This document shows positions 1 to 64,000 of a stretch of 64,000 bases of DNA, piece by piece. A program made the translations under genes and the position numbers. How positions within the stretch are numbered: position 1 is the first letter of the stretch; the number at the start of each line of letters is the position of its first letter. The notes beneath the pieces are model-generated. The model made no database searches, had not been told where the DNA came from, and saw nothing but the letters and a program-made list of their open reading frames with translations. Source of the DNA: an uncultured Nitrososphaerota archaeon (GTDB taxonomy: Archaea; Thermoproteota; Nitrososphaeria; Nitrososphaerales; Nitrosopumilaceae); the NCBI GenBank assembly GCA_963701075.1, contig OY969559.1:1408001-1472000 (forward strand), written 5' to 3'.

Positions 1-429
1 CTACCAGATATGTCCATCGAAGAATCGGATCATTATCTTGATGTTGTTCGAAAAAACAACATGGATGCCATTTTCCTCATATCTCCTAATACCTCAGAAG
101 AGAGAATAAAGAGGATTTCAAGAATATCGTCTGGTTTTGTGTATTTGGTTTCAGTATACGGTACAACTGGAACACAGCAGCAATTTCAACAATATACACT
201 AGATGCCATAAAAAATGCAAAGAAGATACTAGATGGCAAAATACCACTGGGCGTAGGTTTTGGGGTTAACAATGCAGAACAGGCAAAGCTGATTTTACGA
301 ACAGGTGCTGATGCCATAATTGTAGCAAGCGCATTTTTACGTTTAATTGAAAAAACCTCTAAGACGAAGATCCAGTCAAAGATAACCGTATTTACAAAAA
401 GTCTGAAAAAAGCAACGATCTCAGAATAA
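1..429 (+). CDS. trpA: tryptophan synthase alpha subunit, 5' end outside window
   Basis: Frame open from base 1 (LPDMSIEES); motifs IFLISPNTSEERI, GFVYLVSVYGTTG, GVGFGV, GADAIIVASA. Confidence 0.95.
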   Translation, partial: LPDMSIEESDHYLDVVRKNNMDAIFLISPNTSEERIKRISRISSGFVYLVSVYGTTGTQQQFQQYTLDAIKNAKKILDGKIPLGVGFGVNNAEQAKLILRTGADAIIVASAFLRLIEKTSKTKIQSKITVFTKSLKKATISE

Positions 430-460
430 GAAATAAAAATACCATCAATCCATCATAGAT

Positions 461-2068
461 ATGCAGTCGGAAACTAAGTACATTTTTGTAACAGGTGGAG
501 TCATGTCAGGGCTTGGCAAAGGCGTTGTTTCGTCATCCATAGCAAAACTCCTTCAACTTTCAAATCAGAAGGTTTCTTGTGTTAAGATCGATCCCTATCT
601 GAATTACGATGCCGGAACCATGAATCCAATTGCTCATGGTGAGGTATTTGTCACTGATGACGGAGGCGAATGCGACATGGACATTGGCAATTATGAGCGG
701 TTCCTAAATCAGAGCATACCAAGAACACATAACATCACTACAGCCCAGATCTACTCAAGTGTGATAGAGTCTGAGAGACGAGGCGAATACTTGGGAGCAT
801 GTGTTCAGATAATACCCCATGTGACAGATGCCATCAAGGATAGGATTAGAGGCATTGCAAAGAGCGAGAACCTGGATGTTTTAGTGGTAGAATGCGGCGG
901 AACCGTTGGTGACATTGAAAGTCTGCCATTTCTAGAAGCATTAAGACAAATGAGGTTAGAGGAAGGATCTGACAATGTAGTTTTTGTTCATGTGACATTG
1001 GCACCGTCTCTTGATGTAGTAGGTGAACAAAAGACAAAGCCTACTCAACATAGTGTTCAAGAACTAAGAAGAATCGGTATTCAGCCCGACTTGATGGCAG
1101 TAAGATGTAGCAGGCCACTTGAAACTTCGGCAAAGAGAAAAATTTCATTGTTTTCTAACGTTTCTGAAAAGGATGTATTCTCATGTCATGACGCAGAATC
1201 CATACTAATGATACCGCAAATGTTGTATGATCAAGGAATTATCGATGTAATTTTTAAAAAATTTGGCAAGGTTGGACTTGTAAATACCTCAACTAACTGG
1301 GACAAGTGGAATGCCATAGTGAACTCGTTTGTCAACGTAAAAGACCAAGTAAAGATAGCCATGGTTGGAAAGTATGTCAAGTTGGCTGATAGTTATGTCA
1401 GTGTAAATCATGCACTAAAACATGCAGGATCCAAGATTGGCAAGAATGTGACAATAGACTGGATAGACTCTGAAGAGCTGAACGGTGATGTGGATAAGCT
1501 TGCACAATATCATGGAATTATTGTTCCAGGGGGATTTGGCGAACGTGGCGCCGAGGGTATAATCAAAACAGCAAATTTTGCACGAGAGAAAAATATACCA
1601 TACCTCGGCATATGTTTCGGATTTCAACTGGCAGCTGTTGCATTTGGTCGATACGTATGTGGCTTGTCAGATGCAAATTCAACTGAGATCAATCCAAATA
1701 CACGAGATCCTGTAATAGATCTTCTACCAGAGCAAAAATTCATTGAAAACAAAGGTGGTTCTCTCAGGCTAGGAGCAAACGAAATTAAAGTTGATAATAA
1801 CACTCTGGGGTTCAAGATTTACAAATCAAATACAATCTTTAAGAGACATAGACATAGATACGAATTTAATCAAAAATATCTAGAGTTATTCAATACAAAA
1901 GGACTGCAATTCTCAGGATATAGCGATAACAAAAAACGTATGGAGATTCTTGAGATACCAAATCACAAGTTCTATCTAGGAGTGCAATTCCATCCAGAGT
2001 TTAGTAGCAGGCCTGGATATCCAGAAGAGTCTTTTGAGGCATTCATACAAGCAGCCTCTAGTGCATAA
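461..2068 (+). CDS. pyrG: CTP synthase
   Basis: TKYIFVTGGVMSGLGKG, KTKPTQHSV, glutaminase GICFGFQ and FHPEF motifs. Confidence 0.98.
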   Translation: MQSETKYIFVTGGVMSGLGKGVVSSSIAKLLQLSNQKVSCVKIDPYLNYDAGTMNPIAHGEVFVTDDGGECDMDIGNYERFLNQSIPRTHNITTAQIYSSVIESERRGEYLGACVQIIPHVTDAIKDRIRGIAKSENLDVLVVECGGTVGDIESLPFLEALRQMRLEEGSDNVVFVHVTLAPSLDVVGEQKTKPTQHSVQELRRIGIQPDLMAVRCSRPLETSAKRKISLFSNVSEKDVFSCHDAESILMIPQMLYDQGIIDVIFKKFGKVGLVNTSTNWDKWNAIVNSFVNVKDQVKIAMVGKYVKLADSYVSVNHALKHAGSKIGKNVTIDWIDSEELNGDVDKLAQYHGIIVPGGFGERGAEGIIKTANFAREKNIPYLGICFGFQLAAVAFGRYVCGLSDANSTEINPNTRDPVIDLLPEQKFIENKGGSLRLGANEIKVDNNTLGFKIYKSNTIFKRHRHRYEFNQKYLELFNTKGLQFSGYSDNKKRMEILEIPNHKFYLGVQFHPEFSSRPGYPEESFEAFIQAASSA

Positions 2069-3063
2069 TCATTTTGGGATTTCATAGATTCGTTGCCTAG
2101 TATCTCGAAGTGAAACCCTTCTTTTCACGTAGCCCTTATCAAGCAAGTGTCTAAGTGCTAGTCTCACGGTCCTATCGGGAAGTAGAGTTTTTGCCACTAG
2201 TTCCTTTTGGGTAAGAGAATCCTTCATACTCTAATGTTTTAAGTAGTAACTTTGAGCTCGGTGGCATGTTTAAGAGTTCATCTGCAAGTTGTACTTTTTT
2301 TGCCAAAGCAGAAACTGTAGTTGAATCCTTTTTCATACGAATAACGTTAGCTGATTGTGAAAAATTAGTGCATTCTACAGTCTTATCAACTTTGAATCTA
2401 TCTTTCCCATCCATTACAACCTCGCATCTCAGACTAGATGATATGTCATCAATCTCGATAAAACTATCTTCTGGCACTATTAGTGGACGCCTTGTTATAT
2501 CAAGGGAGTTTACTGAGACTACACAGAACACTTTAGAACCTTGGTATACTGCAGGTCCACCCGCAGACATGGAATATGCAGATGAGCCAATAGGAGTAGA
2601 CACAATCAAACCATCGCTGCTATCATGCCAAAATTCCTCTCCGTTTACACGCAAAACATGCTCCATCAGAGTTGCACTTTTTGAAGAAAAAATTGCTACA
2701 TCGTTTAGTGCAGGGTAAACACTTTTGTCATCAATTTTAACTCCTACTCTAGTCAGGTGTTCTATCGTAAAATCACCTTTTTTTAGCCTGTTGAGATAAA
2801 TTGGAAATTCTTTAAGAATCAGTCTGAGCCAGGTAACCACTTGATTCAAACTCATTAATTCCTAAGACAGGTATCGTACTATTGACAAAACGGTGAAAGT
2901 ATGATCTTACTCCACGGTCTCCCCCAGTTACAATCACATAATCAATCTCTTTTCCAAAGGTTTTGTTAGTAAGAATATTTGATTCAATTCCATGACTTTC
3001 AAGGGATTGCTTGACCGACTTTACAGTCTGGTCTTGATCTTGACTGTAAATGGCCACTTTCAT
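2069..3063 (-). CDS. nadK: NAD(+) kinase with C-terminal winged-helix domain; two +1 frameshifts (~2817, ~2218), probably sequence errors
   Basis: GGD motif (VTGGDRG), ALNDV and DGLIVSTPIGSSAYSMSAGG are split across ORFs 2812..3087 and 2172..2855. A third frame gives an HTH tail (SLTQKELVAKTLLPDRTVRLALRHLLDKGYV...IYEIPK*) ending at 2069. Confidence 0.85.
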
Positions 3064-3095
3064 ATCAGAGACTGAACCCTTGCACAATAAAAAGC

Positions 3096-3971
3096 CTAAA
3101 CTTGCGAGAACTTTACCAGGTTATACAGATACGCAGCATTTTGTTGTATACTACCTGAATTTGGTATTTTTGAGATGCCAGTAGCTTTTGTCTCCAATGC
3201 TGCCTGAGCTGCTCCAACTGCAAAACAGATAGCCCATAGAGAATCTTTCTCTTTCAGATATGAACATGCAAATGCTGCACAGAATATATCTCCCACACCA
3301 GTTGTGTCTCCAATCTCCATATTTGGAATGTGTAAATTATACAGCCTGTCTTTAACTAGCATCATTATGTCTTGTTTGTTGGTGTAAAGAACGTGTTTCA
3401 CTCCTTTCTTTTGCAATGCAAGCATTGCTTCCTTCTCTTGCAAACCTGTAAGATAGAAAGCCTCGTCTGGGTCTGTTTTAATTGCTGTTATTTTTGAAAC
3501 GTCAAGCAATGTTTTTTCAAGATATATCTTACCATTACCATCAACACGACGCAAGAATCCTTGGGGATCAAATAGAAAAAAATCAGAATCTTCTCTTATT
3601 TGATCAAGTGTTTCCTCTGATACTTCGTCAAAGACAGGACTTACAATGAAACCGTCTGCGTCAGAATTACTAAATTCTATTGGATCGCATTTTGCCTTGA
3701 GATACAACTCTCGTTCTGCACCAAGAACATTTAGTGAAAAACGAGTAGTGGGATTATCGGAAGTTGCGTTCTGTGGAAGGAACAGGCCCTTGGCCTCAAG
3801 ATCGCGCTTGAATTTAAAATCAGGTCCGACTCTAGTTTGTAGTTCTACATCAAATTTCATATTTTTGGCAGTAATTCCGCAATAGGCAGCAGGTCCTCCA
3901 GGTGTTTCCACCACCTGCCCATTTCTTGATATCTCATCTATAGTGCAATGTGACAATATGGCAAGTTTCAT
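3096..3971 (-). CDS. PfkB-family carbohydrate kinase
   Basis: PGGPAAY N-terminal motif, DPQG, DTTGVGDIF PfkB signature; likely start MKLAIL at 3971. Confidence 0.9.
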   Translation of the reverse strand: MKLAILSHCTIDEISRNGQVVETPGGPAAYCGITAKNMKFDVELQTRVGPDFKFKRDLEAKGLFLPQNATSDNPTTRFSLNVLGAERELYLKAKCDPIEFSNSDADGFIVSPVFDEVSEETLDQIREDSDFFLFDPQGFLRRVDGNGKIYLEKTLLDVSKITAIKTDPDEAFYLTGLQEKEAMLALQKKGVKHVLYTNKQDIMMLVKDRLYNLHIPNMEIGDTTGVGDIFCAAFACSYLKEKDSLWAICFAVGAAQAALETKATGISKIPNSGSIQQNAAYLYNLVKFSQV

Positions 3972-4214
3972 GGATTGTTTCCTAGCACCTTTCCATTTAG
4001 TTCTTCTTCTAAATTTGTTTTTTAAGATAGGAAGGCAAATTTCGGTGTTTTCCATAATGACTTACAGTATTAGAACTCGGACATGCTTGACACAAGCCGT
4101 ATACATATTCTAATGTTGCAGGTATCTCAAACTTTGTGATGAATAATCAAAATATTTGTCATAAAATTGTCTGGTCAAATGCGTTTATTTAGAGGCATAT
4201 TACAGGTACCATAT

Positions 4215-4503
4215 ATGCCATTAAAGCGCGCAAGTAGAGGCAGAAAGAAAGGAGGAAAAGGATCCTCTGATCGTGTACAATGCTCTAACTGTGGCGCGAC
4301 CGTACCACGTGACAAGGCAAAGAAAGTAACATCGAGATTGAATCTGGTAGAACATAGTTTAGCTGAAAGAGCTTAGAGCACAAGGAGCTTACATCGCCTC
4401 ACCTACAGTATTGAAGCATTATTGTATCTCATGTGCAATTCACTTTGGCATACTAAAGATTAGATCAGCAGATTCGAGACGTCAAACAGGTAGACTGCGC
4501 TAG
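4215..4503 (+). CDS. rps26e: 30S ribosomal protein S26e; +1 frameshift at ~4365, probably an error
   Basis: MPLKRASRGRKKGGKG..VQCSNCGATVPRDKAKK; after removing one G it continues KELRAQGAYIASPTVLKHYCISCAIH...RLR*. Confidence 0.92.
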
Positions 4504-5078
4504 TCGCTTATCTTTTTAGCTGTAGCAATCATTCTTTGGACAAATGTTATTCCTGCAATAATGATTACTATGATTACAGCGTAATTGAGAAAAACTGCAC
4601 CTGCCATTCCAACTATTGCGATTACAAGTAATCGTTCTGCTCGTTCACCTATTCCAATTCCCTGTAGCTGAATGCCTAGCGATTCCGCTCTTGCTCGGGT
4701 GTAACTTACAAGCAATGACAGAGTTATTGCTAAAAGAACTAGATAGCCTTCAGAATAATTTCCAACTAGTATGCCAAGAAATATTGCAACTTCTGCAATC
4801 TTGTCAAAAACAGAATCTAGAAAGGCGCCTTTTTTAGATGTCTTTCCTGTGATTCGTGCTACTTGGCCGTCCACGATATCAAAAAATCCAGAAATCAAAA
4901 GTAGAATGCCACCGATTACAAACGAATACTGGAAATGAATTCCATAAACTATTGCGGATGCAAATGCAAATACAAGACCTACTGCAGTCCAGAAATTTGC
5001 AGAAAGACCAGTAGAAGCAAAGGCTTTTCCTATGTTCTGTAGAGTTGGTTTTAGGCTCTCTCTGAAATTGTTAAGCAT
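4500..5078 (-). CDS. CDP-alcohol phosphatidyltransferase (archaetidylinositol-phosphate synthase-like)
   Basis: DIVDGQVARITGKTSKKGAFLDSVFD signature; multiple TM helices. Confidence 0.9.
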   Translation of the reverse strand: MLNNFRESLKPTLQNIGKAFASTGLSANFWTAVGLVFAFASAIVYGIHFQYSFVIGGILLLISGFFDIVDGQVARITGKTSKKGAFLDSVFDKIAEVAIFLGILVGNYSEGYLVLLAITLSLLVSYTRARAESLGIQLQGIGIGERAERLLVIAIVGMAGAVFLNYAVIIVIIIAGITFVQRMIATAKKISD

Positions 5079-5169
5079 CTTGACTCTCAATCGTTCTTTA
5101 GGATTAAAGCGTTTACGCCTTCACAAACGGACCAAAAATACTCAAATAATATAGGGTAGAATAACTTGC

Positions 5170-5382
5170 ATGGGCATCATAGCCAAAGGTGCAAAGTGTA
5201 ATGTTATTGGTTGTGATAAAGACGGACTTCGTTCTTTAACCACTTCCAAGGTTGAAGGCACTGGCTTGAGTATTTCTGGCGTTGGAAAGAAAACAGCACT
5301 GTGTAAAGAACATTACAAAGAATGGAAAAAGGCAACCAAAGACGACCGAGATGTTGAAAGGGCTAGATACGATAGATTTTAG
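5170..5382 (+). CDS. small Zn-binding hypothetical protein
   Basis: CxxxxC ... CKEH motif, 70 aa, upstream TATA-like AT-rich stretch. Confidence 0.7.
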   Translation: MGIIAKGAKCNVIGCDKDGLRSLTTSKVEGTGLSISGVGKKTALCKEHYKEWKKATKDDRDVERARYDRF

Positions 5383-5516
5383 CCACCTTCTTTTATTCTC
5401 AGACTTGACAAAATTATTTAAGCAAATTTTACGTAAATTGTAATTACTTGCTATCTTGAATATTCGATATGCTTTAAGAGCTAATGCCAAAAACGAGGCC
5501 TTTATAATGCCCTGAT

Positions 5517-6119
5517 TTGTCAAACAATCCGATGAAGTCAAAACCAATGGGCGCGCTATTGGGTGTTTTGGCGATAGTTGCCATTATTGCAATAGCTCCA
5601 CAAGCTTTTGCGGCCAATGCCCAAGTAACAATCAGCAAGGGGGCAAGCTTAACTAATGGAACTTGTTCAGCAACAACCTGTTTTAATCCAAATTCCGTCA
5701 GCATCAATGTTGGCGACACAATAACTTGGACAAACGCTGATACAGTTGGACATACTGCAACAAGCGGAAAACCTTCAGACAATACAACCGGTACTGTCTG
5801 GGACAGCAGTTTGATTAAGGCCGGAGGCACATTTACATCTCCTCCTTTCGCAACAGCTGGAACGTATAACTATTTTTGCCAAGTTCATCCATGGATGACT
5901 GGTCAAGTAATAGTTGGAGCAGGATCTGCAGCTAGTTCACCAACTACCACCGCACCTTCAGGAAACAATATGACAGGTATGAACATGACTGGAAACAGCA
6001 CGATGTCTGGAAACCAGACCGTACCCGAATTTGGCCCTGTAGCGTCACTAGTTCTTGTAATTGCAATTATTAGCGTAATTGCATTCACAGCAAAGACTAG
6101 AGGCTTACCAAAGCTCTAA
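5517..6119 (+). CDS. plastocyanin/azurin-family copper protein with PEFG-CTERM sorting signal
   Basis: Signal peptide; type-1 Cu ligands GHTAT and YFCQVHPWM; C-terminal VPEFG + TM helix + basic tail. Confidence 0.92.
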   Translation: MSNNPMKSKPMGALLGVLAIVAIIAIAPQAFAANAQVTISKGASLTNGTCSATTCFNPNSVSINVGDTITWTNADTVGHTATSGKPSDNTTGTVWDSSLIKAGGTFTSPPFATAGTYNYFCQVHPWMTGQVIVGAGSAASSPTTTAPSGNNMTGMNMTGNSTMSGNQTVPEFGPVASLVLVIAIISVIAFTAKTRGLPKL

Positions 6120-6148
6120 ATCTTCCATTTTTCTATTTTTAATTCGTA

Positions 6149-7225
6149 CTATTTTTTTACATTTTTCTTGTTGTTAAAATAGGAACTGGCAAGGTCTTTG
6201 TAATACTTGTCCAATTTCTTGTACAGCCGCTTTGGTTTCCTAGGCTTTTCAGTGCTTAATGCATAAAGACATAGCACCGGAAATGCAATAGTTGCGTCAG
6301 TGTACACCATTATAACATCTTCATGCGCATCCTTTACTTTGCCCCAGCTTTTTCCCTCTTGTAACGTAGCCCCAGATAGACCACCAGTATCGGGTCTTGC
6401 GTCAGTTATCTGAATAATGTAATTTTGTCCACCATGGCCCAATCCAAGTATTTGATCTAAGAGCGGACCTGTTTGCTGCGCAGTGTTTTTTGGCACTCCA
6501 CCACCCAACTCCACTATGCCAGACTTTTCCGAGTTGTAAACTATTGCAGCTTGCTCCAATATTTCCCTTACAAAATCTAAATTATACAACTTGTTTTCAA
6601 GGCGCAGTGGGGCAAGATCCAATGCAAGTGACGAGTCCTTTAATGTAGAGATGTAAACAGGTACATCATAGTCATAGGCAGTCACTACAAAGCTTTTTTC
6701 AGGATGTTTTGAATGTGCTTTTGAGTATTTCCCCATTGCATTACAAAACTCTGCTGTTGTAAATGACTCATCAATAAGATTATCTGTGAACATTTTTTGA
6801 ACTATTTTATCCTCTGCTTTTAGTGTCTCTTCGCCTTTGATGTATACATCCCTGATTCTGACGATATCTTTTTCATATAATACCATGTCATCTACTTCAA
6901 AATGGCCTTGTTTTACAGGTAAATTCCATGCAAAATGGTCCTCATGGTATACATTTGCGCCAGTTGAGATTATCCAATCTACAAATCCTCGTTCTATCAG
7001 TGTTTTAAAAAGCCCGCCAAACCCAACTGGTGTCATTGCACCAGATACAGTAAGGCAGATGGTGGCATCATCCTCAATCATTTTACAATAGAGTTTAGCA
7101 GCGTCACCTCACTGTCTAGCATTATAACCAGTACTTGCGAAGATTTCTACCAAATCATCAATGCCCATGTTGGGTTTTATTTTTAGATGAGGAATATCTT
7201 TTCCACGAAAATTATGATGATCCAC
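6149..7225 (-). CDS. deoxyhypusine-synthase-like protein (probable homospermidine biosynthesis paralog); in-frame TGA at 7109-7111, probably an error
   Basis: SGAMTP, ISTGAN, GGGVPKN, TGGLSGATLQEGKSWGK. The frame extends upstream of the ORF call through one TGA to GTG at 7225 (MDHHNFRGKDIPH...GYNARQ*GDAA). Confidence 0.85.
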
Positions 7226-7312
7226 GAACGGGTAATTTAATTTTGGGCTAAATAAATACTTGCCAACAACATTTCAATGATCATATTTTGCGATACAGTG
7301 TGAAGAGATTGT

Positions 7313-7438
7313 TCATGCAGCAGCTAACTTTACTTCTGTTGCATGGTGTCGTGAGACTTCATTATGCATTGTAACATGCGCATGTTCTTTGAAAACCAAG
7401 TTACATCGGTAACATTTCCACGCAGTCATGCCGCTCAT
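7313..7438 (-). CDS. 41-aa C2H2-type zinc-finger microprotein (not in ORF track)
   Basis: MSGMTAWKCYRCNLVFKEHAHVTMHNEVSRHHATEVKLAAA*; TATA-like CTTATATA ~20-30 nt upstream. Confidence 0.65.
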   Translation of the reverse strand: MSGMTAWKCYRCNLVFKEHAHVTMHNEVSRHHATEVKLAAA

Positions 7439-7608
7439 GGCTCCATATCACAATTTTGCTATATAAGACCCGCGTATGATTTGTACTAGTAAATCATCTA
7501 ATCAAAAAACAATTTAACATAATTCTGATGAACATGATTGATAAATGGTTATTCATTTTCAATTCCTGCCATATAGTATTTTAATAACAATCAAGAGACT
7601 GAAAATGA

Positions 7609-9381
7609 ATGCGACCTTTCAAGCCAGGTAAATGGAATCTAAATGAACTTGTAACTAACCCTTATTCTCCCTCATTTAAGGGCAGATTACATGAGATCGA
7701 GTCCAAAGTCAAAGAATTTGAAAAAAATAAGAAGAATCTCGTTTCTAATATTTCGGAAAAAAAATTTGTGTCTATGCTCCATGCCTTGGAAGAGATATCA
7801 GAAAAGTTTGGCATTGTTTCAGGCTATGCATCGTTAGAGTATTCTTCAGATACCCAGTCTGACAAGATAACTTCACTTCTTACTAAAATGAGACAGTTTG
7901 GAGCAGAAATTGATAACCGTACTTTGTTTTTTGATCAATGGTGGAAGAAGCAACTTGATGAAAAAAATGCACAGAGGCTAATGCAGCATACCGGCGAACT
8001 GCATGAATTTCTCAGGCATAAAAGGGCATTGGCACGATATTCATTATCAGAGCCTGAAGAGAAGATAATAAACACGTTAGATGTCACTGGCCACTCTGCC
8101 CTTGTAAAACTGTATGACAAAATTACTAATGCGTTCCAATTTACCGTAAAAATCAATGGAAAAACAAGAATCTATACTAGAGAAGAACTCACCCAACTTG
8201 TAAGAAGCCCAAAAGCAAAAACAAGAGAGATTGCATACAAATCACTTTTGTTGCAATTCGACAAGAACAAAGGCGTGCTGGGCGAGATATATCAAAATAT
8301 TGCTCTGAATTGGAAAGACGAGTGTATCCAAATTAGAGGATATGCATCTCCCATATCTGTTAGAAATATTGGAAACGACGTAGACGACAAAACCGTCAAG
8401 TCACTTATTTCAGTATGCAGAAATAATTCAGATGTATTTCGAAGATTTTTCTCATTGAAAGGGCGCATTTTAAAAGTAAAGAAGCTTCGAAGATATGACT
8501 TGTATGCACCTATCCAAAAAAAAGAAGAAAAAAAATACACGTATGATAAAGCAGTGAATATAGTACTTCAAACCCTTGATAGTTTTAATCCCACTTTGGG
8601 CGAATTTGCAAAAAGAGTTTTTACAGAAGATCATGTGGATTCTCAGATAAGAATTGGGAAGAGAAGCGGAGCCTTTTGTAGTACAATAGCACCAAAGATA
8701 ACTCCTTTTGTTTTACTAAATTTCAAAGGAAGAACTAATGATGTCTTTACCATGGCGCATGAATTAGGACATGCCATACACAGTATTGCTGCATCAGACA
8801 AATCAATTTTCATACAAGAAGCACCTTTACCATTGGCAGAAACTGCATCTACATTTTCTGAGATGTTATTATTTGATAGAATCCTAAATCAGGTTTCAGA
8901 TGAAGAGCAGCAAGCAAATCTAGTTGAGCATATTGATGATCTTTATGCTACCGTTGGAAGACAAGCATATTTCACAATTTTTGAGATTGACGCACATCAG
9001 AAAATAGGAGAAAGTGCAACGGTGCAAGAGATATCTGAAGAATATATGAAAACATTAAAGGAACAGTTTGGAGCATCACTTTCTATTTCTCCAGATTTTG
9101 CAGTAGAATGGACTTGTATCCCTCACTTCTTTCACTCTCCTTTCTATTGTTACTCGTATTCATTTGGAAACCTATTGTCACTTTCTTTATTCCAGAGATA
9201 CAGAAAGGAAGGGCAATCGTTTGCGTCTACCTATGTGAAGATCCTTGCTGCTGGAGGGGCACAAAAACCAGAGGAATTGCTCAAAGAATACGACATAGAC
9301 ATATCATCTGAAAAATTCTGGCAAGAAGGATTTGACTATATCAAAAACCAGACTAAAAGGCTTGAAGGTTTAATAGATTAA
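7609..9381 (+). CDS. pepF: M3-family oligoendopeptidase F
   Basis: GKRSGAFC, HELGHAIH (HExxH), AETASTFSE, HFFHSPFYCYSY. Confidence 0.93.
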   Translation: MRPFKPGKWNLNELVTNPYSPSFKGRLHEIESKVKEFEKNKKNLVSNISEKKFVSMLHALEEISEKFGIVSGYASLEYSSDTQSDKITSLLTKMRQFGAEIDNRTLFFDQWWKKQLDEKNAQRLMQHTGELHEFLRHKRALARYSLSEPEEKIINTLDVTGHSALVKLYDKITNAFQFTVKINGKTRIYTREELTQLVRSPKAKTREIAYKSLLLQFDKNKGVLGEIYQNIALNWKDECIQIRGYASPISVRNIGNDVDDKTVKSLISVCRNNSDVFRRFFSLKGRILKVKKLRRYDLYAPIQKKEEKKYTYDKAVNIVLQTLDSFNPTLGEFAKRVFTEDHVDSQIRIGKRSGAFCSTIAPKITPFVLLNFKGRTNDVFTMAHELGHAIHSIAASDKSIFIQEAPLPLAETASTFSEMLLFDRILNQVSDEEQQANLVEHIDDLYATVGRQAYFTIFEIDAHQKIGESATVQEISEEYMKTLKEQFGASLSISPDFAVEWTCIPHFFHSPFYCYSYSFGNLLSLSLFQRYRKEGQSFASTYVKILAAGGAQKPEELLKEYDIDISSEKFWQEGFDYIKNQTKRLEGLID

Positions 9382-9384
9382 AAT

Positions 9385-9448
9385 CGCCTGGCAACCAAGC
9401 GCCCCCAGTTGCCAGGCATGTTCCCCTACGGTTTGAACCGATGTCAGC
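9385..9448 (-). ncRNA. candidate small structured RNA (two hairpins), family unknown
   Basis: GC-rich patch. Perfect 10-bp stem 9386-9395/9408-9417, extended by G-U pairs only on the minus strand; second hairpin 9429-9440; TATA-like element at 9464-9475. Confidence 0.4.
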
Positions 9449-9529
9449 AATCCAAATGATGCATTATAATTTAAACTATTTGGAACTGATCTGAAACTAT
9501 TTTATTTTATAACACCAACTAAGTTTCAA

Positions 9530-9685
9530 GTGAAATACCCTCGATGTTGCAATAAGAAAGCGGAATATTTGATTACCTATGATTGCGGTCCAGATCCTCA
9601 AGAGACCATACTCGTATGCAAGGAACACTTCAAAGAAGAACCATTTCAGCGCTTTGCAGTAAAGATAGAAAAGTTGCGTGGGTAG
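9530..9685 (+). CDS. 51-aa Cys/His-rich putative Zn-binding microprotein (not in ORF track)
   Basis: GTG start; MKYPRCCNKKAEYLITYDCGPDPQETILVCKEHFKEEPFQRFAVKIEKLRG*; TTTTATAA upstream. Confidence 0.55.
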   Translation: MKYPRCCNKKAEYLITYDCGPDPQETILVCKEHFKEEPFQRFAVKIEKLRG

Positions 9686-9718
9686 ACTTAATAATTCGAG
9701 CTAAAAAAGTGGCAGTAA

Positions 9719-10907
9719 ATGAAATCTGTCATCACAGTATTACTGATTTTTGTAGTTTTGATGGGTTCAATTGCAGGTGCACATGCGCAACAACCTCAAC
9801 TTGCAACATATCGCGAAACTGCCCAAGTCCTTGTTGATGAAAGAGTACAAAATCAGACTACAGCATTTATCACGCTAAGTAGTACTAGTCCTCTTGAAAT
9901 GCGCGTCCCTACTGCTCTAGACCAAAAAATTTCAAATGCTGCAAATGTTACATCCGTTGCGATAACTAATGCAAATTCATGTGTACTTGGAGTCACTGAC
10001 CAAATATGTGTTGTAATAACCATCTACTCACCATCATTGATAGAGAGCGTACAACATTACAAAAATACAAAGTACTTCTCAAGCAATTGGTGACACCTTG
10101 ATCAATGATATCAACAAGGCATTTTTGTTGGATGCGACCTTCAATTCAGCTTTTGTAAATCCCAAAGGAGAATTAAGTAGAGCTCTTGGTACCTCAGGAT
10201 CAGTATCTGGAAATAGAACAATTTCAGTTGTGTATACTGCACCACAACAAAAGTCCTCATATCTATTTGATCAATTGACATCAGTCCTTATGCCAACACA
10301 GATACGAGATGCAGGCGGATTTTACGATGTTGCAAAGAAAATGGCTGACTCTACCAATTCTACTGTCACTTTTGCAATAACTCCCACAACCAGCGGCCAG
10401 TCAATCTATCAATTACAAGTATCAGCACAGACACCAAACAAAGGCGAAGTAACATCCATTAGTCCCCTGGATCTTTTTGGCGTCAGTACACTAAGTAGAT
10501 CATCATATTTTAGCGGAGGCTTCTTTCCACTCAATTCCCTCTTTGAGATCTCAATTATATCAAATAATTATACTACCATAACAAATCACGGGGGAGACAT
10601 CACTCCAACGACATTCCGAAACGGTCAGAAGATTCCATCAGACCTCACACAACCAGGCTGGATATTTGAACCTGATTCAGGGCAGCAAATTACTGGGATT
10701 TACCTTTTTGGAACAACAACATCTGTATCAAGCGATGACTTGACACTTACATTAGGATCAGGCAGTACATCTCAGCCTAACCAGTCATTAACAAATTCTA
10801 GTACAACCAATACCACTCAGACAGGGCCAGACTATTCAACATATGCGCTAATAGGAATTGTAATAGCAGGTGGCGCCGCAGTCTATCTTTTCATGAAAAG
10901 AAGATAA
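9719..10907 (+). CDS. secreted, C-terminally membrane-anchored protein; +1 frameshift at ~10049 joins two ORFs
   Basis: Signal peptide in 9719..10093; S/T linker + TM + KRR tail in 10098..10907; removing G10049 fuses the frames (IESYNITKIQSTSQAIGDTLIND). Confidence 0.8.
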
Positions 10908-10911
10908 TAAC

Positions 10912-11463
10912 CTAGAGTATCAAAACAGCAGCTGAAAAGACCGTTGTCCATCTGCCCTGTGGATCTCCGACAGCACTCTGAGTTATGTTTCTTGTTTTGT
11001 ATATTTGGCCTGATATTTTCCACTGTTGCTTTTTTTCATCCCAACTCTTGTTTACGTCAAATTCTATCCCCAGTGAGGATGCCAGCATCTGAGCTGCAAT
11101 GTCTTCTGCATATTCTCCGGCTTCCTTTTCTGTTTCACCAAATGAGTGATATTCAGAGAGATACCCGTACTTTGTATTGTCCTTAGGCGCTGCAATTCCT
11201 ACTGATGAAGCCAAAAGCCTATGCGGCTCATTGGTGTCATTTCTTGCATAGATTACAAACTGTACGCTTCCTGGCCTTATCAATTTAAGACCCTCTGCTT
11301 TGGAGACCAGTTTTGCACCAGGTGGAAAAATACTTGAAATTAGGACAATATTAGTGCCTGCAATTCCAGCATCACGTAATGCATACTCAAAGCTTGTCAG
11401 CCTATCAGGATGTACTCCCTTACCTCTGGTAAGGAATAGCTTTTTTGCAACAAGGTCTAACAC
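10912..11463 (-). CDS. pdaD: pyruvoyl-dependent arginine decarboxylase
   Basis: TSFEYALRDAGIAGTNIVLISSIFPP (SS cleavage site), YGYLSEYH. Confidence 0.92.
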   Translation of the reverse strand: MLDLVAKKLFLTRGKGVHPDRLTSFEYALRDAGIAGTNIVLISSIFPPGAKLVSKAEGLKLIRPGSVQFVIYARNDTNEPHRLLASSVGIAAPKDNTKYGYLSEYHSFGETEKEAGEYAEDIAAQMLASSLGIEFDVNKSWDEKKQQWKISGQIYKTRNITQSAVGDPQGRWTTVFSAAVLIL

Positions 11464-11514
11464 GATTCCATTCTAATTTCAGATCTTTAAAAATTTATTG
11501 AAAACAAGGAAAAA

Positions 11515-11973
11515 TCAATTCATGGACTGTAATGCCTGTATGATTTCTTGTCCATGCGACTCTACATCTACATCCCGAAATATCTTGGCGATTTTTCCGT
11601 CTTTATCTATGATAAAGGTGGACCTCTTCGCAAGTCCTGCCAAATTCAGTCCAGCATAGATCTTGCATGTAGACTTGGCAGTATCACTCAGATGCAAATA
11701 GGGAACCTTGTATTCGTTGACAAACTTCTGCTGGTCTTCAACTGTGTCTATCGATATTGCAAAAAGCTCAGCATTTTGTTCTACAATCTTAGGATAAGCA
11801 CGTATGGTGGCTTCAGCCATCTGGAAGATTTTCTTTGATGGGCAGGCAAATAGATGGTTTTTTGGGTAAAAACAGAGTACAACGTTTTTTCTTCCTTGAA
11901 AAGAGCCTAGTTTTATAACATTACCATCATTTGCAACAAGTTCAAAATCAGGCGCAGAATCTCCTTCTTTCAC
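11515..11973 (-). CDS. peroxiredoxin (BCP/AhpC-TSA family)
   Basis: [26 protein letters not shown]. Confidence 0.88.
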
Positions 11974-12031
11974 ACATATGGTTTTACATTATAGGTTTAT
12001 GACTATTTTGTATTTGGATAAAATATGAAAC

Positions 12032-12574
12032 CTAGATTAGATATGACTTTTTGAAGGTCTTTTGATAGAGTTTTACTGCTCCGATCACGACCTTTTTTGC
12101 ACTTTCAACGTTCTTCCAGCCTACGATCTCTACTTTTTTTCCCTCTAGTTGTTTGTAAACCTGAAAGAAGTGAGCTATTTCCTTTAGGTGATGTTTTTCT
12201 AGATCAGAGATATCTTTCAGGCCAGCATATCTTGGATCATCTTTTGCTACGCAGAGAATCTTGTTGTCCATCTGGTTTGAATCTTTCATTCGCAGCAAAC
12301 CAATCGGTCTTGCCTCTATTAGGATTCCAGGATAAGTAGGATTTGTAACTAAAACTAGTGCGTCCAGTGGATCACCGTCTTCAGCATAAGTTTGTGGAAT
12401 GATACCATAGTCTCCAGGATAATATAACGGGGAAAAAAGAACTCTGTCTAGTTTGATAATGCCATTTTTTTTATCATACTCATACTTGTTCTGCGAACCT
12501 TTCGGTATCTCCACTATTACATTTAGAATTGACGGGATTTTTGGACCTGTTTCAATATCATGCCACAAATCCAT
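12032..12574 (-). CDS. ppa: inorganic pyrophosphatase (family I)
   Basis: EIPKGSQNKYEYD, DGDPLDA signature. Confidence 0.97.
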   Translation of the reverse strand: MDLWHDIETGPKIPSILNVIVEIPKGSQNKYEYDKKNGIIKLDRVLFSPLYYPGDYGIIPQTYAEDGDPLDALVLVTNPTYPGILIEARPIGLLRMKDSNQMDNKILCVAKDDPRYAGLKDISDLEKHHLKEIAHFFQVYKQLEGKKVEIVGWKNVESAKKVVIGAVKLYQKTFKKSYLI

Positions 12575-12802
12575 AATGAATACTTTCAGAAAAAAAGCCT
12601 AATTTAATTGCCATCTAGCAAAAATGGGCTTTGGTATCATCAATCTTTTTTTTGACTTTTCAATTCATGGCCATTATTTTTAGTCATTAGATCTCAAATT
12701 TGAGATAAAATATATCACCTATTAAAAAATATTCAAATAATTACGCAGTATCAAATCAGAGAATACAAATAAGAAAGAATTCAACGTGATTTGAGATAGA
12801 AT

Positions 12803-13846
12803 ATGAAAGCAGCATATGTAAAAGGACCATCAAATGTGGAGATCAAAAATGTTGAGAGGCCACAAATAGGATATAATGACATCATAGTAACGATGAGATC
12901 TTGCGGGGTATGCGGATCAGATCTGGAAAAAATCTATGGTCAATACAGTCAGCCTTCCATGAGGCTTGGGCATGAGCCATCAGGAATAGTCTCCGAGACA
13001 GGATCCAACGTGAAAGAATTCAAAAAAGGAGATAGAGTTTTTGTACATCATCATGTACCATGTTACTCTTGTCACTTTTGCTTACATGGAAATGAAACAA
13101 TGTGTCAAAAGTATTCCGAAACAAATCTTAGTCCATGTGGTCTTGCAGAGGAATTTCTTGTCCCAGACTGGAATGTTTCCCATGGCGGAGTGATAAAGTT
13201 ACCAGACCATGTTAGCTTCGACGAGGCTTCTATGATAGAACCACTTGCGTGTTGTGTTAGAGCATGGAGTAAAATCAAATTCAAGCAAGGAGACTCGGTT
13301 GCAATTCTTGGTGCAGGGCCTACTGGTATGATGCATGTAATGTTAAGCAAGATTTTTGGTATGAAAGATATTTTTTGTTTTGATATAAACAACTTTAGAT
13401 TAAGTTTTGCCAAGCAATTTGGAATAACAGAATCTATTCTTTCTACGGATCCTAATGCACATCAAAAAATTCTTGCCAGTACACAGAATAGAGGAGTAGA
13501 CGTCGTAATAGTGTCAACAGGAAGCCTAAACGCTATTGCACAGTCGATAGAGATTGTCAGAAAAGGCGGAACCGTTGTCCTTTTCGGAGTACCATCAAAA
13601 GATGCAAAGATGTCTATAGATATCAGCAAAGTATACTCAAAGGAGATTACCATAACACCAAGTTATGCAGCATCTGAGACTGATACAAATGTGGCATTCA
13701 AACTAATAGAAGAAAAAAAAATAGATGTGAGTAAATTGATTACACATAGATTCGATCTTTCCGAATCCGCAAAAGCACTTGAATGCGCTCACCTGGGAAA
13801 TGACTCAATGAAGATAATTGTAACAAATTCAGAAAGGCTTAACTAA
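12803..13846 (+). CDS. zinc-dependent alcohol/polyol dehydrogenase (MDR family)
   Basis: CGVCGSD, GHE, CxxCxxC..C structural Zn site, GAGPTG. Confidence 0.92.
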   Translation: MKAAYVKGPSNVEIKNVERPQIGYNDIIVTMRSCGVCGSDLEKIYGQYSQPSMRLGHEPSGIVSETGSNVKEFKKGDRVFVHHHVPCYSCHFCLHGNETMCQKYSETNLSPCGLAEEFLVPDWNVSHGGVIKLPDHVSFDEASMIEPLACCVRAWSKIKFKQGDSVAILGAGPTGMMHVMLSKIFGMKDIFCFDINNFRLSFAKQFGITESILSTDPNAHQKILASTQNRGVDVVIVSTGSLNAIAQSIEIVRKGGTVVLFGVPSKDAKMSIDISKVYSKEITITPSYAASETDTNVAFKLIEEKKIDVSKLITHRFDLSESAKALECAHLGNDSMKIIVTNSERLN

Positions 13847-13868
13847 GGCAAATTTTTTGGAAGAAGAT

Positions 13869-14702
13869 ATGGACTGGGGATTAAAAAATCGCCTTGCGCG
13901 GATAATAAAACCTCATGACAAACGAGGAGTAATGTTGGCAGTAGACCATGGTTATTTCCTAGGTCCTACAGAAAGACTCGAGGAGCCAAGAAAGACCATT
14001 GCTCCATTGTTGCCTCATGCAGACTCGTTAATGCTAACACGTGGTGTTCTAAGAACATCGGTAGATGCTACATATCCAGTACCAGTAGTGCTCAGAGTTT
14101 CAGGTGGCTCTAGCATAATTGGCAAGGATTTGTCAAATGAAAAGATAACAACATCGATAAAAGACGCAATCAAGTTGAATGTATCAGCACTTGCAATGTC
14201 AATATTTGTAGGTGCCCCCCACGAACATGAATCTCTTGTAAGCCTTGGCAATTTAGTAAACGAAGGCGAAGAGTATGGAATACCAGTTCTTGCAGTTACT
14301 GCTGTAGGAAAAGAATTAGAAAAGCGAGACGCTCGATATTTGGGGCTTGCATGTAGAATAGCTGCTGAATTCGGAGCACATTTAGTTAAGACATATTATT
14401 GCGAGAATTTTGATAAAGTTGTAAGGGCTTGTCCTGTGCCAGTGATAATTGCAGGAGGACCAAAATTAGCAACAGAATTAGATGCGCTAAAACTTACTTT
14501 TGACGCCATACAATCAGGCGCTGCAGGAGTAGACATGGGAAGAAACATTTGGCAATCAGATTACCCGGTTGCAATGATTAAAGCTGTAAAAGCAATTGTA
14601 CATCAAAATGCAACAGTAAAGGAAGCCCATGAAATGTTCAATATGCTAAAGGGAACCAAAAAACCAGTTAAACCGGTCATTAGATCTAATCAGAAATCTT
14701 AG
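13869..14702 (+). CDS. lsrF: LsrF-like class I aldolase/thiolase (DhnA family)
   Basis: MDWGLKNRL, AVDHGYFLGP, VKTYY, IAGGPK, GVDMGRNIWQ. Confidence 0.85.
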   Translation: MDWGLKNRLARIIKPHDKRGVMLAVDHGYFLGPTERLEEPRKTIAPLLPHADSLMLTRGVLRTSVDATYPVPVVLRVSGGSSIIGKDLSNEKITTSIKDAIKLNVSALAMSIFVGAPHEHESLVSLGNLVNEGEEYGIPVLAVTAVGKELEKRDARYLGLACRIAAEFGAHLVKTYYCENFDKVVRACPVPVIIAGGPKLATELDALKLTFDAIQSGAAGVDMGRNIWQSDYPVAMIKAVKAIVHQNATVKEAHEMFNMLKGTKKPVKPVIRSNQKS

Positions 14703-15138
14703 ACAAGTGCACGTGTACAATCTTCCATTTTTGTGACTTGACTAGAACAAATGTTCCTCTGCTATCCATTGATAGATGTTGGCCTCTAAAGCTATAATTA
14801 TCGACTATCATTCCTGTTTGTCTTATAGTAAAAGTTACCACCGCGCAGTTATCAAATATGTCCACTCGTGTATTTTTAATTTCATGTTCATAGTCAGATA
14901 TACTGACAAATCTTAGCTGCTGCAATGCAATAGTAGTAGCATAGTCTTTCAAGTCAAATGGAGGAACATCGCCATAACTTGAAAATCTCGGATCATCAAG
15001 CTGGATTGCACTTAGGGGAGCCAAGTTCTTTGTTTTACCAGAATCAAAGAAAGTTGCAATTACGTCTATTATCTCGTCTTTGTCTCCCAAAATCGATCTT
15101 GATTGAGATAATTCTAGTTTAAGTCTTGTGAAACGCAA
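14686..15138 (-). CDS. NTF2/SnoaL-like domain protein
   Basis: C-terminal RGTFVLVK..WKIVHVHLS typical of the SnoaL_3/DUF4440 fold. Confidence 0.7.
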   Translation of the reverse strand: MRFTRLKLELSQSRSILGDKDEIIDVIATFFDSGKTKNLAPLSAIQLDDPRFSSYGDVPPFDLKDYATTIALQQLRFVSISDYEHEIKNTRVDIFDNCAVVTFTIRQTGMIVDNYSFRGQHLSMDSRGTFVLVKSQKWKIVHVHLSKISD

Positions 15139-15258
15139 GTCAAATCTGTCTCTGGTATTGAAATATTCACGGGGCGATAGCGCGTTTTCTAATAATTTTG
15201 TTCAATTTCACTAGTAATATTTATAAATTATTTCATATGAAAAATCATAGGGACTAAA

Positions 15259-15342
15259 ATGAAGTTAGGAGGCTCGGCAAGCATTTCTGGTATTCTGCTG
15301 CTAGTCGACCTTATGCTGTAGGCTACAGCAAGTTAGTCGGAG
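15259..15342 (+). promoter_or_regulatory. putative ilv-leu leader peptide (15259..15321) with SD-occluding hairpin
   Basis: MKLGGSASISGILLLVDLML* (9 of 20 residues L/I/V). Hairpin TGCTGTA/TACAGCA over the stop codon, extended by CGAC/GTCG into the GGAG at 15339-15342. TTTATAAA box at ~15220-15227. Confidence 0.6.
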
Positions 15343-15353
15343 TTAGAAAAATT

Positions 15354-17042
15354 ATGGAAAAAATGTCAGGTGCTAGATCTTTAATGGTTGCCCTCGAGAA
15401 AGAGGGTGCAAACATAGTCTTTGGACTACCCGGAGGAGCAAATCTTCCAATTTACGATGAGCTCTACAAGAGCAACATCAGACACATTCTTGTTCGACAT
15501 GAACAATCTGCATCACATATGGCAGACGGTTTTGGCAGAGTCAGCAGAAGACCAGGAGTATGTTTTGCAACTTCAGGCCCAGGGGCAACAAATATTGTAA
15601 CAGGCATTGCAACTGCTCAGGCAGATTCGTCCCCAATGATTGCAATTACTGGACAAGTTCCAACAAAAATGATTGGAAGAGACGCTTTTCAGGAAAGCGA
15701 CATAATTGGAATTTCAAATCCCATAGTAAAATATGCATTTCAACCCATGACAGCAGCAGAAGTTCCCGAAGTAGTAAAAAAGGCATTTTACATTTCATCC
15801 ACCGGCAGACCAGGTCCAGTGCTAATTGACATTCCAAAAGATGTTCAACAAAACGAAGCAGAGATTACATTTCCTTCAGAAGTAAAGATAAGAGGATATC
15901 ATCCATGGGTAGATCCCGACATTAGAGAAATCGAGCGAGCCATAGATATGTTACTTGCTTCTGAAAAGCCAGTAATCTTGGCAGGAGGCGGAGTGATAAT
16001 TTCAGGAGCTTTTGCAGAACTTCAATCAATAGCAGAATTACTCATGATTCCAGTAGTAACAACATTCAAAGGAAAAGGTTCGTTTCCAGAAAATCACCCT
16101 CTTTCCCTAGGACCCATAGGAATGCACGGTCATGCAGAAGCTAACAAGATCATGGTAGAAGCTGATTGCGTGCTTGCATGTGGTTCTAGGTTTTCAGATA
16201 GATCTGTTGGAACGTTTGAAGAATTTGAAAGAAATCTTAAGATAATACACATGGATGTAGACCCAGCCGAGATAGGAAAGAACCAGACTACTCACATAGC
16301 AGTAGTAGGTGACATAAAGGCCTCCCTTAGGATAATGGTAAAAATGCTAATCCAGAAAGCCATCAAGCGGGCCGGAGACAATCCATGGCTAAAACGTGTC
16401 AATGAGACAAGAGAATACTTTAGACAGAATCTAAAACTTCATTCACACCCATTAGGAGCTGCAAAGGTTCTAAGAAAATTAAGAGAAGTGCTTCCCCCGC
16501 AATCAATTGTAACAACTGAAGTAGGCCAACATCAGATGTGGGCATCGTTATTTTTTGATGTAATACATCCTGGAACTTTCTTTAGTTCCACCGGTCTTGG
16601 CACAATGGGGTGGGGATTTCCAGCTGCGATTGGTGCCAAAGCTGCAAGACCAGATGTTCCAGTAGTGGATATAGCAGGAGAGGGAAGTTTCAACATGACT
16701 GAAAATTCACTTGCGGTCTCAGTTCTAGATGACTTGCCTGTGATAGTATTTTTGTTAAACAACTTTTCACTTGGAATGGTTGCCCAGTGGCAGAGAACAT
16801 TCTACGACAGACGCATGATTGGAATAGACCTTAAAAATTGTCCAGACTATGTCAAGTCAGCTGAATCTTACGGAGCTCAGGGCATAAGAGCCCAAAGCAT
16901 AGACGAGATTGGAAAGGCAGTTCAGACAGCGCTTAAAAGCAATATAGCGACAGTCATAGACATTCCAATTGATCCTCAAGAGGACGTCTTACCATTTGTT
17001 GCTCCTGGAACATCTCTCAAAGACATGATTTTACCATCCTAG
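15354..17042 (+). CDS. ilvB: acetolactate synthase large subunit
   Basis: FGLPGGA, RHEQ, TSGPGATN, GQHQMW, GLGTMG, ThDP motif GEGSF..NN. Confidence 0.96.
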   Translation: MEKMSGARSLMVALEKEGANIVFGLPGGANLPIYDELYKSNIRHILVRHEQSASHMADGFGRVSRRPGVCFATSGPGATNIVTGIATAQADSSPMIAITGQVPTKMIGRDAFQESDIIGISNPIVKYAFQPMTAAEVPEVVKKAFYISSTGRPGPVLIDIPKDVQQNEAEITFPSEVKIRGYHPWVDPDIREIERAIDMLLASEKPVILAGGGVIISGAFAELQSIAELLMIPVVTTFKGKGSFPENHPLSLGPIGMHGHAEANKIMVEADCVLACGSRFSDRSVGTFEEFERNLKIIHMDVDPAEIGKNQTTHIAVVGDIKASLRIMVKMLIQKAIKRAGDNPWLKRVNETREYFRQNLKLHSHPLGAAKVLRKLREVLPPQSIVTTEVGQHQMWASLFFDVIHPGTFFSSTGLGTMGWGFPAAIGAKAARPDVPVVDIAGEGSFNMTENSLAVSVLDDLPVIVFLLNNFSLGMVAQWQRTFYDRRMIGIDLKNCPDYVKSAESYGAQGIRAQSIDEIGKAVQTALKSNIATVIDIPIDPQEDVLPFVAPGTSLKDMILPS

Positions 17043-17050
17043 TGATACCC

Positions 17051-17542
17051 ATGTGGTCTATAATTTCCGTACTTGTAGAAAATAAACCCGGAGTACTATT
17101 CAAAGTCACTAATCTCTTCAGATCAAGAAATTACAACATAGATAGCATATCTGTTGGCATAACAGAGAATCCAGAGTTTTCCAGGATGACCATCACAACA
17201 TCAGCTGACGAGAAACAACTCAATCAAATAATCAAACAACTTGACAAGATGATAGATACTGTAGAGGTAAAACTATTAGATGAGAAAAAGAGCATATACC
17301 GCGAACTGGTATTAATGAAGATAAAAATAACAAAACCATCAGACATAATGGAAGTAACTGATCTTGCAAATGCTTTCAAATGTAATGTTCACGATGTACG
17401 AAAATCATCAATTATTGTTGAAATTACAGCAACTCCTGACAGGATCAATGCATTTGAAGATCTTGTGAGAGGATATGGCATACTTGAGATAGCAAGAACC
17501 GGAATGTGTGCACTTGAGAGAGGAGTAGGCAATGAAAGTTAG
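17051..17542 (+). CDS. ilvH: acetolactate synthase small (regulatory) subunit
   Basis: ACT domain SVLVENKPGVL...RNYNIDS, EIARTG. Confidence 0.95.
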   Translation: MWSIISVLVENKPGVLFKVTNLFRSRNYNIDSISVGITENPEFSRMTITTSADEKQLNQIIKQLDKMIDTVEVKLLDEKKSIYRELVLMKIKITKPSDIMEVTDLANAFKCNVHDVRKSSIIVEITATPDRINAFEDLVRGYGILEIARTGMCALERGVGNES

Positions 17543-19050
17543 AATTTTTGATACCACTTTAAGAGACGGCGAACAAACGCCGGGCATTGCTCTAACCCCA
17601 GAGCAAAAACTTGCAATTGCTCAAAAGTTAGATGAATTGGGTGTGGATGCAATAGAAGCAGGCTTTCCAATAATCTCCGATGGCGAAAGAAAAGCAGTAA
17701 AGGACATAGCTCATGCGGGCCTTAAAGCAGAGATTTGCGGTTTGGCAAGAACTGAAAAAAAAGACATTGATGCTGCAGTAGCAGCCGGGTTAAAATACAT
17801 ACACACATTCATTGCAACGTCTGACATTCACCTAAAATACAAACTCAAACTCACACGTGAACAGGCAGTTGCAAAAGCAGTGGAAGCAGTAGAGTATGCA
17901 AAATCACTTGGATTGCAAGTGGAATTTTCTGCAGAAGATGCAACCAGAACTGATAGAGAATTCCTCAAAAAAGTTTTCAGAGCAGTTACAGAGGCCGGCA
18001 CTGACAGAATAGACATACCAGACACTGTTGGCTATTCAACCCCCCAATATATCGCCGAGATTACAAAGGATACAATAGATGCCACTCATTTGCCCGTCAG
18101 CGTTCATTGCCACAATGACTTTGGATTAGCTGTAGCAAATGCGATATCTGCAATTCAAGCAGGTGCACAGTGTGCACATGTTACAATAAATGGCATTGGA
18201 GAGAGAGCTGGCAATGCTTCACTTGAAGAATTTGTCATGGCACTACAATGTCTACAATTTGACAAAAAGTTTGAGACAAATATCAATACCAAGCTTCTCT
18301 ATGAGACATCACGCTACGTTTCAAAAATTGTTGGAGTTCAAGTCCAACCAAACAAGGCCATAGTTGGAGAAAATGCCTTTGGACATGAATCTGGAATTCA
18401 CACACATGGTGTATTGAGTAACCCATTAACGTATGAGCCGATTAGCCCAGAACTTGTAGGTAGGACACGCTGGTTCCAGGTAGGAAAACACGCTGGGGCA
18501 CACGGTGTTGCTGCAATGTTAGAAGAATACGGCATTCAACCGTCAAAGGAGCAGACACATGAGATCCTAGAGAGGATCAAGAAATTGGGAGACCAAGGAA
18601 AACATGTAACAGATGTGGAGTTGCTATCAATATCAGGCGAAGTAATGCATCAGGAAGGATTGAAAAGACTAGTACACCTAACAGGATTTTCTGTGTCTAC
18701 TGGAATGGGCAATATGCCGTATGCATTTGTCAAGTTAAACATAGAGGGAAAAGACTTCATAGGAACAGATTATGGTGTTGGACCTGTAGATGCATCAATC
18801 AATGCAATACAAAAGATTACAGGCGAAATTGACAAAGTTAGGATAAAAGAATACAAGTCTAGATTCAATTTCTGGCGGATCAGAGGCGTTATGCGAAGTA
18901 ACAATCAAGGTAGAGGACGTATATGGAAACCAAGCTTCTGCAAAATCCATTGGTGAAGATATCGTAATCACCAGCGTTCAAGCCATGATTGAGGGCATAA
19001 ACAGAATAATGCTCAAAAAAATTCTCAAACAAAAAAACTTGGGACACTAG
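17532..19050 (+). CDS. leuA: 2-isopropylmalate synthase (LeuA/CimA family); +1 frameshift at ~18858, probably an error
   Basis: DTTLRDGEQ, HCHND, GIGERAGN, HESGIH, GPVDA. The regulatory domain continues LDSISGGSEALCEVT in another frame to TAG 19050. Confidence 0.9.
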
Positions 19051-20067
19051 ATGTATAAGATATCCCTCATAACTGGAGACGGCATAGGTCCTGAACTATC
19101 AGAATCTGTTACAGATATGCTACACGCTATAAGCGACAAGATTGGGTTAAAGTTAGAAATCAATACTGTTGAAGCCGGCGATGGTGCATTAAAAAAAACA
19201 GGCAAGGCGCTTCCTGATTCAACTTTTGATACAATAAAAAAATCTGATGCATGTCTAAAAGCCCCAGTAGGAGAAAGTGCGGCAGATGTGATTGTGTTTC
19301 TACGAAGAGCATTGGATCTTTATGCCAACATAAGACCGGCAAAATCATATCCCAACATGCCATCCCTTAAAGAAAACATTGATCTGGTCATAGTAAGAGA
19401 AAACACAGAAGATCTCTACACAGGAATGGAGTTCGATATTGGCAATTCTGCAGTTGCATTAAGAACCATATCTGAATACGCATCAAAACGCATTGCAAAA
19501 TACGCTTGTATTACTGCAGGCCAAAGAAATGGACAAAGAAAAGTAACTTGCGTTCACAAATCAAATGTTATGAGAAAAACAGATGGCCTTTTTGCAAGAT
19601 CATGTGCTCAGGTAGCAAATGAATTCCAAGATATCATGTTTGAACAGATGTATGTGGACGCATGTGCCATGAACCTCATAAGACAGCCAGAATCTTTTGA
19701 TGTCATAGTGACAACTAACTTGTTTGGAGACATCCTATCTGACGAAGCAGCCCAAGTGGTAGGTGGGCTTGGGATGGCACCAGCAGTGAACATAGGAGAC
19801 AGTTTTGCCTTGTTTGAGCCTGTTCACGGAGCAGCCTTTGACATTGCTGGAAAGCAGATTGCCAATCCATCTTCTTTTATCTTATCTGCAAAAATGATGT
19901 TTGAATGGCTAGGTATGAAAAACAACGACTCGGCATCTTTTGCAGTAGCAAAAAAGATAGAAGAAGCTGTCTATAGCGTTGTAAGCGAAGGTATCAAGAC
20001 AAAAGACATTGGTGGAGACAAAACCACCAAAGAGTTCACCCAACAGGTAATCTCAAAACTTATTTGA
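19051..20067 (+). CDS. leuB: 3-isopropylmalate (isocitrate/isopropylmalate family) dehydrogenase
   Basis: GDGIGPE, RENTED, NLFGDILSD, EPVHGAAFDIAGK; operon context. Confidence 0.88.
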   Translation: MYKISLITGDGIGPELSESVTDMLHAISDKIGLKLEINTVEAGDGALKKTGKALPDSTFDTIKKSDACLKAPVGESAADVIVFLRRALDLYANIRPAKSYPNMPSLKENIDLVIVRENTEDLYTGMEFDIGNSAVALRTISEYASKRIAKYACITAGQRNGQRKVTCVHKSNVMRKTDGLFARSCAQVANEFQDIMFEQMYVDACAMNLIRQPESFDVIVTTNLFGDILSDEAAQVVGGLGMAPAVNIGDSFALFEPVHGAAFDIAGKQIANPSSFILSAKMMFEWLGMKNNDSASFAVAKKIEEAVYSVVSEGIKTKDIGGDKTTKEFTQQVISKLI

Positions 20068-20401
20068 GATCTGATACTGGTGGCTCTCGTGACCAAAAGA
20101 ACATTGCAAAGCCAATCGGTATCATGATAGTTATTGCCACGCCAAAACACACCCAATAGAAAGTTGGATCAATTCCCTTGATTAGAGGTACTGGAAATAC
20201 AGTATATGCCCACACAAAGGCGATGAACCCTAGGATGACTTTATTTCGCTTAAAAACTCGCCATCCAAGTTTTCGTTTTGTGATATAGCATTTCTTGCAA
20301 CGTGTCCTGTCATCAGTCATACAAGAATTACAGCAATGCTTATCACAAAAGTAACATGTATGATCACCATAACCTGAGCCGCAAAAGTCACACTGTTGCA
20401 T
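20060..20401 (-). CDS. Cys-rich Zn-finger membrane protein, hypothetical
   Basis: Four CxxC-type pairs followed by two TM helices. Confidence 0.75.
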   Translation of the reverse strand: MQQCDFCGSGYGDHTCYFCDKHCCNSCMTDDRTRCKKCYITKRKLGWRVFKRNKVILGFIAFVWAYTVFPVPLIKGIDPTFYWVCFGVAITIMIPIGFAMFFWSREPPVSDLK

Positions 20402-20433
20402 AAATAATTGTCGTGAGGTCTGGATTTATCTTT

Positions 20434-21723
20434 TTATGGAAATAGCCTTTCGGGATCTCGCGGGTATAGAACGACTTCTCTTACATTATCAATTTTAGTC
20501 AAGACAGACATTAATCTGTCAAGGCCCAATCCCCATCCAGAGTGAGGGGGCATTCCCCAATCAAACGTTTTAAGATGATCTTCGAATTGAGATGGGTTTA
20601 ACCCTTGTTCAATCAGTCTTTCCTTGATCTTACTTGGATCATGTAGACGTCTACCGCCAGATGACAATTCAAGATATCCATATTGCAAATCAAATGATTT
20701 GGACAATGACAAGTCATCTTCCTTTTCATGTATGTAGAATGGTTTCAACTTCATAGGCCAATCTATCAAAAAATAGAATCCTGGATGTAACTCTCCAAGT
20801 TTTCTTAAATGAGAATCCAGTAGATCATCGCCAAGTTCAAGAGGAATTCCTTCACGGCCAAGCTCTTCCACGGCTTGTTTGTATGTGATTCTCTCAAATG
20901 GCGTTGCCGGTCTTTTTACATCAATTCCCAAAGTCTTTTGCTCCTCAATACAGTTTTTTTCAACATGTTCAAAAACATTGGCTACAACTGTTTCTAGAAC
21001 TTCAATAACATCAAGATAATCCATAAAATCAGCTTCTACATCCACACTTGTAAATTCAGTAAGATGTCTGACAGTATGCGATTTTTCTGCCCTGTAAAAT
21101 GACGCTATCTCAAAAACTCTTTCAAGTCCAATTGTTAGTTGCTCTTTGTAAAGTTGTGGACTCTGTGCAAGATATGCCTGTTTATCAAAATATTTTAGAG
21201 AAAATAGGTTTGCACCACCTTCACTGGCACTTCCAATTATTTTGGGGGTGTTTACCTCGATGAAACCAAGTTCAACAAGAGTTTTTCGTATAGATTGTAA
21301 CGCATGGTGACGCATTTTGAAAATAGATGCCGTTTTCTGATTTCTTAGGTCAAGCGCTCGCGCATTTAGTCTATTATCTATATTGCTCTCCAGTCTACCT
21401 ATTGGATCAATTGGTAGTGGATGCACAGCACGCGATAATATTTCTATTTTTTCGGATTTTATCTCAAACGGAAAATCACGTGATTTGGTCTCTTGCACTG
21501 TTCCAGTGATTCTAACTACGCTTTGCCTATTGAGGTCTTTTACCTGTCGGATGCCTTCTTCTCCAACCACTACCACTTGTGCAACTCCTGTAACGTCCCT
21601 TAATGTGAGAAAAGTGAGTTTGCCCAATTCACGAAGGTCTTCCACCCACCCGCCAACAATTACCTTTTGACCTTTTAGAGATGCATTTAGGTTACCCATG
21701 TAATGTGTTCTTTTCAAATCCAA
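20434..21723 (-). CDS. aspS: aspartyl-tRNA synthetase (archaeal, likely non-discriminating)
   Basis: OB fold, LAQSPQLYK, YRAEKS..RHLTEF, GMPPHSGWGLGLDR. Confidence 0.96.
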   Translation of the reverse strand: MDLKRTHYMGNLNASLKGQKVIVGGWVEDLRELGKLTFLTLRDVTGVAQVVVVGEEGIRQVKDLNRQSVVRITGTVQETKSRDFPFEIKSEKIEILSRAVHPLPIDPIGRLESNIDNRLNARALDLRNQKTASIFKMRHHALQSIRKTLVELGFIEVNTPKIIGSASEGGANLFSLKYFDKQAYLAQSPQLYKEQLTIGLERVFEIASFYRAEKSHTVRHLTEFTSVDVEADFMDYLDVIEVLETVVANVFEHVEKNCIEEQKTLGIDVKRPATPFERITYKQAVEELGREGIPLELGDDLLDSHLRKLGELHPGFYFLIDWPMKLKPFYIHEKEDDLSLSKSFDLQYGYLELSSGGRRLHDPSKIKERLIEQGLNPSQFEDHLKTFDWGMPPHSGWGLGLDRLMSVLTKIDNVREVVLYPRDPERLFP

Positions 21724-21732
21724 TTGACTTTC

Positions 21733-22242
21733 TCACTTTCTTTCAAATTCAACAACTAGTTCTATCTTTCTAAGGTGCTGCGATATTACTATGATTTTGT
21801 CTACATCAATTGGGAAACGGGATGTTTTTCTTCCTGAAACGATGACTTTGGTCTTCCTGACGCCCCCTGGCGCCCACAATTGGTTGATTGCCAAGATCTT
21901 GATTGGAAAGAACATGTCTTCAATGAATTTTTTATCGTCACACCCCTGTTCGACTAGCCATATCTTGCCGGCAAATTCCCCTTGAAGTATCCTGTAAAGT
22001 TCCCTGCTTTGTCGTATAGTCATGATATCGGCACTACTAAGATATAGCACAAAGTTTCCATTTGATTCCCGGCAGGAATTGAGCGTAAATTTTTCAATTT
22101 GTGGAATTTTTTGAGACAGTTGAACTAGCTTTATCGAAGCGTCTACATCTGACTTTGTCAGCTGTCCAGAATCCAGTTTGGATTCGCATTGTGGACAAAG
22201 AATACCATTCATGGCATCAAAGCTACAAATAGGTGTCCTCAA
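21733..22242 (-). CDS. archaeal NusA-like protein with N-terminal Zn ribbon
   Basis: PICSFD...LCPQCE N-terminus, KH-like body, adjacent to aspS. Confidence 0.7.
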   Translation of the reverse strand: MRTPICSFDAMNGILCPQCESKLDSGQLTKSDVDASIKLVQLSQKIPQIEKFTLNSCRESNGNFVLYLSSADIMTIRQSRELYRILQGEFAGKIWLVEQGCDDKKFIEDMFFPIKILAINQLWAPGGVRKTKVIVSGRKTSRFPIDVDKIIVISQHLRKIELVVEFERK

Positions 22243-22359
22243 GGAAATCGGTTTTTTGCTTACTGGAACTGGAAGATAAACTATGCGAAATCGGGTTCTG
22301 TTAAGTTGTCAGGTGATGACACAAATTTTTCTTCCTGTTACAGGTCGGGTGATGGATTC

Positions 22360-22977
22360 TCAGTATGGTCTATAAATTGTTCGTATTTCGAATAATAACG
22401 ACCGCCAGAGATTTAATGATAATCCAGTATCTTGGTAAAGACTAAATTTTATCATGCTTTCATCATTTATCCAATTTTTACGATCTAATACTTTTGCAAT
22501 ATCTTGTTCAAAGACACCTCTAAGTTGTTGAGCCAGACAATGTAAAGCGGCTAATGCTGCAAAAGCGTCCATAACCGTAGTATATGTTATTTTGAACTGT
22601 TTTTCCTTTAATTCATGTTTCAATTCATTGTAAGCATCCCACCATTCTAAATCTCTTGTAAATGGTGTAAATTGTAAGTTATGTGGAATTGAAATGATTT
22701 TGAAATTTGCCAATACAGCGTTATGATTTAACTGCCGAATTAATGGCGGAATTCCACCATTTTCAACAAAATTGCAATTTCTAGAGATCAGCCTTGTTAC
22801 TGCTTCTACCTGTGCTCCGCAAACCAACATCATATTTAGTAATCTTGGCGAGTAAATTTGTGCAGTTCTTTGGCGTTCATATGGTACGACCTCGTCAAAG
22901 TTTAACATCTGTTTTTCAAGATCATTATGTAATTTTCCTAAATCCTCTAAATCTACTTGAAACCAGTCATACACCAA
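22360..22977 (-). CDS. hypothetical protein (accessory)
   Basis: 205-aa ORF containing WWDAYNELKH; adjacent to a transposase remnant. Confidence 0.65.
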   Translation of the reverse strand: MVYDWFQVDLEDLGKLHNDLEKQMLNFDEVVPYERQRTAQIYSPRLLNMMLVCGAQVEAVTRLISRNCNFVENGGIPPLIRQLNHNAVLANFKIISIPHNLQFTPFTRDLEWWDAYNELKHELKEKQFKITYTTVMDAFAALAALHCLAQQLRGVFEQDIAKVLDRKNWINDESMIKFSLYQDTGLSLNLWRSLLFEIRTIYRPY

Positions 22978-22978
22978 T

Positions 22979-23260
22979 TTAGTTATTTCTTGATGAATTT
23001 TGTATTAAGGTTATCCACTTGTTATCGCCTTCTATCTGGATCCCTGCTGCTTCCGAAGGTGTTTTCCCATCTAAACTCATGTGTGGTCACAAGTAGTTGT
23101 GAGAGTCTATAGCCTGTAAGAACTGGCGTACCATTCTTCTTTAGACCTCTAACTACCTTTTCACGGTCACGAATCTCGCCATTCAATCTCTCCATCATGT
23201 TGTTATTTCTATCACCTTTCAAAGTGATATGGGATTCATGAACTGTTCTACGTGTATAAA
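22979..23260 (-). pseudogene. DDE-type integrase/transposase C-terminal remnant
   Basis: NNNMMERLNGEIRDREKVVRGLKK, then in another frame HMSLDGKTPSEAAGIQIEGDNKWITLIQN; N-terminus missing. Confidence 0.8.
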
Positions 23261-23278
23261 ATGGGCTTATGACAATCT

Positions 23279-23569
23279 TTAATTTTCCATAATTTTAAAA
23301 AAATCAACAATGTCTTTTTCATGACTTAGGTCGTCACCCAAATACGATTTAATCTCGTCTATGATCGAAGTATAGTTTTCTTTGTATACCTCTTTGAGTG
23401 TATCTCTCAAGTATTTTGGATACTCGTAGCAATCTATGATATTTCGGTTACAGATGGTGTTTAGTCGGGCTTGAATCAAATGATAATTAGCACCATTTCT
23501 TCTCATTAGGACAACTTCTATACACGACATTAAAGCAACTCTGTGCTGCTCATCAAAATGCCCCGCCAC
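23279..23569 (-). CDS. hypothetical helical protein
   Basis: 96-aa ORF containing CYEYPKYLRDTLKEVY. Confidence 0.6.
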   Translation of the reverse strand: MAGHFDEQHRVALMSCIEVVLMRRNGANYHLIQARLNTICNRNIIDCYEYPKYLRDTLKEVYKENYTSIIDEIKSYLGDDLSHEKDIVDFFKIMEN

Positions 23570-23655
23570 AATTCAATAGCGGCTACCGTTTTAACTATTT
23601 CCAAAAACTGCTCAAATTAATCATGCTTTCTCGCATTATGGATAATTGGATCTAT

Positions 23656-23692
23656 TGTTATCGTCTTCTACCTGAATTCCTGCAGTTTCAAA
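23656..23692 (-). repeat. second degenerate copy of the transposase 3' end
   Basis: tgttatcgtcttctacctgaattcctgcagtttc versus tgttatcgccttctatctggatccctgctgcttc at ~23020-23053. Confidence 0.6.
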
Positions 23693-23725
23693 AGGCAGAT
23701 TTACTTGCACAACACATTCTAACTA

Positions 23726-24661
23726 ATGACTACACTTTCAATTGAAGAACTCCAAGTTCAATATCAATTACGTGATAAAATAGTTCATGCAGTAGACGGA
23801 GTATCCTTTTCCCTTGGAAACAATGAATCATTGGGCATAGTAGGGGAGAGCGCCTGTGGGAAAAGCACCCTTGGACTTGCAATTATTAGATCTGTTCCAG
23901 GTGGAAGGATTGTCAAAGGAGATATACTGCTAGATGGAAAATCTACGTTAAAAATATCAGAAGAGGAATTTGCCAAGACAGTCCGTTGGAAGAAGATATC
24001 AATGGTATTTCAGGGAGCAATGAATTCACTGGATCCAGTTTTTTCAATCAAACAGCAATTCGAAGAGATCTTGAGGGCCCACAGTTACAGTGGAGATCAC
24101 CTAAAAAGGATAAATGATGTCATAGATTCTGTAGGTTTGCCCTCCACAGTACTAGACAAATTCCCTCATGAACTTAGCGGAGGCATGAAGCAAAGGGCGG
24201 TAATTGCCATGGCATTGATTTTACAACCGAATCTAGTGATTGCAGATGAGCCTACCACAGCACTTGATGTACTAGTACAAGCCCAGATCCTAAGTTTGCT
24301 TAAAAAACTGAAAAAAGAAGGCATGTCACTCATACTTATCTCCCATGACCTTGGCATAATATCTGAAATAGCAGACAAGGTCGGAATAATGTATGCCGGA
24401 AAGATAGTTGAATTTGGTACTTTGCAAGAGGTGTATTCAAACCCCAAACATCCATACACACAAGCATTGCTCAAGTCCATGCCAAAAATCAAAGGTGAGC
24501 CAGAGTTAATATCTCTAAAAGGCAACCCCCCCAACTTGGCCAATCTGCAAGTAGGGTGCAGGTTCTATGACAGATGTCCGCATGCGATGGAAAAATGCAG
24601 AAAAGAGCCGCCCAAAATTAAAACAGAGTCTGGCCACGTATTATGCTGGCTCTATGAATAG
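23726..24661 (+). CDS. oligo/dipeptide ABC transporter ATP-binding protein (DppD/OppD-like)
   Basis: GESACGKS, LSGGMKQR, IADEPTTALD, C-terminal C..C..C..C cluster. Confidence 0.93.
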   Translation: MTTLSIEELQVQYQLRDKIVHAVDGVSFSLGNNESLGIVGESACGKSTLGLAIIRSVPGGRIVKGDILLDGKSTLKISEEEFAKTVRWKKISMVFQGAMNSLDPVFSIKQQFEEILRAHSYSGDHLKRINDVIDSVGLPSTVLDKFPHELSGGMKQRAVIAMALILQPNLVIADEPTTALDVLVQAQILSLLKKLKKEGMSLILISHDLGIISEIADKVGIMYAGKIVEFGTLQEVYSNPKHPYTQALLKSMPKIKGEPELISLKGNPPNLANLQVGCRFYDRCPHAMEKCRKEPPKIKTESGHVLCWLYE

Positions 24662-24690
24662 GATAAATAAATTAAAGAAATTTTCTTAAA

Positions 24691-25608
24691 CTAGTGAGAA
24701 TATGTTGTTTGGTTAAGACCGTTGTCTTGATAGTATTCGTTGTACAAGTTCAGTGCATTTTGCAATGATTTCTGATCTCCATTTGCAATATCTACATTTC
24801 TATTATCTGGAGTTTGTTCATTTGTAGTCGTGCTGTTAAGACCAGCATAACCTGTTGAGTATGTCGATGCAAGCGTATGTGCATGGATCTCTTGGAATAT
24901 CTGAATTGCTTTGCCCAGTGAAGCTGCCTGTTCTGCGTTTAGTTGACGACCTTGTGTATTCTCGTTTGTAGTAGCATTTTCTTGTAGATTCAGATAAGCC
25001 ATGTCAACTCTTGTAAGATTACTTAGAAGAGCAGTTGCTTCTGCATCCATAGCATCCCAAGTCTTGTCAATTTGGGCTTGTCTATTGCCAGAGTTTTGTT
25101 CATTTGTTGTTCCAGAATCTGTCAGTTTTTCATATTTTGCAGATATCATTGATAACTGTGAGACAATAGACTCTGATGCATTCAATGACTGATCTCTTGC
25201 TTGAGCAATCAAGGCATCTCTGTTTCTTCCTTGCTCATCAGTCGTGCTGCTGTTCAAGCCTGTGTAGTTAGTGGCTTGGAAGCTTTGAAGCTGCCTTACA
25301 TGAAGCTTATCAAATTCCGACATGGCATTATTCAAAGATGCGTTTGCTCCTGCTGCCAAGTTTCGTCCTGCAGTATTCTCATCTGTTGTAGCAAAAGATA
25401 GACCAGACCAGTTACGATGGGATCCGTTCATGTTATCAAATTGATATTTGTCAGAATAGGTCAAGGCAGCTGTTTGCTGAGCAGTAAGCTCTCGCTGAGC
25501 TATCTGAGACCATGGATCGTCTGCAAATGCCATCTTACTTAGATAAACAGAACTTCCACTTAGAACTAAACCGCTGATCATTACTACGGCTAGGAGTTTG
25601 GCGTTCAC
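24691..25608 (-). CDS. secreted protein with five internal ~45-aa repeats
   Basis: Signal peptide (..AFA-DD); repeated [YW]xxL-x(2-4)-TT[DN]E-x(1-5)-R motif. Confidence 0.75.
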   Translation of the reverse strand: MNAKLLAVVMISGLVLSGSSVYLSKMAFADDPWSQIAQRELTAQQTAALTYSDKYQFDNMNGSHRNWSGLSFATTDENTAGRNLAAGANASLNNAMSEFDKLHVRQLQSFQATNYTGLNSSTTDEQGRNRDALIAQARDQSLNASESIVSQLSMISAKYEKLTDSGTTNEQNSGNRQAQIDKTWDAMDAEATALLSNLTRVDMAYLNLQENATTNENTQGRQLNAEQAASLGKAIQIFQEIHAHTLASTYSTGYAGLNSTTTNEQTPDNRNVDIANGDQKSLQNALNLYNEYYQDNGLNQTTYSH

Positions 25609-25800
25609 GTTTGAGTATCATATATTATGGCCTTTAAAACTTTGCGATAGTAAGAATTTGACCAAGTGATCGCCTGATGCCTAGATTATACATCAGTCGA
25701 AAATTAATGATTGGATTAATAATATACCATTTTGTTGCGCTTTGCGCCATAGGATGTTTTATACAGTTTTCTTGATATACTTGACAGAGAGGTAATTGCG

Positions 25801-26760
25801 GTGGAAGAGATCCTTTCTGTAAAAAACCTGAAGAAATACTTTGTAAAAGGAGGGTTTTCACGCCAAAAGGAGATAGTAAGAGCAGTCGACGACATATCAT
25901 TCTCAATAAAGAGTGGTCAGACATTTGTTCTTGCGGGCGAATCAGGATCTGGCAAGACAACAGTTGCCCGTTTGATATTAAGGGCAATAGAACCAGAGTC
26001 TGGCGAGATAACTTTTGACGGTGTCAAAATAACTAATGATATATCAAGTCTCAAAAAGATAAGAACGGAATGCCAGATGATACATCAGGACCCTTATGCA
26101 TCAATAGATCCTAGAATGAAGATTTACGACATAGTTAGGGAACCGTTAGACATACATGACATCGGTAAATCAAGTGAGAGAAGAGATTTAGTTTTTGAAG
26201 CATTAAGAGACGTGAAATTAGAACCAGAGGAGATTGTTTCAAAATATCCACACATGTTATCAGGAGGTCAAAGACAACGTGTTGCTATTGCTAGATCAAT
26301 CACAACTAAACCCAAGTTGATAATAGCTGATGAGCCAGTCTCAATGCTTGATGTATCAGTCAGAGTTGGAGTTTTAGAATTGATAAAAGAACTGCAAAAC
26401 AAACATGGCATCTCATTTTTGTATATAACTCATGATCTCTCCACTGCAAGATACGTAGGTCATGTGATTTCCATATTATATCTTGGCAAGATTGTTGAAA
26501 CCGGTCTCATCAATGACGTGTTACTGCATCCAAGACATCCATACACACAAGCACTCATGGATTCCATTTCTGAGCCAAGCCCAGACAACTTGCAAAAAGA
26601 GAAAAAAATTCGTATCAACAATCCCACTGAGGTAGACGTCTATCAGGGATGTAGATTCAGAGCAAGATGTCCGTACGCTATTGAAAAATGCAAGCAAGAG
26701 CCAGAACTTGAACCGGCAGGAGATCAAAGGTCTGTTGCTTGTTTTGTAAAGATAACCTAG
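25801..26760 (+). CDS. oligo/dipeptide ABC transporter ATP-binding protein (DppF/OppF-like)
   Basis: GESGSGKT, LSGGQRQR, ADEPVSMLDVS, HPYT. Confidence 0.93.
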   Translation: MEEILSVKNLKKYFVKGGFSRQKEIVRAVDDISFSIKSGQTFVLAGESGSGKTTVARLILRAIEPESGEITFDGVKITNDISSLKKIRTECQMIHQDPYASIDPRMKIYDIVREPLDIHDIGKSSERRDLVFEALRDVKLEPEEIVSKYPHMLSGGQRQRVAIARSITTKPKLIIADEPVSMLDVSVRVGVLELIKELQNKHGISFLYITHDLSTARYVGHVISILYLGKIVETGLINDVLLHPRHPYTQALMDSISEPSPDNLQKEKKIRINNPTEVDVYQGCRFRARCPYAIEKCKQEPELEPAGDQRSVACFVKIT

Positions 26761-29700
26761 TTTGCAACTTCTTGCGATATGTTAGAAATTCTATGCGATA
26801 CAACGTGTGATACGCCATTTCGTGGAAACACGCCGTAGATCAACTTTGCCTTTTGTACAACAGAATCCTTCAGTGACACCATTATGATCTGGCTTCCTCC
26901 TGACCTATCTTCAAGTATCTTGGCTAGTCTTTCTGTGTTTAGCGCATCCAAGTGAGCGTCAACTTCGTCAAGAAGGTAAAATGGCGATGGCTTTAGTTTT
27001 TGAAGAGCGAGCAGGAACGTAATTGCGGCAAGAGTCTTTTCACCTCCACTAATTGATGTCGATTCTCTTTTGGGTTTATTTGGAAATTGTACCAGATATG
27101 AAATTCCTGATGTGAATATGTCATCTTCATTTTGAATCTCAAGCCAAGCATTTCCTCCGGTCATCTTGTTGAAAATTTCTCGAATATCTTTATCGACCTT
27201 GTCGTAAGATTCCAAAAATGTTTGCCTCTTATCCTTGTCTATTTCTTCAATGAATTTTACAATAGAGTTTCTTTCGGCCTCCAGCTCGTTCTTTCGCGTA
27301 GACATTGAACGATATCCATCTGAGACCTCGACATATGTCTCAGGAGCTCTTGTGTTAAGAGAGCCAGACATTTTCCGCTTCTCAGATTCTAGTTCTACAA
27401 GAATTTCATCAACATCAAATGATTCAAGCAGAGTCTCATAACCATATGAGAGAAGGGTTTTGCGGATTCTTTCTTCATTTTCGCTAAGATCCTTAATATC
27501 GCGCAAAATAGAATCAGATTGCCTCTCCATTCCGTTGATTTCTTTTGTGAGTGTTCTCTCAGATTCATAAAAAGTCTTCAGTTTGATATCATATTCTTTG
27601 AGTGTCGATACCGAAGTACCAGATGTAGATATCAGCTGTTGTTCTTTTTCCCTCAAGGATACAAGTAAGACATCAGCGTTTTCCTTTTCCTTCGATGATG
27701 TCCTTGATTGTACCTCAAGATCGTGTTTTTCATGGTTTAGAGAAGACTGTTCTTCAGATAAGCGCCGCAAGTTTGCCTTGTGTGAGTTTTCCTCATTGGT
27801 AAGTTCAGTAATTTTCGTACTTAGTTCACGAAATTCAGTAGAAATTGTGCTCTGTGCGCTCAACAAAGTGGCCTTTTTCTCATTTAACGCAGAGATTGCA
27901 GTAGCAATTCTTGCCTGCTCCTCTTCAGCATAATTTTCTCTAGTTAGTGATATTCGCTCTTCTAAAGATGCAATATAGGACTCTGTCTTTGAGAGTTCAA
28001 CTAGAATATTTTCTTCTCTGCGCCTGAGCTGCAGTATTCTTGACGAGATCTGGTCTAGAGACACAGATATTGTCTTTAGTTTCGATCTCACGTCTGTAAG
28101 GCTCATGTCCACGTTAGCAAGTCCGGTCTCGGAAGAATGATACCTGCCGTCCAAGTTTCTTGTTATTCTTTCAATCTTCTTTAATTGCCCACTCTTGTTT
28201 TGAATAAATTTCTTTAACAGTTCAAGAGATTGTACTAGCCCATCTACTGAAGTACTAAGAAGAATTATCTTTGTAAGATTTGAGACCTTGGAATTCATAT
28301 CTACAATCACTGCACTTGCATCTGCCTCAAAGAAATGTCCATCAAGTGTAACTGCCTTGTACCCTTTTTTTGACAATGCATAAGCTGCTTCTTTTGAAGA
28401 GGCAAGACCTATGCTTCCAAAGATAAAGTTTTTGAGCGACTCTAGTTTTTCATCACATTTTATAAAATCTGAAATGACTCCAAGTATTCCTTCTTCCTGC
28501 GGTATAGTAGATTTGGAATTAGACACAGCATCTAATGGTATGATCCTAATTTTTGGAAGTTTTTTCTGTTGAGCAAATTCAGCAATTCCAAGAAGAGTTG
28601 CAAAGTCATTTACAACAAGTGCCTTTAGCCAGTCAGAACCTACTGATAAGATTGCTCTCTCGTATTGTTTATCCCAAGAAAGTAACTCATAAACAAGGCC
28701 TTGAATCCCCAGTCTCCTTGAATCTTCTTTGAGCTTTGCAATAGAGTAATCTTCATGCATTACTTCTTTTACAACTTTAATTTTTGCTTCATATTGAGCA
28801 GCAGCCTTACTTGCCTTTTCAAAAATCAATGTGGTCTCTTCAACATCTTTTTCTATTTTGGTGCGTTTATCACGCAAGTCTGACAGTCTAGATTTTAGCT
28901 CGTTGATTGCCAACTCATGACCTGCTCTTACTTTCCTGAGTTTTTGCTCAAGATCAAGTAGTTTCTCTTTTTCATCCGATAATGCTTTTGTTTTAAGCGA
29001 GTTTTGATCAACTTTGCTTTGAATGTCTAAATGTTCTTGTTCTAGTTTTGAACTTGAAAGCTTTGCATCATTTAATGTGCTGGTAAGATTTCTTACCTTT
29101 CCATCAGTCTTGATTTTGTTACTTGTAACCTGTGACTGTTGCCTCATGGTTTGATTAATTTCAGAATCAACTGATGCAAGTTCTGCATTGATGCTCTTTC
29201 TTGATTCATTTATAGTATTGATAGAATTTTTCAGTTCTACAATTTGAGATTCTAAGATGGAGCGCTTTTCATGTATACCTTCCAGATCAGTCTGAATTTC
29301 CGGTAGTCTGGTTTCTATGTGTGCCACTCTTCTTGCGTTGGCAACCAATTTACTATTTGCCGATTCTGACTGGTGCATTGCGGTAGAAAGCTCAGAATCA
29401 ATTGAGGCCTTTGCAATATTGTATGCATTGACTTCTTCCATGAACTTTTGTTTCTCTTCTTCAAGTTTCTTTATCTCATCGCGTAACTGCCCACGCTGTT
29501 CATCGAGTTTTTTGTATTCAGACTGGATGGCGTTAAGGCTTCTTTCTTTTGATACCTTTTGAGTGTCAATGTCCCTGAGCTTGTTTGAGGCTTGAATGGC
29601 ATAAAGTCTCTTCAGTTCTCGGTCTAGGAAATCATACCGGAGTTGGTTATTTCGTTCCTCTTCTAGCTCATCAATACGCTTCTTTATCTCGTCCATTCTG

Positions 29701-30285
29701 GCTAATGCAATCTCAAGTCTTCTGTCTGCTTCGTCCAGTTGTTTTAATGCCTCTGTTTTTTTCTCATCAAAATAGGCAAGTCCTATAATATCCTCAATTA
29801 TTCTTCTTCTCTCTTCTGAGTTAAATTCTGAAATTCTAGTAATTGTACCCTGTTGTACAATATTCAATTTGTGAATGCCGCAGTTTGCTACTTCCAAAAG
29901 ATCTAAAATGTGATTTCTTAGTACCTTTTTTTGGTTTAGATAATAGATGTTCTCACCTGATTCGTCCATCTCCCTTGTGATCGTCACTGTATTCGAATCA
30001 ACAGGGATCTTTCGATCAGAATTATCAAAGTGGCAGCTTACTCGCGCTATTTTTGCACCATGGTGTGCATTATCTACATCATGTAATAACGAACGTAGTT
30101 TGTCCACTCTCATAATTTTTGGTGCGTTCTCACCTAGAGCAAACGAGATTGCATCCAAAATGTTGCTTTTACCAGATCCATTAGCACCTGAGATGGCTAT
30201 AAGGCCAGGTTCAAAGTTAATTAGAGTATTCTTGTACCCAAATGATTTGAACCCAAAGATCTCTCAGCTTGCGTATATGGACCAA
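26757..30285 (-). CDS. smc: chromosome segregation protein SMC; +1 frameshift near the 5' end (~30264)
   Basis: Walker A GANGSGKSN upstream of the ORF call, long coiled coils, hinge, ISGGEK, LLDEVDAHLD; TTG start MVHIRKL at 30285. Confidence 0.95.
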
Positions 30286-30366
30286 TGAAATCGGTGGTTT
30301 AACATCTGAAATAACAGATTATTGACAAGTTTCATTGACTAGGCTAACAATAATTACAATGTGTGA

Positions 30367-31434
30367 CTATTTGTCTCGTTTACCTTCGACAAATTCTGTG
30401 AAGGCGTTCATCGCCTCAGTGTATGGCATTTGTATTGGAGGATGTTTGAAGCAGTAAGATGAGATGCTAGTCATTGGTCCTGAAAGCTTTCTGTCTAGCG
30501 CTATCTTTAATCCACGTATAGCGTCGATCATTATTCCTGCGCTGTTATATGCGTCAATTACCTTGAGTTTTAGATCGAGTTTAATTGGGATCTTGCCAAA
30601 GTATTTGCCTTCGATGTTAATGTAACAAATCTTCTCATTATCAATAAAGTCAACATAGTCACTTGGGCCTATTCTCATTGGGATATCATAGTCCGCCATT
30701 GCCTTTACTGCACTTGTCTTGCTTATTCTCTTGTCTTCAAGTCGCTCTTCATCAAGCATATTGTAAAAATCCATATCTCCACCTATATTCAGCTGATATG
30801 TACCGTCGATCAGTACGCCCCTGTCTACAAAAAGTTTCACTAGTGTTTTGTGGACTACGGTAGCACCAAGCTGACTCATCACATCATCTCCAGCAAGAGG
30901 GAGATTCTTTTCTGCATACATTTGCTGCCATTTTGGTTCTGATGCGATAAATACTGGAATTGCGTTAAGAAACCCGATACCTGCCTCAAGTGCCTGACTT
31001 GCATAATGTCTTACAGCTTCTGTGCTTCCGACAGGAAGGTAATTGACAAGCATTTCGGCCCCAGTATCCTGCAGTATCTTTTTGACATTGACCTCGGGTT
31101 CTTGAGAAGGCGTAACTATTCGACTAAGGTGCCTTCCCAGACCGTCCTTTGTTGGCCCTCGTTGAACTGTTATTCCCATACGGGGAACTTCGGCAACAGT
31201 GATAGTATTGTTTGGTCTTGCATATATTGCCTCAGAGATATCTTTTCCAACCTTTGTGTCTGCCACGTCGAACGCTGCTACCACTTCGATATCACCTGGT
31301 TCGTATCCTCCCAAGTTGTAAGCAGTCAGGCCTATGACATCATTTGGGTTATCTGTATAATATTTTGCGCCTTGAATGAGTGCAGAAGCACAATTGCCTA
31401 CACCGGCTATAGCAATCTTGATCTTCTTTCCCAA
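30367..31434 (-). CDS. ino1: myo-inositol-1-phosphate synthase
   Basis: GVGNCASALIQG, NYLPVGS, GDDVMSQLGAT, YQLNIGGDMDF, KRISKT. Confidence 0.93.
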   Translation of the reverse strand: MGKKIKIAIAGVGNCASALIQGAKYYTDNPNDVIGLTAYNLGGYEPGDIEVVAAFDVADTKVGKDISEAIYARPNNTITVAEVPRMGITVQRGPTKDGLGRHLSRIVTPSQEPEVNVKKILQDTGAEMLVNYLPVGSTEAVRHYASQALEAGIGFLNAIPVFIASEPKWQQMYAEKNLPLAGDDVMSQLGATVVHKTLVKLFVDRGVLIDGTYQLNIGGDMDFYNMLDEERLEDKRISKTSAVKAMADYDIPMRIGPSDYVDFIDNEKICYINIEGKYFGKIPIKLDLKLKVIDAYNSAGIMIDAIRGLKIALDRKLSGPMTSISSYCFKHPPIQMPYTEAMNAFTEFVEGKRDK

Positions 31435-31527
31435 CTTAATCGATAGCTACAAAATTATACCTACATATTAATTACTTGTGATTGGCAAGTGCAGAGGATT
31501 TTATATCCCAGACTTGATTCCAGACGT

Positions 31528-32466
31528 GTGATAAATTCTGGCAGACCAGTAGAAGACATCTCGATAAAAAAAGATGATACCATTGGTGTTATTTTTGAGC
31601 AAATGTCAAAATCAGGTGGCTTTGAGTCAAGAAATTTAGCAGATGGATTGAACATTCTAACTTCAATGATAGAAGACAAGGACTGTTTGAAATTTTTATC
31701 CTTTGTTGGTGCAGTTGTATCCACCGGTCTCAGAGGAGTAATTACAGACATGGTAAAGAACAAGATGTGTGACGTAATCATAACCACTTGTGGTGCTCTT
31801 GACCATGACATTGCGAGACATTATTCAAATTATTTGGAAGGGTCATTTACTCTTGATGACAGTGAATTAGCAGATAAAGAAATTCACAGACTTGGAAATG
31901 TTCTGGTACCATTGAAAAGTTATGGTCCGCTGATTGAAGAAAAAGTTCAAGCATTTTTAGAAAAAGAATATGCCAGTGGAAAAAAAGAAATGGCAACACA
32001 TGATGTCTGCAAAGCAATAGGTGACAATCTTGGCGAAGATTCTTTCCTATACTGGGCAAACAAGAACAACATACCTGTAATAGTTCCAGGAATAATGGAT
32101 GGCGCAGTAGGAAGCCAGATTTGGATGTTTACACAAAAACACAATGATTTTAGACTAAATGTCGCTTCTGATGGAGATCTGCTGTCAGGCATAATCTTCA
32201 AGGCAAAAAAATCTGGCGCTTTAATGATAGGGGGAGGAATCTCAAAACATCACACATTGTGGTGGAATCAATATCGAGGCGGATTGGATTATGCAGTGTA
32301 TATTACAACTGCGCAAGAGTTTGATGGCAGTCTGAGCGGAGCACTTGTAAGGGAAGCAATCTCGTGGGGCAAGGTAACCCAAAATGCAAAACAGACAACC
32401 ATACATGCAGAAGCAACTACAATTCTACCATTTCTATATTCGGCACTGCTTTCCAAGATCAAATAG
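31528..32466 (+). CDS. dys: deoxyhypusine synthase
   Basis: ITTCGALDHD, HRLGNVL, GGGISKHH, DGSLSGALVREAISWGK; start uncertain (31489 or 31528). Confidence 0.92.
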   Translation: MINSGRPVEDISIKKDDTIGVIFEQMSKSGGFESRNLADGLNILTSMIEDKDCLKFLSFVGAVVSTGLRGVITDMVKNKMCDVIITTCGALDHDIARHYSNYLEGSFTLDDSELADKEIHRLGNVLVPLKSYGPLIEEKVQAFLEKEYASGKKEMATHDVCKAIGDNLGEDSFLYWANKNNIPVIVPGIMDGAVGSQIWMFTQKHNDFRLNVASDGDLLSGIIFKAKKSGALMIGGGISKHHTLWWNQYRGGLDYAVYITTAQEFDGSLSGALVREAISWGKVTQNAKQTTIHAEATTILPFLYSALLSKIK

Positions 32467-33184
32467 TATAGATATTTTTTTGATAAATCTCTTTGAAACC
32501 TAATTTCAAATAAAAATCAAGCAACCCGTCACGATGATATGTTTCAAGCATAAGCGATTCTAGATTACGCCTCCTTACTTCATTAAGAGCAAAATCAATC
32601 AGCGAAATGGCAAGACCTCTCTTTCTCATATTTGGGATGGTCCCAAGACAATAAAGCCCCAATATAGAATTTTTTTCATATAGTGCCACGCAGGAACTAA
32701 TCGAATCGTCAACGTAATACTCTACCAAAGGAATTGATTTTTTCACCATTTTATCTACAGAGGCCACCCAATCATGACAATCATATGCATGACAGAACGT
32801 TTTTGACCATAGCATAGAATCATCACTAGATATCATACGCGCTTTTGAGATTTTTGGCGAATCTGGTACTTTTGTGAGAACGTGCTGAACGTCATAGAGT
32901 CTGAAATTTTTCTTGAGGAGACTTTCTTCAAGTTCAGGATAATTCAATGCATAAACATATGGAGTCGTGTCATGTTTAGCAAAGAGGACTAGAGCATCAT
33001 CTATCATTTCGTTACTGATACAAGTTATGTCTGTGAGTTTGTCAAAAAAAATGTCATTTGGAAGGTCTTGGCTAAAAAAGAATGTACCACATTTTAGAGT
33101 TACCGAACTTGTCCACAGACCAGTGAAAGAGCGGTCTATTGCTTCTAGTCGGGATATCAGATTATTATTCCCAATACTTGACAT
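32459..33184 (-). CDS. GNAT-family N-acetyltransferase
   Basis: LGTIPNMRKRGLA acetyl-CoA motif, FYLKLGF. Confidence 0.88.
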   Translation of the reverse strand: MSSIGNNNLISRLEAIDRSFTGLWTSSVTLKCGTFFFSQDLPNDIFFDKLTDITCISNEMIDDALVLFAKHDTTPYVYALNYPELEESLLKKNFRLYDVQHVLTKVPDSPKISKARMISSDDSMLWSKTFCHAYDCHDWVASVDKMVKKSIPLVEYYVDDSISSCVALYEKNSILGLYCLGTIPNMRKRGLAISLIDFALNEVRRRNLESLMLETYHRDGLLDFYLKLGFKEIYQKNIYTI

Positions 33185-34317
33185 ATTCGTTGAAAATCAT
33201 CATATCCTATATTACTTCCTGCAATTACTTTGGAACAAATATTTTCAAATATTTCAAGCGCTTTTGGAGAATTCAGATCATCATCTAGTGCTGCAAAAAA
33301 TTCATCGACCATTGGGGAGAGTTCAGAGTCAGTTTTTTTGGATGTTTTTGTTCCTACAAGACTGATTTTTTCTAAGAATTGTTTTTTTCCAGCAATTTGC
33401 TTTTCGTCAAAATTAACATCTTCACGATAATGGGTGGAGAAAACATAAAGCCGCAACAGATTTTGGCCATATTTTTGTGTTAGATCTCTTGACCACACAA
33501 CATTACCAAGTGATTTTGACATCTTTTCTCCATTTGAGAGAACAAGCCCCACATGCATCCATGTCTTGACTGGGTTTTCAGATGTTGAAAACATCTTGTA
33601 TTGAGCCAGATGGGCTTCGTGATGAGGATACAAGAGTTCCCTTGCTCCTCCATGTATATCGTAATTTGGACCAAAATTTTCCAATGCAACAGTAGTGTCT
33701 TGCATGTGCCACCATGGAATTCCACTCCCAAACCTACTTTTCCATGAGAATCCAAAATCATCAGAACAATTCCATAACATGATATCTTCTTGGCTTTTCT
33801 TGTTAGGCCCTATATCCAACCTGTGAAGTTGAAGCTGGTTTCGTGATTGCTTAGATAACATTCCGTATTTTCCATCTTTTGAGATATCAAGATAGACATT
33901 ACCATTTGCATAGTATGCAATTTTTCGTTCCAATAATTGAGATATGTGACTTTCCATAGAACAGACATAATCTGAAACATATGCAAACCTGCTTATGCTT
34001 TTTATATTCAAGAGATTTAGATCTTCGGCAAATTTCTGTGCATAGAATCTAGCAATCGCATGATAATCTTTTGATTCATCTTTTGCTTTGTTGAATACGT
34101 TTTGATTAATATCAGTCATATTGACTAGAACATCAGTATCATAACCTCGTTCGTGCAAATGTCTACACAAAAGGTCGTATGTAAGAAATATTCTAGCGTG
34201 CCCCAAATGGGTATAATCATATAATGTTGGACCACAGATGAATATCTTCACCATATTTTTCTCAAAAGGTTCGAATCTGTCTTTATTTGAGGAAAAGGAA
34301 TTGAAGATCTTTATCAT
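33157..34317 (-). CDS. cysteinyl-tRNA-synthetase-like class I ligase, truncated, with altered metal ligands
   Basis: ICGPTLYDYTHLGHAR, DIHGGA, KMSKSLGN, DDLNSP. WHIEC is replaced by WHMQD and HHENE by HHEAH; ends shortly after the DALR helix. Confidence 0.85.
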   Translation of the reverse strand: MIKIFNSFSSNKDRFEPFEKNMVKIFICGPTLYDYTHLGHARIFLTYDLLCRHLHERGYDTDVLVNMTDINQNVFNKAKDESKDYHAIARFYAQKFAEDLNLLNIKSISRFAYVSDYVCSMESHISQLLERKIAYYANGNVYLDISKDGKYGMLSKQSRNQLQLHRLDIGPNKKSQEDIMLWNCSDDFGFSWKSRFGSGIPWWHMQDTTVALENFGPNYDIHGGARELLYPHHEAHLAQYKMFSTSENPVKTWMHVGLVLSNGEKMSKSLGNVVWSRDLTQKYGQNLLRLYVFSTHYREDVNFDEKQIAGKKQFLEKISLVGTKTSKKTDSELSPMVDEFFAALDDDLNSPKALEIFENICSKVIAGSNIGYDDFQRICQVLGIII

Positions 34318-34617
34318 GACGTGTTCGTTATCGTACACTGAGCCATCGATAGAATTTGACACATAAAATGATATCCATCGCTTACCGGAATTCTTTTAAA
34401 TTGCGCATAAATTTTGCCTGATTTCGTTTACTATTTATCAAAAATGAGTTGACTTGGTACTAGTTTGCGATCAGAATTAAAAACTTACAACTATTTTTGA
34501 AAACCGAGTCCGGGGGTTTGAAAAGGCATAGTTTGGGCCCTGAAATCCCCAGTTACAGAAACAGGGTGAGGAGAAATGAGAAACAAAAATGTCTCGAAAA
34601 TCAATAAAACTGTAGGA

Positions 34618-35067
34618 TTATTTTACAACCAAAACCGGGCATCGTGCATATCGTACAACATCGCCTGAAACGCTTCCAAGCAGGAATTTCTTAAAGCCAG
34701 ATTTCCCCGTACCGCCAACCACAATGACATCAGCTTTCTCCTTTTCAGCATATTTGATGATTGCTCCAGGTATGGAGTAGATCTCCTCGACTGTATCAGT
34801 CTTTAAATCAACTCCAATTTCAGAGGCATTTCTTCGCATCTTGCTAAACCAACCTTCTGTCTCATCTTTGGCTTTTTTTAGAAACTCCTTAAATGATTTT
34901 TCAGTGCTGTATGTCAATACGGAAGCAGGAGTGTAAATTACACTCATGACGACAAGTTTGGCGTTGTCGTTCTTTGCCATTGCAATACCGCGCTCAGCCG
35001 CTTCTATGGAGTTTGGCGAACCATCGATGGCAACTAAGATTTTTGAAAACTTGCCTGACTTGGCCAT
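34618..35067 (-). CDS. universal stress protein
   Basis: KILVAIDGS, IVVGGTG..LLGSVS..CPVLVVK. Confidence 0.93.
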   Translation of the reverse strand: MAKSGKFSKILVAIDGSPNSIEAAERGIAMAKNDNAKLVVMSVIYTPASVLTYSTEKSFKEFLKKAKDETEGWFSKMRRNASEIGVDLKTDTVEEIYSIPGAIIKYAEKEKADVIVVGGTGKSGFKKFLLGSVSGDVVRYARCPVLVVK

Positions 35068-35124
35068 ACAGAAAAGATGTAAAATAAGTTATTAAATTGG
35101 TCTTAGAATTTCAAGAGTGATAAC

Positions 35125-35998
35125 CAACTCATCCTAAAACTGATCATTTAGTAAATTTTTGACGATCACTGGATCTATCAGATGGAATAATCACACTGAT
35201 TCCATGAAATTCCAAGAAATCTCAGACAAACAATGGGAAACAATACAAAAACACCTTCCATCGCCTGCCAGAACAGGCAGACCAAGGTGTGATGACCGTA
35301 CCACAATAAATGGAATCATGTTTATTCTGGTTACCGGCTGCAGGTGGGAGGAGATGCCAAAAAGATACGGCTCAAAATCAACTGCTCATCTCAGATTGCA
35401 GAAATGGCAGCAAAAAGGAATCTGGCAAAATATCTTATCTGATGCAATAAAATCAGCACACCATTCAGGGAAGATACAGCTGCAAAAGGTATCGGTTGAT
35501 TCGTCAACTGTTGCAGCCAAAAAAGGGGAGATGTGACAGGATACGACGGATTCAAAAGAATATCAGGCACGAAAATACATGTTGCAGTAGATTGCAATTC
35601 ACTTCCAGTATCAATAATTATTGGTCCTGCAAATGAGCATGATTCAACAAAGCTCATCGATGTGATGGAAAACATCTCTGAATATCTTGATGATGATTCC
35701 ATAGAACAGATCGTAGCTGTATATGCAGACAAGGGTTATGATGCAAAAAAGATTAGAGAGTATCTAAAGAATAGAAACATCAGGGACTGCATTCCATCCA
35801 GAAATTTCAAAAATAACAACAATAAGAAAAGTCAGAGTAATTACAACAGGACAAGATACGTGGTGGAGAGATTCTTTGCATGGCTCAAATGTGGATTCCA
35901 CAGAATTAGAATCAGATATGAGAGAATTGCAGAAAATTATCTGGCATTTCTTAACATTACTGGAATAATGATGTATTGGAGGGTTTTAGGATGAGTTG
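35125..35998 (+). mobile_element. IS5-family (IS427-like) insertion sequence, 874 bp, apparently intact
   Basis: Perfect 16-bp terminal inverted repeats CAACTCATCCTAAAAC (35125-35140 and 35983-35998); 3-bp direct repeat AAC on both flanks. Confidence 0.93.
35204..35994 (+). CDS. IS5 transposase in two overlapping ORFs (OrfB in -1 frame), joined at an A6G4 slippery run (~35519-35528)
   Basis: OrfA ISDKQW..GRPR..TGCRW..DSS; OrfB GTKIHVAVD, ADKGYD, RYVVERFFAWLK. Confidence 0.9.
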
Positions 35999-36162
35999 AA
36001 CATGTTTCGAATGCGCTCTAGGGCAATGCATCAGTACCAATATTTGTTGGATTTTCAACGTTTGAATTCAGATCTGTGAAAGTCTTTTATCATATAGGTC
36101 ATCAGTTTCAGAATTGAAAATGGTCTTTCCACTTTAAATAAACAGTTTACTGCTTTGATATT

Positions 36163-36594
36163 GTGAAAGTAAAACGGATTCTAGTTCCACTTGACGGCTC
36201 TGAAAACTCCCTCAAGTCCTTGAGAAACGCGATAGACTTGGCAAGCCAATGCGGAGCTTCTGTTATTGGCCTACATATCATTACCAGTATGAGTGCTTTT
36301 GCTGCAATACACCCAATAGTACTAAGCGGAAGCAAATGGCCTAAAAACGTAAGAGACTTGATGAGCGATGCCAAGAAGATTGCTGCCAAGAATAAAGTAC
36401 CTTATGAAGAGATTGTCATAGGTGGCCAAGTTGCAGGATACGACATTGTTACTTTTGCAGATAGCAATAGAAACAAGATAGATCTGATAGTGATGGGACA
36501 CAGGGGATTAACCCTCCTAAGAGAGGTCTTTCTTGGCAGTACAGCAAATTTTGTCATTCACAAATCAAAGACACCTGTTTTACTGATAAGATAA
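36163..36594 (+). CDS. universal stress protein
   Basis: RILVPLDGSENS, IVMGHRG..FLGSTANFV. Confidence 0.92.
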   Translation: MKVKRILVPLDGSENSLKSLRNAIDLASQCGASVIGLHIITSMSAFAAIHPIVLSGSKWPKNVRDLMSDAKKIAAKNKVPYEEIVIGGQVAGYDIVTFADSNRNKIDLIVMGHRGLTLLREVFLGSTANFVIHKSKTPVLLIR

Positions 36595-36776
36595 GATCAA
36601 GTAACAAATCACAACATATCTCATAATGTGGACAGCGAGAAAAATTCAGGAAAAGGCTTCATAAAAACGAATATTTACTAAATATCAAAAATGACAATTT
36701 AACAAGTAGGTGATTTAGATATCCTGTCGGGGATTGAACGCATGGTTTAAACTCAAGAAGGCTCCTTCTAGCATTA

Positions 36777-38102
36777 TTGTCACTCACTCTCCAGACTGTT
36801 GCATTAAACAAGGTGGGAGAATCAAATCTATACTATGATTATGCATTTAGATGGTTTGATTTTGCAATAAAATACAATTCTGCACTTTTAGACGCAAGCT
36901 CAAAAGCATTTGAAACTTTTCTTAGTACAAGAGAAGGGACAGCTCAGAATATAGAGAAAACTATCAGATCCTCTTTTGATACTACATTACGAGATGATCT
37001 AAATGATAATGCGTTGGCATCAAGCATGGCAAATTATGTTGATTCTTGGGCAAAACTGTGTGATCATTTCGGATATAAACAAATCACTGCCAATTTCTAC
37101 GACTTTGTCTCTTATGCAAACAGAATGCTTGAACCGTTGAGAGACAACATTGACCGAACGCCATCTGAGGTCATCAAGATGAAGGGCAGGTTCGATCTGC
37201 TACACTATAAATCAGATCATCCCACGGTACAAAAAACCCCTCTCCTTGTAGTAGGCTCGCTTATCAACAGATATTATATTTTGGATCTCCTACCTCATGT
37301 TAGCATCATAAAAAATCTCCAAAGACAAGGCTTTGATATTTATGCAACTGATTGGGGAACCCCCAAGTCATTTGACAAGGACCTGTCACTTGAGACCTAT
37401 GCAGAAGAATACGTGGAAAACGCAGTAGAAAAAGTCAAGCAAGTAACTGGTTCTGACAAGGTATCACTGTTTGGCTACTGTTGGGGAGGACTTTTTGCAC
37501 TCATTTACACTTCGACACATCAAGAGAATGTAAAGAATCTAATTTTGCATGCAACCCCAGTTGATATTGACAAGGAAAAGACGATAATAGAAAACTGGAC
37601 TGCACATCTCAATGCAGATAGTCTGGTTGATGCATTTGGCAACATACCTGGCTGGCTTATCAACCTTGGATTTCTTCTTCGCAATCCTGTGGAAGCAATG
37701 CTAAAGTACCCACGGTATTTCAGCGAGCCCAGAAGCCTTGATGAAATACAGCAGTTTTTTGCGATTGAGACGTGGTTATACGACAGCAGACCAATAATAG
37801 GACAAGTTTACCGTGAGATAGTAGACCAAGTTTACAGGAAGAACCTTTTGATAAAAAACAAGATGAAGGTGGGCTCTGACATTATAAACTTGAAGAATAT
37901 CACAGTACCACTTATTGACATAGTTGGCACCAAGGACGACTTGGTACCTCCATCAGCAAGTACATCGGTAATTAATGCAGTGAGCAGCACGGACAAAAAA
38001 CTGATTGAATTTCCAACAGGTCATGTAGGACTTTGCATAAGCAATGCAGCGCATGAAAAATTATGGCCAGAGGTTGGCAGATGGATTGCCCAAAGGTCTT
38101 AG
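36777..38102 (+). CDS. phaC: class III polyhydroxyalkanoate synthase PhaC with ~120-aa N-terminal PhaE-like extension
   Basis: RTPSEV, PLLVVGSLINRYYILDL, lipase box GYCWGG, catalytic D (KDDLVP) and H (PTGHVG). Confidence 0.88.
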   Translation: MSLTLQTVALNKVGESNLYYDYAFRWFDFAIKYNSALLDASSKAFETFLSTREGTAQNIEKTIRSSFDTTLRDDLNDNALASSMANYVDSWAKLCDHFGYKQITANFYDFVSYANRMLEPLRDNIDRTPSEVIKMKGRFDLLHYKSDHPTVQKTPLLVVGSLINRYYILDLLPHVSIIKNLQRQGFDIYATDWGTPKSFDKDLSLETYAEEYVENAVEKVKQVTGSDKVSLFGYCWGGLFALIYTSTHQENVKNLILHATPVDIDKEKTIIENWTAHLNADSLVDAFGNIPGWLINLGFLLRNPVEAMLKYPRYFSEPRSLDEIQQFFAIETWLYDSRPIIGQVYREIVDQVYRKNLLIKNKMKVGSDIINLKNITVPLIDIVGTKDDLVPPSASTSVINAVSSTDKKLIEFPTGHVGLCISNAAHEKLWPEVGRWIAQRS

Positions 38103-38286
38103 TTGATTCAAACTACTTGGCAATGATGGCCAATAGTATGACTAAGTAGGATTGCCTGTCTCTCGTATTTGTAAGAATAGACATCTTGATCTCAATGAGT
38201 AAAATGCTATAAAAATATGCGTAGTTTAAAGCAAATAATTAAAATGACATCCATGCTTTAAAAGTATGTAGTAATATAGGAATTCC

Positions 38287-39000
38287 ATGGCTAACGAAAT
38301 AACTGTCAGAGAACTAAAATCAATCAACATAGAAGGAGGTTTTGTAGTAGATGGTTTTCCTTATGCTGGACTGGCCAATGCCATAGCCACAGAGTCTTTG
38401 ATAAATACAACATCTAGATTCGAATTGGCGGGCGTACTTGATTCAGAACTTTTCCCTCCAATCAGCATCATAAGAGATGAGGTACCTAACTTTCCTGCAA
38501 GAATATTTGTCAACGAGGATCTCAAGGTGGCAGTATTTTCATCTTATTTAACACCTCATGAATCACTTCACAGAGAGGTAGCAAGAACCATGTTAAAGTG
38601 GGCAAATGATCACAAATGTTCTCTCATAGTAAGCAGTTCTGCGGTAAAAACGGACGAAAAACCGTTCGTCATAGGAGTTGCCAGTACTGAAAACGCAAAG
38701 AAACGATTAACTGATGCCGAAATTCCAATACTTAAAAACGGCACTGTCCCTGGCATTCCTGGAATTTTGTTAAATGAAGGTGCCATTACAAAAACTAATG
38801 TCATAGTCCTTTTGTACAAAGGCCAAGAGACCGGACCAGACTTTAGAGCAGGTGCAGAAATTTGCATGGCAATGTCAAAGCTTGTTCCGGGTGTAGCATG
38901 CGATTTCAGAACTTTAATGAGTGAAGCAGAAAATATTGAACAGAGCCTGAAACAAACAGAACAAGAAGCTGGCCCACTACGGGATGCAATCTACGGATGA
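38287..39000 (+). CDS. PAC2-family proteasome assembly chaperone
   Basis: VDGFPYAGLANAIA, GIPGILL, GPDFRAG. Confidence 0.85.
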   Translation: MANEITVRELKSINIEGGFVVDGFPYAGLANAIATESLINTTSRFELAGVLDSELFPPISIIRDEVPNFPARIFVNEDLKVAVFSSYLTPHESLHREVARTMLKWANDHKCSLIVSSSAVKTDEKPFVIGVASTENAKKRLTDAEIPILKNGTVPGIPGILLNEGAITKTNVIVLLYKGQETGPDFRAGAEICMAMSKLVPGVACDFRTLMSEAENIEQSLKQTEQEAGPLRDAIYG

Positions 39001-39245
39001 GTTATCAAGAGCGAGAGATCGCAAAAGATAGTCTGCCAAAACATCTCCGAGTCCTAGATTCTGACGAGGGAATAAGAATCGAAGATAAAATAGGATTTGT
39101 TTTTATCAATAAAACATCTAGAAGATATTGTGTGAACATATCAAAAAACGGTTTTGATGAATTTTTCTACATGTATAATGCTGACGAGGTGTTGGATTTT
39201 TTAGCAAAGAAGATAGACCCTACGTCCAAAATTTTCTCATATTAG
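38997..39245 (+). CDS. hypothetical protein
   Basis: 82-aa ORF with ATGA overlap to the upstream gene. Confidence 0.6.
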   Translation: MSYQEREIAKDSLPKHLRVLDSDEGIRIEDKIGFVFINKTSRRYCVNISKNGFDEFFYMYNADEVLDFLAKKIDPTSKIFSY

Positions 39246-39264
39246 ATATTAGAAAAATGTCCAC

Positions 39265-39882
39265 ATGACTACACTACTAGAATTTGCATTAACAGTCATT
39301 ACGATTTCAGTTTCCGGTGTCATGTCTCCGGGGCCTCTTTTTGCAGCAAATGTTGCATATGGCATAAGAGGCGGGTGGAAAACAGGAATTAAAATGGCAT
39401 TTGGACACACAGTTGTTGAGTTTCCACTTGTCATACTTCTTGGAATTGGCGCAATTTCTTTTGCTACCTTTCCACAGTTCAGAGAATACATTGCCATACT
39501 TGGCTCCGTAAGCCTCTTTATTTTTGCTGGACTACAGGTTAGAACCACTTTAAGAGAATCACCTTCTGGCCGCTTACCAAAACATGGTCCGTTTTTCATA
39601 GGAATCCTATTGAGTGCACTCAATCCATTTTTCTTGATTTGGTGGATTACAATAGGTTTCAAGTTAATTTCTGATGCTATACTACTATACTCATTTGTTG
39701 GAATTGGTATAATGTTTGGATTTCACATATGGATGGACTATACGTGGCTAGGGGCGGTGGGATTTTTGTCTAGCCGTGGGAAAAAGATCCTCTCAACGAG
39801 AAACTACAAAGTTTTCATGATTGCGCTAAGTGGGGTTCTAGTTTATTTTGGAATGAATTTCCTAGTCCAAGCCGTTCATTAA
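39265..39882 (+). CDS. LysE-family transporter
   Basis: SGVMSPGPL, GHTVVE, SALNPFFLIWW. Confidence 0.9.
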   Translation: MTTLLEFALTVITISVSGVMSPGPLFAANVAYGIRGGWKTGIKMAFGHTVVEFPLVILLGIGAISFATFPQFREYIAILGSVSLFIFAGLQVRTTLRESPSGRLPKHGPFFIGILLSALNPFFLIWWITIGFKLISDAILLYSFVGIGIMFGFHIWMDYTWLGAVGFLSSRGKKILSTRNYKVFMIALSGVLVYFGMNFLVQAVH

Positions 39883-40118
39883 CCACAATCAAGTATATCC
39901 ACATTGCCTTTACAGTCATTGTCAAATTGAGATATCTCGTCATTTAGTTGAGCACATAGTTCGGGATCTTTTGTCTGATCGTATGTTTTTAGATCACTCG
40001 TAATGTCAATTTGTTTTATTGGACACTTGTCGACAAATCCGAAATTATACGATACAACTACTGCAATCACGCCAGACAGCACTATGACCAAGGCATACTT
40101 TAGAAACTTGCTAACCAT
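39879..40118 (-). CDS. small membrane-anchored Cys-containing protein
   Basis: N-terminal TM helix, four Cys; overlaps the end of alba. Confidence 0.6.
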   Translation of the reverse strand: MVSKFLKYALVIVLSGVIAVVVSYNFGFVDKCPIKQIDITSDLKTYDQTKDPELCAQLNDEISQFDNDCKGNVDILDCG

Positions 40119-40398
40119 CTTCAGGTTTGGAAACATCAACCTCGATTGTTGATACGTTTCTTGCTTTTCCGTCCTTTGATTCCATTTTTTCGGAAAAAAT
40201 CCTTACACCGCTGACCTTGTAACCCACTGCATTCATTCTCTTAACTATCATTTGTGATACATCTACTGCTGCAGTTATGCTCTTGCCCCTTGCCTTTATT
40301 GTCACTGTGGGCTCATTTGCAAGCAATGTCAGAGTAGCATTCACATATGTAAGAATGGGTTTTTTACCAATGAAGACGATATTTGGCGGTCTTGGCAC
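40111..40398 (-). CDS. alba: DNA/RNA-binding protein Alba
   Basis: VFIGKKP..YV, IKARGKSITAAVDV, RNVSTIEV. Confidence 0.93.
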   Translation of the reverse strand: MPRPPNIVFIGKKPILTYVNATLTLLANEPTVTIKARGKSITAAVDVSQMIVKRMNAVGYKVSGVRIFSEKMESKDGKARNVSTIEVDVSKPEDG

Positions 40399-40653
40399 AG
40401 ACCAACTCTTTTTGTGTTTTATTTAATGGTTAGGAGATTGGAAATGTGCTTTACCAAACTATTTTACACCAAAAAATCGTGCATGAGTATGTATTGTAGC
40501 GGTCATTTTTCAGTTCCATCCTCTAATGATATGAAGAATTTTTTCGTGATTTGTTCTCATTTGACGTATTTCAGCATTCCAGTCTACTTGTTCAAATTCT
40601 GACATGCCAGAACAGTACGATTTGTTTGATTTTAAGATTCTAGTTAATTTTTG

Positions 40654-41739
40654 TTATTCGGTACTATTCATAATTTTGGTTGAAATATCAATCGTTTTTG
40701 CTAATAGACTTGCCAAACACAAATACTCGATTGTTTTGAATGGGTCATCCTGCACGATTTCATCGTGAACCGTCGGATTTCGTATTCCTTGTATTGAACC
40801 TGCAAACAGATTCATGAATCCTAGTTGTTCGTCTTTTTCAGTCTTAGTTCTAAGCTGATTTAATCTCAATATTGGAGAATTTGGGCTAAAGACCGTTTGC
40901 ATTAGAGGAACTCCATCCAAATCATGCCTCTCTGATTTACTCTTTACCATATGGGTTATCCTCTTGAGAGCTTCGGTTATTGCTTGAGCGTAGTGTCCGT
41001 CTTTGAAGAGTTTTGAGCTTACACGTTTTATCTCAGGATGCAATTCTAAAGATTCAAAAATTTGAATGTGTTTAGGAAGTTTAGCATTTCCAGATGAAAG
41101 TTTTGGAGGATAGGCTTGTGCGTATTTCGGTACGCCGTTTGAATGTTTACCCACATACACAATAAAATCTAATTTCGTAACAGCCATTGTTATAGCGCGT
41201 TTTGTAAAAGCATATCCTTCAGATTTAGCAAAATTCTGAATATCCCATAAACTAACGGGTTTTGAAAATTTTCCCGATTCCCACATCGTACGAATGAATT
41301 CTACTGGCAATCTAATTACTTCCGATTCGGTCTTCTTTCCATCTTCAATGATCTCTAATGTAATGTGTTTTCTAGTAAAAACTGAGTGAGTATTACTAAA
41401 AATAAGATATAGTGTTTGGTCCTCAACTATATTCAATTTGACAGAGTGTTCTACGGTTTTAGCAATTTTATGAACTACATCTTTTGGAGTATAAATAGTA
41501 GCATTAGACTGTTGGGCTGGAAGCTCACTAAACCATTTAAGAAAAGGCGCTTCATTCATTACATAAAATCCTATATCATAAACCAAGTCGTTGTTTCCTT
41601 GTTTTACCGAAAATTTGATTGTAATTTCTCGATCTATTTTTCCATTGCGATAAGAATGGTAAGGAACGAAATACCATCCATAAAGACTAGTACCTAGTGT
41701 GAAAGTTTTTGAAAAGGTAGACACCTGAGTTTGCTTCAT
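40654..41739 (-). CDS. multidomain protein with C-terminal TIGR02391 (Hypoth_Ymh)-like domain
   Basis: LHPEI..S..LF.DGHYAQAITEALK..DGVPLM..FS..EQLGFMNLFAG..GIRNP..H. Confidence 0.8.
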   Translation of the reverse strand: MKQTQVSTFSKTFTLGTSLYGWYFVPYHSYRNGKIDREITIKFSVKQGNNDLVYDIGFYVMNEAPFLKWFSELPAQQSNATIYTPKDVVHKIAKTVEHSVKLNIVEDQTLYLIFSNTHSVFTRKHITLEIIEDGKKTESEVIRLPVEFIRTMWESGKFSKPVSLWDIQNFAKSEGYAFTKRAITMAVTKLDFIVYVGKHSNGVPKYAQAYPPKLSSGNAKLPKHIQIFESLELHPEIKRVSSKLFKDGHYAQAITEALKRITHMVKSKSERHDLDGVPLMQTVFSPNSPILRLNQLRTKTEKDEQLGFMNLFAGSIQGIRNPTVHDEIVQDDPFKTIEYLCLASLLAKTIDISTKIMNSTE

Positions 41740-41822
41740 ACTAGAAAGTTAGAAAAGATCTAGAATTTAAGCAAAATGCCACAATGGTTCTTTTTTATTT
41801 AGACGAAGCCCCACCTCACCAC

Positions 41823-42542
41823 TTAGAGTTTTTTGATTTCCATATCGGCAAAAAGAGAATCTTCTTCATCCAAATCATCTTCCAACTCATCCTTATCTGC
41901 GTTGACATCCATATGTTCTCCCATTAACTCTAAAACCCTTCCCCATGGCCCTAGCATTTTGTAGAAAGTATTCACTGAAAAATTAGATAGATTTGGTAGG
42001 TTTAGTATTCCGTTCGAGCCAGCCATGTATATTTGGCCATCAGTATCAAGTATGACACAGTTTTTGTACGTGTCTACAAGACTTGAGATTTTTGTGTCTT
42101 TTGTCTCATATAGATATGGAGACAATGAAGTCATAGTACTGAGAATTCCTTTATCAGATACTGTAACAGTGGCTTTTCTGCCTTGAATTGTGTAGAAACT
42201 CTCTACTAGAGACGTTGTATTGAGTTGCTCTATTGGGATAGGCCAAGCATACACATCTCGACCTTCAGGAATTACACTATTGTTTTGAGAATAATTGGAT
42301 ACAAATGAGAAGTGGGATTCGCTTGGAAAGAGGTCAAAATCTATGGGTTCATAGAATGTTTTGTCATAGTTATTCTTCATGTGAACTTTGCCGCTCTTAT
42401 GAAAGCTTATCTTATAGCCAGAATCTCCTAGAAACCAGTATACATCACCTTCGGGGGAAAAGTCTAGCTTGAAGTAGTTCGCATTACCTTGTTCATCAAC
42501 CATGTTAAATTTGAAAGTCCTGATATCAGGATACTTTATCAT
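41823..42542 (-). CDS. hypothetical protein with acidic C-terminus
   Basis: 239-aa ORF, no recognised motif. Confidence 0.65.
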   Translation of the reverse strand: MIKYPDIRTFKFNMVDEQGNANYFKLDFSPEGDVYWFLGDSGYKISFHKSGKVHMKNNYDKTFYEPIDFDLFPSESHFSFVSNYSQNNSVIPEGRDVYAWPIPIEQLNTTSLVESFYTIQGRKATVTVSDKGILSTMTSLSPYLYETKDTKISSLVDTYKNCVILDTDGQIYMAGSNGILNLPNLSNFSVNTFYKMLGPWGRVLELMGEHMDVNADKDELEDDLDEEDSLFADMEIKKL

Positions 42543-42566
42543 GATAAGTAATGGTTGAAGATCTTG

Positions 42567-42902
42567 TTATCTTTTACCTAATTTCTTGTTATCATCCACG
42601 GATAATTCTTCTAACACGTCTTCCTGTTCAAATCTTACCATTTGTTGTCCTATTCCGACTTCAGCGTCGCTCTTGAACCTGAACATGCGTCTTAGTCCGT
42701 CTGGTCTTACGAGAGATATTTCCGACCCTTTTGTAGCTGCGTTATAGATCTTCCAGACTTGTTGGCTAGGCAAATCATTGTTTACCATACCAAGATCTTC
42801 GTCTTCTATCCAGAAGCCCCGCACTTCACACTCTAAGAATGATATGTAAGCAGTTCGAATAGATAGAATTTCTTCAGACATTGCGATAATCACTTTGGAC
42901 AT
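42567..42902 (-). CDS. hypothetical protein
   Basis: 111-aa ORF. Confidence 0.55.
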   Translation of the reverse strand: MSKVIIAMSEEILSIRTAYISFLECEVRGFWIEDEDLGMVNNDLPSQQVWKIYNAATKGSEISLVRPDGLRRMFRFKSDAEVGIGQQMVRFEQEDVLEELSVDDNKKLGKR

Positions 42903-43005
42903 TTCGATTTAATAGATCAAGGTAATATCATAATACCCAAAAATCTCTATTTTGGAAGAAAAATCTAAGATCATGTTGATATAAGATTAAGACAGATTCG
43001 ACCTA

Positions 43006-43653
43006 ATGTCTTTTGATCTGTTAGAAAAAATACAACAATTGATAGATTCTGGAACTGGAGATGTTGGAAGACTGCAATATATCCTTGAGACATTACAAAA
43101 TGGAAGAAAACTATACAATTCTGACCAAAGTTACCTCAATAAGCTTCTGAATAACCACGATGGACATATTACTATCCAGCCTGAAGAAGATAAGAGTCCA
43201 GTAAGATCTAATGACGATTCAGCTGAGTATATTCCTCCAAAACAAAGTAAACCAAAAAAACCCGGTCCATTATATGGTGTAAGTTATCATCCACATACTG
43301 GCGATAGTGTCAAAATTCATCATGGCTCCTGCCGACATGTAAGACTTGCATCTCAAAGAGGACAAACAAGATGGAATTTTGTACATGGATATCAAGAGGC
43401 AAAATCTGAAGCCGAATCTATTGCAAGCAGTCAAGGAGCATATTGGAAAAATGCTCAATGTTGTCTGAATGGAATGATTAGTAGGACTACAGGTAGTGCA
43501 TTGTTTCTTGCTCTTTTTCCATTTCTTGGACTTTTAGGAGGTCTGATAGTAAGAGAATATCATCCTACGTTTGGAAAAGGTTTGATGTATTTTGGTTTGG
43601 CATACGGTATTTTTGCAGTAGTGTTGTATTTTGCCAGTCAGGTTGCTAGATAG
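43006..43653 (+). CDS. hypothetical membrane protein
   Basis: N-terminal GDVGRLQYI..L..GRKLYNSD module, H/C-rich middle region, two C-terminal TM helices. Confidence 0.7.
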   Translation: MSFDLLEKIQQLIDSGTGDVGRLQYILETLQNGRKLYNSDQSYLNKLLNNHDGHITIQPEEDKSPVRSNDDSAEYIPPKQSKPKKPGPLYGVSYHPHTGDSVKIHHGSCRHVRLASQRGQTRWNFVHGYQEAKSEAESIASSQGAYWKNAQCCLNGMISRTTGSALFLALFPFLGLLGGLIVREYHPTFGKGLMYFGLAYGIFAVVLYFASQVAR

Positions 43654-43655
43654 TC

Positions 43656-44540
43656 ATGGACAGCAACAAGATAAGGAAAAATCCAATCCATTTGATTAAT
43701 TCAGATGAAAACATTCTAAAAGTATTGGAGCAAAGCAACGAATATTTCAAATCAAATAACGAGATGTCTTCAAGAATTGAAGAAAATCTTTGGATCTTCC
43801 GTTCGCTAAAAGATTTGGAACCAGCTACCCCTGAAGATCTTTTGCTAGGCTACAGATTTCCTTTAATAGAAACAAACTCGGAGTTTGAAAGTTCTATCGC
43901 CCTATGTAAATTTGGATTTTACAAACATGCTTTCATCGCATTGAGAAGCGTTTTAGAGCTTGGGATTCTTTCTGCATATTGGAATGCAGATGAAGGTAAT
44001 CATCTCGATATACGAAAATGGCTTGTATCGCTTGAAGATACTCCGTCTAGAAAGACTGTTTTTACAAAGCTCAAAAAGAATCAAAACTTCTTGAAATTTG
44101 ACAATAAACACAGGTGCTTCTCTGAGGGAGATGATCTTTTCAGACAGTTATCTAATTTTGTACACACAAAAGGACATCGTCATTCTAGTGTAGATTTAGG
44201 AAACGCCAATTTCAATCGTTTTAAGGAAGAATCATTATTGAAATGGTTGGACTTGATGACCAGAGTTACTAAATTTGTTGTTATCTTGCACATTCTTAAA
44301 TATCCTGTAGCGTTACAACATACTCCAATTGAACAAAAGTTCGGTATCAATGGACCAGCTGGAGGATTCTTCGAACCTTATCAAACCGAAAGAATAAAAC
44401 AATTTTTAGGCAAAGACGTGATAATTACTTTACAAGAAATAAGCAATAATGACCCCACAGCAATAAGCAGAGCAAAATGGGTAAATGAGCAACCCGATAT
44501 AACTTATGAAGAACTCCAGATACAGATGGGAGAAATTTGA
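43656..44540 (+). CDS. hypothetical protein, HEPN/DUF5677-like helical domain
   Basis: A.IALRSVLE and FRQLSNFVH motifs. Confidence 0.6.
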   Translation: MDSNKIRKNPIHLINSDENILKVLEQSNEYFKSNNEMSSRIEENLWIFRSLKDLEPATPEDLLLGYRFPLIETNSEFESSIALCKFGFYKHAFIALRSVLELGILSAYWNADEGNHLDIRKWLVSLEDTPSRKTVFTKLKKNQNFLKFDNKHRCFSEGDDLFRQLSNFVHTKGHRHSSVDLGNANFNRFKEESLLKWLDLMTRVTKFVVILHILKYPVALQHTPIEQKFGINGPAGGFFEPYQTERIKQFLGKDVIITLQEISNNDPTAISRAKWVNEQPDITYEELQIQMGEI

Positions 44541-44675
44541 AAAAATGAATGTTAGATTTTACTAGTAAGAATTAAGCATTAAATAATTAGGAACCAAGTT
44601 GATCAAAGGTTAAGTACCGGATCACATTCCAGCACATATTGAATCGTAATACAAGCACCTTTCTGGATGCTTTCC

Positions 44676-44921
44676 TTAATGGTTAAGATTCTTTTTTTCG
44701 ACGTATTTCTCAATGATGCTATCAATATCTTCCAATTTTGCTTGTTTTACTTCATCAACAATTTCTTTTTCTTCTATTTCATAACAATTTAGAAGGTCGT
44801 TTTTGTCCTTGAAAAAAAGCATCACCTTCTCTTGATATATACAGTAGTACGGTTTATCAACATCCATTTTTTCTGGCTGTAGTTTGATTCCCTCTTCGTT
44901 TATTGAAACAGGATAGTCCAT
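44676..44921 (-). CDS. hypothetical protein
   Basis: 81-aa ORF. Confidence 0.7.
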   Translation of the reverse strand: MDYPVSINEEGIKLQPEKMDVDKPYYCIYQEKVMLFFKDKNDLLNCYEIEEKEIVDEVKQAKLEDIDSIIEKYVEKKNLNH

Positions 44922-45094
44922 TGATATTCATTAATAAGATCGGTATTTAGATGTAATTTGAAAAATTGGGTAAAGGATACCTGTGCTTTACTAATTATAC
45001 GAAAACATAATGAAAAAACGAATTAATTCATTTAATGAATGACATAAAACCGCTTGGCAATAATGTAATAAGTAAAATCATACTAGAAAAACTT

Positions 45095-46189
45095 GTGAGT
45101 CACAGAGTCATCTGCCATATTGATTTTGACTATTTTTATGCGCAATGCGAAGAGTTGAGAAATCCAGAGTTGAAGACAAAGCCGGTTGCCGTGTGCGTAT
45201 TCTCAGACAGAGGAGGAGACAGTGGGGCCATAGCAACTGCCAATTACATAGCAAGAAGATACGGAGTAAAATCAGGAATGCCCATAAAATTTGCAAAAAG
45301 AAAGCTCGAAGATGTACCCGAAGCGACATTTCTCCCCACGGATTTTGACTATTATTCAGAGGTTTCAGAGAATGTAATGAATTTGATTAGAAAGTATTCA
45401 GATGTTTTTGAATACATAGGAAGAGACGAGGCATATCTTGACGTTACAAAAAGAACCGAAGGTAGTTTTACAAAGGCAGCACATCTGGCTCAACAATTAA
45501 AAAATTCCATTCGCAGCAATACTAAACTTTCATCAACGGTGGGAGTTTCAACAAACAAGCTTGTATCAAAGATAGCTTCTGATTTTAAAAAACCTGATGG
45601 CCTCACCGTGGTGGAGCCAGATAAGATCGAGTCTTTTCTTGATCCACTGCCAATTAAGGTCATACCGGGCATCGGAAAAAAGTCTGAAGAGAAATTTCAC
45701 GAGATGGGCCTTCAGACAATATCAGATCTGAAGAGATTAGATGTGTTCTCACTTAACAGCCTATTTGGACGAAAGATTGGAACTTACATTTACAATGCGG
45801 CAAGAGGAATTGACGATGAACCGGTATCGCCAAGGGCAGAGCCAATACAATACAGTAGGATAATCACATTAAAGCAAGACACAAAAGATTTTGAATTCTT
45901 GTCAAAAGACTTGGAACAACTTTGTGCTGATGTACATGAAGCCATTGTAAGAGACAATCTTGTTTTCAAGTCTGTCGGAATACAGTTTGTCCAAGAAGAC
46001 CTTTCAAATAGAACAAAGTCCAGAATGTTGAGAAATCCAACATCCAGTCTTGAAGAATTGAAAAAAACCGCACTTCAACTACTCAAAGAATCCCTAGAGG
46101 ATCAAAAGTTGCTTATCAGAAGACTAGGTGTAAAAGTTTCTGATTTTTCAGAAGTGGCAGGACAAGTAGACATTACAAGATTTTTTTAA
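45095..46189 (+). CDS. dinB: Y-family DNA polymerase IV (Dpo4/DinB)
   Basis: HIDFDYFYAQCE, ANYIARRYGVKSGMP, RDEAYLD, KPDG, C-terminal PIP-like QVDITRFF; start 45035 or 45095. Confidence 0.95.
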   Translation: MSHRVICHIDFDYFYAQCEELRNPELKTKPVAVCVFSDRGGDSGAIATANYIARRYGVKSGMPIKFAKRKLEDVPEATFLPTDFDYYSEVSENVMNLIRKYSDVFEYIGRDEAYLDVTKRTEGSFTKAAHLAQQLKNSIRSNTKLSSTVGVSTNKLVSKIASDFKKPDGLTVVEPDKIESFLDPLPIKVIPGIGKKSEEKFHEMGLQTISDLKRLDVFSLNSLFGRKIGTYIYNAARGIDDEPVSPRAEPIQYSRIITLKQDTKDFEFLSKDLEQLCADVHEAIVRDNLVFKSVGIQFVQEDLSNRTKSRMLRNPTSSLEELKKTALQLLKESLEDQKLLIRRLGVKVSDFSEVAGQVDITRFF

Positions 46190-46674
46190 GACTTCTCAAG
46201 CCCTACATGTGTTGCAAGTCTCTTATGTTCATCAGGCGTAATCCATTCCACGTGCAAGTAATTTATTATTTCATGGTGTTGCATGCCTAGTCTTTTTGCC
46301 TCTTCAACAGCTATAATGTAGGCTTCGATTTCAGTCGGTCTATCCACATAGGAGTATGATTTATCATACAGGTCTAGGCCTTGCCTTTGTTGTTTTACAT
46401 GTACAAGTTCGTGCACTATGTCAAGGTAGAGAATTATTTTATCAGAGTTTTTCAGATGGTTTAGCCCAATCACGATTATAGCATCTTCGTTTTTTACATA
46501 CATGTAATGATTGCTTGTGTCCACGATTACCTTTGTCTTTGAAAAGACATCATCTAGTTCGGCATCTGAACCAAAGATCTTTTGTAGAATTTCAACTTCT
46601 TTTAACCCATCAAAAATATCTTCGATCTCATAAGTTCCCGGATTTACTTCTCTATTGATTTTTATCGTATTCAT
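46186..46674 (-). CDS. hypothetical zinc-metallopeptidase-like protein
   Basis: HELVH (HExxH) plus EIEAY third ligand. Confidence 0.7.
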   Translation of the reverse strand: MNTIKINREVNPGTYEIEDIFDGLKEVEILQKIFGSDAELDDVFSKTKVIVDTSNHYMYVKNEDAIIVIGLNHLKNSDKIILYLDIVHELVHVKQQRQGLDLYDKSYSYVDRPTEIEAYIIAVEEAKRLGMQHHEIINYLHVEWITPDEHKRLATHVGLEKS

Positions 46675-47605
46675 GTTTTGCAACTTTTATTTCATTTTTT
46701 TTCAATCGCTGTGTTTCTACATACGTGACAATAAGTAGAAAGACAAAGAGCCACGGAAGAAACATTATTTCTCCTGCAATACCATGAAACGATTGAAATT
46801 CATTTACGTTGGTAGATACTTTGAGTACAAATAGTGAAAGAGATAATATTCGAATTACGTTTACTCCAATGGTTCCAACTACTCCAAGTACAAAGTAAAC
46901 AGCCTTTCTGTTTCGTGGTATATTCATCTTAAGCAAAAATGCCATCATGACAAGAGAGTAGATTATCATGCTATGAACACCAGCCGATGGCCAGAATACC
47001 TGAAGCGCAAATGGACCATGGTCACCGCTTAGAAACATAATATTTCCGTGTGCGCTGGCAATCCCCAGATTAAAAGTTGTTATTAGAAAGACATCCAACT
47101 TTACAAGATATGGCACAACATACTGCAATGGGCCAAGTGAGTCATACGGAAAGAATGCGTCAAGCGATAGAATTATTGCAGTACCGGCAGTATAGATTGG
47201 TCCTGCGGGAGATATTCTTATCCACCTCTTGCCAAAAAGTACAGTCAGTATAGATACAAAGAAGATTGCAAATACAATAAAGTCCCACATCCAATCCCAT
47301 GAATCTAATAACAAAACATGAAACAGGGGCGCAATTGTAACAAGATAATTTTTGAGACCGAATTCAGTAGCTATCAAATATGCAATAGCTGCTCCTGCCA
47401 ATGGAACTGCTGCGATGAGCCTTTTCTTTGGAATCTCAAGTTTTATGCCTATCAATTCTGCTGCAATAAATGCCAATGCAAAGAGAAGCCCTCCTCGACC
47501 CTGGTTCCAGCCAAGACTGAACGTATCTGGAAAGACAGCCAACGCGAAGATTATTGGCGATGCTATGATCGCTATAGCAATAATCATACTTCTGTTTTGC
47601 AACAA
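46652..47605 (-). CDS. artG: thaumarchaeosortase
   Basis: Multi-TM protein; VFWPSAGVHS (Ser at the usual Cys position), N.IR and FH triad residues; a PEFG-CTERM substrate is present in the window. Confidence 0.88.
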   Translation of the reverse strand: MLQNRSMIIAIAIIASPIIFALAVFPDTFSLGWNQGRGGLLFALAFIAAELIGIKLEIPKKRLIAAVPLAGAAIAYLIATEFGLKNYLVTIAPLFHVLLLDSWDWMWDFIVFAIFFVSILTVLFGKRWIRISPAGPIYTAGTAIILSLDAFFPYDSLGPLQYVVPYLVKLDVFLITTFNLGIASAHGNIMFLSGDHGPFALQVFWPSAGVHSMIIYSLVMMAFLLKMNIPRNRKAVYFVLGVVGTIGVNVIRILSLSLFVLKVSTNVNEFQSFHGIAGEIMFLPWLFVFLLIVTYVETQRLKKNEIKVAKHEYDKNQ

Positions 47606-47642
47606 TTAAGATGCAAAACGCGTTCAATAAAAACTCTAGCAG

Positions 47643-48803
47643 TTAGAAATAATCTTTTATTGATTTTTGATTTCTTGCTTTATGTAATTTGCTTCTTACC
47701 AGCCATTCTTTCTTGTCTACACTCATACCTTGGCATGCAAGATCTAAGCCTTGCTCAAAATTGTGCGCTATAACCGGTTTTTGTTTCAGCGCCATCCGGA
47801 CTCCTTCTCTCACTTGCCAGACTCCCACCGGAACTGCATACTCAGGCCTAATCTCACGAAGTACCAAAACCCCCGCCTGGACATTAGTTTTCAAGAGATA
47901 TTCAGCAACGGCAAGCCGTGATGCAAAATGAGCTCCTGCGGTCTCAGGATAGTGTGAAAGACCTCGCATATCTTCAAAATCGGATCCAAATCCTATGTTT
48001 CCATCCTGATCGTACCATGCCTCTTGCATCTCAAACATCCACCTACTTGGAAACATGATTACAGCATACAAATTACCAAGATGCTCATAGGTGAAAAGGC
48101 GATAGCTGTCAATCTCAGAAAAACTTGTTATTTCTTCAACCATAGATTTAGAAATGATATCATCAGTTGCAGTTATGCTCCACCTTGTAGGTACAAGTTT
48201 TCTATTTTTTCCAAACATTCCAATACTGAAACATTTTTGAATTTTGCTTACCTCTATACCACGATTGTAGAGTTCAAAGACTGCATCCTGCGCCAAAATG
48301 TCTTTATCGTAAAATAATCGTTGAATGTTCTTGTCTGAAGACGAATTTGAGAACTTGGCATTCTTTATTTCACCAACTGGACCAAAAGGCGCATTCTCTC
48401 CATCTACAAATAAAGATGGACTTGTATTTTTTACAAATTCTACTTCAGAATCCGTAGACCGAGATGACATTGCAAGATCTTGTAAACTTTCAATGTATCT
48501 GCCCTGAGGCTCTTTTATAGGAACTGCTCGGATTCCTCGCACCAGTGATAGCCTATAGTTCACAATGTCCTCCAAGCTTTTTCCCAGCCAAGATTCAGGC
48601 AAGTCCATAACGAGTGTATCGCCATGGATTGGAGGCACCATTGGTCCTACCAAGACTTTTGGGTATCCATAAGAGCCAACAAAAACTGAAGGCGGGCTAG
48701 AACCTTCCACATAATTTGAAGAAAACAGATTAGCATATTTTGACAGATATTCGTTCCAGTTAGATTCTATGGCTTTTCTTATGTCTGAAGCAGTTCTGGG
48801 CAA
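47643..48803 (-). CDS. Nre-family DNA repair protein
   Basis: GSSPPSVFVGSYGYPKV, RKLVPTRWSITATD, PVGVWQVRE, C-terminal PIP box QKSIKDYF. Confidence 0.9.
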   Translation of the reverse strand: MPRTASDIRKAIESNWNEYLSKYANLFSSNYVEGSSPPSVFVGSYGYPKVLVGPMVPPIHGDTLVMDLPESWLGKSLEDIVNYRLSLVRGIRAVPIKEPQGRYIESLQDLAMSSRSTDSEVEFVKNTSPSLFVDGENAPFGPVGEIKNAKFSNSSSDKNIQRLFYDKDILAQDAVFELYNRGIEVSKIQKCFSIGMFGKNRKLVPTRWSITATDDIISKSMVEEITSFSEIDSYRLFTYEHLGNLYAVIMFPSRWMFEMQEAWYDQDGNIGFGSDFEDMRGLSHYPETAGAHFASRLAVAEYLLKTNVQAGVLVLREIRPEYAVPVGVWQVREGVRMALKQKPVIAHNFEQGLDLACQGMSVDKKEWLVRSKLHKARNQKSIKDYF

Positions 48804-48850
48804 CTATTTCTCAGAGTTCTTTGTGACTAATATATCTGATATAATCACTT

Positions 48851-49279
48851 TTGAATTATATTCAACTGTTTTCCAAGCAGTATCAAAAATTGGCAGATGC
48901 AGAATCTTTTGGAATTGAAAAAGGCTATGGAAGGCAAGCCGTAAACTGGATGAATGAGGAGGCAAAGAGATCAGATTTGAAATTTGAAGCTAGGTTGTAC
49001 GACTATGAGATAACTACCAAAAATTTTGGCAATTTTGAGATGTTTTCATGGATTGGAGAGTCAAAGACTGCACGTGACTTGACTATCAAAGCAAGCAGGC
49101 GGTTCAAGATCAAGGTCATAGAAGGCGGATACACGCCAATACGATTGATTATCAAAGTATCATCACGCAATGAATATGGAATTGTACGAAAGGGAGATCG
49201 TGTGATAGGACAGATCGAGTTTACTTCTTCACGATTAACAAACAGCAAATGGGTTGTGAGCAAGGAGGAGCGAAAGTAA
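48851..49279 (+). CDS. hypothetical protein
   Basis: 142-aa ORF; start uncertain. Confidence 0.7.
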   Translation: MNYIQLFSKQYQKLADAESFGIEKGYGRQAVNWMNEEAKRSDLKFEARLYDYEITTKNFGNFEMFSWIGESKTARDLTIKASRRFKIKVIEGGYTPIRLIIKVSSRNEYGIVRKGDRVIGQIEFTSSRLTNSKWVVSKEERK

Positions 49280-49281
49280 TG

Positions 49282-49858
49282 TCAAGATGTCAAATCCAGT
49301 TCGGCTTTGGCAAGAATTTGTGCTACTCTTAATGGTTCAGGTACTGCTCCCTGTAACGTAAATGTGTCAAGTAGTTTTTTTGCTTCTTTTATATCACATC
49401 CTTCCACCCTGAGGTAAATGTCATGCTTTGTGTGTAATGATATCTTGGTCCTTGTACCAAGATTTTGATATTGTTTCATTTTTGACTCGTAGGAATCAGG
49501 AAAATGGTGCCTAATTGCTTCTTCCATTCCATCAGACTCTTCATATGTAACACCAATAATTGGTATCTTGGTTTTTTTCCACAGTTTTATCATGTCGACT
49601 ATGTTATACATTGAGATAATCAGACCTGAGACCAGAATGAAGCTGAATATCATTACGATCTAATTTCTCATACATTGATATCATGGCATCAGTAGCATCG
49701 TCCCCTTCAATTGTGGCTTTACCAAAAACAAATCCGTCAATTACAAAGTCTCTACGCATCACGACTCCTGCCAATTTTGATTTTAAATCAGTCTCTCGAA
49801 AGCTCTCTGCGATAGCAAGTCCGCGCAAGCCTTTTTTCTCAAGCCTGAGGTGATTCAT
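49282..49858 (-). CDS. DUF99-family (endonuclease V-like) protein; +1 frameshift at ~49646
   Basis: LAIAESF, GVVMR, GDDATD in one ORF; SGLIISMYNIVD, PEPLRVA in the other. Confidence 0.82.
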
Positions 49859-49910
49859 TTCTGTCCCTTTTTACAAATTTCTTATAAACCAGCCCTGTTA
49901 CGACAATAAA

Positions 49911-50170
49911 GATAGTCTGTGATAGACGACCATGAGATAAAGGCAACCATATCAAACTGAGCCATGTATGCTGACTGTATCATTGACAGATATTTTAGTT
50001 CATGGCGTAGATTCCTAGCTTAGATTAGGCGCTGGTTTTAACATGTGCTGCCAAGTTACTGCGACAGACCTTGACTTGATCACATCAACTCAACCAATTA
50101 CAAGTTCTTGAAAGCTGCCAGATGTCATCTAAGCGAGACAAACCCAGTTCAAGCTCTGCCAGTGGCCTAT
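49911..50170 (+). ncRNA. candidate ~260-nt structured non-coding RNA, family unknown; strand tentative
   Basis: No convincing ORF on either strand; several hairpins and long-range complementarities; TATA-like CTTATAAA at 49881-49888. Confidence 0.45.
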
Positions 50171-50226
50171 TGATAAATAGGAAAAAATAGGAAAAAATGG
50201 CCCCTCAAGTGAACAGTATACGACAA

Positions 50227-51147
50227 TTATACAATAATCGGCCCGCTTCCCACTATACGTATTGTTTGTGATTCGGGTTTTAAAATCACGCAGATGTCGT
50301 TTTTTACAAATGACGCGGGTTTATTGAGGGAGAGTTTCATGGGTTTGAGAGATATTATTTTGGCAGCTCTTGTCTGCAGACCAATATTGACAAGAAATGT
50401 CTGGTTTTCTGTCAGATTATCCTTGAAGAATTTATTTTGCAAATAATCTAATGCGATATCTTGCGATACATGGATTTCGTCACCAACACACAATTGGTCC
50501 CCCCTTTGAACATCATCAGATACAATTCCCTTTACTGCAAGTCCTACTCGTGCCGGGGATACAGCCTCTTCGACTGGATCATCATGCATCTGGATTGATT
50601 TTATCACAACCTCGTCTCCTTTTGGCAATAGCTTGAGTTTGTCGTATGCCTTGATTTTACCTTGTGCAACTTTGCCAAGTATAACGGTACCTACACCTTT
50701 TACATCAAAACAGTGATCAATTGGAATTCGTGCATTTCCTTCTTGAGATACCGGCTCCAAAGAGTCCATTTCCTTTCTGAGATCTGATAGTTCCACCAGT
50801 TTGTATTGTTCCACAACAGTTCCTTTTATCATCAAAAGGAGTTTTTCTCGGTCTACCTCATAAGAGTGAGTCAGTAATCCTTTGTTCTTTTTTAGTACAT
50901 CAAGTGCAACAATCTGCTCACCTGTGAATTTATCGAGTTTAGATACGTGAAAAATGACATACTCTCCCATGTGTATGGCCTGAAGAAGTGGAGGAATCTT
51001 TTCAGGAAAACCCGTAGGTATGGTCCATGTTTTTACAAAATCTGCATCTTTTTTATCATATATAGTAATATCAGTAGCAGTCCCTTTTTTGCCAAAATCC
51101 TTGGCTATTGATTCATCGCCAAGTAATGTGTAATTGATTGATTTCAT
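50227..51147 (-). CDS. archaeal SelB-like/EF-Tu-like translation factor (aSelBL type, degenerate G domain)
   Basis: GKKGTATDI, IDHCFDVKGVGTVILG, IKSIQMHD, RVGLAVKG. Confidence 0.85.
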   Translation of the reverse strand: MKSINYTLLGDESIAKDFGKKGTATDITIYDKKDADFVKTWTIPTGFPEKIPPLLQAIHMGEYVIFHVSKLDKFTGEQIVALDVLKKNKGLLTHSYEVDREKLLLMIKGTVVEQYKLVELSDLRKEMDSLEPVSQEGNARIPIDHCFDVKGVGTVILGKVAQGKIKAYDKLKLLPKGDEVVIKSIQMHDDPVEEAVSPARVGLAVKGIVSDDVQRGDQLCVGDEIHVSQDIALDYLQNKFFKDNLTENQTFLVNIGLQTRAAKIISLKPMKLSLNKPASFVKNDICVILKPESQTIRIVGSGPIIV

Positions 51148-51266
51148 TTTACTTGTGAGAATTCACAACTAGTAAAATATCTTGTGGATAGATATCAAAA
51201 ATAGTTATGACATCTAACGTGACATGACAATACTAAAACAGATGAAACAATTGATTCTCAGTTATA

Positions 51267-51581
51267 CTATACCACGCCTGTTTTATGTACAGTAACAAGA
51301 CCGTTATCTCCAATAATTTCTTTAATTGCTGGCAATATGCTTTCGATTTTTTCTAGATCATCAATTACCTCTATGATTAGTGGCATGTTAACTGATATCC
51401 CCTCTATCTGAAAATTGGATTTTCCTCGTTTACCATATCCAGATACTCCAGTCCACACAGTAGCTCCAGAAATATCACCTTTCTTTAGAATGTCCAATAT
51501 CAGGTTATGAACACGTTTTCCCTTGAATGTATCATTACGCTTTATCCTTATCACAAGTGACCACATGTCTAGAGCTCTCAT
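51267..51581 (-). CDS. DUF190 (PII-like) protein
   Basis: GATVWTGVSGYG, NMPLIIEVID; ATGA overlap with crcB, the usual pairing. Confidence 0.9.
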   Translation of the reverse strand: MRALDMWSLVIRIKRNDTFKGKRVHNLILDILKKGDISGATVWTGVSGYGKRGKSNFQIEGISVNMPLIIEVIDDLEKIESILPAIKEIIGDNGLVTVHKTGVV

Positions 51582-51967
51582 CTAAATCCCCCACCCAAAA
51601 TCACACTTGTTAAAGCCCTGCCGCCAAATATGGCTCCAAGTGACAATCCCACGTTAGTCATGACATTAATTGCAACTATCAGGTATTGTTTGTTATCAAT
51701 TAGATTTGAAGTTTCAAGCGCAAATGAGGACATGGTGGTCAGTCCTCCACAAAACCCGATTGCTACAAGCAACGCGTATTTTTCATCGAGGTTCCATTGC
51801 TGTGAAAAGACTGCAAATGCCCCAAGAATAAAACTTCCAATTACATTTACAAGCATTACGTTTAGAGGCAATGCACCAAGTAGTAGTGGCGATTTTGTAA
51901 TACCGTACCTTAGGAATGTCCCAGCCGTTCCCCCTGCTGCAAGAAATATCAGTTCTATCATTTTCAT
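51578..51967 (-). CDS. crcB: fluoride efflux channel Fluc/CrcB
   Basis: GGTAGTFLRY, VNVIGSFILG, GFCGGLTTMSSF. Confidence 0.95.
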   Translation of the reverse strand: MKMIELIFLAAGGTAGTFLRYGITKSPLLLGALPLNVMLVNVIGSFILGAFAVFSQQWNLDEKYALLVAIGFCGGLTTMSSFALETSNLIDNKQYLIVAINVMTNVGLSLGAIFGGRALTSVILGGGFR

Positions 51968-52100
51968 ACCTGACTAGCGCAATAGTTGCTTAAATTATCT
52001 ACATTTTTGTGGCTTCCAATACTGTAGAGAAAAATTTTCCCCCTAGACTTTATCGTATAACCAGATTTCAAAAACATCAAGAAGAGAATTAATTTACGAA

Positions 52101-53270
52101 TCATTGGTCAAATCTATCTGCCCAGTGTTTTCTCTCTTCGTATTGAGTAGGACCAGTTGGACCTACAACTTCGTTTGCTCTTGCTAGTTCTTGTTTTGTT
52201 ACCCTACTGCTCCACCAGAAAACTCCTATTGCTACAACTACACCAAATGCCGCCATTGAATATATCACTTGGACTGGATAATCACCAGTTGACGAGATAC
52301 CGCTGCCTTGAGGTGCCTGCGGGCTTGAACCAAAATATTCTATTTCATTGATATCTGTCACAGCTACGTAACCATCAATCTGAATACTGGCCAAGCTTGC
52401 TCTTTCTGTGTAGCTGACTGGATAATCCACATCCAATTTCAAATCAGCATTCTTAACAGTTGGAAGCATCCGCCCTTCACTAATGTTGCTCTCGCCAGTA
52501 CTATATGTGGAGATAACTATTTTTTGTCCCTTATATCCAAGAATATTGGTATCGACCAGCGTATAGGCTGGGTCAAACAGGTGTTGCCACTGAGATATGG
52601 GATCAAGCAGAAGATCATTTGATGCCATCAATGGATCGTCAAATAGATTCTCTGCCGCAGTACCCTGCAACTTGTTGTAAAGATCTGGAGATTGCATTTT
52701 TATAAAATCGATTGGCGAGTTAAGGTCAAACTGGCCATAGTTTTGGATGTTTACTAGCATGGTGCCATTTATCGTAAGCCCCATCCACTGGACATCAAGT
52801 ATTGCTGCACTGTCACTTGTGGCCTTTCTTAACACATAATTTGATACAGTTGGAATAAATGTTATCTTATAATCTACATGAGTTTCTGAATTGCTAGAAT
52901 ATAGCATTGCCTCATATGTAATATCAACATCTGTGATGTTTGCAGCACTACCCAGCCCTTGAGATATTTTTTGGTTAAGACTGTTTATCAGTACTTTCTT
53001 CATTGGATCAGATGGGTCAACATGGTAAGTCATGGTAACATTTTTTCCGATAAGAAGATTCTCCAGATTTCCCCCGTTTGGATAATCAATCACATATGAC
53101 CTTTGAAATTGAAATGATGGTTGTGCACTAGTTGATGTAGTGCTAAGCACTGCATTCAGCTCTACTGCATTTGCAGGTACAACAAGTCCTGCAAGAACAA
53201 TCGCTGCAAGTATTAGAGAATAAGATAGATGTTTTCCCGCACCACTTTTGTTTTTGATTTTTGTGTTCAT
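52101..53270 (-). CDS. secreted, C-terminally membrane-anchored protein under a fluoride riboswitch
   Basis: Signal peptide (..PANA-VE), C-terminal TM and tail; ATG 53270 lies directly after the riboswitch expression platform. Confidence 0.8.
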   Translation of the reverse strand: MNTKIKNKSGAGKHLSYSLILAAIVLAGLVVPANAVELNAVLSTTSTSAQPSFQFQRSYVIDYPNGGNLENLLIGKNVTMTYHVDPSDPMKKVLINSLNQKISQGLGSAANITDVDITYEAMLYSSNSETHVDYKITFIPTVSNYVLRKATSDSAAILDVQWMGLTINGTMLVNIQNYGQFDLNSPIDFIKMQSPDLYNKLQGTAAENLFDDPLMASNDLLLDPISQWQHLFDPAYTLVDTNILGYKGQKIVISTYSTGESNISEGRMLPTVKNADLKLDVDYPVSYTERASLASIQIDGYVAVTDINEIEYFGSSPQAPQGSGISSTGDYPVQVIYSMAAFGVVVAIGVFWWSSRVTKQELARANEVVGPTGPTQYEERKHWADRFDQ

Positions 53271-53295
53271 TTGTCTACCTATCAATTTCCATTAG

Positions 53296-53359
53296 GTAGA
53301 CATTATCAGCATCATTTGATGCGGTTTAGAATTTTTATTTCAAGGCTAATGTCATAGCC
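53296..53359 (-). ncRNA. fluoride riboswitch (crcB motif), copy 1
   Basis: GGCUAUGACAUUAGCC..AAACCGC..GCUGAUAAUGUCUAC: P1 GGCUA/UAGCC, pseudoknot GACAU/AUGUC; crcB ~1.3 kb downstream. Confidence 0.85.
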
Positions 53360-53446
53360 TATCATGCTGTATTACATGGTGCTTTTAAGGCTTTTTATGA
53401 GTTGAATATGGTCATTTAATTTGAAACGTGAAAAGTTCTTTTTCAT

Positions 53447-53935
53447 TCATGCCGGTTTTGTTTTGTCCTTGGTGTAAAAGTCAAGGAAGGATTCAAAGTC
53501 TATTGGCTCGTCTAAAATTTCTGATATTTTTGCTACTTTATTTGCTACAGAAACACATTGTTGTCTGAAATCATCTTCGTTAAATTCTATTACAGTTAGT
53601 TTTGTCTTGATGTCTTGAATCTCATCTTTTAATTTAGCATTAACAACTAGTATCACTCTCAATCCTTTTCCTTGTGCATAGCCTATCTCTTGATTAAGCA
53701 GACTTGAATTGAGAAGATTCGAAGTTAGAATCGCAATAAAACAAATGGATGAACGAATCATATCTTTGAGTTCAGTTGAAATGAAATTGCCGTGAGAGTC
53801 TCCACCTGCCATGAAAGCCCCAAATCCTTTTTCTTCAAGTATCGATTCTAAGGTAGATGCTTTTTTATGATCTTCTTTGTCATAGCACACAAACACCTTA
53901 AATTTTCCACGGGTCTTCTTGTCTTCTGGTGTCAT
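53447..53935 (-). CDS. standalone TIR-domain protein
   Basis: KVFVCY..D..A..L...L...G, IRSSICFIAILT.N.LNS..LNQEIGYA with the conserved Glu. Confidence 0.8.
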   Translation of the reverse strand: MTPEDKKTRGKFKVFVCYDKEDHKKASTLESILEEKGFGAFMAGGDSHGNFISTELKDMIRSSICFIAILTSNLLNSSLLNQEIGYAQGKGLRVILVVNAKLKDEIQDIKTKLTVIEFNEDDFRQQCVSVANKVAKISEILDEPIDFESFLDFYTKDKTKPA

Positions 53936-54054
53936 TTTACCTCAATTTTTCCTGATCTATCATCGTTGATTATAATGTTTAATCGGCATGAAAGTTTCTT
54001 CCAGTTAAGACTAACTCTTCTACGTGTAATTTTGGCATCTAGTTTGTATTTCAT
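53932..54054 (-). CDS. 40-aa basic uORF between riboswitch 2 and the TIR gene (not in ORF track)
   Basis: MKYKLDAKITRRRVSLNWKKLSCRLNIIINDDRSGKIEVK*; ATG at the same position relative to the riboswitch as in copy 1; TGA overlaps the TIR ATG (ATGA). Confidence 0.6.
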   Translation of the reverse strand: MKYKLDAKITRRRVSLNWKKLSCRLNIIINDDRSGKIEVK

Positions 54055-54080
54055 TTGTCTACCCATCTAATTTCCATGTG

Positions 54081-54144
54081 GTAGACATTATCAGAGCCCA
54101 TAGGACACGGTTTTGGTTTTTACACCAAGGCTAATGTCATAGCC
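54081..54144 (-). ncRNA. fluoride riboswitch (crcB motif), copy 2
   Basis: GGCUAUGACAUUAGCC..AAACCG..CUGAUAAUGUCUAC; TTATAAAT box ~27 nt upstream. Confidence 0.8.
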
Positions 54145-54229
54145 GCGTATTCTGTAACCTTCTAGATCACATTTATAATTTTTGGTCAATGTGCGGTTTG
54201 TTTCATGTTTATACAATAATAGAAAAAAG

Positions 54230-54769
54230 TCAGCTTCTAAGATACCGTCCCATCAGTTCAGTTTGGTCTATTACGTGTCCATTCATAGCTTGTTCCAAAT
54301 CACTTCTTGTTGCATTCTGATCAAGATTAAGAGTAGCGTCCAAGGCATAAAGGGTAAAGAAGTATCTATGTGTTCCAGAGTGAGGACATGGCCCTTTGTA
54401 GCCATGCGTTCCAGCACTTGTAACTCCTTGAGGAAACATTACGTCTTCGCCTGCATAGAACGTGGTGTTATTGATTGGAATATTCCACATTGTCCAATGC
54501 GTAAATGGTCCTTTTGGCGCATCAACATCAACAACAGTGAGTGCAAGACTTTTTGCAGTTTGTGGAACACCAGATATCGCAAGGGGAGGTGAGATGCTAT
54601 TACCATCACATGTATATTGTGACGGAATAGTTCCATTATTTTCAAATGCCGAACTGGATAACACAAAAGTTTGATCATGTCCTATTTGAATTACATTTTC
54701 CTGTACAAGTAAGAAAGATATTGTAAAAATTGCGGCAGCAATAGGTATTACATAAATCAAAGATCGCAT
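54230..54769 (-). CDS. YbhB/YbcL-family (PEBP) protein
   Basis: YTCDG..SPPL, DVDAP..FTHW, GPCP..GTHRYFF.LYALD. Confidence 0.92.
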   Translation of the reverse strand: MRSLIYVIPIAAAIFTISFLLVQENVIQIGHDQTFVLSSSAFENNGTIPSQYTCDGNSISPPLAISGVPQTAKSLALTVVDVDAPKGPFTHWTMWNIPINNTTFYAGEDVMFPQGVTSAGTHGYKGPCPHSGTHRYFFTLYALDATLNLDQNATRSDLEQAMNGHVIDQTELMGRYLRS

Positions 54770-54879
54770 GTGAAAACTAGGCTGTGCTTTTAAATAAATT
54801 AATTCAAGGCCGGGAATGCCTCTAAAAGACAGGTAAGAAAATTACAAGATTTTAATAGATTTGAGAATGAACTAGAGCT

Positions 54880-55956
54880 GTGGTCGTAGACGTAATTAGG
54901 ACAATCAATAGAGTTGGCAAGTGGTCTTTGAATAGAGCAGTTGGAAAAAGGAGACCTCTGATTGCAGTTTTTAGCCTCACCCATTATTGTAATTATTACT
55001 GCCCCATGTGTCCATTTGGAGATCCAGACAAGCAAGGACAGATAAAGTTTGCAAGTAAAAATGACTTGACAACTGATCAATGGAAGCAGATTTTTGATAA
55101 AGTTGCAGAGTATTGCATTTGGTCCATAATAGAGGGCGGAGAACCTACAAGCAGACCTGATTTCATGGAGCTTGTGCGCCACGTGTACAGCCTCAAATTA
55201 CCTATCACGTTGATTACAAACTGTTCATTGTTACATACAATTGATCTTGATGAACTAAAAAACTACGTTCAGTTCATTACATGTAGTATAGATTCGGTAT
55301 TTGAAGAATCTTATTGCAAAGTTCGCGGAGTTACTCCTCAGATGTATCAACGCGTAATGCAAAACCTACAATTGTTGACAGAACACAAGGTACCACATTA
55401 CTTCAATTCGGTCATAACCAAGTTTAACACAAAAGAATTCATCGACAAATCATATTTTAAAAGGGCAAAAGAGCTTGGCGTAAGTTCAGTTTCTCTGACC
55501 TTTGTAGAAGACAGATCAGATGTAGATTATTCTCTGCTTCCTGACAGGGAGACCATTGTGAAAGTTTGCCAGAGTGTACTTGAACACATTCACAGTAAAG
55601 AAGATCCTCAAATCATGATCCCACCGCAATACTTTGAACAGATAATCGAACACGGTCGTGGCATGTATGATGAGTGCGGGGTGTGGAAGAGCATCTTTGT
55701 GAATGGAAATGGCACAGTCATGGTACCATGCTGGAAATATAGCAAACCAGAGAACACGTACAACCTTCTTGAAAAGAGCGTGGACGAAATCTGGAGTGCG
55801 CCACAGTGGGAGATTGCAAAGACATGCCATGACTGTGAAGTGTTGGGATGTATATGGTATTCTTCACAGCCGGTAACAACTTTTGCCCAAAACTATATGC
55901 GAGGGCTATCCAAGATGATTAACCAGCGTGTTCCTGAAACAGCACAGCAAATCTAA
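54880..55956 (+). CDS. radical SAM protein with SPASM/twitch domain
   Basis: CNYYCPMC, GGEPT, C-terminal C..GTV..PC..CHDC..GC. Confidence 0.9.
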   Translation: MVVDVIRTINRVGKWSLNRAVGKRRPLIAVFSLTHYCNYYCPMCPFGDPDKQGQIKFASKNDLTTDQWKQIFDKVAEYCIWSIIEGGEPTSRPDFMELVRHVYSLKLPITLITNCSLLHTIDLDELKNYVQFITCSIDSVFEESYCKVRGVTPQMYQRVMQNLQLLTEHKVPHYFNSVITKFNTKEFIDKSYFKRAKELGVSSVSLTFVEDRSDVDYSLLPDRETIVKVCQSVLEHIHSKEDPQIMIPPQYFEQIIEHGRGMYDECGVWKSIFVNGNGTVMVPCWKYSKPENTYNLLEKSVDEIWSAPQWEIAKTCHDCEVLGCIWYSSQPVTTFAQNYMRGLSKMINQRVPETAQQI

Positions 55957-56828
55957 TTGTTTTTTTGTGCAACAATCAGATCTACTTTGTAATTCAAACT
56001 TAGCCTAGAATTCATGTTTAATTTCCATGGAATAAAGCTTGGATTGATTGTTCTTTGAATTAATTTAAATCCAGTATTCTTCAAGTATGATCTTAATTCT
56101 TCTGGACTTGTTTTTGATTTTACAGAGTTTTTCCCTCGCTCAAAGTCATATGGGTCTGACAACACAAGAAATCTCTTGGATTGGTGTGAAACAATCTGCA
56201 AAAGTTCGGATGGTTCTACAATATCAAGCAAGTTTAAGGCAATTACCAAATCAAATTTTTTATCCCCAAAAGGAGTGTTTAGTGAGTCAGCTACCATAAA
56301 ATCGGAATTTTTTCTTTGGCGCCTTTTTGCTTCCAGAATCGCATAAAATGATTTATCTATTCCAAATACACGAGAGTTTTGTTTTGCAGATTCTCTTGCC
56401 ACAGAACCTATTGAACATCCATGTTCCAGTACAAGGTCGCATCTAGGTAATTTTTGAATCGAGTTTTTGACATGCGCGTAGAATTTTGAGCCCATGCTAC
56501 GTTTGTAAATCCCGGTCCAGTTTCTTTCCAAGTCCGAAGTATCTTCAGATGCACGGTTTATCTTTCTCAAGGCGTTCTTTACAAATGACTTCATTTTTGG
56601 AGATTTGGCCATTAACATCAACTGACCCCCTAGTATCATCCTAATTGAGAGGTACGACGAAAAGTGGTCTATCATGAAAGGTACAGAAGATATAACAGGA
56701 TAATTATGACCGCATTTTACACAATTGAGAAATCCTTCTTGGATTTCTTCACTAGATACCAATGATTCAATTGATAGATCTGACTTGCATATTATGCAGC
56801 GCAAATATTCCACGGTAAAGTCAAGCAA
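55953..56828 (-). CDS. Trm112-like Zn-ribbon plus class I SAM methyltransferase
   Basis: CIIC..CVKC N-terminus; VLEHGCSIG, GIDKS, FDLVIA. Confidence 0.85.
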   Translation of the reverse strand: MLDFTVEYLRCIICKSDLSIESLVSSEEIQEGFLNCVKCGHNYPVISSVPFMIDHFSSYLSIRMILGGQLMLMAKSPKMKSFVKNALRKINRASEDTSDLERNWTGIYKRSMGSKFYAHVKNSIQKLPRCDLVLEHGCSIGSVARESAKQNSRVFGIDKSFYAILEAKRRQRKNSDFMVADSLNTPFGDKKFDLVIALNLLDIVEPSELLQIVSHQSKRFLVLSDPYDFERGKNSVKSKTSPEELRSYLKNTGFKLIQRTINPSFIPWKLNMNSRLSLNYKVDLIVAQKNN

Positions 56829-56870
56829 TGAAACTTTAGAATATGTTACAGATTAAATCTATACCGTTAT

Positions 56871-57672
56871 TTACTCTCGAATTTTGCTTTCTTGAAACGA
56901 GTCAGAGTTATACCAGCAGTATCTAAAATAGTCTAGACACCATTCGTGGAACAGAGGATCTTTACTATAAAACATCTCACGTATGTCTGTGATACCATCC
57001 ATGGTAGGAAAACCAACACATGCCTCTTTCTCATTTAATACCACGACCACATCTGTGCTTGCACTCATTTTTCGCTCAACCAAGCCTTTATCAATTAAAT
57101 CTTTCATGCCTAATTTTTTGAGCAAATCTTGTCTGCCTTTAGGAACTATAACAGATTCTGAAAAAATGTAATTTAGTTTAACCCCCTTTCTTACTTTCAG
57201 CTAAAAGGGGTTCTATAAGATCAAGTGGCACTTCAGTGAAAATTTCATAAACAAATTCATCCGCATTTTTGTAAATTGACTTCCATTGCTCTAGAACCTT
57301 GACAAATCCTTTTACCTGTTGCCCTCCCGCAAGTGCGCCTATTCTTTGTATAAATTTCATTGAAACATTTCCAAAATTGTGATTCTCAAAATATTTTCTA
57401 TTCTTAGAAAGAAACAACAATGATGGGACTTGGGTGCACATTGTTTTGCCATATGTAGTAAGATCGTACAAGCCGTCACGGTCCTTTACAATCAGCCCTG
57501 CATCTGCAAGTCGCTCAAAGTTCCTATGAACCTCCTGAACCGTGGCGTGCAATTCTTTAGCCATGTTTGAGATCTTGGATTTTTTCTCTAAAAGTTTGAA
57601 TATTATGTTCAGACGTTGTTCGCTCGCAAGTTCAAGAAAGTCATGTGCTGCATTCTCATAGATATCAGTCAC
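56871..57672 (-). CDS. ArsR-type winged-helix transcriptional regulator with C-terminal sensor domain; +1 frameshift at ~57198
   Basis: LASEQRLNI..ATVQEVHRNFERL..LT.YG; C-terminal DPLFHEWCLDYF in the second ORF. Confidence 0.82.
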
Positions 57673-57859
57673 TGGTAGAACTGTGCCAAGTTATTTATGT
57701 AAATCTTTGCTCTTTTTATCATGGATTCTTTTCAAGTCAACAAATGTAAGATCGCATGTATCAAGTTTTTATTTTAAAATACTAAAAGAAGACATGTACA
57801 AAAAGGCTAGGTAACTTAGTTAAGTAACCCATTAAATCAAAGATGAGAAATTAAGAATA

Positions 57860-58150
57860 ATGCTAGAGGTGGGAGATATTAATGAGGAGATGCAAGATCT
57901 CTTGTCAGATAAATCTAATAGAATGATATTGAAATCGATTATGACAATCCCAAAATCTACAACACGGCTTTGTATAGAATGCAACATACCTACAAGCACT
58001 GCTTATAGAAAGATGCAAAAATTACTTGACTATAAAGTAATACGCAGAATTGGAACCATAAATGAGGCAGGTAAAAGAGAGATACTCTACAAAAGTAATT
58101 TTTCTGTTTTGAAGAAAACACCAGAATGGGAAGAATTGTTGTTAAACTAA
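57860..58150 (+). CDS. small winged-helix HTH protein
   Basis: LSDKSNRMIL..PKS..IPTSTAYRKMQKL. Confidence 0.8.
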   Translation: MLEVGDINEEMQDLLSDKSNRMILKSIMTIPKSTTRLCIECNIPTSTAYRKMQKLLDYKVIRRIGTINEAGKREILYKSNFSVLKKTPEWEELLLN

Positions 58151-58176
58151 AATAAAGTGTCATTTTTGTATATGAT

Positions 58177-58545
58177 ATGATTACTGTCAATTGTAGAGAT
58201 ATCCTTCCCATAAAATCAACATTGGCAGTCTATACTTCTGACCAGGTAGGAGCAGTTCCGGCCTTAAAATCACGCGAGTTTGTTCTTGCTCCTATAGAAG
58301 ACGAGGAGATCAACGCCGCAAATGTAATCACAGCAATCAAAATGTTCCTTGCATCTTTGGGATGTGAAAAACACTTTGCGGTAATACAGAAAAATGATGT
58401 CATTTCAGTAGTTGCACTTGATGGATATAAGATAGAGGCGCCGCCACAAGGTATCTCAGACCAGTTTTTTTCGTGCGTTCATTGCGGCCATGTTACCCAA
58501 TTTGAGACAGTGCACAGAAATCACATGAAGATCCATTACCTATAG
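58177..58545 (+). CDS. hypothetical protein with C-terminal C2H2 finger
   Basis: CVHCG...HMKIH. Confidence 0.75.
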   Translation: MITVNCRDILPIKSTLAVYTSDQVGAVPALKSREFVLAPIEDEEINAANVITAIKMFLASLGCEKHFAVIQKNDVISVVALDGYKIEAPPQGISDQFFSCVHCGHVTQFETVHRNHMKIHYL

Positions 58546-58641
58546 GATGTGTCTTGATCAGAGATTTTCTTGTTCAATAACCAAAAATCCCATAATTAGA
58601 CCAAAAAATTGCTTTCACGTACAAGAAATGATGCATGAATT

Positions 58642-58926
58642 TTAATTGGCAACTACTTCGTAGAATATTGGCCGAGGGGCAGTTTCCATGTATGAATGAC
58701 CCTTTGCTTGAATTCTAGAATGTTCTTGTGTTTGATGCATTTTTTCAAACTTTTCTTGACTCTCAAACTCTATCAATATGGTGTGTTTACCAGTACGAGT
58801 TGCTAGCAATCTTCTGTTAATGAACCCATCAAACTTGGCAAGATCCTTGTTAGATTCATTTATCCATTTTTTGAATTCTTCGTCCATTCCATTTTTGAGT
58901 TGAATCTCAGCTACAACTACGAACAT
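58642..58926 (-). CDS. antibiotic biosynthesis monooxygenase (ABM)-family protein
   Basis: Ferredoxin-like ABM pattern: F..W...DGF...FES.E.F..H..EH. Confidence 0.8.
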   Translation of the reverse strand: MFVVVAEIQLKNGMDEEFKKWINESNKDLAKFDGFINRRLLATRTGKHTILIEFESQEKFEKMHQTQEHSRIQAKGHSYMETAPRPIFYEVVAN

Positions 58927-59039
58927 AGAATTACTCGATGACTAAGGACTTAAGAGGATTTCTAATATTCCCACTCTTTGCAAATAAGGTCACAGTAGAC
59001 TCAATAATGCTAAATACGGGATTACTTTCGATCAGATGT

Positions 59040-59297
59040 ATGAATGAGAAACTGCTCATATTTGGAGGAATTGCGGCAGCAGTTGTAATTATGACCACGG
59101 CAGTTTTCCCATTTTGGAATCTCATTCCTACCATGGTAACTGAAGAAGTTACAGTAAAAGCAGTAGACCAAAGCGGTTGTTATGTTGAGACTCATGATCA
59201 TTTCGTCATAAAGATACCTCCATGCAATGCACAGCCTGGACAGAACATCACCGCGACGTTTGATGCAAAAGTAAGAGACCGTGAAAAGCAGATCTAA
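59040..59297 (+). CDS. small membrane-anchored hypothetical protein
   Basis: N-terminal TM helix from MNEKLL; two Cys. Confidence 0.65.
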   Translation: MNEKLLIFGGIAAAVVIMTTAVFPFWNLIPTMVTEEVTVKAVDQSGCYVETHDHFVIKIPPCNAQPGQNITATFDAKVRDREKQI

Positions 59298-59650
59298 AGC
59301 AATTTCAGACTTTGAGTAACCTTATCAATCGTGTCTTCGGGAGCGGGTCCTATAGAGATGCAAGTCACTGTTCCAGGTTCGATCTGGGTGTGGCCCGCAT
59401 CAGTTACCTCCGACCATGGCAGACCAAGAGTTATTACATGTTTTTTTACATTTTCCAATTCAGATAAACTTGAAACCTTGAGCACCACTTTTTCTTGACC
59501 AGATTCTTGCCATGCGTCATACCATTCCCTATGAGACTTTCTCACATGTTCTGCACCCAGAACACATGCATGTCCCACTTGGGCGGCAATCTTTCCAGTG
59601 CCCATTCCAAGATCCTTTCTTACCACTATTACTTGTTTAATGGTACCCAT
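59294..59650 (-). CDS. pth2: peptidyl-tRNA hydrolase 2
   Basis: KQVIVVRKDLGMGTGKIAAQVGHA, DAGHTQIEPG. Confidence 0.96.
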   Translation of the reverse strand: MGTIKQVIVVRKDLGMGTGKIAAQVGHACVLGAEHVRKSHREWYDAWQESGQEKVVLKVSSLSELENVKKHVITLGLPWSEVTDAGHTQIEPGTVTCISIGPAPEDTIDKVTQSLKLL

Positions 59651-59864
59651 ATCAATTTGGAATAATAATAGTACATGTTAAACTTTTGAACTGAAAGTAT
59701 TTTTGTCATGGACTATAACTGATGTGAGACACAAAATCTTCAAAAGTTGAAGAATGTAAGAATTCGTTCTGTTTTTTACAAACACGTAATTTTATTCCAA
59801 ACCAGAGGTAAGTATCTCCTTGACACGATGTTTGATATAAATAAATGATAAAAAGTAACAAGTC

Positions 59865-61001
59865 ATGGATTACGACGTAGTTGTTGCAGGTGGAAGTGTG
59901 GCGGGACTCTTGTGTGCAAGAGAAATTGCCGTACGAGGCCACAAAGTTCTGGTCATAGAAGAAGACTATGAGATTGGAACGCCAGAACACTGCGGGGGAC
60001 TTGTAAGCACATCAGCCATGGACGATCTTGGAATCATTCCAATGAGAGCTACACTTGATAACAAGGTGAGATCAGCCCGCATAGTAGCACCATCAGGAAA
60101 GAGCTTTACACTTGATGCAAGACCGCAACAAGTCATAGTACTTGATAGGAGAGAATTTGATAAGCAAATTGCGCACCAAGCCAAAGTCAATGGCGCCGAA
60201 ATACGAGTAAGATCATCACTTAGAGAAATAACCAAAGATGGTGTCAGGACAACTGATGGGGATATCAAGTGTAAGATCATAGTAGATGCAAGAGGAGTAT
60301 CCTCTTTAATTCACAAGGACCGTACGGGAACGCTACAATCTGCACAATATGAGGTATATGCAGACTGGATTGATAAGGAGCAAGTCGAAGTATATCTTGA
60401 TCAAGAGAAATACCCGGGATTCTTTGCATGGGTAATACCAACTAGGCGCGACGAGGCAAAAGTCGGAGTTGCCGGAAAGGGAATCAATCCTGCAGCAGTG
60501 CTAGAAGACTTTTTGAAGCAAAAAGGTAGCTATTCCACTGTAAGAAAGATATTTGCACCAATATGGGTAAAGGGCCCAATCAAGGAATTCGTAACAAGAA
60601 ACATAGTAACTGTAGGAGATGCGGCAGGACAAGCAAAACCCACGACGGCAGGTGGAATTTATTCTTCAGGACTTGGCGGAATATTAGCTGGAAATGCCAT
60701 ATCCAAATTTTTGGAATCGGGAAAAGAAAATGAGTTACAGAAATATCAGAAAGAGTGGTCAGATAAATTTGGAAAAGAGTTTGAACAGATGCTTCTTGCC
60801 AGATCTCTTCTTGAAAGACTTGACAACAAATCAATTAATGGTCTTTTTGAATCAATAACTCCTCAAGTGTTAGAGGATATTTCAAAAGAGGGAAGTTTTG
60901 ATTTCCACACAGTATCGGTTGCAAAACTTTTAGGAATAAAGGGTTCTGTAAAAGCTATTCAGGCAATTTTAGGAAACGAATTGAGACGATTATTGAGTTG
61001 A
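59865..61001 (+). CDS. geranylgeranyl-reductase-family FAD oxidoreductase
   Basis: DVVVAGGSVAG, PEHCGG, AWVIP, VGDAAGQAKPTTAGGI. Confidence 0.88.
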   Translation: MDYDVVVAGGSVAGLLCAREIAVRGHKVLVIEEDYEIGTPEHCGGLVSTSAMDDLGIIPMRATLDNKVRSARIVAPSGKSFTLDARPQQVIVLDRREFDKQIAHQAKVNGAEIRVRSSLREITKDGVRTTDGDIKCKIIVDARGVSSLIHKDRTGTLQSAQYEVYADWIDKEQVEVYLDQEKYPGFFAWVIPTRRDEAKVGVAGKGINPAAVLEDFLKQKGSYSTVRKIFAPIWVKGPIKEFVTRNIVTVGDAAGQAKPTTAGGIYSSGLGGILAGNAISKFLESGKENELQKYQKEWSDKFGKEFEQMLLARSLLERLDNKSINGLFESITPQVLEDISKEGSFDFHTVSVAKLLGIKGSVKAIQAILGNELRRLLS

Positions 61002-61056
61002 ATGTGCATCTATCCATAAGGAAGATATAAATTCGGTAGCAAGGCCAGCTTCTAAC

Positions 61057-61236
61057 ATGTCATCGTCTATTACTTTGCCAGTATGCAGTTCGTGCCATAG
61101 ACCAATAATGCCTAATGATAAATGTGTGAAATTCAACTGCCCCAACTGCGGCTCAGTACTGCTTTGGCGCTGTGAAAGTTGTAGAGAGGCAGCTAGAATA
61201 TACAAGTGCAAATCATGTGATTTCGAAGGACCATAA
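61057..61236 (+). CDS. HVO_2753/DUF1610-type zinc-finger protein (not in ORF track)
   Basis: MSSSITLPVCSSC..FNCPNCG..RCESCR..YKCKSCDFEGP*; conserved position before EF-1beta. Confidence 0.9.
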   Translation: MSSSITLPVCSSCHRPIMPNDKCVKFNCPNCGSVLLWRCESCREAARIYKCKSCDFEGP

Positions 61237-61237
61237 A

Positions 61238-61519
61238 ATGCCACGACTAGTATTACGAGCAAAGATTTTACCAACAGGTACTGAAATAGATCTCGACAAC
61301 GTTGCTAAAAAGATCAGCACAACTCTAAAGGACGGCATAACACTCTCAAAATATGTAAAAGAGCCACTTGCTTTTGGTCTCTACTTTATTAATGCCGAAT
61401 TCTTCTTAGATGACAAGGAAGGACAAATGGACTCACTTGAAAACAGTGTACGTTCAATTGAAGGCGTAGGAGAGTTCGAGGTACTAGGAGTAAGTCGAGC
61501 TTCCGTAGACGCCAAGTGA
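61238..61519 (+). CDS. ef1b: translation elongation factor 1-beta
   Basis: KILP, EPLAFGL, IEGVGE. Confidence 0.92.
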   Translation: MPRLVLRAKILPTGTEIDLDNVAKKISTTLKDGITLSKYVKEPLAFGLYFINAEFFLDDKEGQMDSLENSVRSIEGVGEFEVLGVSRASVDAK

Positions 61520-61532
61520 TGGAGGTGTCTTT

Positions 61533-63709
61533 TTGGTAAAAAAAGACGAGCTACTCCAGATGCGCGTTGGAGAAGCTAAGCAGAGAGACGTAGGCAAAAG
61601 ACGCGCCAGGATAGAACCTGAAGTTATGGAATTTTTAAAAGTTGAACCAGGAGATATGATAGAGATCGTAGGGAAAAAATCTGAGCTGTGCAATAGTATG
61701 GCCAGCAGACGATGATAACAAAGCACCAGACATGGTCAGAATAGATGGTCAGACAAGAAAGAATGTCGGTGTCGGAATAAACGATCTGGTCAATGTTAGA
61801 AAAGTTGTCGCAAAGCCAGCAAAAAGTGTAGTCTTGATGCCAGTTAATGGAAATGTTACAGTAGATAAGGAATTTACAGATTTTGTCAAAAACAGGCTAA
61901 AGGGTTTGCCCCTTTCTGAAGGAGATGAGATATCAGTGATGATTCTTGGAAATTCCATGGACTTTAAGATACACAAGATTTCACCAAAGAGCGTAGCCAA
62001 GATAGACCGTGGCACCGCACTTACCATTTTAACTGACACGTCGGTTGACAAAAAGGCACGGGTTACATACGAGGAGATAGGTGGACTTAGAGCACAGATA
62101 GACCGAATGCGTGAGATCGTAGAACTTCCATTAAAACATCCCGAAGTGTTCAGTAGATTAAACATAGAACCACATAGCGGAATTCTCTTGTATGGACCTC
62201 CAGGATGCGGAAAGACATTGATTGCAAAAGTACTTGCAAGTGAATCAGAGGCCAATTTCTATTCCATAAATGGTCCTGAGATAATGAACAAGTATTATGG
62301 AGAGACAGAGGCAAGACTTAGAGATATTTTCAAGGAAGCAAAAGACAATGCCCCAAGTGTAGTATTCATCGATGAAATTGATGCCATTGCTCCAAAAAGA
62401 GAAGAAGCTTACGGCGATGTTGAAAAAAGAGTGGTAGCTCGAGCTGTTGGCATTAATGGATGGCCTGACAGATAGAGGCAATGTCATCGTACTGGGGGCA
62501 ACAAACAGGCCAGAAAGCGTAGACCCCGCATTGAGAAGACCTGGCAGATTTGACAGAGAGATAGAAATCTCAGTACCAAATGCAGATGGCAGATTAGAGA
62601 TTTTACATATCCATACAAGAGGAATGCCTATTGCAGATGATGTTGACCTGAAGGTTCTTGCAGCAGAGCTTCATGGATACACAGGCGCCGATATCAAATC
62701 GCTTTGCAGAGAGGCAGCAATGAAAGCTCTTAGAGCATTTTTGCCAGAGATTGAGATGGAGACTGAAAAGATATCACCTGCAATATTGCAGAAGATGACC
62801 ATACGTCTTCAAGACTTTTACGATGCAACACACGAAATTGTTCCAACTGCAATGAGAGAGTTCTACGTCGAAAGTCCAAAAGTATGGTGGAAAGATGTAG
62901 GTGGACTAGATGACGCAAAAAGAACACTAAATGATAATTTGATTACAGCCATAAAGGAACCAGCAAAATTTCAAAAGATGGGCATCAAACCTCCAAAAGG
63001 CGCTTTGCTCTATGGACCTCCAGGATGCGGAAAGACAATGCTTGCAAGAGCACTTGCAACAGAAAGCGGTGGCAACATGATATTTGTCAGAGGAGCAGAG
63101 ATCTTGTCAAAATGGGTAGGTGAATCTGAAAAGGCAATAAGAGAGATTTTCAGAAAGGCAAAAGCATCATCACCATGCATTATAATTTTTGACGAACTTG
63201 ATTCGTTGGCAAGATCAAAATCACTTGAAGAAGGAGGAGGAGTTGGAGAAAGACTACTCAGCCAGTTGCTCACCGAGATGGAAGATGGCGGAGCTGCAAG
63301 AGTGATAGTTGTTGGAATTTCCAATAGACCGGATCTGATAGATCCCTCGTTGTTAAGACCCGGTCGCTTAGATTTGATACTCTTCATCCCGCCGCCTGAA
63401 GAAAAGGGAAGATTTGAGATAATTAAGACGCTTACACGACAGATGCCACTAACTGGAGATGTCGACTTGAAGGAGATTGCACTTTCAACAAAGGGATACA
63501 CAGGCGCTGACTTGGTAGCAGTATGCAGAGAGTCCGCAGTACAAGCAATGAGAAATAATACACCAAAAATCAGTAGCATGGACTTTGCCGCGGCATTAAA
63601 AGTCATCAAGCCTTCAATCACCAAAGGCGTTGAAGATTGGTATTCTGCAATCAAAGACAATATATCGTACGCATTACCCAAGCCAATTGACAAGGCATTT
63701 TATGGTTAG
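61533..63709 (+). CDS. cdc48: CDC48/p97-family AAA+ ATPase; two +1 frameshifts (~61683, ~62441), probably errors
   Basis: N domain RDVGK..RI, two GPPGCGKT Walker A motifs, RPGRFD and RPGRLD, spread over three ORFs. Confidence 0.95.
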
Positions 63710-63711
63710 AT

Positions 63712-64000
63712 ATGGCAACTATTCCTCTTAGAAATTCAGTATATGAAATAGTAAAAAACGCAGGCTCTATGACAGACTCTGAGCTCTCAAAGGCATTGAT
63801 AAAATCTGGAATTTCAATTCCTGAAGACGAATTCAACAAAACACTACTGAATCTCGAAATTTATGGCCTCATCAAGGTTACTTGGCTAACAAAAGACGAG
63901 AGAAGAATTGAGATTTATGAAAAAGAGGAAAACGAAGACGACATAGAAAAACAGAACAGGGAAAGCCTAGAAAAAGAATACGAAGCAGGATTCCCCGGTG
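63712..64000 (+). CDS. winged-helix-like hypothetical protein, runs off the window
   Basis: MATIPLRNSVYEIVK..FNKTLLNLEIYGLIKVTW; frame open to the window end. Confidence 0.7.
   Translation, partial: MATIPLRNSVYEIVKNAGSMTDSELSKALIKSGISIPEDEFNKTLLNLEIYGLIKVTWLTKDERRIEIYEKEENEDDIEKQNRESLEKEYEAGFPG

Follow-up and report, generated by a model that had tools for sequence, protein, structure and literature searches.

Organization of the locus and its riboswitches

The window (the whole stretch of DNA that was analysed, 64,000 nucleotides, from an ammonia-oxidising archaeon of acid soil) contains a standalone TIR gene with a dedicated riboswitch cassette; all features described below lie on the minus strand. 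The gene encodes a protein of 162 aa (53447..53935; Pfam TIR_2, 44.1 bits). It is preceded by a short upstream ORF (uORF) of 40 codons plus stop (53932..54054), which runs from the cassette's own AUG to an ATGA at the TIR start. Upstream of the uORF are the expression platform hairpin, UGUCUACC...GGUAGACA (54055..54086), found in both MFE and centroid folds, and the aptamer of a fluoride riboswitch variant (RS2, 54075..54153; RF01734, 30.3 bits). An A/T-rich, TATA-like box, TTATAAAT (54172..54179), read by eye, stands ~20–26 nt 5' of the aptamer and is the putative archaeal promoter of the RS2-uORF-TIR unit. The original prediction had described a 40-aa basic ORF overlapping a 162-aa TIR gene as ATGA, and all of these elements are in place.

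The next unit downstream starts with a canonical fluoride riboswitch (RS1, 53290..53368; RF01734, 41.8 bits), followed by an operon of four ORFs (51267..53285). Specifically, the operon contains a gene for a 394-aa protein without family (52101–53285), a 46-aa ORF (51964–52104), crcB (51578–51967), and a DUF190 gene (51267–51581), the latter two assigned with Pfam and NCBIfam. We compared this region with orthologous TIR loci of other assemblies. There are eleven distinct loci, namely the window, L016, L017, L018, L019, L020, L021, L022, L023, L024, and L028, and all are from Nitrosotalea-type archaea; L029 and L030 duplicate L020 and L022, and L006 is the same locus as L024. The gene order of the RS1 operon recurs in L020 and L022 and, with a 507–511-aa gene, in L017 and L018. 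An A/T-rich box is present in L016, L017, and L019 at the alignment position matching that of the putative promoter.

Pfam searches of the neighbouring proteins found no Thoeris-type effector within ~13 kb on either side of the TIR gene, as the original prediction had noted for the adjacent genes. Likewise, no ThsA-type effector, as would be marked by a SIR2, Macro, or TM domain together with SLOG, was found among the neighbours between positions 40 and 64 kb of the window or among 16 Pfam-scanned proteins of related loci, and the only SIR2_2 ORF of the genome is 233 kb away from the TIR gene. Nothing in the TIR neighbourhood points to NAD metabolism. A defence-island context was considered and rejected: the PADLOC matches of neighbouring genes are generic (a radical SAM, SPASM-domain gene matching pVip at 60 bits, and a methyltransferase matching mad2), and these radical SAM and methyltransferase genes belong to the syntenic core of all loci.

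RS2 matches RF01734 with an E-value of 3.4e-6 locally and 1.4e-6 genome-wide, and is absent from a default Rfam scan because its score is below the gathering score of 34. The missing bits stem from P2, in which two pairs are non-canonical according to the model. Read by eye, P2 (GUGUCC/GGGCUC) has six pairs with one U.U mismatch; where the window and L028 have a U.G pair in P2, L016 and L017 have U-A, and a pyrimidine-U mismatch within P2 is frequent among the lineage's above-cut-off copies. The P1 stem (GGCU/AGCC), the pseudoknot complement (GACAUU in the loop and AAUGUC in the tail), and the CUGAU core are all intact; the pseudoknot register was assigned on the assumption that it follows the T. 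petrophila structure. The segment CUGAUAAUGUCUAC of RS2 is identical to RS1, and the two riboswitches have aptamer, platform hairpin, and start context in common. RS2-type variants also precede the TIR genes of L016 (32.7 bits), L017 (31.5 bits), and L028 (30.8 bits), and L019 has a canonical fluoride riboswitch at the same place (40.2 bits). R1, a lineage-specific model built from sequences that include RS2 itself, scores RS2 at 114.1 bits.

RS2 has the same P1, P2, 6-bp pseudoknot, and core as the crcB-motif fluoride riboswitch, a member of which stands upstream of crcB at the same locus, and the archaeal copies presumably follow the same ON logic. They differ from typical RF01734 members in having an additional hairpin insertion and a translational platform of fixed form that includes an AUG.

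The expression platform and the uORF

In both MFE and centroid folds, 2 nt separate the platform hairpin from the uORF AUG. The 5' arm of this hairpin shares bases with the 3' strand of the aptamer pseudoknot, and an RGGU Shine-Dalgarno-like element lies in the 3' arm; the 3' end of the 16S rRNA is GGAUCACCUCCU. The motif GTCTACC-N-GGTAGAC-AA-ATG was found in 15 of 19 cassettes. All cassettes in these genomes are paralogues of one another, each supplying its own AUG and A-rich first codons, and arrays contain up to five of them in 8.4 kb. This fits the idea of a TIR gene that captured a duplicated riboswitch, which was one of the two readings offered originally. The captured copy is neither recent nor private to this genome, as the RS2-type cassette is orthologous at loci whose TIRs have diverged to 68% identity. 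Seven of 17 cassettes with the platform motif lead into uORFs of 34–59 codons that stop on the start of the next gene, and such uORFs precede DUF6659 and Lrp-like genes as well as TIR genes.

The predicted product of the uORF in the window (MKYKL...IEVK) has 12 K+R versus 4 D+E. An alternative frame of 44 codons starts from an upstream ATG at 54066, within the platform hairpin; we prefer the 40-codon reading because the orthologue L016 does not share the 54066 start. The complete module of riboswitch, uORF, and TIR gene was found in five loci (the window, L016, L017, L019, and L028), and a uORF of 34–40 codons with the same start (MKYKL) is present in all five. The uORF stop either overlaps the TIR start or stands 3 nt before it in every module, as ATGA in the window, L016, and L028, as TTGA in L019, and as TAA-AAA-TTG in L017, so that the start codon and frame of the TIR gene vary around a fixed geometry.

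Sequence conservation is concentrated at the two ends of the uORF. Identity of the interior is 0.27–0.77, versus 0.8–0.93 for aptamer and platform. At the end of the uORF, a block AAAAATTGAG(GT) (53936..53948) is invariant in all four aligned modules. The block contains a Shine-Dalgarno-like GAGGU that is complementary to the 3' end of the 16S rRNA and stands 3 nt upstream of the TIR ATG; in L017 and L019, the TTG at which the TIR gene starts lies within this block, and GGAG and GAGGAG precede these TTG starts. When the uORF interior was shuffled, the frame stayed open in 486 of 20,000 shuffles. The pN/pS of three close pairs is 0.19–0.47, which hints at coding constraint, the values being derived from just 7–15 changes.

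Several other identities of the uORF were considered. A functional peptide family was rejected, as there is one database match (P0175, 78% identity, at E<=10) and the interior is poorly conserved. A remnant of a Zn-ribbon gene was rejected as well: compared by eye with the 72–75-aa Zn-ribbon genes of L020 and L022, nothing is alike past the MK start. A candidate internal promoter, TTAAACATTATRATC, is common to the window, L016, L028, and L017 and is absent from L019; it is unsupported as a general feature and may apply in the window. The original prediction had also raised the possibility that the uORF is a relic of the original gene of the riboswitch. Because its stop tracks the TIR start despite differing start codon and frame, the uORF looks more like a maintained relay than a decaying relic.

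The design resembles a bacterial system. In M. tuberculosis, a B12 riboswitch governs the uORF uPPE2, and termination-reinitiation at an AUGA accounts for most PPE2 synthesis (Kipkorir et al. 2024, PMC11260477). In both systems, a short uORF follows a riboswitch, and its stop overlaps the start of the next gene. The M. tuberculosis riboswitch is an OFF switch, and its mechanism was demonstrated by experiment (PMC11260477), whereas the archaeal system has a fluoride switch, presumed to be ON, is known from sequence, and recurs before several gene families in a duplicating cassette.

The TIR protein and its linkage to fluoride riboswitches

The TIR protein is assigned to TIR_2 (PF13676; E 3.4e-11, 44.1 bits against a cut-off of 28, and 44.5 bits in a genome scan) and to TIR (PF01582; 23.6 bits against a cut-off of 21.3). 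Its nearest protein Atlas clusters are all TIR_2, and no NDT- or MilB-type Pfam family matches it at E<=0.01. The AlphaFold model has a pLDDT of 77 and contains five beta-alpha units. The best match among 48161 chains in the VIA search is the plant TIR 4c6t_A, with Z of 16.0 and rmsd of 2.4 (129 residues aligned), which is 2.5 Z units above the next entry. Further TIRs (5teb, 8p2m, and 9fqm among them) have Z of 13.5–12.3, MilB 12.6, NDT 12.1, and CheY-like proteins ~11.5. In Foldseek, flavodoxins, MilB/BcmB, DNPH1, and TIRs are intermixed with TM of 0.45–0.62, and a PDB profile search returned BcmB at E 0.51. Structure prediction, proposed originally as a means to separate TIR from nucleoside deoxyribosyltransferase-like folds, favours TIR in VIA, while Foldseek alone fails to separate them.

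We identified 26 homologues of 49–100% identity, and all source names given for them are Nitrosotalea, Thaumarchaeota, or Nitrosopumilaceae. The Glu of the NQEIG motif, correctly noted in the original prediction, is E83; it is retained in 24 of the 26 homologues, with Gly in P0026 (the L024 lineage) and Val in P0017, and in 9 of 10 rows of a wider TIR alignment. By the S77-x5-E83 spacing, we equate E83 with the catalytic alpha-C Glu (S-x-W-C-x-x-E type), and the N-terminal KVFVCYxKED together with this spacing presumably fits the TIR motifs. Bacterial TIR NADases have an aromatic residue 4 positions before the Glu; the residue here is Leu. The protein combines the TIR fold with the catalytic-type Glu, and its most likely activity is cleavage of NAD+ or of a related nucleotide. 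For NAD+-type N-glycosidase activity, our estimate falls clearly short of even odds.

The family forms a narrow, vertically coherent clade in the tree (support 98/98) and has a conserved acidic/aromatic C-terminal tail, EILDEPIDFESFLDFY, that is absent from generic TIRs. Standalone prokaryotic TIRs (TIR_2; ThsB of Thoeris) are likewise 130–185 aa long, with a TIR fold and a Glu in the catalytic place. Unlike ThsB, the present TIR has no adjacent ThsA or other effector, has a ThsB_TIR score under the cut-off, carries the family-specific tail, and very probably belongs to an ion-stress regulon, not to a defence island. TIR paralogues of other ammonia-oxidising archaea (the P0029–P0043 type, SVNQE[IL]GYAxGxG) have 28–31% identity to it (P0043, 22%) and have the NQE-GYA-G motif around the Glu in common with it, but differ in their N- and C-terminal extensions, many being fused into longer ORFs. 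One further locus, L053 (G301), also contains a paralogue, which tblastn with the TIR of the window misses at 1e-3.

The original prediction suggested looking for riboswitch-TIR linkage in other genomes, and such linkage is found: the module is present in five assemblies, and in 10 of the 11 orthologous loci a fluoride-riboswitch cassette lies on the same strand, no more than 2.3 kb upstream of the TIR gene. With Rfam at E<=0.01, an upstream riboswitch was detected in 9 of 10 loci scanned (L006 and L024 both included), plus L028; the riboswitch of L021 scores 19.8 bits with Rfam and 74.2 bits with R1. In the eleventh locus, L018, the TIR gene stands 60 nt after a PEBP gene with no riboswitch upstream, directly before the riboswitch-crcB operon.

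Six gene arrangements account for the ten linked loci. Besides RS, uORF, TIR (five assemblies), they are RS, 390-aa gene, crcB, DUF190, Zn-ribbon gene, TIR; RS, uORF, DUF6659, ferredoxin-like gene, Zn-ribbon gene, TIR; RS, uORF, DUF6659, TFB, TIR, Lrp-like gene; RS, 511-aa gene, TIR; and weak RS, 63-aa ORF, TIR, crcB, DUF190, where the 63-aa leader ORF (L021) stops 104 nt before the TIR start. The linkage and the co-orientation persist through rearrangements, the order of which the TIR tree leaves unresolved, and in L020 and L021 the TIR gene lies within the crcB operon itself. The loci are non-independent because all come from one genus-level clade. In a sample of the genus, TIR orthologues were found in 4 of 31 genomes, and all four lie within 2.3 kb downstream of a same-strand riboswitch. 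No riboswitch was found within 1.5 kb of paralogous TIRs in other ammonia-oxidising archaea (0 of 10 loci), or, at the gathering threshold, at 10 loci of distant TIRs (eight bacterial or metagenomic, two from other genera of the window's family).

A probable fluoride-induced TIR gene

The best explanation, to which we assign a probability of about 0.6, is that the TIR gene is a fluoride-induced accessory gene of Nitrosotalea-type acidophilic ammonia oxidisers, turned on via termination-reinitiation. Its membership of the fluoride-stress regulon is the most secure part and is very likely; that the uORF acts as a relay to the TIR gene is probable, with less confidence.

Under this explanation, the promoter 5' of RS2 would produce a single transcript containing aptamer, platform, uORF, and TIR. 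In the absence of fluoride, the hairpin UGUCUACC/GGUAGACA, which abuts the uORF AUG, would hide the weak Shine-Dalgarno-like RGGU. With fluoride bound, the aptamer pseudoknot would capture the first bases of the 5' arm of the hairpin, and the weakened hairpin would allow the uORF to be translated. Ribosomes would end the uORF at the UGA within the AUGA, just past the GAGGU, and reinitiate on the TIR cistron. The peptide itself is probably irrelevant; the uORF would serve as an adaptor between a cassette with a fixed built-in start codon and a gene with its own start. During fluoride intoxication, the TIR protein may slow metabolism or make a signal.

A translational relay would be dispensable if riboswitch and TIR gene were co-transcribed but the uORF were a by-product of a cassette with its own AUG having landed before a complete gene, the TIR cistron being translated from its own Shine-Dalgarno and RS2 acting weakly or indirectly, for instance through mRNA stability or translation-dependent protection from premature termination. 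TIR translation might indeed be independent of the uORF, because the gene has its own GAGGU and its start region is weakly paired in the MFE fold; the elements preceding the TTG starts of L017 and L019 and the distant leader stop of L021 agree with this. We nevertheless consider this reading unlikely. The stop is kept within 3 nt of the TIR start, or overlapping it, in 5/5 modules although frame, length, and start codon change, the same stop/start geometry recurs ahead of two other gene families, and the frame is open in all copies, in contrast to the shuffled interiors. Another alternative concerns the enzyme. A TIR/flavodoxin-like fold could operate without NAD+ cleavage, either as an NDT/MilB/DNPH1-type N-glycosidase acting on another nucleotide or as a non-catalytic adaptor that binds a partner via the conserved acidic C-terminal tail. 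The mixed Foldseek matches, MilB and NDT Z values near those of most TIRs (12–13.5), the loss of the Glu in 2/26 homologues, and the strong conservation of a tail missing in generic TIRs are all compatible with such a protein. It is unlikely in view of the two TIR families matched above cut-off with no NDT-type family, the lead of 4c6t_A in VIA, Atlas clusters that are exclusively TIR_2, and N-terminal and S-x5-E motifs that presumably fit those of TIRs.

The gene could also serve in ordinary antiviral defence, as an orphan NADase or ThsB-like sensor located in a variable hotspot by crcB, in which case the riboswitch would be near it merely because of the hotspot. The patchy distribution in the genus, the variable content of the PEBP-crcB slot, the absence of an upstream riboswitch in L018, and weak matches to ThsB (PADLOC, best E 3e-5, 21.3 bits; NCBIfam Thoeris type III ThcB4, E 1e-4, 21.3 bits against a cut-off of 220; Pfam ThsB_TIR, PF08937, 19.3 bits against 21.2) are what would be expected of such a gene. 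Taken with the rest of the evidence, this is distinctly improbable. Neither an effector nor any other defence gene is adjacent in the window, and the Pfam domains in related loci are those of regulators, transporters, and redox proteins. Chance proximity in a hotspot is also difficult to reconcile with the shared orientation downstream of a riboswitch in 10/11 loci, the dedicated riboswitch in five assemblies, the position within the crcB operon in L020 and L021, and a coherent clade with its own C-terminal motif. Because the other variable genes of the PEBP-crcB slot are also riboswitch-driven, the slot behaves like a fluoride island, not a defence island.

A fluoride-induced TIR gene would extend what these riboswitches are known to control. 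The cassettes drive TIR, TFB, Lrp-like, and DUF6659 genes in addition to the known fluoride regulon, and we found no link in the literature between fluoride riboswitches and TIR, TFB, Lrp-like, or DUF6659 genes, or Nitrosotalea. Since the switches also drive TFB and Lrp-like transcription factors, the fluoride response would be layered. More tentatively, and on balance rather doubtfully, a TIR enzyme may have been recruited as an effector of inorganic-ion stress, a fluoride-induced N-glycosidase that, by reducing NAD+ or producing a nucleotide signal, pauses metabolism until CrcB clears the ion. The recruitment would have occurred through a self-contained, duplicating promoter-riboswitch-start-codon cassette that captures arbitrary genes by in-frame fusion of its first codons or through a short relay uORF. 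If true, the cassette would amount to a plug-and-play regulatory module of natural origin in archaea.

TIR-domain genes are best known from immune systems, and to our knowledge prokaryotic TIR domains have been studied almost solely in immunity, as NADases or as producers of signals. Consistent wiring of a TIR gene to a fluoride sensor would indicate a non-immune, stress-metabolic use of the fold, with a defined inducer for tests. The mechanisms of archaeal riboswitches are, as far as we know, barely characterised, and these loci provide a compact translational platform that occurs repeatedly and brings its own start codon, together with a putative uORF relay and with switches arrayed in groups of up to five. 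In the survey of McCown 2017 (PMC5473149), one riboswitch is counted in Thaumarchaeota. The cassette could be used as an inducible expression element for archaea.

At low external pH, HF crosses into the cell and the fluoride is then trapped inside, so that fluoride stress is severe. Nitrosotalea-type archaea carry out nitrification in acid soils, where HF permeation makes fluoride especially toxic, and their enlarged fluoride regulon may therefore belong to the adaptation to low pH.

Locus architecture and the two riboswitch copies

On the minus strand, a PEBP/YbhB gene (179 aa, 54230-54769) is followed by a 76-nt spacer, in which an A/T-rich TATA-like box was read by eye (54172-54179), the aptamer of fluoride-riboswitch copy RS2 (54075-54153), the expression-platform hairpin UGUCUACC...GGUAGACA (54055-54086), an upstream ORF of 40 codons (uORF; MKYKLDAKITRRRVSLNWKKLSCRLNIIINDDRSGKIEVK; 53932-54054) with 12 Lys and Arg versus 4 Asp and Glu, and the 162-aa TIR ORF (53447-53935), which starts in an ATGA overlap with the uORF stop. 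The short basic ORF and its overlap with the TIR gene, noted in the original prediction, are confirmed at these positions. A second copy on the same strand, RS1 (53290-53368), lies about 80 nt beyond the TIR ORF and drives a unit that encodes a 394-aa protein (52101-53285), a 46-aa ORF, crcB and DUF190.

RS1 scores 41.8 bits with the Rfam model RF01734, above the cut-off of 34. RS2 scores 30.3 bits, below it, so a default Rfam scan shows one riboswitch only. In a genome-wide scan, the two are the sole convincing fluoride-riboswitch copies of the 1.92-Mb genome, and their alignment runs from the aptamer through the hairpin to the start context GGTAGACAAATGAA. RS2 retains both the CUGAU core and P1 (GGCU/AGCC). 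Its 3' tail, AAUGUC, is complementary to GACAUU in the P1 loop, and we take this pairing to be the pseudoknot, in the register of the published T. petrophila structure. What lowers the score of RS2 is P2, where GUGUCC and GGGCUC form a stem of 6 pairs with a single U.U mismatch. This P2 variant is also found upstream of the TIR gene in the related loci L016 (32.7 bits), L017 (31.5 bits) and L028 (30.8 bits), with one pair changed from U.G to U-A in L016 and L017, and a canonical riboswitch (40.2 bits) occupies the position of RS2 in L019. Folding of the RS2 leader with RNAfold yields P1 and P2 together with an inserted hairpin and the platform hairpin (z = -3.06; 0/200 shuffles fold as well). 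Judged by its sequence, RS2 is a real fluoride-riboswitch copy.

The 394-aa protein has hydrophobic segments at its N-terminal and C-terminal ends and no family in Pfam, NCBIfam or PADLOC. Orthologues of 390-392 aa precede crcB in the same slot of L020 and L022, and in L017, L018 and L023 the slot is taken by a protein of 507-511 aa that weakly matches cupredoxins. A 306-aa protein (50227-51147, minus strand), with EF-Tu domain 2, weaker eIF2-gamma C-terminal similarity and no GTPase-domain match, is kept directly 3' of DUF190 in L018 and L021. Beside the PEBP gene, at 54880-56828, lie a gene for a radical SAM/SPASM protein (358 aa) and, convergent to it, a methyltransferase gene (291 aa, N-terminal Cys-rich segment); this synteny is shared by L017, L018 and L024, and partly by L021. 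The PADLOC pVip and mad2 matches of the two genes look like generic family similarity. Elsewhere in the window, a Hypoth_Ymh-domain protein (361 aa) followed by four ORFs of 111-294 aa without Pfam family (40654-44540), at a distance of about 9-13 kb from the TIR gene, may represent a small patch of variable or mobile DNA. A CDC48-type AAA ATPase appears divided between overlapping plus-strand ORFs, one with the N-terminal domains and a first partial AAA domain (61732-62475) and one with an AAA lid and the second AAA domain (62447-63709), which may be a real split or stem from a frameshift or sequencing error.

Linkage of the TIR gene to fluoride riboswitches

Every named homologue of the TIR protein comes from a Nitrosotalea, Thaumarchaeota or Nitrosopumilaceae assembly, and the organism is therefore termed Nitrosotalea-type. 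Eleven distinct orthologous loci were compared, namely the window, L016-L024 and L028 (L029 and L030 are duplicates of L020 and L022, and L006 and L024 are one locus). At E<=0.01, Rfam detects 18 fluoride riboswitches in 10 loci scanned, L006 and L024 both included, with at least one in 9/10; L028 also has one. The exception is L021, whose copy scores 19.8 bits with Rfam and 74.2 bits with R1, a model built from 21 cassettes (aptamer, platform hairpin and built-in AUG) of the Nitrosotalea-type lineage. A weak R1 match on the plus strand of the window (12954-13028; 22.7 bits, E 0.007, 75 nt of 114 model positions) is probably due to chance.

The surroundings of the TIR gene are shuffled. The order riboswitch, uORF, TIR (type A) is found in the window, L016, L017, L019 and L028. 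In L020, the riboswitch is followed by a 390-aa gene, crcB, DUF190, a 75-aa Zn-ribbon gene and TIR; in L022, by a 51-aa uORF, DUF6659, a ferredoxin-like gene, a 72-aa Zn-ribbon gene and TIR; in L024, by a 54-aa uORF, DUF6659, TFB, TIR and an Lrp/AsnC-like gene; and in L023, by a 511-aa cupredoxin-like gene and TIR. L021 has a weak riboswitch, a 63-aa ORF, a 104-nt gap, TIR, crcB and DUF190. In L018, TIR follows PEBP by 60 nt without a riboswitch upstream and precedes a riboswitch, a 511-aa gene and crcB. The 72-75-aa Cys-rich protein (CPKC...C..C) encoded directly before TIR, and overlapping its start, in L020 (3760-3987) and L022 (3704-3922) could be a partner for the TIR protein in these two arrangement classes.

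The linkage thus recurs in other genomes: in 10/11 loci the TIR gene has a same-strand cassette upstream within 2.3 kb, and the remaining locus, L018, abuts the crcB unit. In a 31-genome sample of the genus, 23 genomes have the riboswitch (1-3 each) and four have a TIR orthologue, in 4/4 cases downstream of a same-strand switch; these tallies take in unpublished genomes G077, G159, G165 and G173, from which none of the orthologous loci come. A switch was found within 1.5 kb in 0/10 loci of TIR paralogues from other ammonia-oxidising archaea (motif NQE[IL]GYAxGxG, 28-31% identity; one, L038, from unpublished G173). Among more distant TIR matches (eight bacterial or metagenomic, two from other genera of the window's family), 0/10 loci have a switch at the gathering threshold. 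The 11 loci all fall within a single genus-level clade, and the TIR tree supports the family clade at 98/98 and does not separate the order of the rearrangements. The argument for linkage rests on the shuffled arrangements, not on the locus count.

The start design of the cassette recurs throughout these genomes. GGTAGA[CT] is followed by ATG within 1-4 nt in 17/19 cassettes examined, of which nine open straight into long ORFs (172-511 aa; N-termini MN(T)K(N)KK), seven lead into ORFs of 34-59 codons that end on the start of the next gene, and one is cut by a contig end. The cassette therefore brings its own start codon and, as read across these loci, is joined to genes by fusion of first codons or via a relay uORF. 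Relay-type junctions beyond TIR precede an Lrp/AsnC-like gene (ATGA, L019) and DUF6659 (ATGTTGA, L022; a 17-nt overlap in L024, on our reading of the start). Every cassette shares the platform/start GGTAGACAAATGA and A-rich first codons (53255-53289 and 54040-54074 in the window), so that unrelated proteins begin MNTKNKK, MKTKNSK or MNKNKKK. The shared region is consistent with duplication of a promoter, riboswitch and start-codon unit and its in-frame fusion to new genes. Cassettes also occur in arrays, five in 8.4 kb of L019 (1248-7460) and three in L022 (2448-5752), with targets that include an MFS transporter, DUF6659, Lrp/AsnC-like and ferredoxin-like proteins and genes without known function; in L024, a TFB paralogue lies within a riboswitch-driven operon. 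The pattern suggests that the fluoride regulon of Nitrosotalea-type archaea is layered and includes transcription factors.

The uORF as a putative relay

In all five type-A modules, the uORF starts at the AUG of the cassette (MKYKL), spans 34-40 codons and ends on the TIR start, through ATGA (window, L016, L028), TTGA (L019) or TAA-AAA-TTG (L017). The TTG start of L017 and L019 was lost in the window lineage. There, the TIR gene begins at an ATG that lies 10 nt further downstream and in a different reading frame with respect to the uORF, and the uORF stop shifted together with it. The 10-nt junction block AAAAATTGAG is invariant in 4/4 aligned modules. Identity between modules is 0.27-0.77 in the uORF interior, 0.8-0.93 in aptamer and platform, and 0.5-0.9 in the TIR gene. 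Shuffled interiors remain open in 486/20000 cases, and one database protein resembles the uORF product. The pN/pS of 0.19-0.47, from three close, non-independent pairs with 7-15 changes, is too little for a claim of a selected peptide. The uORF appears to behave as a relay.

The platform suggests how switching could operate. The final bases of the pseudoknot strand AAUGUC are also the first of the 5' arm, (U)GUCUACC; the 3' arm, GGUAGAC(A), ends 2 nt before the AUG and contains an RGGU element with complementarity to the 16S 3' end GGAUCACCUCCU. Fluoride binding would stabilise the pseudoknot at the expense of the hairpin and so open the uORF to initiation, and ribosomes terminating there would sit at AUGA just 3' of GAGGU and could reinitiate on the TIR cistron. 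A bacterial case of this relay mechanism is published: in M. tuberculosis, as described for ppe2 in PMC11260477, a B12 riboswitch controls the uORF uPPE2, PPE2 expression needs uPPE2 translation, and PPE2 is made mainly by termination-reinitiation at AUGA. Dependence of TIR translation on the uORF and switch may not be strict, given that the TIR start comes with an SD-like element of its own, in a region weakly structured in the MFE fold, that 104 nt separate leader ORF and TIR start in L021, and that the L018 TIR gene has no upstream switch. The original prediction, coupling of a standalone TIR gene to a riboswitch-controlled uORF, is partly supported, in its riboswitch-TIR link and relay geometry.

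Taken singly, the riboswitch class, TIR domains and uORF relays are all known. Full-text searches found no literature linking the fluoride riboswitch with Nitrosotalea and nothing relevant linking it with TIR domains. A tally in McCown et al. 2017 (PMC5473149) counts one riboswitch in Thaumarchaeota in their data set, and the passages of Sherlock and Breaker 2020 (PMC7266159) that describe a fluoride 'super-regulon' do not mention TIR. As far as these searches reach, and subject to the associated-gene list and supplements of Baker et al. 2012, the combination of a conserved fluoride-riboswitch-to-TIR link, a duplicating cassette with built-in start and relay uORFs in an archaeon appears to be new. 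The riboswitch-uORF-TIR case is wholly computational.

Predicted identity and activity of the TIR protein

The 162-aa protein matches Pfam TIR_2 (44.1 bits, cut-off 28) and TIR (23.6, cut-off 21.3) and falls under the cut-off for ThsB_TIR (19.3 vs 21.2). Its AlphaFold model (26 homologues; pLDDT 77) has five beta-alpha units. Foldseek returns flavodoxins, TIRs and MilB/DNPH1-type N-glycosidases intermixed (TM 0.45-0.62). VIA-align over 48161 chains places plant TIR 4c6t_A first (Z 16.0, rmsd 2.4, 129 aligned), followed by other TIRs (Z 13.5-12.3), MilB (12.6), a deoxyribosyltransferase (12.1) and CheY-like receivers (about 11.5). By these profile and structure matches, the protein is a TIR domain. 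Among 1.84 billion representatives, a profile search gives only two clusters at E<=1e-30; P0027 (2.3e-25), with the C-terminal tail EILDEPIDFESFLDFY present, is one more distant family member, and generic TIRs lie beneath. In an alignment of the 26 homologues, this conserved tail is peculiar to the orthologue family.

The Glu of NQEIG said to be retained is E83, present in 24/26 homologues and replaced by Val in P0017 and Gly in P0026 (L024 lineage). The fold and the Glu point to an enzyme that would cleave the N-glycosidic bond of NAD+ or of a related nucleotide, and a fluoride-induced NAD+-type N-glycosidase is ranked first for the predicted activity, with a probability of roughly one in three. 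The loss of the Glu in two homologues and the conserved acidic tail leave room for an adaptor. No NAD-metabolism genes were found in the neighbourhood of the TIR gene. The reported lack of an adjacent Thoeris-type effector holds under Pfam searches of the window neighbours and related-locus proteins; the sole SIR2_2 ORF of the genome, 233 kb away (G000:C1:1227936-1228349, outside the window; at least 952 aa, 106.7 bits), may be a component of another system.

At low pH, HF influx concentrates fluoride in cells through weak-acid chemistry. Under such conditions, a metabolic brake or signal from the TIR protein would make sense.
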